Source: Hormiphora californensis (Eukaryota; Animalia; Ctenophora). From it: a DNA stretch of 64,000 nt. Location of the stretch: assembly GCA_020137815.1 (NCBI GenBank), contig CM035359.1, positions 2,728,001-2,792,000 on the forward strand, written 5' to 3'. The translations under genes and the position numbers were made by a program. Below are positions 1 through 64,000 of the stretch, piece after piece. Position 1 is the stretch's first letter, and each line of letters starts with the position of its first letter. Below the pieces are notes generated by a model, which saw only the letters and a program-made list of their open reading frames with translations, did not search any database and was not told the origin of the DNA.

Positions 1-6200
<6,200 letters not shown>

Positions 6201-7702
6201 CTTTTTCCCCTATTCACAATAATACCCTTACTCCCTTCCCGAGCGCTGTAATTTTCAACTTGGCATAGAGGGGATCAGAGAGGGAGACAGTGGAACTTAT
6301 ATTAGTTACGGAGATGGAGATTGTCTGTCTCTGATCAGAATCTCAAGTCTGATGGAAGGTGAGATTCATAGTCGTTGCTTGTTTCTGGGAAATCCCTTTT
6401 GACAATGACTGATTGGCTCTTTGCTGGTTTTGCCTTTGGTATAGATAGTTTAATTGCGTTCGTGATTTTCTTTCGGCCTGATCGGTCCTCTTCCGCATCT
6501 CCCAGGTTCGTGATATTCTTGGCCAGCATCCATTACTGGATTATCATGTTGTTGAGTAAGCGTTATGTCGGTATTTCTAGGGGATTGTCGGTATAAATAA
6601 GTCGCTCATATTATTATTATAGATGATCATTGCACCTCCTACTTGCTTGATAGAGGATGGGGTCGGATGTATAATAGCTGCTTGAGCTATAGCAGATACA
6701 CATCAGTTGCCCTTTTCAGACTGTTTCGAGCGACCTCGAACATGAAAAACTTGACGTTCAAGATACTCATGTATTAATTGCAGTAAGTCTCGAGTTCTTA
6801 TCCCGCACATTTGCACAAGCTGCACCAAGCAATCAGGCTTAGAATCCGGAGGGGATAAGGAATTTACTCGCTAATCTACAAGAGAGATGGTGAGATAGAG
6901 AGATAGAAATAGAGATAGAGATAGCGAGAGGGGGGAGGAGTGGAGAGTCAAATGGGATAGTTTAGGATATTGTGCAAACGAGGCTGTAGTCATTACCTTT
7001 TGAGAATCACTAAATGCCGCCACTGGAATGCGTGCAAAAGGTCCTCTCTCTCTATCTCTATCTCAGATCTCTATCTCTCTCTATCTCTATCTCTCTCCCT
7101 CTAGGCTTTCCAGTGGAATCCTGATAGACTTGGGTTTATTGCTTGACCTCGAAAATTAAGTAGATCCTAAAATACTTTTTATGATTATCTTAGCTGCAAC
7201 TTCCCTGATCTTTAATTGCACACCCTTAGATGATTACAGTACGAACAATATCTATCTAGGGTATGCATGCTAACTGTCCACAGCCTTTAGCACAGCATGC
7301 AATCAATTAAAGGTACTAAACAGTTGTTCAGTAAGGGGTGCTGCACTGGACAACTAAACAGCATGGATTAGTGATGAGTGACGAAAACGAGAGCGTGTGA
7401 GAAAGATCCTAACAGGAGCTGCATGCTTTTAGCACCATTGTTGAATATTGTTATGGTGAAAAGCCAACGACTAGGTGACCAAGAAACTATCCTAATCATG
7501 GAAATTTGAGCTGATGGAAGATCTTGCCTTGCCTGTTTGACCCTGTTTCAAAATAAGGAGGACCGCAGTTGCAATCAGATCTGTAAATACAGTCTAGCTC
7601 ATGCAGCGGCACCCTCTTTAGAGAGTACCATATCATATCTATTTCTGGGGGGATAGAGAGAGTTGTTCAGCACATGCATTACCCCAGACAGAAATCATTA
7701 TA

Positions 7703-9029
7703 ACGGGTGATAACTAAAAATTGTTACTTATTTGAAACGGCTGTAGCTTAGCCGGTATTGGGTATGGGAAAATAATATTGATAACATAGATAGCCCTAAC
7801 GGTTAGCTTCATGATGATAATGGAATATCCATCATACTACCACATCTCTTTCTGTAATGCCCGACAACGAACAGCTACTTCGAGAACGGGTTGTCCGGTT
7901 TTACCAACGTGTTTTACCCAGGAATAGACATGCTAAGAGGGACACGGCAAGGCACTTCGTAGCCGAGGGTGAGTATAAAAATACCATCTACAGAATCATA
8001 AACCGATTTATCGCCCGGGGCACCACTGGGAGGAAGAAAGGCTCCGGTAGAAAGGCCAGGATTATGACCCCTTATCAATGCCGCCGATTGAAGAGGTTAG
8101 TGGACCACCGCACAGGGGTTTCACAGCGCCGTCTCGCCGCCAAATTTGGGTGCACCCAGCCGTACATCTCCAAGGCCATCAAGAAACTTGGAATTGCTTG
8201 TAGAAAGAGGTCTAAGGTACCTTTCTATCGGAGTGCCACAGCGATGAGCATCGCCCAGAGAGCCTGCAGGAGATTGTACGACAAGTGGGGACAGGAGGAC
8301 TTCCTCATCGATGATGAGAAATATTTCGGTCTAAGCGGGTACCAGATGAGTGGCAATCGGTCCTTCTACACTTCAGACATCACCGCCACCCCTGATCCGG
8401 TCGCAACATTTGGTAAACAGAAGTTTGAACCCAAGGTTCTTCTTTGGATTGCCATTTCTCGCAAGGGGATTTCAAAGCCTGTTCTGATCTCTGGGAAGGG
8501 GATGGCGATTGACAAGCACAAGTACGTGAACAGCTGCCTCAAGCCCGGTCTCCTCCCCTTCATCAGGAAGCACTACCCCAACGGTGGGTACGTCTTTTGG
8601 CCCGATAAGGCAAGTGCCCATTATGCAGATCACACACTCTCTTTTCTGAGAAGAAAGAAGGTAAACTTTGTGCAGAAGGACGACAATCCGACGAGTGTGC
8701 CACAGTGCAGACCCATCGAAGACTTCTTTGGACTTTTGGCTACTCGGGTGTACCAGGGAAACTGGGTTGCTAGGGACGTGGAGGAGCTCAAGAGGCGGAT
8801 AAGGAGGTGCCTGAAGGACATCCCTCAACCAACCGTACAAGCAGCTATGGACACTGTCAAGAGGAAGCTGCTGAGAGCCTATAGGAGAGGACTTCTTTCT
8901 GTTTGCCATTGATGTTTTTTGTTCAAAATTGTCTGAAAAATCGTTGTATCACTGGCGCGAAGCTCTATCTCAAAAGGGAAAAATTCTACAGCCGTTTCAA
9001 ATTAGTAACAATTTTTAGTTATCACCCGT
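7703..9029 (+). mobile_element. IS630/Tc1/mariner DNA transposon, DD37E type, full length
   Basis: ~44-bp TIRs ACGGGTGATAACTAAAAATTGTTACT(T/A)ATTTGAAACGGCTGTAG at 7703-7746 and 8986-9029 (1 mismatch); TA duplication at 7701-7702 and 9030-9031; single transposase ORF inside. Confidence 0.95.
7857..8912 (+). CDS. Tc1/mariner-superfamily transposase, DD37E catalytic triad, 351 aa
   Basis: N-terminal HTH region with GSGRK linker; IDDEKYF (D1), FWPDKASAH (D2), PQCRPIEDFF (E); 37 residues counted between D2 and E; uninterrupted ORF. Confidence 0.93.
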   Translation: MPDNEQLLRERVVRFYQRVLPRNRHAKRDTARHFVAEGEYKNTIYRIINRFIARGTTGRKKGSGRKARIMTPYQCRRLKRLVDHRTGVSQRRLAAKFGCTQPYISKAIKKLGIACRKRSKVPFYRSATAMSIAQRACRRLYDKWGQEDFLIDDEKYFGLSGYQMSGNRSFYTSDITATPDPVATFGKQKFEPKVLLWIAISRKGISKPVLISGKGMAIDKHKYVNSCLKPGLLPFIRKHYPNGGYVFWPDKASAHYADHTLSFLRRKKVNFVQKDDNPTSVPQCRPIEDFFGLLATRVYQGNWVARDVEELKRRIRRCLKDIPQPTVQAAMDTVKRKLLRAYRRGLLSVCH

Positions 9030-9036
9030 TAGTTAT

Positions 9037-9145
9037 CAGGAACCGACCGAATTAAGTAAACAGCCAATCAGAACTCGTTATTTAGGTCACGTGACTGGTT
9101 ATCAGCCAATCAGGGACCAGTATTTCCTGATTCGGTCGGTTCCTG
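9037..9145. mobile_element. Small hAT-like MITE (109 bp)
   Basis: TIRs CAGGAACCGACCGAAT / ATTCGGTCGGTTCCTG; 8-bp TSD ATAGTTAT (right copy 9146-9153; left copy is restored when the adjacent Tc1 element is removed). Confidence 0.75.
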
Positions 9146-9297
9146 ATAGTTATAGAGGGCAACTGCAGGGACCCACATCATGGTTCAATGCTCGACAAGA
9201 TATGACTTGTGGTAACTTGCTGGGATAATCGGCTAACATTTTGACCTTTGTTATTTACCACTGCTTTATGTTTGACGTCTTGTCCAAACCAATCACT

Positions 9298-10239
9298 GCC
9301 AATATTGACCAAAACTTTGGAATTTCGCATTTAATTCAAATTGGGAAACTTTGTACTTTGCCATTACGTGTTTGATAAAGGAGCACTAACAAGTCACAGA
9401 GCAGAATTCTATTCATTACTCGTTCGTTACGTTGCAGTTCGTTTCACTTTTGCTTGTCTCAGACACCAATAAGGGCTCTTCCTCTCACTAAAATGCAACT
9501 TAAATCCGTCTCAAATACCCATTTCTAGCACACATGAACTCCCAGTTACCACTGAACTGTCTCTCGGACCTGGCCTAGTCTCATCACTAAATTACAGCTA
9601 CATTCTTGGCCAATATTGACCAAAACTTTGGAATTTCGCATTTAATTCAAATTGGGAAACTTTGTACTTTGCCATTACGTGTTTGATAAAGGAGCACTAA
9701 CAAGTCACAGAGCAGAATTCTATTCATTACTCGTTCGTTACGTTGCAGTTCGTTTCACTTTTGCTTGTCTCAGACACCAATAAGGGCTCTTCCTCTCACT
9801 AAAATGCAACTTAAATCCGTCTCAAATACCCATTTCTAGCACACATGAACTCCCAGTTACCACTGAACTGTCTCTCGGACCTGGCCTAGTCTCATCACTA
9901 AATTACAGCTACATTCTTGGCCAATATTGACCAAAACTTTGGAATTTCGCATTTAATTCAAATTGGGAAACTTTGTACTTTGCCATTACGTGTTTGATAA
10001 AGGAGCACTAACAAGTCACAGAGCAGAATTCTATTCATTACTCGTTCGTTACGTTGCAGTTCGTTTCACTTTTGCTTGTCTCAGACACCAATAAGGGCTC
10101 TTCCTCTCACTAAAATGCAACTTAAATCCGTCTCAAATACCCATTTCTAGCACACATGAACTCCCAGTTACCACTGAACTGTCTCTCGGACCTGGCCTAG
10201 TCTCATCACTAAATTACAGCTACATTCTTGGCCAATATT
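9298..10239. repeat. Tandem repeat, 311-bp unit x3, apparently identical copies
   Basis: GCCAATATT recurs at 9298, 9609, 9920 and 10231 (spacing 311). Confidence 0.9.
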
Positions 10240-10657
10240 ACCCACCGTCCCACCCCCACCCGCCCTCCCCCACCCACCTCTCCCAATATAGTGGACATTG
10301 CTATACACCACACTACAGAGACAATCCTTGTGTTTTGGTGCACTAAGTCGCTTATCGCGTGTAACAACTAACAAATGTTCTTATCTGTCCCATCCGCATA
10401 GTATTCTAGAACATTTTACAGTATATTGGTGCTACATTCAGTCCTACCCCTTATCTGTGTTCAATCGTGTTTGTTTATCTTCATCTCCGATCCACTGGAA
10501 ATGCATATACCTCTCATCTCATCATCAACAACATCACGGTACCAATCATCCATCAAAATTCTGTAAGTTCACCTGTCCGTATTGTCTGTTCACAGATTGT
10601 GTAAAGTTTATATTGTGAATGTAATTTACTATTCAAAACACGGTAAACATCGGGATT

Positions 10658-10812
10658 CCAGACCCAAACTCAAGAAATTCTCAAAGGCAAAACGTTACCT
10701 TGTTCCAGACCAAACTAAACTCAAGACACTCTCAAAGGCAAAACGTTACCTTGATCCAGACTAAACCAAACTCAAGACTCTCTCAAAGGCAAAACGTTAC
10801 CTTGTTCCAGAC
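10658..10812. repeat. ~51-bp tandem repeat x3
   Basis: CCAGAC..AAACTCAAGA..CTCTCAAAGGCAAAACGTTACCTTG recurs three times. Confidence 0.75.
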
Positions 10813-11603
10813 TCAGAAGCTGACAGGACATAAAGCTTGCGTGAGAGTGCCCGAATACAGACCACAAACAGTTAGAATATCAGAGAAATTTTGTTTGATT
10901 TTGGTGTAATTTTGAGCGTGATATTTTAGCTACTATCTTTCATACAGACCACAGACTTTATGACAGGTTGCAACACCGTTCTGTCGTGCGGCAGAGTTTG
11001 GTACGCTATAACCTAGAGCCACACACACACACACACACCAATCACTGCGGTATTATACTGTTCGAAAATACATCACTGAGTTTGGCGTTGTAGTAGGAAA
11101 TTGGAAAGCTTTTGTACCCATAGCTGTTTCCTAGGCCAGGGGCGGCAATTTCTGATTTGCCGCATACGGCGTCTAGACGGCGTCGCAACGCCGTCTAGAC
11201 GGCGTCTAGACGGTATACCGTCTGGACGGGTTTCGGTGAAATCAGCTAAAAACGGTACCGAAATTGCTTGAGACGGGTTATAGACGGTATCAGACGGTCT
11301 CTAGACGGGTTATAGACGGTATCAGACGGTGTGTGTGTGTGTCGTGTACCTCCCGTACTTCCACCCACTTGCTGTCGTTGGGGAGCAGCGTTCCCTAGAT
11401 GTATCAGACGGTGTTGCGACGGTATCAGACGGTCTCTAGACGGTGTCTAGACGGTACCGTCCCGGCGTCTGGACGGCGTCTGGACGGTGTCTAGACGGTA
11501 TCCGTCCGAAGTTGAGACGGCACGTCTGAAAATTGTACCAGACGTTGAGACGGACTTTTAGAACTCCGTCTGTATTTCAGACGGAGTTTTAAAAGTACGT
11601 CTC

Positions 11604-12125
11604 AGTAGTAGGTAAAATAGCCCCGCTGTCTCACCTAAAAGTGAGCCACACCATATTTGGGCATATGACGTCATCACATGCCCAAATATGGGCATATGAC
11701 GTCACATCACGTGACTTATCACGTGACATATCACGTGGTCGTGTATATGACGTCACATCACGTGATATGTCACGTGATCACGTGACATATCACGTGACAT
11801 TAGCACATGAGCACGTCATGTGACATTCTCTATTGGTTTGTGTTTGTCACATAATATGGTCACATTCTCAGGTTACCCCTAGAGCCATGTACCAGGTGCA
11901 GTGGCGTCATGACTACTAATGCATTGGTCTGCATATCAACTATCAAGTGCTGGAAATAGAGAGTGAGAGAGGGATAGAGAGAGATATTCGGCATATTATG
12001 AAGTAATCATGAATGATCATTCAGTGACAGTGAATGATCATTAATGATCATGAATGATCATTTTAAGGTCATTTTAGAGGTAGAGACAAATAAACTAATC
12101 TTTTTTTTTAAAGGATATCAAATAT
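11604..12125 (+). repeat. Left terminal inverted repeat of the mini-Polinton
   Basis: Reverse complement of 16130-16730 with small indels; contains 7 CACGTG and 3 TGACGTCA motifs and a TGATCA-rich block. Confidence 0.88.
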
Positions 12126-12145
12126 ATATTTCACATAATCTAAGG

Positions 12146-13444
12146 TTATACAATAAAGAACTGACGGTTTTTGTTAACTTCAATAATTTGTTCATACCAA
12201 GCCAAAACAATAACCACCAAATCTTCAGTTGGCTCCCGAAGCATTTCCAAAGATAAACTAACATTCCCACTTCGTCCCAAGTTTAACCCATGTTGATTCT
12301 GCGTTTTGTCTTGCGTTAGATCAAAAGCCAATGCAGGATAAACTCGGTAATGGTGACAAACCAAAGAATCTGCTTTGCTACCAGTTTCCAGAACAAATTC
12401 AGCCAGCATATTTGTCTCTAAATGATCGGTCATTTCCAAAGCTCGGGGAAAATGCTCTCTTCCATTGACATAAAGTTGAGCTGATTTTACTAAACGGAGA
12501 GAATAGGGATTTTTACTACGCTTATTTCCAATGAGAGCATTTCTATCTTGTACACAGACGAGAAAGAAATAAGGTAGTGGTCCATTAAGGAGATTATCAA
12601 TTTGAATGTTGGTGGTTCCATTTGAAACTGGGAAGGTAGTCATGATTTTCTTATCTGCATGATAAATCGCCCTTTCTTTTACAAGTCGTCTTTCTATAGC
12701 AGAAATAATAGCATCTCTAGGGCGCTGGAAAGTACATCTTAGAATTACTTTGTTGAAATGAACTTCATCAGTGTTAGTATCAGCCGCCAGGAGAATATAA
12801 CCAGAGTCGTTTTTCGTTAACTTCACATGGTACGTTACCTCCGATGGAAGAAGTTTTCCTTGCTTGAACAAAGGTATATTGAACTCCGATCTCAGGTAAA
12901 CTTTCTTACCCTCTTCAATAACTTTAGCTCTTTCTTGGCCACTTGCATTTTTGGGGCTTCCTGTTGTTGGATAGAAGACCAAGTTTTCACTTCCGTCTTT
13001 ATCGCCCACAGTATCAAGGAGCAATCCTTCTCTCCTCTTAATCAAAGGTTTCGAATCGTGACTGTTGTGAATAACATCATCCCAGAACTTGAAAATCCCG
13101 TAGGCATTCTCATAAGATTGAACTAACGGTACACCGCCAACCTCAACCTCAACATTCCTCCACAAACTTGCAGCAAGATGTGGTGCAGTTGACACATTTT
13201 GATCAGCTGCTGGATTTGTCCCAGTTGCTGTAAGAACCCGAAGTTCTGTGAAAATGTCAACACTTTCCAACATGAAACTTTCCATAGATGGGATTGTAAA
13301 ATTTATTTCATCAGAGTACTCAAGTGAGTTGGAGGGATAAACATCTACCCATTTTGTCTCTACAATGGCTGCCTGGGTGGGCTGAGGATCCCATAGATGT
13401 AGTTGAGAGGGAAATCCCTCTGCAGACTTAATATACTTAGTCAT
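12146..13444 (-). CDS. Polinton/Maverick-type major capsid protein (double jelly-roll), 432 aa from the ATG at 13444
   Basis: Intact ORF. N-terminal LHLWDPQPTQAAIVETKWVDVYP..L....INFTIP resembles the Maverick MCP LDLF..PPTQ..I....WV...P......IEF.I pattern; also NPYS, LYVNG...P, C-terminal ALAFDLTQD...G.VSL.L and terminal I.VNKNR motifs. Confidence 0.85.
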   Translation of the reverse strand: MTKYIKSAEGFPSQLHLWDPQPTQAAIVETKWVDVYPSNSLEYSDEINFTIPSMESFMLESVDIFTELRVLTATGTNPAADQNVSTAPHLAASLWRNVEVEVGGVPLVQSYENAYGIFKFWDDVIHNSHDSKPLIKRREGLLLDTVGDKDGSENLVFYPTTGSPKNASGQERAKVIEEGKKVYLRSEFNIPLFKQGKLLPSEVTYHVKLTKNDSGYILLAADTNTDEVHFNKVILRCTFQRPRDAIISAIERRLVKERAIYHADKKIMTTFPVSNGTTNIQIDNLLNGPLPYFFLVCVQDRNALIGNKRSKNPYSLRLVKSAQLYVNGREHFPRALEMTDHLETNMLAEFVLETGSKADSLVCHHYRVYPALAFDLTQDKTQNQHGLNLGRSGNVSLSLEMLREPTEDLVVIVLAWYEQIIEVNKNRQFFIV

Positions 13445-13480
13445 AGTTACTCCTCTGTCCCATTGCAAGCCTTTTATAGT

Positions 13481-13792
13481 TTATGATAACTGACCATATC
13501 TTCTTTTTCCAAGCTTGTTAGTAAGTTTATTAGTTCCAGTCTCAATTTGCTTTGCTGCATAATTACTAGCTGCTCCGACAAGCTGATGTCCAGCTTCTTG
13601 TAGACCGGGTTTTGCTATTTCAAATCCTTGTTTTAGAATAGTCTTCCCGATTGGAATTACAGTTTTGAATATTTTTTTCAAAAAACCTCCTATTCCAGCA
13701 CCTGATTGGTTCGAATAGACACCGAGTTCCCGTGAAAGTGCTTGGTCGTAGACTGCGGGATTGGGAGTAACATCGACATAAGGCACACGCAT
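13481..13792 (-). CDS. Small Polinton/adintovirus-like virion protein with QxGxG motif and cationic amphipathic helix (putative membrane-penetration/core protein), 103 aa
   Basis: NQSGAGIGGFLKKIFKTVIPIGKTILKQG; lies directly upstream of the MCP on the same strand, the position where Mavericks carry a small QxGxG protein. Confidence 0.65.
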   Translation of the reverse strand: MRVPYVDVTPNPAVYDQALSRELGVYSNQSGAGIGGFLKKIFKTVIPIGKTILKQGFEIAKPGLQEAGHQLVGAASNYAAKQIETGTNKLTNKLGKRRYGQLS

Positions 13793-13866
13793 GATTGATT
13801 ATTTTTTAGCTGTAAGTCCTATATATAGCCTGGATGTTCATCAAATGATCATCGCCATCATTTGTC
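13793..13866. promoter_or_regulatory. Putative bidirectional promoter between the divergent gene pairs
   Basis: 74-bp spacer between head-to-head ATGs (13792 on -, 13867 on +) containing the self-complementary CTATATATAG at 13819-13828. Confidence 0.45.
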
Positions 13867-15669
13867 ATGGAGTGTATGTATTGCAATCGAATGTTTTCAA
13901 CTAAACACAGCCTGGCTACACATAAGAGCCGATACCACAATACTGATTTCCGATCGGAATGCGAGAGCAATGAATCGTTAATCATGTTAATGATGAAAGC
14001 AGTTTTAGATGGGGATATTGTACTAACAACGGCGGAAAAGGAACGGTTAAAGCCAGCTAGGGAAAGTATACGGAAAATTGGGCAGGTGCACAGTTGCTCG
14101 ACAGTCTATTTCTGGCTGCTATTTCTGGCTGCTATTTCTTCCTGCTATTTCTGGCTGCTATTTCTGGCTGCTATTTCTGGCTGCTATTTCTGGCTGCAAG
14201 ACCTATTTCTGGCTGCAAGACCTATTTCTGGCTGCTAGACCTATTTCTGGCTGCAAGCAGCCAGAAATAGATTTAGCAGCCAGAAATAGATTTTAGCAGC
14301 CAGAAATAGGGTTTCTCTCACGTGATCTCTCTATCTCTGTATGGGATACGAGAGACGAATCGGTGAAGTGATTTGGTATCTGCAACTGTAATTGGGTATG
14401 GGATACGGGAGACGAATCGGTGAAATGATTCGGTATCTGCAACTAATTTGGTATGGGATACGGGAAACGAATCGGTGAAGTGATTCGGTATCTGCAACTA
14501 ATTGGGTATGGGATATGAGAGGCACCTCTTTTGTTTTACCTGTCCCCTAGCTCCAAACTTGAAATTTACGCCATCGAATATGTGTTATCACACCCATTGC
14601 ATCACCGATAAACTGATCTCATATCACGCTGTGTAATATGTCGGGATAGGATAACCGATAAACAGATCTCTTATCGTGTAACTTTTCATGCCTCGTGTCA
14701 CAAACAAGGTGGGTGGGACCCATTATGACAATCCATTATAAAAGGCCAAATTTTGACGTCAAGGCATCGCAATCAATTATGCCGCCACCGGACAGCTCCT
14801 ATACCTTCTCTCCCACGAAACGACAAAACCACGAACACTCCTTGATCAGGGACAACATCGAGGAGGAGCCTCGACATTTGCTCCCTCTGTATGGAGGGAA
14901 GACTCCAGCTTCAGGCCTGCCCTCTGAACAGGCCCACATCTCCGCTCCGGATCCTGCGGCGTTTCAACCTGTGTGCCTGCCGGGAGGTATCGAGGACCGT
15001 AAACCTGGATCCGAATACGCACATCGAGAGGACCATAGTGGACCAGTTCCTATGCGACCACCATCTTCCTCGCCAACACGTCCAGCAGCAGCGCCCGACT
15101 GAGGACAACATACTCGATCTGCAACTAATTTGGCAGGTCCCGTATCCCATACCCAATTAGTTGCAGATACTGAATTACTTCACCGATTCGTCTCTCGTAT
15201 CCCATACAGAGATAGAGAGATCACGTGAGAGAAACCCTATTTCTGGCTGCTAAAATCTATTTCTGGCTGCTAAAATCTATTTCTGGCTGCTATTTCTGGC
15301 TGCTAAATCTATTTCTGGCTGCTTGCAGCCAGAAATAGGTCTTGCAGCCAGAAATAGGTCTTGCAGCCAGAAATAGCAGCCAGAAATAGCAGCCAGAAAT
15401 AGCAGCCAGAAATAGACTGTCGAGCAACTGTGCACCTGCCGAAAATTGTTGATTGCGAAAAAAGCCTAAGCGAAGTATTTGACAAAAATCTTGAGCTAGC
15501 AATCAAACTGATCATCAAATTGGTCAAACAAAAGTTTCCCACCCTAATATTCGACAGTCCGAGTAAGTCGTACAATTCACCTGGTGATCCCGATTCAACT
15601 TCAAGTGAAGAATACGATTCTGAAGGCAGAAGCGACAGTTCAAGGGAGAGTTCTGGGCACAGTAATTAG
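13867..15669 (+). pseudogene. C2H2 zinc-finger protein of the mini-Polinton (144 aa when restored), interrupted by a 1360-bp insertion
   Basis: MECMYCNRMFSTKHSLATHKSRYH is CX2CX12HX4H; joining 14080 to 15449 (removing the insert and one TSD) gives in-frame ...ESIRKI-VDCEKSLSEV... through to the stop at 15669; acidic/Ser-rich tail. Confidence 0.8.
14081..15440. mobile_element. Non-autonomous TIR element (Merlin- or MULE-like) inserted in the zinc-finger gene
   Basis: Termini GGCAGGTGCACAGTTGCTCGACAGTC / GACTGTCGAGCAACTGTGCACCTGCC; 8-bp TSD GAAAATTG at 14073-14080 and 15441-15448; arms with 13-bp CTATTTCTGGCTG arrays and ~57-bp subrepeats. Confidence 0.88.
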
Positions 15670-15706
15670 TATTTAAGTACATATAATAAGTCAATACAAA
15701 AGAAAG

Positions 15707-16123
15707 ATGGATGTAATCGTATGCAGTAATGAACAAAATCCCGCCAACTTCACGGTTGAGCTAGAAGAAGCTCTTGATCTATCTAAAATGTATCAAGTTG
15801 CAATAAAAAGTATATCGATTGCAACTCCATCAAATGATGACTTACCTGCGGGAAGGAAATTAGGACTTATCTACTCTAATATGGTTCATCCCACAAACGT
15901 AAATCATGAAAAGCGGAGATTTATGGGTATCTTCCCGTTTGGACTGAATGAGGGCTACAATCATCACGAGTTTACTAACCCAACATACAGAACTGTCTCT
16001 CGCTCAGCTATAATTGAAATGGAATTCGATATACGCAATGTCAAAAATCAAGATTTAAAATTCTTAAATGAGATTATACAGGACTTCCCGACTGTGATAG
16101 CGTTGCATTTTCGAGAAATTTAA
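15707..16123 (+). CDS. Polinton/Maverick-type minor capsid (penton, single jelly-roll) protein, minimal 138 aa
   Basis: N...FTVEL...LDL...YQVAIKSISI; IYSNMV; F..P.YR.V....I.EMEFDIR; C-terminal VIALHFR. These match the motif pattern of Polinton minor capsid proteins. Confidence 0.8.
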   Translation: MDVIVCSNEQNPANFTVELEEALDLSKMYQVAIKSISIATPSNDDLPAGRKLGLIYSNMVHPTNVNHEKRRFMGIFPFGLNEGYNHHEFTNPTYRTVSRSAIIEMEFDIRNVKNQDLKFLNEIIQDFPTVIALHFREI

Positions 16124-16129
16124 TTTTAA

Positions 16130-16730
16130 AATATAAATTTGAATAACCTTTAAAAAAAGAGTTGCTTGTTTGTCTCTACCTCTAAAATGACCTTAAAATG
16201 ATCATTCATGATCATTAATGATCATTCACTGTCACTGAATGATCATTCATGATTACTTCATAATATGCCGAATATCTCTCTCTATCCCTCTCTCACACTC
16301 TCTCACTCTCTATTTCCAGCACTTGATAGTTGATATGCAGACCAATGCATTAGTAGTCATGACGCCACTGCACCTGGTACATGGCTGACAGCCAACCGAG
16401 GAAAGTGCAATAATCTAAAGGAGGTCATGTGATAAACACAAGCCTATAGCTAGGGGTAACCTGAGCATGTGACCATATGGCATATGGCATATTATGTGAC
16501 AAACACAAACCAATAGAGAATGTCACATGACGTGCCCATGTGCTAATGTCACGTGATATGTCACGTGATCACGTGACATATCACGTGATGTGACGTCATA
16601 TACACGACCACGTGATAAGTCACGTGATGTGACGTCATATGCCCATATTTGGACATGTGATGACGTCATATGCCCAAATATGGTGTGGCTCACTTTTAGG
16701 TGAGACAGCGGGGCTATTTTACCTACTACT
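16130..16730 (-). repeat. Right terminal inverted repeat of the mini-Polinton
   Basis: Reverse complement of the left TIR, plus a 63-bp segment (16387-16449) absent from the left copy. Confidence 0.88.
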
Positions 16731-18674
16731 CGTCTCAACGCAGTCTAAAGGAAAATCGATGAAAGTACCGTCTAGACAACGTCTCAACTGAAACCGGTCA
16801 ACATACCGTCTAAACAACGTCTAGACAACGTCTAAACAGAATCTCGCGATTCAGTTTCAAATACCGTCTAGACAACTTCTCCAGCAATTTCGATACGAAT
16901 ACCGTCTAAACAACGTCTAGACAACGTCTTAAGCGAATCCGATACAGATACCGTCTAAACAACGTCTCATAACCGACACTATCTATCACTGATAGTATCA
17001 GCCATAGACAGTATATTTGAAGTTGGGTACGAAAATTACCGGGAGGATAACCCCTTTCCCGTCCCCGAGCATCGCGGTACGACTGTGCTGGTTAAACACA
17101 TGTGTAATTTTCATTCAATAGGCACACATCTACCACTAATTCCAACTGGCATGGGTAATCCAGAATGGTCTTCGAAAACGGTCGAGTCTAGACATCATTA
17201 TTTGAGACGTTGTCTAGACGTTGTTTAGACGGTATTCTTATCGAAATTGCTGGAGAAGTTGTCTAGACGGTATTTGAAACTGAATCGCGAGATTCTGTTT
17301 AGACGTTGTCTAGACGTTGTTTAGACGGTATGTTGACCGGTTTCAGTTGAGACGTTGTCTAGACGGTACTTTCATCGATTTTCCTTTAGACTGCGTTGAG
17401 ACGTACTTTTAAAACTCCGTCTGAAATACAGACGGAGTTCTAAAAGTCCGTCTCAACGTCTGGTACAATTTTCAGACGTGCCGTCTCAACTTCGGACGGA
17501 TACCGTCTAGACACCGTCCAGACGCCGTCCAGACGCCGGGACGGTACCGTCTAGACACCGTCTAGAGACCGTCTGATACCGTCGCAACACCGTCTGATAC
17601 CGTCTATAACCCGTCTAGAGACCGTCTGATACCGTCTATAACCCGTCTCAAGCAATTTCGGTACCGTTTTTAGCTGATTTCACCGAAACCCGTCCAGACG
17701 GTATACCGTCTAGACGCCGTCTAGACGGCGTTGCGACGCCGTCTAGACGCCGTATGCGGCAAATCAGAAATTGCCGCCAGGGGCCTTTACCTCCAGCAGC
17801 GATGCAATGTAGTTTGTGACATGTGTGTGTGTGTGTGTGTGTGTGTATGAGTGGAAGACTGGGAGTTTGTAATGTCGGGAACCCTTTGTGTACCATGAAG
17901 TAGGATATGAGGCCAGGGAGAGATAGAGAGATAGAGAGAGATATAGAGATAGAGAGATAGGGAGAGAGATAGAGATAGAGATAGAAAGATAGGGAGATAG
18001 AGAGATCATAGAGAGATAGAGAGATAGATCGGTGAACAATAGCTTTGGGCATCGTCACCACTTCCTCCCCCTTGCAAAATGTACTCAATGTGACTCTGTA
18101 TATAATTCCTCTCTATCTCTCTCTCTTTCCCTCTCTCTATCTCTATCTCTCTCTCACCCTCTCCCAACCGCAAATCCCCAATCTTGTGGGTTCACTAACT
18201 CCACTCCATGATAGTTAGTGGTCAATTGTGGTCTTGTCACATTGCAACTTGAACCCAATCAGTTTGGGGACGGCCACGGACCAATCAGGGACTGTTTGGA
18301 GACAGCCACGGACCCATTTGATACGTCACGAAGGTCTTTGTTAAATTGTCACCTCATCTCAGTATCTTTTGATCATCGCCCTGTCACCTTATCGCCCTGT
18401 CACCTCCCTATCAGATAAATTTGCAGTCCCCATTTGTCTCATTTTAGTGGTTGATGAAAGTGTTGATCGCGGTTTTTGTGGTATATCTCACCTTGTCAAC
18501 AACATGGCCGGCCCCTGTGTGAATTTGTGTGTGGTAATGTGTGAATTGCCCCCTCCTTAGTCCTTGTCACAATGTAGTCAATTGTCACCCTGTCATCAAT
18601 ATATCGTGAGAATCACAGTACCACCTCGAGACATCCGATTCCAATTTACTAAAGCTGGGTACAACACCCCAATC

Positions 18675-18761
<87 letters not shown>

Positions 18762-18819
18762 CATGTCCCTGTTGTTAATTGACCCCTCTCACCAGTACAC
18801 ACCTTCTCTGTTAACCTCC

Positions 18820-18939
<120 letters not shown>

Positions 18940-21059
18940 ATTCTCGTTGAGTAATTGTGGCAAGGTGTACTACCCCCAGTCAAGGTGGTGCACTGTGTTG
19001 TGGTTATACTTCCTCCCTCCCCCTCTCTCTCTCTCCCTCTTGCCTCAAACCTACTTTCTCTTCACCTTCACATGCTTCCTCTTCTCTCCCTCCCTCTCCT
19101 TACCTTCTTCTCTCTTTCTCTTCCTCTCCTTCTCACTCAAAACCTAGCTTGTTAAACCTATTATCTTGCCGTGCCCTACTTTTATCCGGGTGGTGAGTGT
19201 ATTTTTAGTAAGTGCCATTACTTGAATGTTAATTTCCAGTATTTTTGAGTCATTTTTCGATACTGTTTCTCTACTTTGAACAAGTTATTGTTTGCGATTT
19301 TGAATTTATTTTCCCATTCTATTTTCTGGGCGATGATTGTTATCATAGCTCAAAAACAAATATATTAGTCCGAGGCTAAAGACTTGTTGAGTAATTCAAC
19401 AACTAAAGACCAGGCCACCAAAGACTTGTGTCTAGGTAAAGAACGTCATAACTCAAGTAGCTCTCTCATGTGACATTTGCAAGAGCCGTGAGTTTTTAAA
19501 TCTCTTCAGTGTTATCTCTATCTCTCTCTCTCTCTCTTTCTGGATTTCATTTTCACCCCAAAGTTTACTGTCCTTCTGAGCGCTGCAATGGTCCATTGAA
19601 CTTTGCCGAGTAATTTTTACTTTTCAACTTTAACAAGAAGAGCTCGATGCTTTTCAGTTTCTCTCCCTCTAACTTTTTTATAATTCTCTTCGATTCCTTT
19701 ATTCCATCGGCTCTAAGTCCCTCTCTTTCGTTCTCCCTCTCTTTCTCTCCCTCTTTCTCTCCTCCTTTTCTCCTATCATTCCACCGATGTTTTCCTATCT
19801 TCTCTAGCAGTCCCGGAATTTTTTATCGATTCGCTTTTTCCAGTCGTCTACATGAAAGACAGGGGGAGAGAAACATAATGATTTATCAAATTGATAGAAA
19901 GAGAGGGAGAGGGAAATAAAGTTTTGAGATTTTTCTGCACGCTTCCAGAGCAGTATAAATCCTGTAAATTTGAAACGATGAACACTATTTAACATTCCTT
20001 CTGAATCGATCTCAAAATTCCATATTTTTATCTTTCTTTCATCCTTTTGTTGACGTCCTAGTTTGTGCAAATCTTTTTTCTGCAGATAATTGCTATTGTT
20101 ATACGGCGAAACAGAGTATTGAGTATTTGAGCCCGGTTGAAACTTTGAAATAATTTGACTCGCACTTGGGCACTTGGCGTCCTAATCTTAACACTCTCTG
20201 CAGGTGTGACTTCCGTGAGAATTCACCTCCCCATCTAGAGAAAGAGAAGTTCACCCCCTCATCATCCCTCCCCCACACCGCGGCCCTGTCCCATGTGTCG
20301 TGTGGCTGCTGCAGAAGCAGATTTGACACACGCGACGTGTTCCCACGGTACCACTGAATGTGGTATTTCACATCTCTCTCTCCCTCAGCCCTCTCCCTCT
20401 CTCTCTCCCTCTCTTTTTATCTCTTTCTCTCAAGATTGACACGGCCTGGTTTCCGGGTTTCAACCCCCTCTCACGGCCTGGGACACCATGATCTCCGGTC
20501 TTGAACAGTTTCTGCAGAAAACACCTCAGTTTGATTAAATGGAAATTGCATTAAAAGAGCAGTACTTGCTCAATGCCCATGGCAACATTACTGATTACTG
20601 CCCTACGTAGTACGCTAATTAACTAATTAAATGCCCTAATTGTCATGCCCTAATCATCTCTTTCGACACGCATGACTCCTGTCCTTTCTTCTTGTGTCCT
20701 TCCTTCCCCCTTTCTTTGGAGGAAAGACCCTACTTGGGGTACCTTATTGTTTGCGTAATGAATTGCCCGCACCGGCTCATTAGCTCAAATTTGAATAACA
20801 ATATCAAACTGTGGGGACTTGCTAGGACTTTCCAAGATCACTTTCACTCCACATCTCTCTTACTCCCTCTCTTTCTGTTACAGCCATTATGGTCACATTC
20901 CCTAAACCTTCCAAAAACAGAGCCTGCAATGCAATTAGACCCACAAAACTCTCGAGTGAGGGAGTGAGAGAGTGAGAGAGATTGAATGAGGTCAGAAGGA
21001 CAAAAGAATCGATGTACCGTGCAGCATGGACTGAATTCAGTTGCAGTGTGGTATAACCA

Positions 21060-21169
<110 letters not shown>

Positions 21170-22379
21170 CTCAGTTCATGTGTTGTCGAGGGCATCGGAT
21201 GCACATGAGTGGACTCTGTTCCCATTGTCTACCTAACCAGAACCCAAGCTTGATCATTTTGTAGACCCGGACTACCTTTATTATTATTATCTGATATAGT
21301 TGTCTTCAGAATTCCTAGTAAAACCCCTCACGTTTCCCAAATCTTGTTCAGTAATTATGCAGTGTTTTTACATGGTGTGTTACTATGGAAACAATGGTAC
21401 GGGGCTACAGCTCTCCTCGTTTTGTTATAACCTCTATTGTAGCCCTAGCTAGCTGTGAGGCGTGTTATAGCCCTATAGCTATAGCTGTGAGGTGTTCCAT
21501 GTGTTCCCCAGACGTAATACATGCTGTATTGTGTGTGGGTGGGTGTCTAGACTAGCTTAGTGTGTGGTTATGTACCTCACTTTATCTCCATCTTTCTCTA
21601 TCTCTCTCATCTCATTTCCACAGGCCGTCTTTCAACTTATTCAACTTTAACTTGTGTTTGGGTGATTCTCTCTGTGTTCGGTAGATCAGTGCTCTTGTTG
21701 TTTGGGTGGGGTTTCAGTGATTAGCTGTACCCTGTTTGCAGCTTGTATAGATTTGTCAGCGGCTTCCCCTCCCCTCATCCCCATGTTGTGGTGCTTGTGA
21801 GGGGAGAGAGGAGAGAGAGAGAGAGAGAGGAGGGATAGGAACTAAAAGAGGATAGAAGGGTAGGGGAAAGGAGAGGAAGGAGAGGAAGGGGAGGGGGAAA
21901 AAAAGGGGGGGGGTTGGGGAAAATTTAAACCCCTCTGGGTTTTTTCGGGCCCTCAAAACCCCACCATACGTTCGAGGGGCCACTAAATTTCCCTTTGAAG
22001 CTTTAAATTTTGGGATTTAGGTCCAAACCCCCCCCCCTCTCCCCTTCCCCTTCACCCTTTTGGATCTAGAAATGAAATCCAGCAAGTGGTTATTTTGTTA
22101 AAATTTTTTTTTTTAATTTTATTTTTTTCTTTGAGGTTTTTGGCCGGGGGGGGGGGGAGCTCGTTTCAATTGAATTTTGGGAAAATTTTTAAGTCCCTGA
22201 TTTGAATTTTTTTTGGTTCTACTTCCTTTTTAAGGGTTTTTTGTAATTGAAAAAGGGGGGCCACTTTTTTAAACCAGGGAATGAATTTTTTTAAAAACAT
22301 TAAATTTGGAACCTAAATATTTCCATTTCCTTTAAGGGCACTAATTAAGGTTTCCCCCTTTTTGGGAAAACCCCCAAAA

Positions 22380-23200
22380 AAAATTTGTCACTCTTCATCA
22401 AATGAATAAAATGTGGTTTTTTGGGCCACGCCCTTATACCTGTATTTTCAGTCATGTGGTCAAAACTGAAAACCATCTTGAGAAACGAGTAGAGAAGAAA
22501 TCAAGGGCACTAAAGTGTGTAGCGTCCTCGCATTAGTGGGGGTAGGTGCCGGAATTAAGTCTCTATCTCATCTGGTTAATTAGATAATTGGATAATTAGG
22601 TATGCGCATAACCGTTTTTTGGCTATATGGCTATAGCCACTTATAAATGGTTTAGAGACTTTTCACTGGTGCCATTTTGTTGGCAATGGCCAAGTTATGG
22701 GGGGTCGACGTCGGACTTTTAAGCTCTATCTCCAACCGTTTAGCCGTTATTTCGATTCAAAAGTGCTGAAAATGAGTAAAAATCGGGCTTTTTCCCGTTT
22801 TTTGCTCATTTTCAGCACCTTAAAAGCCAAATAACGGCTAAACGGTTGAAGATAGAGCTTAAAAGTCCGACGTCGACCCCCTATAACTTGGCCATTGCCT
22901 ACAAAATGGCACCAGTGAAAAGTCTCTAAACCATTTATAAGTGGCTATAGCCATATAGCCAAAAAACGGTTATGCGCATACCTAATTATCCAATTATCTA
23001 ATTAACCAGATGAGATAGAGACTTAATTCCGGCACCTACCCCCACTAATGCGAGGACGCTACACACTTTAGTGCCCTTGATTTCTTCTCTACTCGTTTCC
23101 TAAGATGGTTTTCAGTTTTGACCACATGACTGAAAATACAGGTATAAGGGCGTGGCCCAAAAACCACATTTATTCATTTGATGAAGAGTGACAAATTTTT
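22380..23200. mobile_element. Long near-perfect palindromic (foldback) element
   Basis: ~22385-22780 is the reverse complement of ~22805-23195, with the centre near 22795; the left flank runs into low-quality sequence, so ends and TSD are unresolved. Confidence 0.75.
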
Positions 23201-24133
23201 TTGGTGGTTCTAGGGACCTATTGGAGTGCCCTAGAAGTGGAATCACATTTAGATCAATTATGTTTTTTTTCGGTCCAAAACCGACATCATATGACTGGTC
23301 TACACAGCATGTCAATATTCTGTTGTCCCCTGAGTTCTCTCAGCTCATACAATTTTATAACGCCCACTGCGCATTTTTTGGAGAAATAACACCCGCGGTA
23401 GCGGGCTGATATGACTGAATCCGAAGTGATAAATCTCATAACGCCCGCTATAAAAGTGCAATTTGTTACACGCAAGAATTCACCCAAAAAGGTGTGAAAA
23501 CTCTTTCTTTTGTTTGTGTGTACTGTTGTGTACACACTGTTTCAAAGAGAAAGAGAGATTGACACAACAAGGGGCGGCAGAATGGCGGCAAGAGAGAGAG
23601 ACAAGAGAGACATTGGTAATCTTTATCTCTCTCTATTTAATTAGCACCCAATAGTTCGCTTGTGTGTGTGTGAGTGTCTAGACATGTCTAGACATGTCTG
23701 GAGTTGAAAAGGGAACATATTTGAAGGATTGAAATGAGTTGTGTTGCCTCTCTCTCGCTGTGTCTCGCTGTTTGTTGTTGAACTGTGAAACTTTGATGAT
23801 GTTGAATAGTTTGTCAAATTGAGTTGAAAAACTTGAAAGGGGATTAGTGTTGTTCTCTCCTTGCTTGCAGTGGGCGTTATATGCTATAACACCTTATGTG
23901 TATCAATATCGTCTCCTTGCTCCGCAAGGAGCCGATATGCGTGCATATCGCTCCCCGCGCGGGGTGCGATATACAGATACACACCGGTGTTATAGCACAT
24001 ATAATAACTGCATTTTTACACCAATATTTGGTAACTATAACATTTTATGCAATACTTCCGCATACCAAGCCCCATTACTAAGGCGGGTGTAGTAGTATTC
24101 TGGGAAAGTGTATGTTGTCCCATAGGAATTAAT

Positions 24134-24470
24134 CACGTGAAAGTCACAGCAGTCACGTGATAGTTACAGCAGTCACGTGATTTGTTTATGTTACAGCAGT
24201 CACGTGATTTGTTTATGTTACAGTGGGAGTCACGTGATTTGTTTATGTTACAGCAGTCACGTGATTTGTTTATGTTACAGTGGGAGTCACGTGATTTGTT
24301 TATGTTACAGTAGGAGTCACGTGACGTGTTTATGTTACAGTAGGAGTCACGTGACAGTCACAGCAGTCACGTGATAGTTACAGCAGTCACGTGATTTGTT
24401 TATGTTACAGCAGTCACGTGATTTGTTTATGTTACAGCAGTCACGTGACAGTTACAGTTGTCACGTGATA
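24134..24470. repeat. Minisatellite, 24-27-bp unit containing GTCACGTGA
   Basis: CAGTCACGTGATTTGTTTATGTTACAG-type units repeated more than 10 times. Confidence 0.85.
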
Positions 24471-24589
24471 ATCTCCAGTATGTGTCCCCTCACTTGACCT
24501 CTTTATCCCCCATCACCCGATGAGCGTGCTGCCATGGACCCAACTGTTTAGACCCACTCTCGCTGAAACTGTTTACAACTATCATGGAC

Positions 24590-24676
<87 letters not shown>

Positions 24677-25024
24677 TCTCTATCTCTCTCCAACTATTTA
24701 GACACAATCTCTCAGCTCTCTAACAATATTTACCAACACTGTTGCGTGATCAAGCAGGGGGCTCTAATGGGGGTGTAAATATTTCCCCTTGATTGGTTTT
24801 CCAGGGCTTAGTCTTTCACCCAAAAAGACCTGTTACCCTCTCTCTGAGTGTGTGTTGGCTCAATAATAAAGCATTGTCCTATAATACCCCCCATTTGCTG
24901 GTATGGTAGCTAGTCTTTGATTATATATATGACAGTGCAATTAACGTGCGTGCAGCTGTCACGAGAGAGAAATTCTTTGTTCAACTAATAATATCATCAG
25001 TTTTAGCTATCTATTCGTTCTGAT

Positions 25025-25980
25025 GGGTACCCGCCCTCCCTGCCGACGGACCTCCCTGCCGACGGGTCGGCAGGGAGGTCATTCGGCAGGGAGGGCGGGA
25101 TATAGGGGTATAATGTCCTACGTGCCGACGAGATTGGGATGAGATCGCCGTCGGCACGTAGGACATTTGACCCCTATATTCCGCCCTCCCTGCCGAAAAC
25201 TGACTCCGAGAGAGTATTCGGCAGGGAGGACATTTACCCCTCCTATTCACCCTCTGTACCGACGATCGGCAGGGAGGATATTTCACCCCTCCTTTTACCC
25301 TCTGTACCGACGATCGGTAGGGAGGGCGTTTCACTCCTTCTGTGAGCTCGAGAATTTGGCCGGCAGGCCAAATACGAAGAGTTCACTGTGTATTGTTCCT
25401 CTGAGTATCGTTAGGGTTAGGGGTTAGGGTTAGGGTTAGGGTTAGGGTTAGGGCGGTGGTTAGGGTGGTGGTTAGGGCGGTGGTTAGGGTGATGGTTAGG
25501 GCGATGGTTTGGGTTATGGTTTCGTCGGCACAGAGGGTGAAAAGGAGGGGTAAATGTCCTCCCTGCCGATCGTCGGTAGTGAGGCTGAAAAGGAGGGGTA
25601 AATGTCCTCCCTGCCGACGGCCCTACTTGCCGATCGTCGGTACAGAGGGTAAAAGGAGGGGTAAAATGTCCTCCCTGCCGATCGTCGGTACAGAGGGTAA
25701 AAGGAGGGGTAAAATGTCCTCCCTGCCGACCGTCGGCACAGAGGGTAAAAGGAGGGGTAAAATGTCCTCCCTGCCGACGGCCCTCCCTGCCGATCGGTAG
25801 GGAGGTCCGTCGGCAGGGAGGGCAGAAAATAGGGGTATAATGTCCTACGTGCCGACGGCGATCTCATCCCAATTTCGTCGGCACGTAGGACATTATACCC
25901 CCATATCCCGCCCTCCCTGCCGAATGACCTCCCTGCCGACCCGTCGGCAGGGAGGTCCGTCGGCAGGGAGGGGGTGACTC
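25025..25980. mobile_element. MULE/foldback-like MITE with an internal (TTAGGG)n tract
   Basis: Inverted arms made of CCCTGCCGA/TCGGCAGGG subrepeats; direct repeat TCGTTCTGATG overlapping both ends (25015-25025, 25979-25989); TTAGGG array at 25411-25453 with degenerate 12-mers to ~25520. Confidence 0.75.
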
Positions 25981-26726
25981 GTTCTGATGCACCCTATTGT
26001 GTGATAGCTGTCATTATTGGGTAGCAGTATAGTACCCACAAGGCTTGATATTTCTTATTTCGTGAACCTACAGTTGATTAATATAGCTACCATCTGACAA
26101 ATATTCTCTATAGATTGGGAGGTGCTTGCTATTGCAAATCTTGGCACTCGGGTCCTATTTTGATCTCTCACTCGCCGAGAGAGAGAGAGGGAGAGAGTTT
26201 GATTGCTCAGCTCCCTCAAGGCTTTCACGCCCATTTCCCCTCTCTCTTTGTGTTGTTGTTGTTGTTCTGAGATTACTACCTACACCATGTTTCACCCCCA
26301 TTACCGACCATTAACAGTTCTATATAGTTCTTGAAACATGTTGTCAGATCGTGATTTTGGGCTCCATCGTGATATAGTGTATTTTATTGTAATGGTAACC
26401 GTGGCAACTACCATGAACACTTCACCCCTCACAGTTGATAAAGCTCTTTCTCACTTGCCTAGCTAGACTCTCATGTAAATAAAGGAGGGTTAGAACATAA
26501 CAAGTCCCCCCACTGTACCAAGACAGTACTGTAACAGCTGGTAACAGCCTCTTTTTTTGGCTTGGCCCCATTTTTCTGTCTTTATCTCTTTTACAATATA
26601 TTTGGAGCTTTGTGACTGGAGCTGTGTATTATAATTATATCGCCAGTGTTCACTCAGTAGAGGGTGAAATTATCTGCCAGTGGCGCCCCTTGCATGCAGT
26701 GGTGAGCGAGAGAGAGAGAGAGGGGG

Positions 26727-26775
<49 letters not shown>

Positions 26776-26776
26776 G

Positions 26777-26816
<40 letters not shown>

Positions 26817-29788
26817 TCAGAGAAAAAAGTAGAAGAAAACAGATTATCTTTTCAAATTTTCGTGCCATGTTGAATGCAGGTCATTCGCCTCTTGTTGATT
26901 GACTTTTGAAAAAGAGGGTTGTCCTCAGGTGGTACCATTCAGTGCAGTACCCCTACTATTATCCCAAAACCAGAGAATGAACTGCATCTTTGTTTCGATC
27001 ACGATGGTTTTAAATTACCATCTGATCTCTATCAATCTCTAAATCTCTCCTTGTTTCGTCTTCTCTCTCCATTTCATTCTCTATGTTTCTCTCTTGACAC
27101 CCGACCCGTTTAGGAACAGTACCCCAGCAGGTGGCTCAAATTTAGCACTACAAATCAGACGATAATGAACTAATTAGCCACTTAACAGCTACCGGCCCTC
27201 TTGTACTAAACAGCTTTCTCAATTCACACACCACTCTTTTATATTCCTCCATGATAATGACACCATGTCTTCTTCATCTCTTTTACCTCGATGGCTGCCT
27301 GGTGGGGGGAAGGCACCTCAATTGCTGCTACATTTCCATCGGCTGTCATTGACGTGTCTGAACTATTATATATGCCAAAAGCACCGTTTATTGGGGCTGG
27401 GGGGTATTTAGAAACCGTCTGCTGTTATAGTATGCCAAGGACATATGTGTTTCATTTTGAAAATCTCAAGGAATCGTGAAATTCCTCTCTCCACAGCCCC
27501 CAAATTGGGCTGGTCGAGGGAGGAGGGGGTCGACCTAGTGACCTACTAATCGCCATGTGTATGTAATTGCCGAGAGTGTATAATAATCCCGCCATAGCGG
27601 CTCGGGGTTTTGATCTCAGGCAGTATATTTGATGGGGGAGGCAGACACTGATGGATATAATGTGTTACCACAATTTCATGTGTGTTTTCAAAGAATTGCT
27701 GTTTTCAATGCTTTCTTTTGCGTCCGAAGAGGTTCCATGTTGCACGAAATCTATCGCTTGAGTACCTGCCCCTCCCGATAGTTGTCTTTTCCTAGCTTCA
27801 CTCTATCAGCTCTCTCTCTCTCTCTCTCTCGTGCTCTCTTCTCCGTCGTCTCTCTCTCTCTCTCCTCTCCTCGTCTCTCCCTCTCTCTCTCTCTCTCCTC
27901 TCCTCACACTCTCTCTCTCGCTCTCTCTCTCTCTGCTCCTCTCTCTCTCTCTCTCGCTCTCTCTCTTCACTCTCTCTCTCTCTTTCTCCTCTCTCTCTCT
28001 CTCTCTCCTCTTCTCATCTCTCCCTCTCTCTCTCTGATGGCTCTCTCTCTCTGTCTCTCGTCGTCTCGTGCATCTAGCTGCAGTAGGGCTCACTAAATTT
28101 TACCTCTCTTTCATGTCTGACCTAAATGAGAAGCTATTTGTCTGAAAAATTATTCCTTCATAAAATACTCAGGGACTACTACTGCAGCTCCTGCTCCTCT
28201 GGAGGGAAATCAGTGGCCGTGCTCTCGCCTCTCTCTCTCCCTCTCATAATTCCACCATTTTAAATTCCATCCCTCAGTTTAGAATATAATGTCTTCTGTT
28301 TGTATGAGGCTGGATTGTCTCTCTGATTGTTTTTAGCTTCTTGATCTTTCTAATTTTGGGCGTTTTGATCCAACCATCTGACTCTCATTGACTAAATCTT
28401 TATGACAAGACTTTATTAAGTCTCCCTCCCCTTCTCTCCCCCTCATCTATTATATCCTTCACATTCTCCACCTCTCCTCACTGTCCTCTCCTCTCCGCTC
28501 TACCCTCCCCTCCCACACCAGCTGGCCCACGAGCACAACGAATTGTCCACTTGCTAACCGGCGGTATATAATAATTTGATTCTGTCACTTCCTGAGAGAT
28601 CTTGACACTGCTTGTCCTCTCCTCCCCATCTTCCCACTAACCCGGCTGTTCCCACAAATTCGAGCCGAGCATGTGTCCCCATGACGACAGAGAGTTCCCA
28701 TGACGACATATGACGTCATCAGAAGGAGAGATAGAGAGAGAAAGTATGATGGTGATAGGAAGAGTTAATTTGAGGATCAGCGCTCTGCCAAGCTGTCTAC
28801 AGTATAGATTTAGCTTTCTTCTAGATCGTTTGGTTTGTTGTCTTTGCTACACATCTCTCTTTATCTTGTTATCCTAATTTTATTTTGAGCTCTCTTCCCT
28901 CGGGTAAAATAGGATCAACTTCATGATATTTTGTTTCTTCGGAGATGAAAATATCTAGAGAAAGATCAGACATATTATACAGAGAGAAAAGGGGGAGGGA
29001 GAGAGAGAGAGAAGAGAGAGACATCTATATTAATGGCAGATAGAGAGATCAAGGTGAAAAGGGACAGAGAGAATTCGAATCAATGAAAATCGACCAGCAG
29101 GGGACACGTCACCGGGATAAAGAAAAATGACAAGGGATAAAGATCAGGTAGAGGAGTGTGGGACTAAAGATATATATTTTGGAATTTTAGTGGATTGATG
29201 CCAGCCCCCCCCCCCTCCAGTTGTGATTTGCCAAGCCGTGCTGGCTGGATTTGATGGCAAGAGCGTGCCAGTGGGGGGGGGGGAGAAGAGAGAGAGAGAG
29301 AGTGTGTGTGTGTGAAAAAGGGAAGATAGGAAAAAGAATCAGTTGTTCAGGAGAATTTCTCTTTGTACCCTTCCGGCCAATTTGACAATTTATTACCGGG
29401 ATGATCAAGTCAAGCTGCGAATTGATTCCGCTAAAGGGCTCTGTTCCGGGGCTCTATATTTCCCAGGGGCATGCCAAGATTGGAATGTCGGGCAGACAAC
29501 AAGCAGGATATATATCTTCTAACCAGCCCTAAATCTTTACCAGCTCATTCTTCTGTAGAAATCATATACCTTGCTCCACCATGTTCCCCACAATCCACGG
29601 ACATCCAGACGTATTTCTAACATTTTGTAAACATCGCCATCCCTGTCTGTCTGGATGTTTGTCGTAGAGATACGCTGTTTTAGGGCGGCTTGCGGGACTT
29701 GGGCTCTGGGTCACTATTGATACCTTGTCCTGTTGCTTGTTAACTGATTGTACATGAGAGGGAGGGAAGAGAGAGGGAAACGAGAGAT

Positions 29789-29894
<106 letters not shown>

Positions 29895-31367
29895 AGAGAG
29901 ATAGGAGAGAGAGAGGAGAGACGAGACGCGAGAGAGAGAAGGGAGAGAGAGAGAGAGAGGAGGGATAGAGTGAGAGAAGAGAGAGAGAGAGAGGGAGAGA
30001 GAGAGAGAGGGGGGGATGGTGTATGACCGTAATAATTTGCTATTGTTAGCTTGCGTCCAGCACTTCCCGCCTTTACCAAACACACCACCTCTTTGAATCT
30101 TCTTTCCACCCACTTACCGTCCCCTTTATCTCTCTAAAATATCGTTCTCTCTCCCTTCTTTCTCTCTCTCTCTCTGCCTATCTGTTTTCCTGTTTATTAT
30201 CGCCCTTCCTTATTGGGTAGAGACGCCCACTTTTTTGGTACCAAAATGAACAACCATTGGACGTTAGCTGCAGTGTTGTTTGGTTGTGCACAATAACATT
30301 GTCTCCCATAATAATATATTCCTACCTAAGTTGTTTGGGGTGTTTGTCTCCCCGAACAATGATTATTTGTCCGCTAGGAGAGCTTTGTCTGGTCCAATGA
30401 ATTATGTCTTCCGTTACCCCCCATTTGTTACGAATTACCTACAGATCGGGACATATATTGGTTTGATTCAAGGGTTTCAGTTTCTGAAGCCTTATTCTGT
30501 CTGAGTTTCTTATTTACTTGCAATTTATTACCTGAAGCCAGATTTAGAAATTTTCAGAGAATAATACAAGAAACTGTTGGGGATTTTATATGAATCATTT
30601 TATTGGTTCAATCTTCACCTCTCCGCACACGATCTGAAACATTCCTCAGTGTGAATGGTAGCTGATGTTGGTAGCTGATCTGATTAGATCTGATTACCAC
30701 CCCATCTTGTCACACGGCTCCGCCTCAAAACACCATGCTTTGACGCGGTCTCTTCAACTTCCAAAGTTATCTTCTTTTCCCTATTATTTTATTTTAAGCT
30801 TTCGTTCATTTAAAACCAGCGGCAACTTCAGAGATCCGTTCTAGCAGTAAAAGGAACTTGGTAGAGAATCGATCATCGATAAAGGCCTAGATAAGACGAT
30901 GCGAAGGAAGGATAACAATGGAGGTCGGTGGCAATCACAGGAAAAATATCATCACGCTCCCGCTATTCTAGATCCCACATGTTCTATATCAGTAGGTCAT
31001 GAGTGCACATTGGTAAAGATCCCCCGCAGTCTTACCACGATATCGGTTTAGCACTTTTCAGGTATTGTTCGTTCTCCGATGTTATCCCCCTGAGAGTTCA
31101 ATGCATAGTTGATGGTGTCCTCTCCCTCCGTAGGGTCCATTGTCTTTTTCAACCGACATTTTTGCACCTCCACCGTTCTTTATTTCAGGATCTCGCGAGA
31201 ACAGCTCCTTTCTCTCTCGCTCTCTCTCTCTACCCCCCTCTTTACTTCATTCCTCAATCCTTACTACCATTTTGCACGTGCCAATCGAGCTGGTATCTTT
31301 CAATTTTAGCACCACTTCTCATTTTAGGTGAGAGGGTGAGGAGAGGAAGGGGGAAAAAGTAGCGAGA

Positions 31368-31402
<35 letters not shown>

Positions 31403-31406
31403 AAGA

Positions 31407-31458
<52 letters not shown>

Positions 31459-32157
31459 TCAGTAGTAGTAGAACAAAGTGTGACACGCAGCTGCTGCTAG
31501 GAGGAGGTTGACAATCACGTGGAGGTACAGTCCATACCCTCATGATGCACTGATTCCCCCAAAACAACAGCCCCTGATCACACCAATATCACTCTCTTTT
31601 CCATTGTCCATCCCCCTCTTGTTTCAGTCGCCATTTTGTCGGATAATTCATCTCTAATTATAAAGTTTGATTTATGTCTCCTCTCTTTTCTTTCCTCTCT
31701 CTCCCCCCAAACCCCCTCCCTTTCCCCCTCTCTCTCTCTCTCTCTCTCATCTCAATCCTCTCTCTCTCTCTCCTCCTCCTCAACTCTCTCGTAGTCTCGG
31801 ACTGAATTCGTTAATCTTCTACACGCCATCTCCGTCTCCAACTTCTCTCCTCTCTCGTCGGTATATCTCTCTCTCTCCTAACACTCTCTCTCTCTTTCTC
31901 TGCGTCTCCTTCACTCTCTCCCTCCTCTCATTCTCGTCAATTCTACGTCCCCTCATCCTCTCTCTCTCTCTCTTCCTCTCTCCTCTCCCCTTCTCTCTCT
32001 CTCTCTCTCTCTCCCCCCCCCCCCCCCCCCCTCCCCACTTCTCTCCCTCTCGGCCCCTTCTGTCTCTCTCCCTCAATATCAATAAATAGGGCGCGAGAAG
32101 TGAGGTACTGTTGCAATTGGGCCGTGCCATGCTCATTCCACAATATTTTCTGTTGTT

Positions 32158-32257
32158 NNNNNNNNNNNNNNNNNNNNNNNNNNNNNNNNNNNNNNNNNNN
32201 NNNNNNNNNNNNNNNNNNNNNNNNNNNNNNNNNNNNNNNNNNNNNNNNNNNNNNNNN
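32158..32257. other. Assembly gap (100 N)
   Basis: Run of exactly 100 n. Confidence 0.99.
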
Positions 32258-32273
32258 TTTTTTTTCCTCCAAA

Positions 32274-32314
<41 letters not shown>

Positions 32315-32320
32315 TCGCTT

Positions 32321-32364
<44 letters not shown>

Positions 32365-32954
32365 TCTCTCTCTTCTCTTCTTTTCCTCTTTCTCCCTCTC
32401 TCTCTCTCCCTTCACATTTTTGTCGTTCCTCTGATATGCTTGTGCCCCCTTGCATGATACACAATTTAGTACAGTGCTATGTGTTTCAGTGACTCCAAAT
32501 GACCGACTGGTGACCGACAGAAATGGACAGATAACTGACAGACAACCAATGACTGACATTGAACTCATCTCTAATGTTAATGTGGTAGGAGGCTCATCTC
32601 CAGTACAGGATATGGGTCTGTGTTGTTTCCAGTGTAGAACAACCTACAGTTACCAAGAACTTCATTCTGGATACAGTTCGGACTACTACAGTCCTTATAA
32701 CAATCCCAGAGGTCATTAATAAATCTCATTAATTCCCCCCCACCGGGTATAATGGGTATATTGCTACCAAACTTACTGACTGACAGAGCTGCATTTGAAA
32801 ACAAAGTGTTGTTAAAGCTGGAGTGTGTTTTGTGACGAAATGACGCGTGATTATCGTGTGTTTTGTGACCAATAACGCGTGATTATCGTGTGTTTTGTGA
32901 CCAATAACGCGTGATTATCTTGTGTTATCCCTCTAACCTCACTCCCTCCCCCAG

Positions 32955-41895
<8,941 letters not shown>

Positions 41896-42562
41896 AGAGG
41901 ATGTATCCCTCAACGTACGATAGATCAAGTGAATACTGCCAAACATGGAAGAGGAGATGTGGAGTAAGCTGGGTTACAATTACTCGACAAAGAAGCTGAG
42001 TGGAAAAGACTGAAATTAAATTGAAAGACAGAAATTATAATTCCGAGAGACGATTATAAGCTGTTGTTTTGTTTGAATGTGCGTGTGTGTAATTATGTTG
42101 AGAGGGGATGTGCTACAAGGGTTTGAACAGTTTAATAATAGACTCAGAGAGGGAATGAAAGGTTGGGGTTTAAAGAGAACGGTTTTAGTAATTGATCGGC
42201 TGATGGAAAGTAAAACTGTAAGCTCTATAACGACTGAAGCTGAGTCTAGTGAGACTAAGAGAGTGAATGAGTAAGAGAAAGAGAAATAGTTATTGTTGAC
42301 GATTTGTATTAACTGGCCCCTTTATATACATCTGTGTTATGTTTTAATAATGGTTCTACGCTGCCAATTGACTTGTATTTAATTTGTTTCCGCTTTTTGA
42401 CAGGTTTTGAAAAGAACACAGAGACGTCACAAATTGAAGAAATGCGATGCGCGTATTTTATTTGCGCGTAACTCAAACGCGCGGCGCGTAAATAGGCCAA
42501 TCCAAGTTTTAAAATTTTTATTTGGGCGAGCACTTTTTGAAAAGATCTCATCTCCGCGGTTT

Positions 42563-42695
42563 AAAGTGTAAGCGAAACAACAACGAACTGGCTGCGCGTC
42601 CCGCAACGTTGCGCATGTGAATCTCTCCGGTGAGATCGTTATGCAAAACGAATGCGCGACGCACAACCAGTTCGTTGTTGTTTCGCTTTCACTTT
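42563..42695. mobile_element. Short palindromic MITE (TTAA-type flanks, possibly Kolobok-like)
   Basis: AAGTG(T/A)AAGCGAAACAACAACGAACTGG ... CCAGTTCGTTGTTGTTTCGCTTTCACTT, each end embedded in TTTAAA; boundaries approximate. Confidence 0.6.
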
Positions 42696-42697
42696 AA

Positions 42698-43217
42698 AGT
42701 CGAATTTTTTAATCAAGGGACAGGGGCCGCGCATTCAGAGAGGTCGCGCGGCGTTGCATTTGCGCGTGACAATCGAGATCAAGTTCCTGGCAATCTTAAG
42801 ACTTGAACCCGGAAGCGTTGGAAAGATAATTTTAAGACCTTTTCAACGCAACCAAGATCAAGTCTTTATCTTATCAGGAAGAGGAGATATGAGCAAAAAC
42901 ATTTAGCACGCGCAAAAAGACTTTGTAAATGCGCGGCCCCCTGTCCCTTGATTAAAAAATTCGACTATAATAAACCTGTTTAAAGTCGGATTTTTTAATC
43001 AAGGGACAGGGGGGTCTTTTTGACCTTATTTCAAACGCGCATATCTCCGGTTCCTGATGAGATAGAGACTTGAAATTTGGAGGTTGGGAAGATCATGCCA
43101 AGTTCTTTATAACCTCCCAATTTCATCATGTCTTTATCTTATCAGGAACCGGAGATATGCGCGTTTGAAATAACGTCAAAAAGACCCCCCTGTCCCTTGA
43201 TTAAAAAATTCGACTAT
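42698..43217. mobile_element. Two adjacent palindromic MITEs sharing TIRs (~42698-42966 and ~42984-43216)
   Basis: AGTCG(A/G)ATTTTTTAATCAAGGGACAGGGG ... CCCCTGTCCCTTGATTAAAAAATTCGACT occurs twice with different cores. Confidence 0.7.
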
Positions 43218-43798
43218 AGTTGGCATGCGCTGCAGACCCCAAGTGCGCGCGTTTTCCACGGCTTCTAGGAGGGCCTGTAGCATAGGCCAACCTGTTTAGT
43301 AAACCTGAAACCGACGAAGATAAGTCCTTGTTGCCGATTCATGTTTCGTGTACGTCTCTTCTCCGCGGTTTAGTAAACCTGAAACCGACGAAGATAAGTC
43401 CTTGTTGCCGATTCGTGTACGTCTGCGGAATGCCTTGGGGCTTGGGATCTGTTCGATTCGGCCCGAGAGTTGAAATCAGTGAAAACTTATGATTTTTGTT
43501 GTTGAAAAGTGATGCCAATCGGTGTTGGATGGAATCTGTCAAGTGTCAGGCCAATGTTCTGACAGATTCCGCCTGGTTGGTCACCCTGGATAGTCCACAA
43601 ATCGCTGGGGATCACATGACCTAGCTACTGTGTGCCTTGTGGTTGTCTGTTTTGGGTTTTTGGTCGCATTTGAAAGAAATTAGATATCCAAAAGTCAAAA
43701 CCATTTGATTCACTTCTGGAATAATTCAAGTTCCCGTTCGAGATATAAGACATATTCATTCCAGTCATAAAATTTAACTCTGAGATACTCATTACGCT

Positions 43799-44007
43799 CC
43801 AGTTACAGATTTGGAACCGGGTGTCAGTTTCCTGATGGGAGATTCCTGATGGGAGATTCCCGATGAACCATGCTGCGCGTCATCATTTACAATGCATGAC
43901 TAAATTTCGAGCTAGAATGAATGGGGAGTTGAGCAGCATTCATTGTCAGCAGTGTGCAAAAATTCGTGCATCAGGAAACTGACGCCCGGTTTCAAATCTG
44001 TAACTGG
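43799..44007. mobile_element. MITE with ~39-bp TIRs
   Basis: CCAGTTACAGATTTGGAACCGGGTGTCAGTTTCCTGATG / CATCAGGAAACTGACGCCCGGTTTCAAATCTGTAACTGG. Confidence 0.65.
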
Positions 44008-45151
44008 TCCCTAACCGTACTAAATTTTAGCGCTCTACGGTATCAGGAACTGTGTGTAACTGCCTAAAGTAAACCAAAAGCCAAAAAGGCCCTCATTTTA
44101 GTTTTGTATATTTTTCACCACCTGATAAGATAGAGACTTTGAATTCGGATGTTAGGATAACCTCGATATGGTCTTGCTTACATACATTTATCAGCGGGTG
44201 GGATGCTCGGGGAAAGGATCTTACCCGGTAAATCGGGGTGCTCGATAAATCGGGGTCCGACTGTATCACAAGAGTGTGGGCCTTTAATATTGGGGGGGGG
44301 GGGGGGGGGAGTTTTAGGTTTGTTGTTATTCTTCAGTTAAATTACAGTTAAATTTTAGGCCATATCAGTGAAGCTATAGTATAGGTTACTTGAATGGGTT
44401 TCAGGAAAAATAGAAGTTAAACACCGGGGGGGGGCCCAGTGCCCCGATCTTGCAAATACCCAAAAGGTTAATGGTGCCTATTTGGCAGCAATTTGGACAT
44501 CTGGAAGCAATTTCATGTAACTGTCGACCTTTTTTTAGGGAAAGAAGCAACCGCGGAAGCAAAATCTCCGCAAATAAGGCAGATATCATTGCTTCCACAT
44601 TGCTTCCTGCCAAACTGAGACATAAATCAATCATTTCAGGAAGCAATTTCACGATTTTAAGGAAGCAATATGGAAAATTATACGTCCTATTTTTTGAAGA
44701 TTTTGAAAATCGGGGCACTGGGGGGGGGGGGATGATTACCATGATGCTAATGTATTTGTTTACTTTGTGATATCTCGAGTGGTTTATACCTGATCAAACT
44801 CTGAACACCCTCCACACCCGTATCTTAACTGTTAGAGAGAGAGGGAGAGGAGATATACTGCCAATACTTCTTAGAAAATCTAAGTAGTTTAATAATACTA
44901 AGAAGCTGAATTTCGGTGGGAGATATTATTGTCAAGAGATTAATGATTATAATGTCTGAGAGAAATTTCTTGGATGAAATTCTTCTTGAAACCCCGATTG
45001 CATCACTTTCCGACAGCCGAAGAGAAGCTGCCGAAGAGAGAAAGGGGGTAACCGTATGAAGAGTTAATCGCGATGAGTCTCATTCACATTGGGTTCGATC
45101 ATTTGCCCCCTTATATTATATTATAAGGGGCCTGCAACGTATGCCAAGCGC

Positions 45152-45383
45152 TAAAGTACACCCCAAACTACTATGTCCCTCACTCGGGTTTTGTAAAATT
45201 TCCCACGGTCATAACTCCACTCCCTGATGAGATAGAGACTTGAAATTTGTTTTGTAAGAAGAACTCGACATGATCTCCTCACAAAACAAATTTCAAGTCT
45301 CTATCTTATCAGGGGGTGGAGCTATGGCCGTCTAAAATCCGGTCGCGCGCAGCAAGGGACATAGTAGTTTGGGGGGACCTTTA
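45152..45383. mobile_element. Palindromic MITE
   Basis: CCCCAAACTACTATGTCCCT / AGGGACATAGTAGTTTGGGG arms; inner GATAGAGACTTGAAATTTGTTTTGT inverted pair, related to the MITE core near 43060. Confidence 0.6.
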
Positions 45384-45484
45384 GTAGGAGACACTAGCGT
45401 GGTACGCGCAAAAAAATGCGTGCCACACACCTGTTATTTAAGGTATGTGGCGCGCATTTTTTTGCGCGTACCACGCTAGTGTCT

Positions 45485-46229
45485 TTTTTTTATTCACTAA
45501 CCCCAACACCGATTGGCATCACTTTCCAACAGCCGAAGAGAAGCTGCCGAAGAGAGAAAGGGGGTAACCGTAAGGGGGTAACCGTATGAAGAGTTAATCG
45601 CGATGAGTCTCATTCACATTGGGTTCGATCATTTGCCCCCGGTGTTGGGGTTAGTAATAAATAAATCTTAAAATCACTCACTCAAATAAACAATAAATAT
45701 TATAAATAAAAAGTCAGTCAGTAAAATCACACATTGCAATGGGTGGTGGAGTCGTGAACTTTTTCCTCGTGCCCCTGAGTGAGACCAGAGTACTTCTGAG
45801 GAGACAGAATCGTATCCGCGTTCTCAGGAAATTAATCACTTCAGCGTATTTGTCCTTGTGTTTGGTAGAGATGCGTGAAGCGAGCTTTTTGATTAGTCGT
45901 TCTGCCTCTGGTCCGGAACCTCCGGAAGTGGCCATAACAAACGGGGTGAAAGCCCCTCTCTCAGATTCTCTGATTCGTTGTTGGTAATCACGTTTCTTCC
46001 GACTTTCATTCATTTTGTACAGAGATTTTGGGTCTTTTCCTCTGTAACTGGGTGCAGTAGGATGAAACACTGCAACGTCCACGTGGGCCCCCTGTAGTCC
46101 TCGCCACAACCCAATGGCATACACGTCACTGCGAGCATCAGGTGCTGTATTGACACTTCGGGGGTAGTCATCTGGGTTAACTGGCTGCAACACTTTCTCA
46201 ATTTCAACACCCTTGTATCCTGCATGAGA
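45485..46229 (-). mobile_element. 5'-truncated CRE-clade-like non-LTR retrotransposon (restriction-like endonuclease C-terminus) inserted into a small palindromic MITE (45382-46249)
   Basis: Minus-strand peptide ARSDVYAIGLW...VDVAVFHPTAPSY...ESRKKRDY...FTPFVMATSGG.GPEA...LRGTR (stop at 45714) resembles a CRE-type RLE domain; short poly-T at 45484-45491 is the poly-A tail; TSD CACGCTAGTGTC(T) at 45472-45484 and 46230-46242. Confidence 0.8.
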
Positions 46230-46785
46230 CACGCTAGTGTCTCCTACTACGCTACACGTTAACATGTGATAAACGCGCAAAACAATTACGCGCACGACTT
46301 TGGGGGGGTGAACAGTTGAAAAAAAATGGACTTTAGGCCAACCCAAGTTTTAAAATTTTTATTATTTAGGCGAGCACTTTTTTAAAAGATCTCTTCTCCG
46401 CGATTTAGTAAACCCGAAACCGACGAAGATAAGTCCTTGTTGCCGATTCATGTTTCGTGTACGTCTGCGGAATGCCTTGAGATCTGTTGGATTCGGCCTG
46501 AGAGTTGAAATCAGTGAAAACTTTTGTTTTTTGTTGTTGAAAAGTGATGCCAATCGGCCTGTTGGATGGAATCTGTCAAGTGTCAGGCCAATGTTCTGAC
46601 AGATACCGCCTGGTTGGTCCACAAATCGCTGGGGATCACATGACTTAGCCACTGTGTGCCTTTTGGTTGTCCGTTTTGGGGTTTCTTGGCAGTGAAAAGT
46701 TTGGTTGGTTCTTCAAATTAGCAGGCGTTCAGTTATGAACGCCTGTTGAAATTGAGAGACGCGCCACACTAAGCAAATGCTGGCC

Positions 46786-47526
46786 CGCGGGGTAATGTGG
46801 CGCGGGGTAATGTGGCCCATGTATGGGGCAAAGTGGCCCTAGTAATAACATGTGGTCACGTGACTTTTTCTCCAGCGGAGACCTGCTCGTTCTGTTCCGA
46901 ATTTTCACTTTAAAACTGCTGTCATTTCTGTTTGGGTTGGCCGATTTTAATTTTGCAAAAACTGCCAGTTAGGCTTTATAATTCTCTAAAACGTGGTATT
47001 AAAATTTTGAAGAAATCGGCAATTTTTTGTCTTAATTGTCAATATATGAAATCGGGGCAAAGTGGTCCGGTCTGGGGCAAAGTGGTCCACCTCTAGGACC
47101 AATGAAATGGCGCCTGCAATACCACGTGACATTGGAATGCACTGGGGCAAAGTGGTCCAGAACAAAAATGTAGTCCAGACGGTCAAATTAGGGGCAAAGT
47201 GGCCCATGTTCCGGTGCAGAACATGGGCCACTTTGCCCCTAATTTGATCGTTTCGTCTAACAACACCAGGCACGTGATAAAATCGAGCAATGCTATTGGC
47301 TTGGGCCACTTTGCCCCAGTGCAAGTTTTCCAAAAAAAAGCCCCACCAAACTATTTGAATTGATTAATTAACCCATTAAATAAAACTTGCAGATTTAAAA
47401 ATTTAGCTCGGCTGAAAGGAAAACGTTTCATTGGATAGCCTATATATTTTTTTTCTTCCTGCTGTATAAATTGCATATTTTAGAACCTAAAACGTTAAAA
47501 ATGGGCCACTTTTGCCCCAGCTTACC
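46786..47526. mobile_element. MITE-like element with repeated GGGGCAAAGTGG(C/T)CC motifs in both orientations
   Basis: Multiple forward copies in the left half and GGGCCACTTTGCCCC copies in the right half; ends not precisely resolved. Confidence 0.55.
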
Positions 47527-47819
47527 CGGTGGAGCTACGGAGTTTTACTGCCGGTAAATCGGGGTTCTGGTAAATTGGGGTCCGGCTGTATCAGTTATCA
47601 CAAAACCTAAGTGTGGGACTTACTATTTGAAGGGGGGTTTCGGTTTTGTTGTTATTTTCAGTCGAATATTGAATTTAGGCTGGAGAAAGCTCGACCATAT
47701 ATCAGCGAAGCTAGTGTTGGTGAATAGAATGGGTTTCAGGAATAATTGAAGTGATGTTATTTTATGCCAAAAGGTCTGATTTTGAAGTTGTTTACTTTGT
47801 GAAATCTCGAGTGGTTTAT

Positions 47820-48612
47820 TAGTAGAGTCGATAGCTACATCGACCTCTCCCAATTGTTCCAGTTTTTGTCACATCTGTTTGGAGCCTCGACACGACCTCT
47901 AAACAGGTGTTACTTTTTCACAAACTGTTTTCATCTTGGTGTAATCAGCAGTTGAAATGTTGTTAATCATAACAAAAACCTAACTATTTTTTTTCAACTT
48001 GGGGTAAAACCATGGGTGTCAAAAGTTAGGTCTAGGTCCCCTGAGTAACCATCCGGAGACTCTAAGAGATATTTCAAGCCGTTCTCCTGTAATCATTAAT
48101 CCCGGTAGAGCACATATTTGAGTATGGACGTACGTGCAATTGCCTACAACCTCAACTTTAATGTATAACGTTAATGTGCGTCTCTCTCTTTTCTCCCCCT
48201 TGAGAAAGAGTTATCTCGCGCGGCGCAACCGCACGTGCGGTTTTTCCAGAGAGAGTGAGAGACATACAATAACATGTAAACAGCCTGCCAGCGCTCACGT
48301 ACGTCCGCATTGTATTTTTTTCTCCACCGGGATTAATGATTACGGGAGAACGGCTTGAAATATCTCTTAGAGTCTCCGGATGGTTACTCAGGGGACCTAG
48401 ACCTAACTTTTGACACCCATGGTTTTACCCCAAGTTGAAAAAAAATAGTTAGGTTTTTGTTATGATCAGCAACATTTCAAATGCTGATTACACCAAGATG
48501 AAAACAGTTTGTGAAAAAGTAACACCTGTTTAGGGGTCGTGTCGAGGCTCCAAACAGATGTGACAAAAACTGGAACAATTGGGAGAGGTCGATGTAGTTA
48601 TCGACTCTACTA
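47820..48612. mobile_element. Academ-like MITE, copy 1 (793 bp, ~280-bp TIRs)
   Basis: TAGTAGAGTCGA...TCGACTCTACTA termini; 3-bp TSD TAT supported by a paralogous empty site near 44780-44800. Confidence 0.8.
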
Positions 48613-49176
48613 TATATCTGATCAAACTCTGAACAACGCGAGCTCACCATGGCAGGGGAAAGAAAGAGAGAGATGAGATAAATACTGCCAATACTTCTTA
48701 GAATGACTAAGTAGTTTAATAATATTAAGAAGCTCAATTTAGGTGGGAGATATTATTGTCGAGAGATGTCTGAGAGAAATTTCTTGGATGAAATTCTTCT
48801 TGAAGTCGAAATTTGATTCCTTGAAAGAGGTAGTGTGACGTCTTTCGAACATTCTAGAGATAGGATGAGAGAGAGAGAGAGAAAGAGAGAGAAAGAGCGA
48901 GAGAAAGATAGAATGAGAGAGAGTGAGTGAGAGAGAGAGAGAGAGAGTCTGTGTGCAGTAGGAAGGTTGAATATTATGCAGGAAGCAAAGGGTTGGTATA
49001 ACATTATTTTAATATTTCCTCTTCTTCTTAATCTTAGTCAGCAATTTATTTCTGTTATCAGACATTAGTTTTGACTCCTTTTGCTCGCATCATGTGCAGC
49101 TCATATATTTGAGAACCTGACCTCTATTCTCTTTCTATACCTGGCCCTCACGATATTTTGTCTGTCTCTTTCTCCA

Positions 49177-49268
<92 letters not shown>

Positions 49269-51534
49269 CCCCCTCTCTCTCTCCCCCCTCTCTCTCTCTT
49301 TATAAATGCATATATCTCTCCTGTATTGTCCACAGTCTCCAGTGAGTTAACTGTGTGTGTCTGTCTTTTTGTCTTTGTCTACAGTCAAGTTAGGGAGGGG
49401 GCTGTTGGGGACAGAGAGATAAAGAGAAAATGATGGTCAAGGAATAGAGTTATAGATCATATAGCATGAGGAATGAAAAATAGAAGAGAGATTAGTGAGA
49501 TCCCAAATGAGATACAGTAGCAAAGTACAGTGAGATTTGGAATCTGCATACATAGGACAAAGCAGATCAGAAAGGGAAGACTATTTATCCGAGATGTAGG
49601 GATGGAGGATAGAGAGAGAGAGAGAGAGAGAAAAACAGGGCGATAGAATGAGAGAGATGGAGAAAGATAGTTACTCCAACTTATAATTATACGTGATCCA
49701 GGTGGCCATTGTAATAGGAGGTGCTTTTCACACACACACTGTGTGATGTGTACAATAAGACGCGTAGAGTTCAGTATTGTCTCACTGTGTGATGTGTGTA
49801 GAGTTCAGTATATTGTCTCATCATTTCAGAGTTTTACACACTCGAGTCTCTGTGTGTGTGTAAATTGAGGGGAACGTAGACAATAGAGGGAAACTAAAAA
49901 GAAAGCACAGACAGTGAGACAGTTATGAAATATGTTATGTGAGAAAAGGGTTTGTGTGGAAATTAATAGAACCTATTGGATATAGCAGGGATTTCTCATT
50001 TATATTCATTTTCAATTTTACTTTCTCAATCTCTATCTCTCTTTCTCTTCTTTCTCTGTCTCTCTCTCTCTCTCTCTCTCCATTCTCATAATAGCTCATA
50101 CTTCATTGATCTTGTATATATTATATTTCTCACACTCTGTTACTATTCTCAACTTCTCTCTGACTGTGCGGCGTGAGTTGTAATAAGTTGTATTTTACCT
50201 GGACTCCCAGGCAATATTTTGTTACTTTCGTAACCCTCGCTTCGCACCGGGCCTCCGCGAGCCGGCCGTATTCCGGCGAGCGTAATCTGACAAGCAATAT
50301 TATAATTTTGAAATAGAGAATTTAGGGCCCATATTTTATGAGGAGGGATAATTCCTCATTCAAGTAAGGGAGAGAGATACTGAGTGATAGAGGAAGAGAG
50401 ATAGGAGAAAGCTGTGTGTTACATGTGTAACAAGACACCATTTGATTTGTGACACATCCCTCCCTCACGTGTTGTGACACACTGGTCTCTAGGTTACAAC
50501 ATTCCACTCTAATTATGTAGAAATATTTATTACTATTTCCCTCCCCCTTATTCTATTTAATTCCTTACCATTCACCAGTATAGATAGATAGATATTAATA
50601 TGTACATGTTGACTGTGTTTGTATGTGTTTGTACCCCTAATACTGTGTGTGTGTCATGTGAGGGACCCTGGTTGTACAAGTGTAAGCCCCAGTGTGTTCG
50701 TTTAATACTACCATACTACTTTCCTTTGTTGTGATCAATAGAGGATACATGTCTTATTTTATTAGTGATAAGTGACGTATACAATTTAAACATCATGAAT
50801 TGTTAGGTAAGTTGTCGACGATGAAAAATTAATGTATGAGCCCCACTTGTGATTTGAGCAGTGTTATAAGCCACAAGGGAGTACATGATGAGTCTGAAAT
50901 TTTACTTTATTTCTCCGTTTGTTTATTTGTTAGAACATCTTAGGAACTGAGTCTGGACTTCGTTTCCTGCTAACTTCTATGTAACACGAGATGTGATAAC
51001 AGCTGTTTGTATGTGGGGGGGGGGAGGCTATTTTCACATGGGATCTAGGGATGAAGTGTTTCAATGTTCACAGCTTACTATCATTTTACCAGGGTGTTTT
51101 CCGATTACACATAGCTTCTTCTTGAATTATATCCAGACATTGTATAAAACATGACCTCAGTTATAAAGAAGGAGGGAGAAGGTTTCCAGTTTCACACACA
51201 TTAATCATAAGTACAGTTGAGACTTGAGCCTCACAAGTTTTACGTGTTGGGGTGGTGATCTAATAAAGGCGTAATAAGGGGTTTGTGTGAAGGCAGAAGT
51301 GAGGTGTTTTGGGTGATTTATGTCTGGAGTAGATTATCAATATATACCGTGCCTCGTTTCCGCGGCTTGTAACTTGTTTGCTGTTTTGTAGATCTCCAGC
51401 TGTATTACATATTGTGACTTGTGTCACATCTGCCAAACCTAGTTATTAGTAACATAACCCAACCCGATTGTAACTAATTTTAATATATTCTTTCCTTGTA
51501 TCTCTCTCTATCCATCTCCCTCCATCTCTTTCCC

Positions 51535-51567
<33 letters not shown>

Positions 51568-52366
51568 TTCTCCCTCCATCTCTCTCTCTATCCATCTCCC
51601 TCCATCTCTTTCCCTCTGTCTCATACGCCCTTTTGTATAACTGAGCTCCAATAGCGCAATGCGTGACCGTAGGAAAAGTATGCTTTTTCTCGCTCACTGA
51701 TTGAGAAAAAGCATGCCTTTCCACGAACTGTTAGTTTTATAAGTTGTATGTATTTTTAGTTATATTCCCAAATTAGGGAAGCTTTTGATCTTGGGTGGGG
51801 CTAGGAGTATGAACATAGTAATGATATTATATTGCATAATGTCTACATATATGATATATATCAAGCATATATACCTGCACCCTGCAGGAGTTGGTGACGA
51901 TTGAGATTGTATCTTGAATACGTATCGTGCAATGACGCAGGCTGCACAACATGGGATTTGTGCATTATATGAGAGAGGGGGAGATATGACTTAATGCAAT
52001 ATCTCGTTTTGTTTAACTATATCTTGTGTGGACTGCAGCATTAGTGTCCACATAGTATTATATTGGCGTAGACTCGACAGAGTACAATCAATAATAATTA
52101 AGAGTTAAATCTATGTTTAATAATTAGAGTTAAATCGGAATGTGTACTCAACGTAGTTCTTAGAATGGTCGTTTAGTCGCCAGACAGGCCTCTTCGAGAG
52201 AAGAATATATTCATCTTTCTTCCATACTTTCTCAAAGTCTAATATGTGTATCTCCCAGAGCTGCTCTAATAATATGACTCATGTCCGCAAATATATCCAA
52301 TATAATGTGACACCACACACTCTATCTCTCTTTCACTCTCTCGCTCTCTCTCTTTCTCTCTCTCTC

Positions 52367-52477
<111 letters not shown>

Positions 52478-52611
52478 TTCTCTCTCTCTCTCTCTATCGC
52501 TGTCACTCTCTCTCCTCCCGTTCTTTCCCTTGTAGCCAGCAGTAGTAGCATATCATTATAACATGATGTTACCTTTTACCCATTTCTCTAAAAGAGTTTG
52601 TTTAACTGCCA

Positions 52612-52876
52612 TGACTAAACCTACTATTTGCCAACTAAACCTACTATTTGCCAACTAAACCTACTATTTGCCAACTAAACCTACTATTTGCCAAGTAAAC
52701 CTACTATATTTGCCAACTAAACCTACTATATTTGCCAACTAAACCTACTATTTACCAACTAAACCTACTATTTGCCAAGTAAACCTACTATATTTGCCAT
52801 GACTAAACCTACTATTTGCCAAGTAAACCTACTATATTTGCCAACTAAACCTACTATTTGTCAACTAAACCTATTT
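52612..52876. repeat. 20-22-bp minisatellite
   Basis: ACTAAACCTACTA(TA)TTTGCCA repeated about 12 times. Confidence 0.85.
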
Positions 52877-53508
52877 GAGTCGTGTTATTATTTTACCACT
52901 CTATTGTCCAATTCATTTCTATTCTTAGATTGTAGCCTCACATATTGTATCAACACACATATTCTATTTGTGCTAATAACACAATGAACCAATAGATATT
53001 GTACAGACCCCTATTTATCAGTCCCTATTTACCCTATAAACAGTTCACCCCGTTTCACGCTGATATCGGCCCCGGGCAGTGGGCATCGGTGTTCGACTGT
53101 ATCATGACTGCTAGCTTTGTAAATTCTAGCCCATTCAATATTCATGATACAATTATGCCCCTTGCTCAAACCTCCCTGATACAATGCCTTGCTCGAACCT
53201 CCCTGATTAGATACAATACCTTGTTCGAACCTCTCTCAACGGAGCGTGCATGGATTCTTTGCACTAAAAGTATGTACGCGGATAATTTTTGGTGGTTCAC
53301 GAGGGTATTGTTCTCCTTGGATCTTTTCTTCTTAAATCTCAACCTGGATCTGAGTTTTCATGTTCTCTTTGATCTCTCTCTCTTTCAAACACTCCCTTTG
53401 AATAGTTCTCTCTGTCTCTTTCTTCTCTCCCAGTTTCTTCATTTTTTCTCTCTCTTTCTCTCTCTCTTAGTACATAGCTAATGACAGTAATCATGAGTGC
53501 TGTAAAGA

Positions 53509-53573
<65 letters not shown>

Positions 53574-53926
53574 TAGAGACGAGAGGAGAGAGGAGAGGAG
53601 AGTAGAGAGAGCAGAGAGGAGAGAGAGAGAGGAGAGAGGAGGAGAGAGAGGAGAGAGAGAGAGAGAGAGGGAGGAGAGAGAGAGATAGAGAGAGAGAGAG
53701 GAGAGGAGAGAGAGAAGAGAAGAGAAAGAAGAAGAGATAGGAGAGGAGAGAGAGAGAGAAGAGGAGAGAGAGAGAGATAGAGAGAGAGATGCAGCAACAA
53801 GAGAAGATTGGTAAGAAGATCACAGACAGGAAGACCAAGTAAAGCTAGTAAAGCAGAAAAAAAGGAGTTGAGTGTGGTTTCAATTTACTCTCTCTCTCTC
53901 TCCTCTCTCTCTCTCTCATATCTCTC

Positions 53927-53959
<33 letters not shown>

Positions 53960-54044
53960 CATCATCGTCTCTCATCGTCTCTCTCTCTCTCTCCTCTCTC
54001 TCTTCTCTCTCTTCTCTCTCTCTCTTCTCTCTCTCTCTCTAATC

Positions 54045-57000
54045 AATGGTAAGAAATGCCCTGACAAGCACCTTCTGGCCTGTAAAAAGTTTCTCAAATT
54101 TGGTACCTCTGAGAATGGTTGCACTGCCACAGACTGTCAGCTATTCCACCCAAAACTCTGTCGTTTCATTCAGTCCAATGCCAGTTGTTTTGATGTCAAA
54201 TGCAAATCCTATCATCCGTTCAGTTTTAATAAGGCACGGAGGGATGCTATCAAGGCCAAGGCAACTAGGGAAAAGTCATCAACTGGGACGAGTAAGAGAA
54301 ATGACAAATCTCGAAATAAGAAGAAGCCGCCCGTTGAGAGTAGAAATGAGAGAAAGAACAAGAGGTCAAATACTGAGAACTCGGATTTTCAAAAGCTCCA
54401 GGATCTGATATCCAAGTTAATAGTCAGGATGGACTCGTTAGAGAAGAGAGTCGAGGAGATACCCCGAGAGAGGATGCCGAGTTCGGAATCGATAAATCCA
54501 TCCCAATTCCAAAAGGTACCTATCCCTCAACCTCAGCCGTTCCTGAATCCGTGGCAGGCGTGGAATGCCCCACGCCAGTTCGCTCAACCTGCATGTTACT
54601 AAATGCCGGCGGCTTTAATCCAGGAGCAAACAGTAACACTAGGTGGAAAAGAGATGTCCTATGTCAGGAGTTGATCAGCCTCAATGAGAAGGGTGTTAAT
54701 GTGCCCTTTATTGGTATCACTGAGTCCTGGCTAAAGGATTTTCATCTAGATGCCCAAGTGCTATTCCTGGGTATGCTGTTTGTACGTGCAGACAGGTCAA
54801 ACCGGCAGGGTGGTGGGGCGCTACTCTATGTAGATGAGGGTATCCCAATGGAATGGTCATCTAGCTTTGATGACGGGAGGTGTGAAGCACTGTTTTGCAG
54901 ATTTCCTCGTGTTCTATGAGCGTTGCTGTGATCTACCGACCCCCCTGATACACCCATCCTCAAGTTTTATTAACTCCCTTGATTTCTTGAAAAAACAGAT
55001 AGAGAGAATAGACCCAGGTGACGATTTAGTTATCATGGGTGACTTTAATCTTCCGGTCATCAACTGGGATACTATAATATAGGTGGTAGGTCTGCTGAGA
55101 ATACCCGGTCGGCTCAGGCGTTGCTAGATTTTATGGGATCTAATTTTTCCTAGAACAGTTTGTTAACCTACCTACTAGGGGTTCAAATATACTCGACCTG
55201 TTCTTGTCTAACCGGGAGAGTTTAGTGGAAAATGTGAGAGTGGTACCCACAGAGATTTCTGATCATAATTTGGTATCAGTAGGTCTCACTTTCCATCCAG
55301 TCTGCCCGAAACAGAGAAGGAGAATCAAGCCAGAGTCTTTTCGATCATTGGACTTTCATAACGGCGATTTTGATCTTCTCCGTGAGAAACTCAGTGAGAT
55401 AGATTGGGTTGGTCTCCGACAGGCTACTGATTTTGAATCCTTTCCCTCGGTTTTTCTACCGCTTTACCAAGTATGCTGTGGTGTCCTTCCCGAAGGTTAA
55501 GATCCTCGTGGCAGACCAAATTGTTTTAACAAGCTACGTAGACGGAAAAGAAAAATAAGATGTCGGATAGCTGCTATGTTAGAGAAGGGTCAGATTGCGC
55601 GGGCTGAGGAGTTATCAGATGAGCTCTCCAAGGTGTGCTTAGAAATCAGAGATCGAGTCTTGGCCAGAAAGGACCAGCATGAGAGGCGGGCCGTGGACAA
55701 GATAAAATCTGACCCACGATTCTTCTACTCCTTTGCGAAAATGTTTGCAAAAGGTGTATCCAGTATCCCTGTTATCACGGATATCAATGGAAAAACAACC
55801 ACTGACACTAAGAAATTGCCGATCTCTTTCAAAATCAATTCTGCAGTGTGTTCAGTAACCCAGACAACCCCAATACCCAGGATCCGGTCTTTGAATGCCC
55901 GGTATTAAATTGGAAGACCTGGGAATCACGCTGAGTGATGACGACATTATCAAAGCGTGTAAGGATCTGGTGACAACCTCCTCTTCAGGACCTGATGGTG
56001 TTCCTGCAAAGATCCTGAAGGAGGCTGCGGAGGCTCTGTCAGTACCCATTGGCCTTATTTGGAGAGAATCTATGGACCTGAGAGTAGTGCCCGAGTTTTA
56101 CAAGATGGGCTATGTAGTCCCCCTGTTTAAGAAAGGCGATAGATCTTCTCTGAAAAATTACAGACCTGTAACCTTGACAAGCCATGTGATAAAGATTCAC
56201 GAGCGAATCATGAGGGAACATATGGTTAATTATTTCGAGCGTAACTGGGCTTTCTATCAAGCGTCAGCACGGCTTCAGAGCGGGGAGGTCCACACTGACC
56301 CAATTATTGGGCCACTTCGACTGGGTGCTAAATCCCTATGTGATGGAAACGACACAGACACAGTCTACCCTGGACTATTCCCGTGCCTTCGACAATGGTA
56401 GACATACGACTCCTCCTCCTCAAGATCAGAAGATATGGAGTGCATCCACAGATTGTGGATTGGCCTGGAGTCATTTCTGTCTGGCCGGAAACAAAACGGT
56501 TGTGCTAGAAGGGTGTCAACTCAGTAATAGCAGTAATCATCAGCGGTTGTCCCTCAGGGGACGGTGCTGGGCCCCCTCTTATTCTTGATATTTCTGAATG
56601 ATTTGGAGGGTGAAGTGCTTGATGCCCTTCTAAGCTTCTTTGCTGATGACTCCAGAGTGGGCATGGAAATCTCTGATAAGAGGATTGCGAGAAGTTACAG
56701 AAAGACTTGGATCGTGTGCATCAGTGGCTGAAAGAATAATAATGAAGCTCAATGAAGAGAAATATGAGTTAATGGGTGCATCGTCACAATCGCTCATCTC
56801 TCATGAACCACATGCCGATGGTCTGCGGTGTACTACTACACTAGTGGTTGAGAGATCCTTCTACCATCTGCATCAGCTCAGAGACTTGGGCGTTACAGTC
56901 TTCTGAGATCTCTCCTGGAGGCCGCATTATGTCAATCCTGACCACAAGAGGCAGAAGAATGTCCCAGTGGATACTCAGCGTTTTTTAGTGGCAGAGATAC

Positions 57001-57170
57001 AGTCCTCATGATAACTCTCTATAAGAGCCTAGTGAGGAGCACAATGGAGTATTGCTCTCCTCTGTGGTGCACCCAATTGGGTCGTGAACATACAGCTCCT
57101 TGAATCGGTTCAAAGAAAGGTTTCTCTGCCAAGATTTTCTGGTCTTCAGGAACAGTGACTACTGGGAACG
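54045..57170 (+). mobile_element. CR1/L2-group LINE with ORF1 3' part and frameshifted ORF2 (APE + RT)
   Basis: ORF1 remnant with Cys/His fingers (CPDKH..ACKKF...GC...CQLFHPKLC...C...CKSYHP). APE motifs: ITESWL, RADR...GGGALLYV, IMGDFNLP.INW, ISDHNLV. RT motifs: SSGPDGVP, VVPLFKKGDR...NYRPVTLTS, QG.VLGP.LFLIFLND, FADD. Many frameshifts. Confidence 0.88.
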
Positions 57171-58530
57171 CTAAAAATCCTTGGCGGGGTTTTAAAAAGG
57201 GCGGGGTTCCTCGGGAATGAAAGCCTGGTTAAAAACCCCAGATCGCCTTCTACAAACCCGGGCCCCGGGCCACGAAGCCGGCTACTGACCTGCAAGTCAA
57301 ACAAGACCCCAATGTCTCTAACTACATTGCTCAGGGGGCCATGGCGGAATCTTGCAAAGACCTTCGAGAACCAACAGGTGAATTAAAGGGACCGATAGTT
57401 CCTTGTAAGTCGGCCTACGCTTCCCGGACCTACAGCAAGGAACTGCCTAGTGTGGTGCAGTAAGAGAATAGTGGGGGTTGTTAAGGGGCCTTGATTAATG
57501 CGACTACCAAAGTACAAACGTAGTCTTCTTTCTGTCTCTTCATGCCCCCAAAACCCCTCGATCACTCAAAGCCCGCTCGGGCCTGGCCCTCTTTCCCTTC
57601 TTCTTTTCCTCTCCCCCCTTTTTCCCCCCTCTCCCCCTTTTCCCTCACCCCCAAAAAACCCCCCCGGAGAAATTTGGCCGGACTCTCCTAGTCTCGTTCC
57701 CCGGTTCTGTCCTGTCCGACCGTTTCCCTACGTCATCTCTCTCTAACTCTCTCCCCCTTTTCTCCCTATCTTCCGCCTTTCCATCCCTCTATTATCCTTT
57801 CTTTACCTTTTGTCAACTTTGTTTGTTGAGTTCTTGACGTGTTGAGGCGAAGATCGATACTTGGTTGTTGGAAATTCATTGTCAATTTTCTTTCTCCCCC
57901 TTTTCTCTCTCCCCTCTCATCTTCTTCTTTTTCTCGGGCTCCGTCCCCCTTTTCTTCTCTCTCCCTCTTACTCACTCTCCCTCTAACTCACTCCTTTTCT
58001 TTCTACCAATCTCCGTCTCACAATAAAAAAACACCACCGTTTCTATACAAACAACCATTTATTTTTATAATGGAACTTTGTTTGTGATTTTAATGTTGCT
58101 CAATTTGTTCTTGGAAACCGGAAATGTGGTTTGGGATTCTGGGAAACCAATATATCCCGTTTGTTTTCTTCTAATCTCTTGCTTGCCCTTTATGTAGTTG
58201 TATCCTTGTGCGTACTCAGTGTTTACTTTTGTATCCTTTTGTGATATATATACCGTTTGGTATGCATAACTTTCTATTGCTTTGTACATGTTCTACACCA
58301 ATAACCATCCCCCACGTAAAATAAGTTCCCTTCTAAATCCACGTGCTTTGCAAAATCAGCAACCCTGATCTTATTTTTTATTCTCTCTGTTATTTCTTCT
58401 CTGCAAATAATATATGCTTTGGATGTTTGTATGTGAGAGATGGGAAGAATTACATATGATTGCTAGACTTAGCGAGAAGAGATGGAGTGAGAGATAGAGA
58501 GAGAGAGAGAGGGAGAGAGAGAGAAAGAGA

Positions 58531-58651
<121 letters not shown>

Positions 58652-59922
58652 CACATTCTCTTCCTAATGATGTGATGAGACATAGCTTGTGATGGTGTCT
58701 CCCCCGTGACTCATGGCTGGCTAGTACGCTGTTTCTCACAACATTCAGTTCAGTTCTAGTAATTTACTAACTAAATTTGTTCTTGGATCTGTTTTTTGTA
58801 GCGCACAAAAATGTCGGTCTTCTTGTGTTCTTATACCATGTCATTACCCTTCCCATCTTTCCCTCTCTCCTCCCACTCTCCTCCCTCGCTCCTCCCCCTC
58901 TCTCCTCTCTCCTCTCTCCTCACTCTCTCCTCACTCTCTCCTCACTCTCTCTCCTCCCTCGCTCCTCCCATCTCCTCCCATCTTCCTCTACCCTGGAGGC
59001 TGGTCTACTACCAAAGACACATCGCCGATCATTCACGTGTATATTGATTAGTTTGCAATTAACCGATCCATGTCTTAGATCCAGTATTCTCTCTTCTCTT
59101 TTTGATCCAGTATTCTCTCTCCTGATCTCTGATCCAGTACTCTCTCCTCTTTGCATCCAGACTCTCTTTGTATGTGTGGCCACGTGGTGGTGAGGAAGTC
59201 TAGCAATCTACCAGCTTCTTTCCCTCAAGTTTACATTATTTGAGCAGTCGATTGTCGAACTTGGCTCTTACTACCAAACTAAACAGTAGTTTTCCTTTGT
59301 GGAACTTGGCTCTTATTTTATTAGATGCTTTTAATTTTTTCCCCATCAAAAGTGAGTGAGAAAGTGAGAGAGAGAAAGCTAGTGTGATCTGTCAGTAGCA
59401 TGCTATTGATTCCCAGTGGAATTTATAACTTCAACAGCTAAGATGTATTATTGTTAGTTCCTGAGTGTAAAGCTACTAGATCGATAGATTCGCAGAAGCC
59501 CGACCGATCTTATCCATGTGCACATAATCATGGGATAAGTACAAACGTTGGGCTTCGCGAATCGCCTCATGTTGACTAGCTAATGAGACTGTATACGCTT
59601 TTCGATCTGTTCTAACCGGCCATGATAGCAGGGAGCACCAACCACTCTTTTCCCCACAAGCCTGTGGATCTTCGAGAAACTGTTTTGAGTGCCTTTTGTT
59701 TTTAGTGTGACTAGCGATTTTCCTCGCACGGGGACGGACTAAATTACGGACTGTTTTATAGTGTGTTTTCCATTATTTTGTTCAATATTAAATTTTTTCA
59801 ATCAAAAATCAATCAATCTAACCAACCATATATTGATAGCAGATGTGATATAGGAACAGCTGGGATACTATAACATGGGATCATCACTGCAGTATAAAAA
59901 GTGAAGATGATGAGACAGTACA

Positions 59923-62211
59923 ATGGACAATGGAACTACTAATAAAACTAAAGCAGAGTCAATATTCGACTCTTTCCTTTATACAGGTGAATATCTCTAC
60001 CTCCCTCCCTCTCTCTCTCCATCTCTTTTTTCATCCTCTCTCTCCTCCGTCTCCCTTTCCCTCGACTCTCCCTCCCTCTGAAGACTCATCAATTCAACCC
60101 TTCCCCATTTCCCGACAGATCAAACGCTAGTTGAGGCACTAAAACTATTCGGGGAACTAAAGGAATGTCTGGGATTACAAAATACACCCCAAAACCAATT
60201 ATTCAGGTAACAATTCTGCTAATTAGTTAATTAATTAATTAGTAATCATATACATTTTTAATCCTAATTGACATTTGATTTATCACATAACAACCAGGTT
60301 TTAGAAAGCTAATCTTCCCTTTTTTCAGTTCACTAAAAAAGTCCTTCACCTCCTGGAAAACCACCTCATTCTTTGAGATACTACAACGCCGTATCAATGT
60401 TAAGGACTACGCCAGTACAGTACCAATATGTGGGGGTACCAACATGTTTATTGTTGGAGCTGGTAAGTAGATACACCCAGATTTACCGGGATGCTTGGGG
60501 AAATCGGGGTGTCCGGTATATCGGGGTCTTACTCATTATTAGACATTTCTTACAAATGCTAAATATGGCTATGAGGTTACTTGTAACAGTTACACACTAG
60601 CAAAGTATGGAATTGTAGCGACACTTACTTGACCTAATTCTGTGTCCACATTTGAAGATACAAATGTACTGTATTAATTTACTGGGTTTGTTGGGGGGAC
60701 GGGTCTGGGTTTCGTAAATCTAAACGGGTTTTAGATCGAGATAACAAAACGAGTTTTAGTTATATTTTGGATTTTAACTAACAACGTCTATTCCTATAGG
60801 TCCCTGTGGGTTGAGATGCGCTATAGAAGCAGCACTTTGTGGCATTAATGTTACTGTCGTGGAAAAGAGGTCTGAGTTTACAAGAAACAATGTTCTTCAC
60901 TTGTGGCCCTATTTGATTCATGATCTGAGGAATTTGGGAATTAAAAAGTTGTACGGGAAATTCTGTGCTGGATCACTTGACCACATCAGTAAGTTGTTCT
61001 AACTAAGGTACTATTCACGATCTATGATCGATGGATGTTTGAGGATTCGCTTCGGTTCCACTTCTCTAAATCTCCTACTTCTCAACACATCCCCGGGTCG
61101 CACTAAACGGCCCATTCTCTCAGGTATCAGGCGACTTCAACTCATCCTACTCAAGCTATGTCTCGTGTTGGGTGTATCAGTTCACATTAACACTGGATAC
61201 GTTGAGTTTCTAGAGCCGTGTGCCACTACAGGGTGGAGGGTGGTTGTTAAACCTGCTAATGTGGAGATTGAGAGTATTGATTTTCATGTAAGTCATGTGC
61301 AGCATCAATGATATATCGAGATATTGTCTCACTCTGAGAGCAGTAAGGGAGAATTACCGAGAGAGAAAAATTATAGCTCTCTCGGTGATCTTACTGCTAG
61401 TTACCACTAATGCGGGGTACGTCTCATTTGTCCTGTCAACTATCTAGTTAGATGAATCGAGTCACGAGAGAGACCCTGTCCCCTGGGGCGGAGAGGGAGC
61501 ATCAAAGAAAGAGCGAGAATCGGAGAGAGAATCTTAAATCTATCGGAGAGAGAGAGAGAGAGAAAGAGAGAGAAAGAGAGAGAAAGAGAGAGTCCCATGC
61601 AAAAAAGGCCCCCTTGGCAACTGCCGCCCTTTTTGAACTCTACTGTAACGCGCGGTGAACTCTCGACAAGTTGTCAGCACTTGCCGCACGCGCGTTTCCT
61701 TGCACGTGAAATCAGAATTGTGAAGTGTTTTGCGAGTTCAGACCTGCATTTCGGAAACTGGCAGGTTTTTCCGTTTTGGCTGTCTTTTTCGTCTTCCTGT
61801 TTTCACTGTCAGTATATTTCAGGTGCTGGTAGGGGCTGATGGGAAACGAAATTCTATCCCTGGGTTCCAGAGAAAGGAGTTTCGAGCTAAACTAGCTATC
61901 GGTGAGTTTTGGGGGCATTAATTCTTTCGCTTCGGCTGTCTAGCGGCTTCGACCCGATCTGAGCACAATCAAATCGGAGCCGCCAGACAGAACATCGGTT
62001 AGGGTAACTAAGTGTTCCTTGTATTGGAGCACATTCCTATTACCTACTCTAGTGTCACCTAGTACCACCCTTTCTCTCCCCTAGTATCACCTATAGTATC
62101 ACCTATTACATTCTCTCCCCACTAGGTATCACTGCTAACTTTGTTAATAAGAACACAGACGAAGAGGCAAAGATTGAGGAGATTAGTGGTGTAGCTGCAC
62201 TGTTTAATCAG
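59923..62211 (+). CDS. MICAL: MICAL-family F-actin monooxygenase, N-terminal FAD domain exons (gene continues beyond the window)
   Basis: Exons 59923-59986, 60119-60206, 60329-60462, 60800-60988, 61124-61287, 61823-61901 and 62126-62211 splice in frame: [62 protein letters not shown]...[28 protein letters not shown]. Confidence 0.93.
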
Positions 62212-62235
62212 GTAAGTTATTTTCATCCCTTTTTA

Positions 62236-63028
62236 TAGTAGAGTCGATAACTACATCGACCTCTCCCAATTGTTCCAGTTTTTGTCACATCTGTTTGGAG
62301 CCTCGACACGACCTCTAAACAGGTGTTACTTTTTCACAAACTGTTTTCATCTTGGTGTAATCAGCAGTTGAAATGTTGCTGATCATAACAAAAACCTGAC
62401 TAAATTTTTTCAACTTGGGGTAAAACCATGGGTGTCAAAAGTTAGCTCTAGGTCCCCTGAGTAACCATCCGGAGACTCCAAGAGATATTTCAAGCCGTTC
62501 TCCTGTAATCATTAATCCCGGTAGAGCACATATTTGAGTATGGACGTACGTGCAATTGCCTACAACCTCAACTTTAATGTATAACGTTAATGTGCGTCTC
62601 TCTCTTTTCTCCCCCTTCAGAAAGAGTTATCTCGCGCGGCGCTACCGCACGTGCGGTTTTTCCAGAGAGAGTGAGAGACATACAATAACATGTAAACAGC
62701 CTGCCAGCGCTCACGTACGTCCGCATTGAATTTTTTTCTCCACCGGGATTAATGATTACGGGAGAACGGCTTGAAATATCTCTTGGAGTCTCCGGATGGT
62801 TACTCAGGGGACCTAGAGCTAACTTTTGACACCCATGGTTTTACCCCAAGTTGAAAAAATTTAGTCAGGTTTTTGTTATGATCAGCAACATTTCAACTGC
62901 TGATTACACCAAGATGAAAACAGTTTGTGAAAAAGTAACACCTGTTTAGAGGTCGTGTCGAGGCTCCAAACAGATGTGACAAAAACTGGAACAATTGGGA
63001 GAGGTCGATGTAGTTATCGACTCTACTA
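62236..63028. mobile_element. Academ-like MITE, copy 2, in a MICAL intron
   Basis: Near-identical to 47820-48612; 3-bp TSD TTA at 62233-62235 and 63029-63031. Confidence 0.82.
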
Positions 63029-63100
63029 TTATACGCTTCGGTATCCACAATTAACATCCCACCGCATCTCACTAACAGCCCATCTCCTATCCTGTCTTAA

Positions 63101-64000
63101 TAACATCCCATCTCACTAACATCCCATCTCACTAACATCCCATCTCACTAACATCCCATCTCACTAACATCCCATCTCACTAACATCCCATCTCACTAAC
63201 ATCCCATCTCACTAACATCCCATCTCACTAACATCCCATCTCACTAACATCCCATCTCACTAACATCCCGTCTCACTAACATCCCATCTCACTAACATCC
63301 CATCTCACTAACATCCCATCTCACTAACATCCCATCTCACTAACATCCCATCTCACTAACATCCCATCTCACTAACATCCCATCTCACTAACATCCCATC
63401 TCACTAACATCCCGTCTGACTAACATCCCGTCTCACTAACATCCCATCTCACTAACATCCCATCTCACTAACATCCCATCTCACTAACATCCCATCTCAC
63501 TAATATCCTGTCTCACTAACATCCTGTCTCACTAACATCCCATCTCACTAACATCCCGTCTGACTAACATCCCGTCTCACTAACATCCCATCTCACTAAC
63601 ATCCCATCTCACTAACATCCCATCTCACTAACATCCCATCTCACTAACATCCCATCTCACTAACATCCCATCTCACTAACATCCCGTCTGACTAACATCC
63701 CGTCTCACTAACATCCCATCTCACTAACATCCTGTCTCACTAACATCCCATCTCACTAACATCCCATCTCACTAACATCCCATCTCACTAACATCCCATC
63801 TCACTAACATCCCATCTCACTAACATCCCATCTCACTAACATCCCATCTCACTAACATCCCATCTCACTAACATCCCGTCTGACTAACATCCCGTCTCAC
63901 TAACATCCCATCTCACTAACATCCCATCTCACTAACATCCCATCTCACTAACATCCCATCTCACTAACATCCCGTCTCACTAACATCCCGTCTCACTAAC
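63101..64000. repeat. 16-bp minisatellite (ATCCCATCTCACTAAC)n running off the window end
   Basis: More than 50 tandem copies with recurring variants (CCCGTCTGAC, CCTGTCTCAC). Confidence 0.92.

Follow-up and report, generated by a model that had tools for sequence, protein, structure and literature searches.

How can a stretch of animal DNA carry genes for a virus shell without the enzymes that replicate, integrate and package such DNA? The question is raised by an element in a window of 64,000 nucleotides from Hormiphora californensis (contig CM035359.1), which had been annotated from its letters alone as a capsid-only mini-Polinton. The features of the locus, in positions of the window, are as follows.

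11141..17778, host foldback repeat, arms 99–100% complementary; the element sits inside its left arm
11598..11603, left copy of the TSD, CGTCTC, 6 bp
11604..16730, whole element, ending in AGTAGT (11604) and ACTACT (16730)
11604..12131, + strand, left TIR, 528 nt, starting with AGTAGT
about 11651–11800, predicted subterminal hairpins in the left TIR (DNA fold of 11604–11800, without shuffle control)
12146..13444, − strand, double jelly-roll major capsid protein (MCP), 432 aa, from AF2 model and Foldseek
13481..13792, − strand, QxGxG protein, 103 aa, homologue of the gene directly upstream of the MCP in full-length relatives
13820..13827, TATATATA, lying between the starts of the divergent QxGxG and zinc-finger ORFs, putative shared promoter
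13867..14080, + strand, zinc-finger ORF 5' of the insertion: C2H2 finger and a 38-residue segment akin to a conserved 107-aa Polinton gene
14081..15440, nested non-autonomous TIR element, 1360 bp, flanked by the 8-bp duplication GAAAATTG (14073–14080 and 15441–15448)
15442..15669, + strand, zinc-finger ORF downstream of the insertion, with a helical segment and a Ser-rich acidic tail
15707..16123, + strand, short penton, 138 aa, a minor capsid protein with a single jelly roll and no middle insertion domain
16129..16730, − strand, right TIR, 602 nt, ending in ACTACT
16731..16736, right copy of the TSD, CGTCTC, 6 bp

Analysis of the boundaries confirmed the AGTAGT termini, long TIRs and perfect 6-bp TSD of the initial annotation. 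The two TIRs differed by 8 mismatches in 514 aligned columns and by indel blocks of 12, 14, 63 and 10 nt. The empty site is preserved in the other arm of the host foldback repeat, itself perhaps Harbinger-like; because this sister arm carries a single CGTCTC at the matching position, the TSD is not a chance match. The repeat that holds the insertion has arms of 99–100% identity, and an integrase has therefore acted recently, in trans. This evidence for mobility comes from one insertion site with a TSD. The TIRs with AGTAGT ends agree with the (AGT)2 or (AG)3 termini of Polintons/Mavericks, as does the TSD length, a 6-bp TSD with (AGT)2 ends being the integration signature given for Mavericks (PMC8097293).

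Subtraction of the nested insert and one duplication left 3759 bp (5127 − 1368), in accord with the annotated size of about 3.76 kb. The tight packing in two divergent pairs was likewise seen, with gaps of 14 bp between TIR and MCP stop, 36 between the MCP and QxGxG genes, 74 between the QxGxG and zinc-finger genes, 37 between zinc-finger and penton genes, and 5 between penton stop and TIR; the outer stops (12146 and 16123) thus lie beside the inner TIR edges, as had been noted. TATATATA may act as a promoter shared by both gene pairs. An Rfam search gave no match. All four ORFs were present as described, but they are not all intact, since the nested element, perhaps Merlin-like and with 20 of 20 terminal bases inverted, splits one gene, the zinc-finger ORF, in this copy. 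Contigs from five of the eight runs compared cross this site without the insert, so the compact form is real. Two contigs of run X5 (12064–13753, and 13724–14072 joined to 15441–16195), with 8 differing letters each, cover the element from TIR to TIR, and mis-assembly is therefore unlikely.

Comparison of the ORFs with known proteins showed that the 432-aa ORF encodes a double jelly-roll MCP of the kind expected in a Polinton, as anticipated by its annotation as a capsid protein: its AF2 model (pLDDT 87.9) matched the capsids of PBCV-1 (E 3.6e-17), Sputnik (4.8e-16) and mavirus (6.8e-14) in Foldseek. Pfam returned no match for the MCP, QxGxG protein or penton, and a PDB sequence search only one weak unrelated match. 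The 138-aa ORF, annotated as a minor capsid protein, is identified by homology and modelling as a penton homologue. It matched 249–304-aa pentons in two blocks (best E 6.7e-21), lacks the 110–160-aa middle domain found in full-length relatives, and is assigned to the single jelly-roll pentons because it is homologous to the penton-position gene of full-length loci. Its low-confidence model (pLDDT 61.5) was closest to the mavirus penton (Z 8.2, rmsd 3.7, 132 aligned), and it also matched capsid chains of PBCV-1 and SGIV, while PGP3, a jelly roll that is not viral, scored on a par (Z 7.9). Among themselves the short pentons, which make up a single clade, are 67–86% identical.

By sequence, the QxGxG ORF corresponds to the conserved gene that precedes the MCP: homologues occurred in 22 of 30 loci (E ≤ 2e-6), with the motif kept in all 22. 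The protein, which might correspond to PW or Cupiennin, may be an internal virion protein. In the ESM Atlas it matched unnamed clusters, as did the 107-aa gene, and recognition scores were low. The zinc-finger ORF is a chimera, with a 38-residue segment that matches the 107-aa Polinton gene (hhalign prob 81, E 1.2e-5, 38 columns) and a finger that scored below the cut-off for Pfam zf-C2H2 (E 9.5e-4). It had seven homologues at 72–90% identity, and its 3' part aligned with the C-terminal half of natural, uninterrupted ones. An intact virion core protein was considered for this ORF and rejected, as the QxGG motif and helix at the C-terminus of the 107-aa gene are absent. The claim that all four ORFs are virion genes was accordingly not supported.

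A tblastn search with 332 peptides of 29 related loci and one pPolB fragment found no remnant of pPolB, integrase, ATPase or protease in the element, as had been claimed; 111 matches fell inside the four ORFs, and one, of low complexity, elsewhere. By these enzymes the element is not an autonomous Polinton: there is no room for pPolB between the TIRs, the RVE integrase of its relatives is absent, and so are the packaging ATPase and cysteine protease. Of the 18 loci that reach the 3' end of the MCP gene, 17 have a protease after it. The one exception, L001, is a close relative of the element and stops 40 bp past the MCP stop; it is the sole close relative with DNA context (1435 bp, no ends seen). 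Integrase, ATPase, protease and a pPolB motif occur in full-length relatives whose MCPs are about 40–50% identical, among them a Mnemiopsis gene model; complete helpers therefore exist in the family.

These relatives also bear on whether the element could have arisen recently, through one isolated internal deletion in a full Polinton, or could be an artefact of assembly, as might be suspected from the single integrated copy in hand and from the N gap and low-quality stretches in the draft assembly of the window. Full-length relatives have the order penton–QxGxG–MCP–protease on one strand, whereas the element carries its penton and the gene derived from the 107-aa one in the opposite orientation to the MCP, has a shorter penton, an extra zinc finger and no remnant of an enzyme gene, and is 51% identical in its MCP to the nearest full-length locus. 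The gene adjacency, moreover, recurs at about 96–99% identity in runs from two organisms and in one from a seawater metagenome. A single deletion from a near-identical Polinton, random decay and mis-assembly, all raised or argued against in the initial annotation, do not fit this pattern, and the deletion or artefact reading is very improbable and largely refuted.

Comparison of the MCP with that of L001 (dN 0.019, dS 0.139, dN/dS 0.137; Fisher P 1.4e-12), which covers one pair and one gene, showed purifying selection at the sequence level. MCPs also stay full-length in relatives diverged by 20–45%. The short-penton and zinc-finger families co-occur and have diverged to about 70% identity, the order is rearranged and dN/dS is 0.14; the lineage is therefore old. 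With diverged relatives and conserved proteins, the element is likely a long-lived helper-dependent parasite of Polintons, or one segment of them, and not a decayed fragment. A capsid module kept under purifying selection in an element that still integrates is strong indirect evidence that selection maintains a particle stage; virions of animal Polintons have never been observed (PMC8097293).

The element encodes its own capsid and no replicase, as a satellite does, and on balance it is probably a capsid-forming satellite that uses the polymerase, integrase, packaging ATPase and protease of a helper Polinton. TATA-like boxes would let host RNA polymerase II transcribe both divergent pairs of genes, the helper integrase would recognise the AGTAGT ends for excision and integration, and helper pPolB would copy the linear DNA from the TIRs. 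The element's MCP, short penton and QxGxG protein would then assemble a shell, to be filled by the helper ATPase and matured by the helper protease at the retained QxGxG motif; for the zinc-finger chimera one might speculate on a role at the DNA, in regulation or in packaging specificity. With its own capsid, the element could package itself in preference to the helper. No helper came to light in the search of the 30 loci and of IMG/VR for matching TIRs, and the element's compatibility with a helper's ATPase and protease is unproven, the nearest full-length MCPs being only about 50% identical. If the element is such a satellite, Polintons have capsid-forming parasites of their own.

The missing ATPase and protease would suit an element that moves only as a non-autonomous transposon and forms no particles, its capsid genes interfering with or complementing resident Polintons in a role that is either defective-interfering or of benefit to the host. 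The penton has lost the insertion domain at its surface, for which Born et al. suggest a role in host recognition (PMC6048507), and polB-less Polintons are reported to be still mobile in insects (10.1101/2025.02.07.637071). However, short pentons without an insertion domain occur naturally in capsids (an SGIV chain of 139 residues matched the low-confidence model at Z 7.5), mavirus MCP and penton self-assemble without other proteins (PMC6048507), and the full-length MCPs of the diverged relatives speak against a loss of the particle; we regard this explanation as unlikely.

The MCP tree (FastTree, midpoint-rooted, 7 partial or fused rows left out, without clade test) placed the element in a 21-row clade (support 99) that contains none of the 10 labelled protease-flanked loci. 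All contigs of this clade are at most 5953 bp, with plateaus near 4.2–4.9 and 5.8–6.0 kb; contigs above 6 kb accounted for 0 of its 11 representatives and 22 of 63 outside it (P 0.027, in a test chosen after the data were seen and among metagenome contigs that are generally short). The clade and its lack of contigs above 6 kb speak for the satellite reading. The sizes would also suit a capsid segment of a segmented polintovirus, in which each segment integrates on its own and the genes for pPolB, integrase, ATPase and protease sit on partners that have related ends and no capsid genes. The element cannot fill or mature a capsid by itself, and obligate partners are the simplest account of why that capsid is under purifying selection. 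The penton slot also appears exchangeable: a contig of run X11 departs from the window at 15725 with 231 letters beyond unmatched, and in gene model P0117 the zinc-finger ORF is continued by a divergent penton tail. Vesanto virus, with 3.3–5.8-kb segments and related TIRs, is a precedent (PMC8363768). Some contigs share only the subterminal part of the TIR (seven contig ends loose before 16639 in X9, and one X14 record matching 16639–16692 only), but these could equally be helpers or non-coding derivatives, and no partner segment was found within the 64-kb window or in IMG/VR. A segment is a less probable reading than a satellite. Under it one might tentatively propose, with no greater confidence, that one clade of polintoviruses in ctenophores is segmented, with TIR-bounded segments of 4–6 kb, a shared integrase and separate integration, the element being the virion segment with a minimal penton in an exchangeable slot. 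If the element is a segment, its virus is multipartite, with a double jelly-roll capsid, and may serve as a model of how segmented pPolB viruses originated; a segmented clade would mean that animals have a dsDNA virus of the double jelly-roll type that is both segmented and integrating.

Whether satellite or segment, the element defines a minimal virion gene set that is open to expression and imaging, and Polinton surveys keyed on pPolB and integrase would overlook its kind. Our literature search found no description of a capsid-only mini-Polinton. cf-PICIs and satellite tobacco necrosis virus have their own capsid genes and take missing functions from a helper, with integrase and replication genes kept in cf-PICIs; their folds and hosts are unrelated, and the analogy is functional only. 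Polintons/Mavericks (PMC4028283, PMC8097293, PMC8502044) share with the element (AGT)2 ends, long TIRs, a 6-bp TSD, a double jelly-roll MCP, a single jelly-roll penton and small conserved virion-module genes. They measure 13–20 kb against about 3.8 kb and encode the pPolB, integrase, ATPase and protease absent here, whereas the element's genes are rearranged into divergent pairs and its penton lacks the insertion domain. The converse loss, of MCP, protease and ATPase, has been noted (Krupovic 2014, PMC4028283). The polB-less Polintons of Pieris and other insects are likewise TIR-flanked and mobile without their own polymerase, but they derive from variants of at least 12 kb, carry TE cargo and, in the sections available, are reported to have lost only polB, unlike a compact capsid-only lineage (10.1101/2025.02.07.637071). 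Drosophila Vesanto virus and bidnaviruses consist of linear segments of 3–6 kb bounded by related TIRs, in a pPolB-related lineage with variable segment content; unlike the element, Vesanto virus is described as ssDNA and bidna-like, and the accessible text describes neither 6-bp-TSD integration nor a double jelly-roll capsid (PMC8363768). Virophages and hyperparasitic PLVs (mavirus, Gezel-14T, entomopoxvirus PLVs) are integrating, capsid-encoding, helper-dependent double jelly-roll viruses; they differ in size (about 15–25 kb), in their own replication and integration genes, in the ATPase and protease that virophages retain, and in a helper that is a giant virus or poxvirus and not a Polinton (PMC11296320, PMC6048507).

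Close named homologues came from Pleurobrachia, in which gene model P0093, counter to the satellite reading, has a long penton downstream of the MCP on the same strand. As indirect evidence for that reading, penton and zinc-finger records had four longest-contig sizes in common against 0.03 expected, one of them (4308) common to an MCP too; the layout of the 55–80% relatives is deduced from such coinciding sizes and Pleurobrachia gene models. IMG/VR and prokaryote-genome scans found no relative of the element, and its TIR had no match among the 30 loci or in IMG/VR. Viral metagenome X14 held two MCP records plus host-repeat records. In viral metagenome X12, two 151-letter records without differing letters (13134–13284 and 13322–13466) and no cover on high-copy host repeats hint at enrichment of element DNA, a pattern of single-read pieces and missing cover that was left uncounted. 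Run X15, possibly RNA, had two 151-letter records on the MCP (depth 2), unusable as expression evidence, and X9 had no cover at 15914–16147, a gap that proves nothing. In X5, depth was 334–405 over the core, 47 at 11089, 410 on the TIR contig and about 5000 at 11667; these values suggest several copies, no full-TIR partner in X5 and a larger family with the last 100 bp, but summed depth is not copy number, and they were left uncounted.

The element integrated recently and is not an autonomous Polinton; it belongs to an old Polinton-derived lineage that lacks the enzymes and is under selective constraint. It lies within a host foldback repeat and is itself interrupted:

11604-16730, mini-Polinton element, AGTAGT at the start and ACTACT at the end, CGTCTC at either flank
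11141-17778, host foldback repeat, arms 99-100% complementary, element within the left arm
14081-15440, nested TIR element, 1360 bp, non-coding, with an 8-bp duplication

The TIRs (528 and 602 nt) aligned over 514 columns with 8 mismatches and four indel blocks. The opposite, near-identical arm of the foldback repeat contains one CGTCTC at the corresponding position, so that the empty site is visible and the insertion is recent; the ends, the flanks and this empty site bear out the AGTAGT termini, long TIRs and 6-bp TSD of the initial annotation. The host repeat (11141-11603 plus 16737-17778) is young and about 1.5 kb long; it has GGCGGC termini, is flanked by AGG on each side and contains subrepeats of 11 bp. 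It is abundant in runs from both organisms. Its left arm alone carries a 68-bp insert (11333-11400), a piece of another repeat, since contigs run on past 11400 into other sequence. A subterminal TIR hairpin (16639-16692 and 11642-11695) was common to records differing on both sides or inward, and is a candidate cis signal common to the element and a helper or partner.

Subtraction of the nested insertion leaves 3759 bp, and the intergenic gaps measure 5-74 bp. The direct junction from 14072 to 15441, lacking the nested element, was present in contigs of 5 of the 8 sequencing runs examined, X11 among them; the other four come from no more than 3 samples, X1 and X6 sharing one that may be the source of the window, and the three runs lacking junction contigs yielded few short pieces only. 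Two contigs of run X5 cover the core from TIR to TIR, each with 8 other letters. The compact uninterrupted form is real, and the proposed size of about 3.76 kb holds. The nested element contains subrepeats of 13, 19 and 55 bp and is high-copy in the runs. A second element type, about 96% identical, was found in organism B (run X9), in X11 and as metagenome locus L001, which matched it at 16 of 16 listed alleles. This type is known without its ends; its MCP, QxGxG and zinc-finger genes adjoin, and its X11 contig diverges from the window sequence after 19 bases of the penton gene.

The model of the 432-aa ORF (pLDDT 87.9, 75-row alignment) matched the MCPs of PBCV-1, Sputnik, SGIV and mavirus (E 3.6e-17 to 6.8e-14), which identifies it, on predicted structure, as a double jelly roll MCP, as had been supposed. 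Word-indexed search revealed 81 homologues, and 1163 were found at E 0.001 among cluster representatives; among relatives with a named source, the close ones were gene models of Pleurobrachia bachei and Mnemiopsis leidyi supplied a more distant one, which makes a ctenophore host likely. Comparison with L001, a single pair, gave dN 0.019 and dS 0.139 (ratio 0.137). Selection on the MCP implies that particles, or another capsid function, matter; intracellular interference without particles of the element's own is unlikely and ranks below the satellite and segment readings considered below.

The 138-aa ORF matched the first 40 and last 90 residues, without the middle, of a 249-304-aa penton gene upstream of QxGxG in full-length loci (best E 6.7e-21). 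Its model was weak (pLDDT 61.5, 5-row alignment); the top match among 48,161 chains was the mavirus penton (Z 8.2, rmsd 3.7, 132 aligned), followed by a PBCV-1 chain (Z 8.0), chlamydial PGP3 (7.9, 7.6) and a 139-residue SGIV chain (7.5). PMC6048507 describes a 139-residue insertion domain in the mavirus penton with a proposed host-recognition role, and the short penton has probably lost its equivalent. Ten short pentons (136-141 aa) grouped in a single clade (support 98), with a long Pleurobrachia penton as its sister. Some full-length relatives carry two tandem penton genes (L004:454-2078, L021:224-2069), and L015 has a second penton-like ORF that is short and degenerate (L015:2413-2877). Homologues of the 103-aa ORF occurred in 22 of 30 loci, all 22 keeping QxGxG. 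The zinc-finger ORF gave a C2H2 match below threshold, had 7 natural homologues (129-168 aa, 72-90% identity) and matched the conserved 107-aa gene, which follows the ATPase in full-length loci, over 38 columns (prob 81, E 1.2e-5). The suggestion that these are virion genes stood for the MCP and penton, which match capsid folds; a virion role is merely putative for the zinc-finger ORF, which has an acidic tail in place of the 107-aa gene's QxGG-helix tail.

In the 30 metagenome loci compared, the full-length order on one strand was integrase-ATPase-107-aa gene-penton-QxGxG-MCP-protease, with a pPolB motif on the opposite strand in L015. A Mnemiopsis leidyi gene model on a 21.5-Mb contig (P0078) fuses a pPolB-like C-terminal part to an MCP part, which would place both on the same strand, unlike L015. 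A protease followed the MCP in 17 of 18 loci holding the MCP 3' end; the eighteenth, L001, stops 40 bp past the MCP stop codon. In the element, both the penton gene and the one derived from the 107-aa gene are directed away from the MCP, and tblastn with 332 peptides revealed no enzyme-gene remnant in the 64 kb. This inversion and the lack of a remnant led us to reject simple deletion of a full-length Polinton; a one-off deletion or artefact, ranked last, is highly improbable.

PMC6431247 and PMC8097293 indicate that a Polinton-type integration signature needs an RVE integrase, and that such a linear DNA bounded by TIRs is expected to depend on pPolB for its amplification. The element encodes neither, so both must act in trans; a complete Polinton would be the putative helper supplying them. 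We lean towards a capsid-forming satellite whose helper is a complete Polinton, since the family includes complete relatives and neither the 64-kb window nor IMG/VR yielded a partner segment. A close rival, possible though less probable, is the capsid segment of a split virus, which better accounts for ATPase and protease compatibility and agrees with the short contigs across the window's MCP clade. In a FastTree phylogeny covering 106 MCPs after removal of 7 partial or fused rows, this 21-row clade (support 99) contained none of 10 labelled protease-flanked loci, and 0 of its 11 representatives had a longest contig above 6 kb, compared with 22 of the 63 not in the clade (post hoc test, P 0.027). 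Short-penton and zinc-finger records had four longest-contig sizes in common (0.03 expected by jitter simulation), and a 4308-bp longest contig was common to MCP (79%), penton (69%) and zinc-finger protein records; these matches are indirect evidence of linkage among the three genes. Layouts varied within the clade; in gene model P0093 a long penton lies downstream of the MCP, and in gene model P0117 a divergent penton tail is attached to the zinc-finger gene.

No description of a capsid-only or segmented Polinton was found in the full-text literature, Repbase and subscription journals lying outside the search. Non-autonomous Polintons are included in Repbase, and some capsid-bearing ones may already have been described. 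Related material appears in PMC8502044, PMC11071308, PMC11296320, PMC8363768, PMC4028283 and PMC12859917, and in the preprints 10.1101/2025.02.07.637071, 10.64898/2026.10.13.758929, 10.1101/2023.10.06.561300 and 10.1101/2024.01.15.575659.

Elsewhere in the window, a homopolymer-rich, low-quality-looking stretch (1-3800) and a 100-N gap within 31943-32476 mark a draft assembly. An intact 350-aa ORF with HTH matches (7821-8912, + strand) resembles a Tc1/mariner-type transposase, and ORF fragments at 54377-56401 and 45714-46349 resemble LINE endonuclease and reverse transcriptase.
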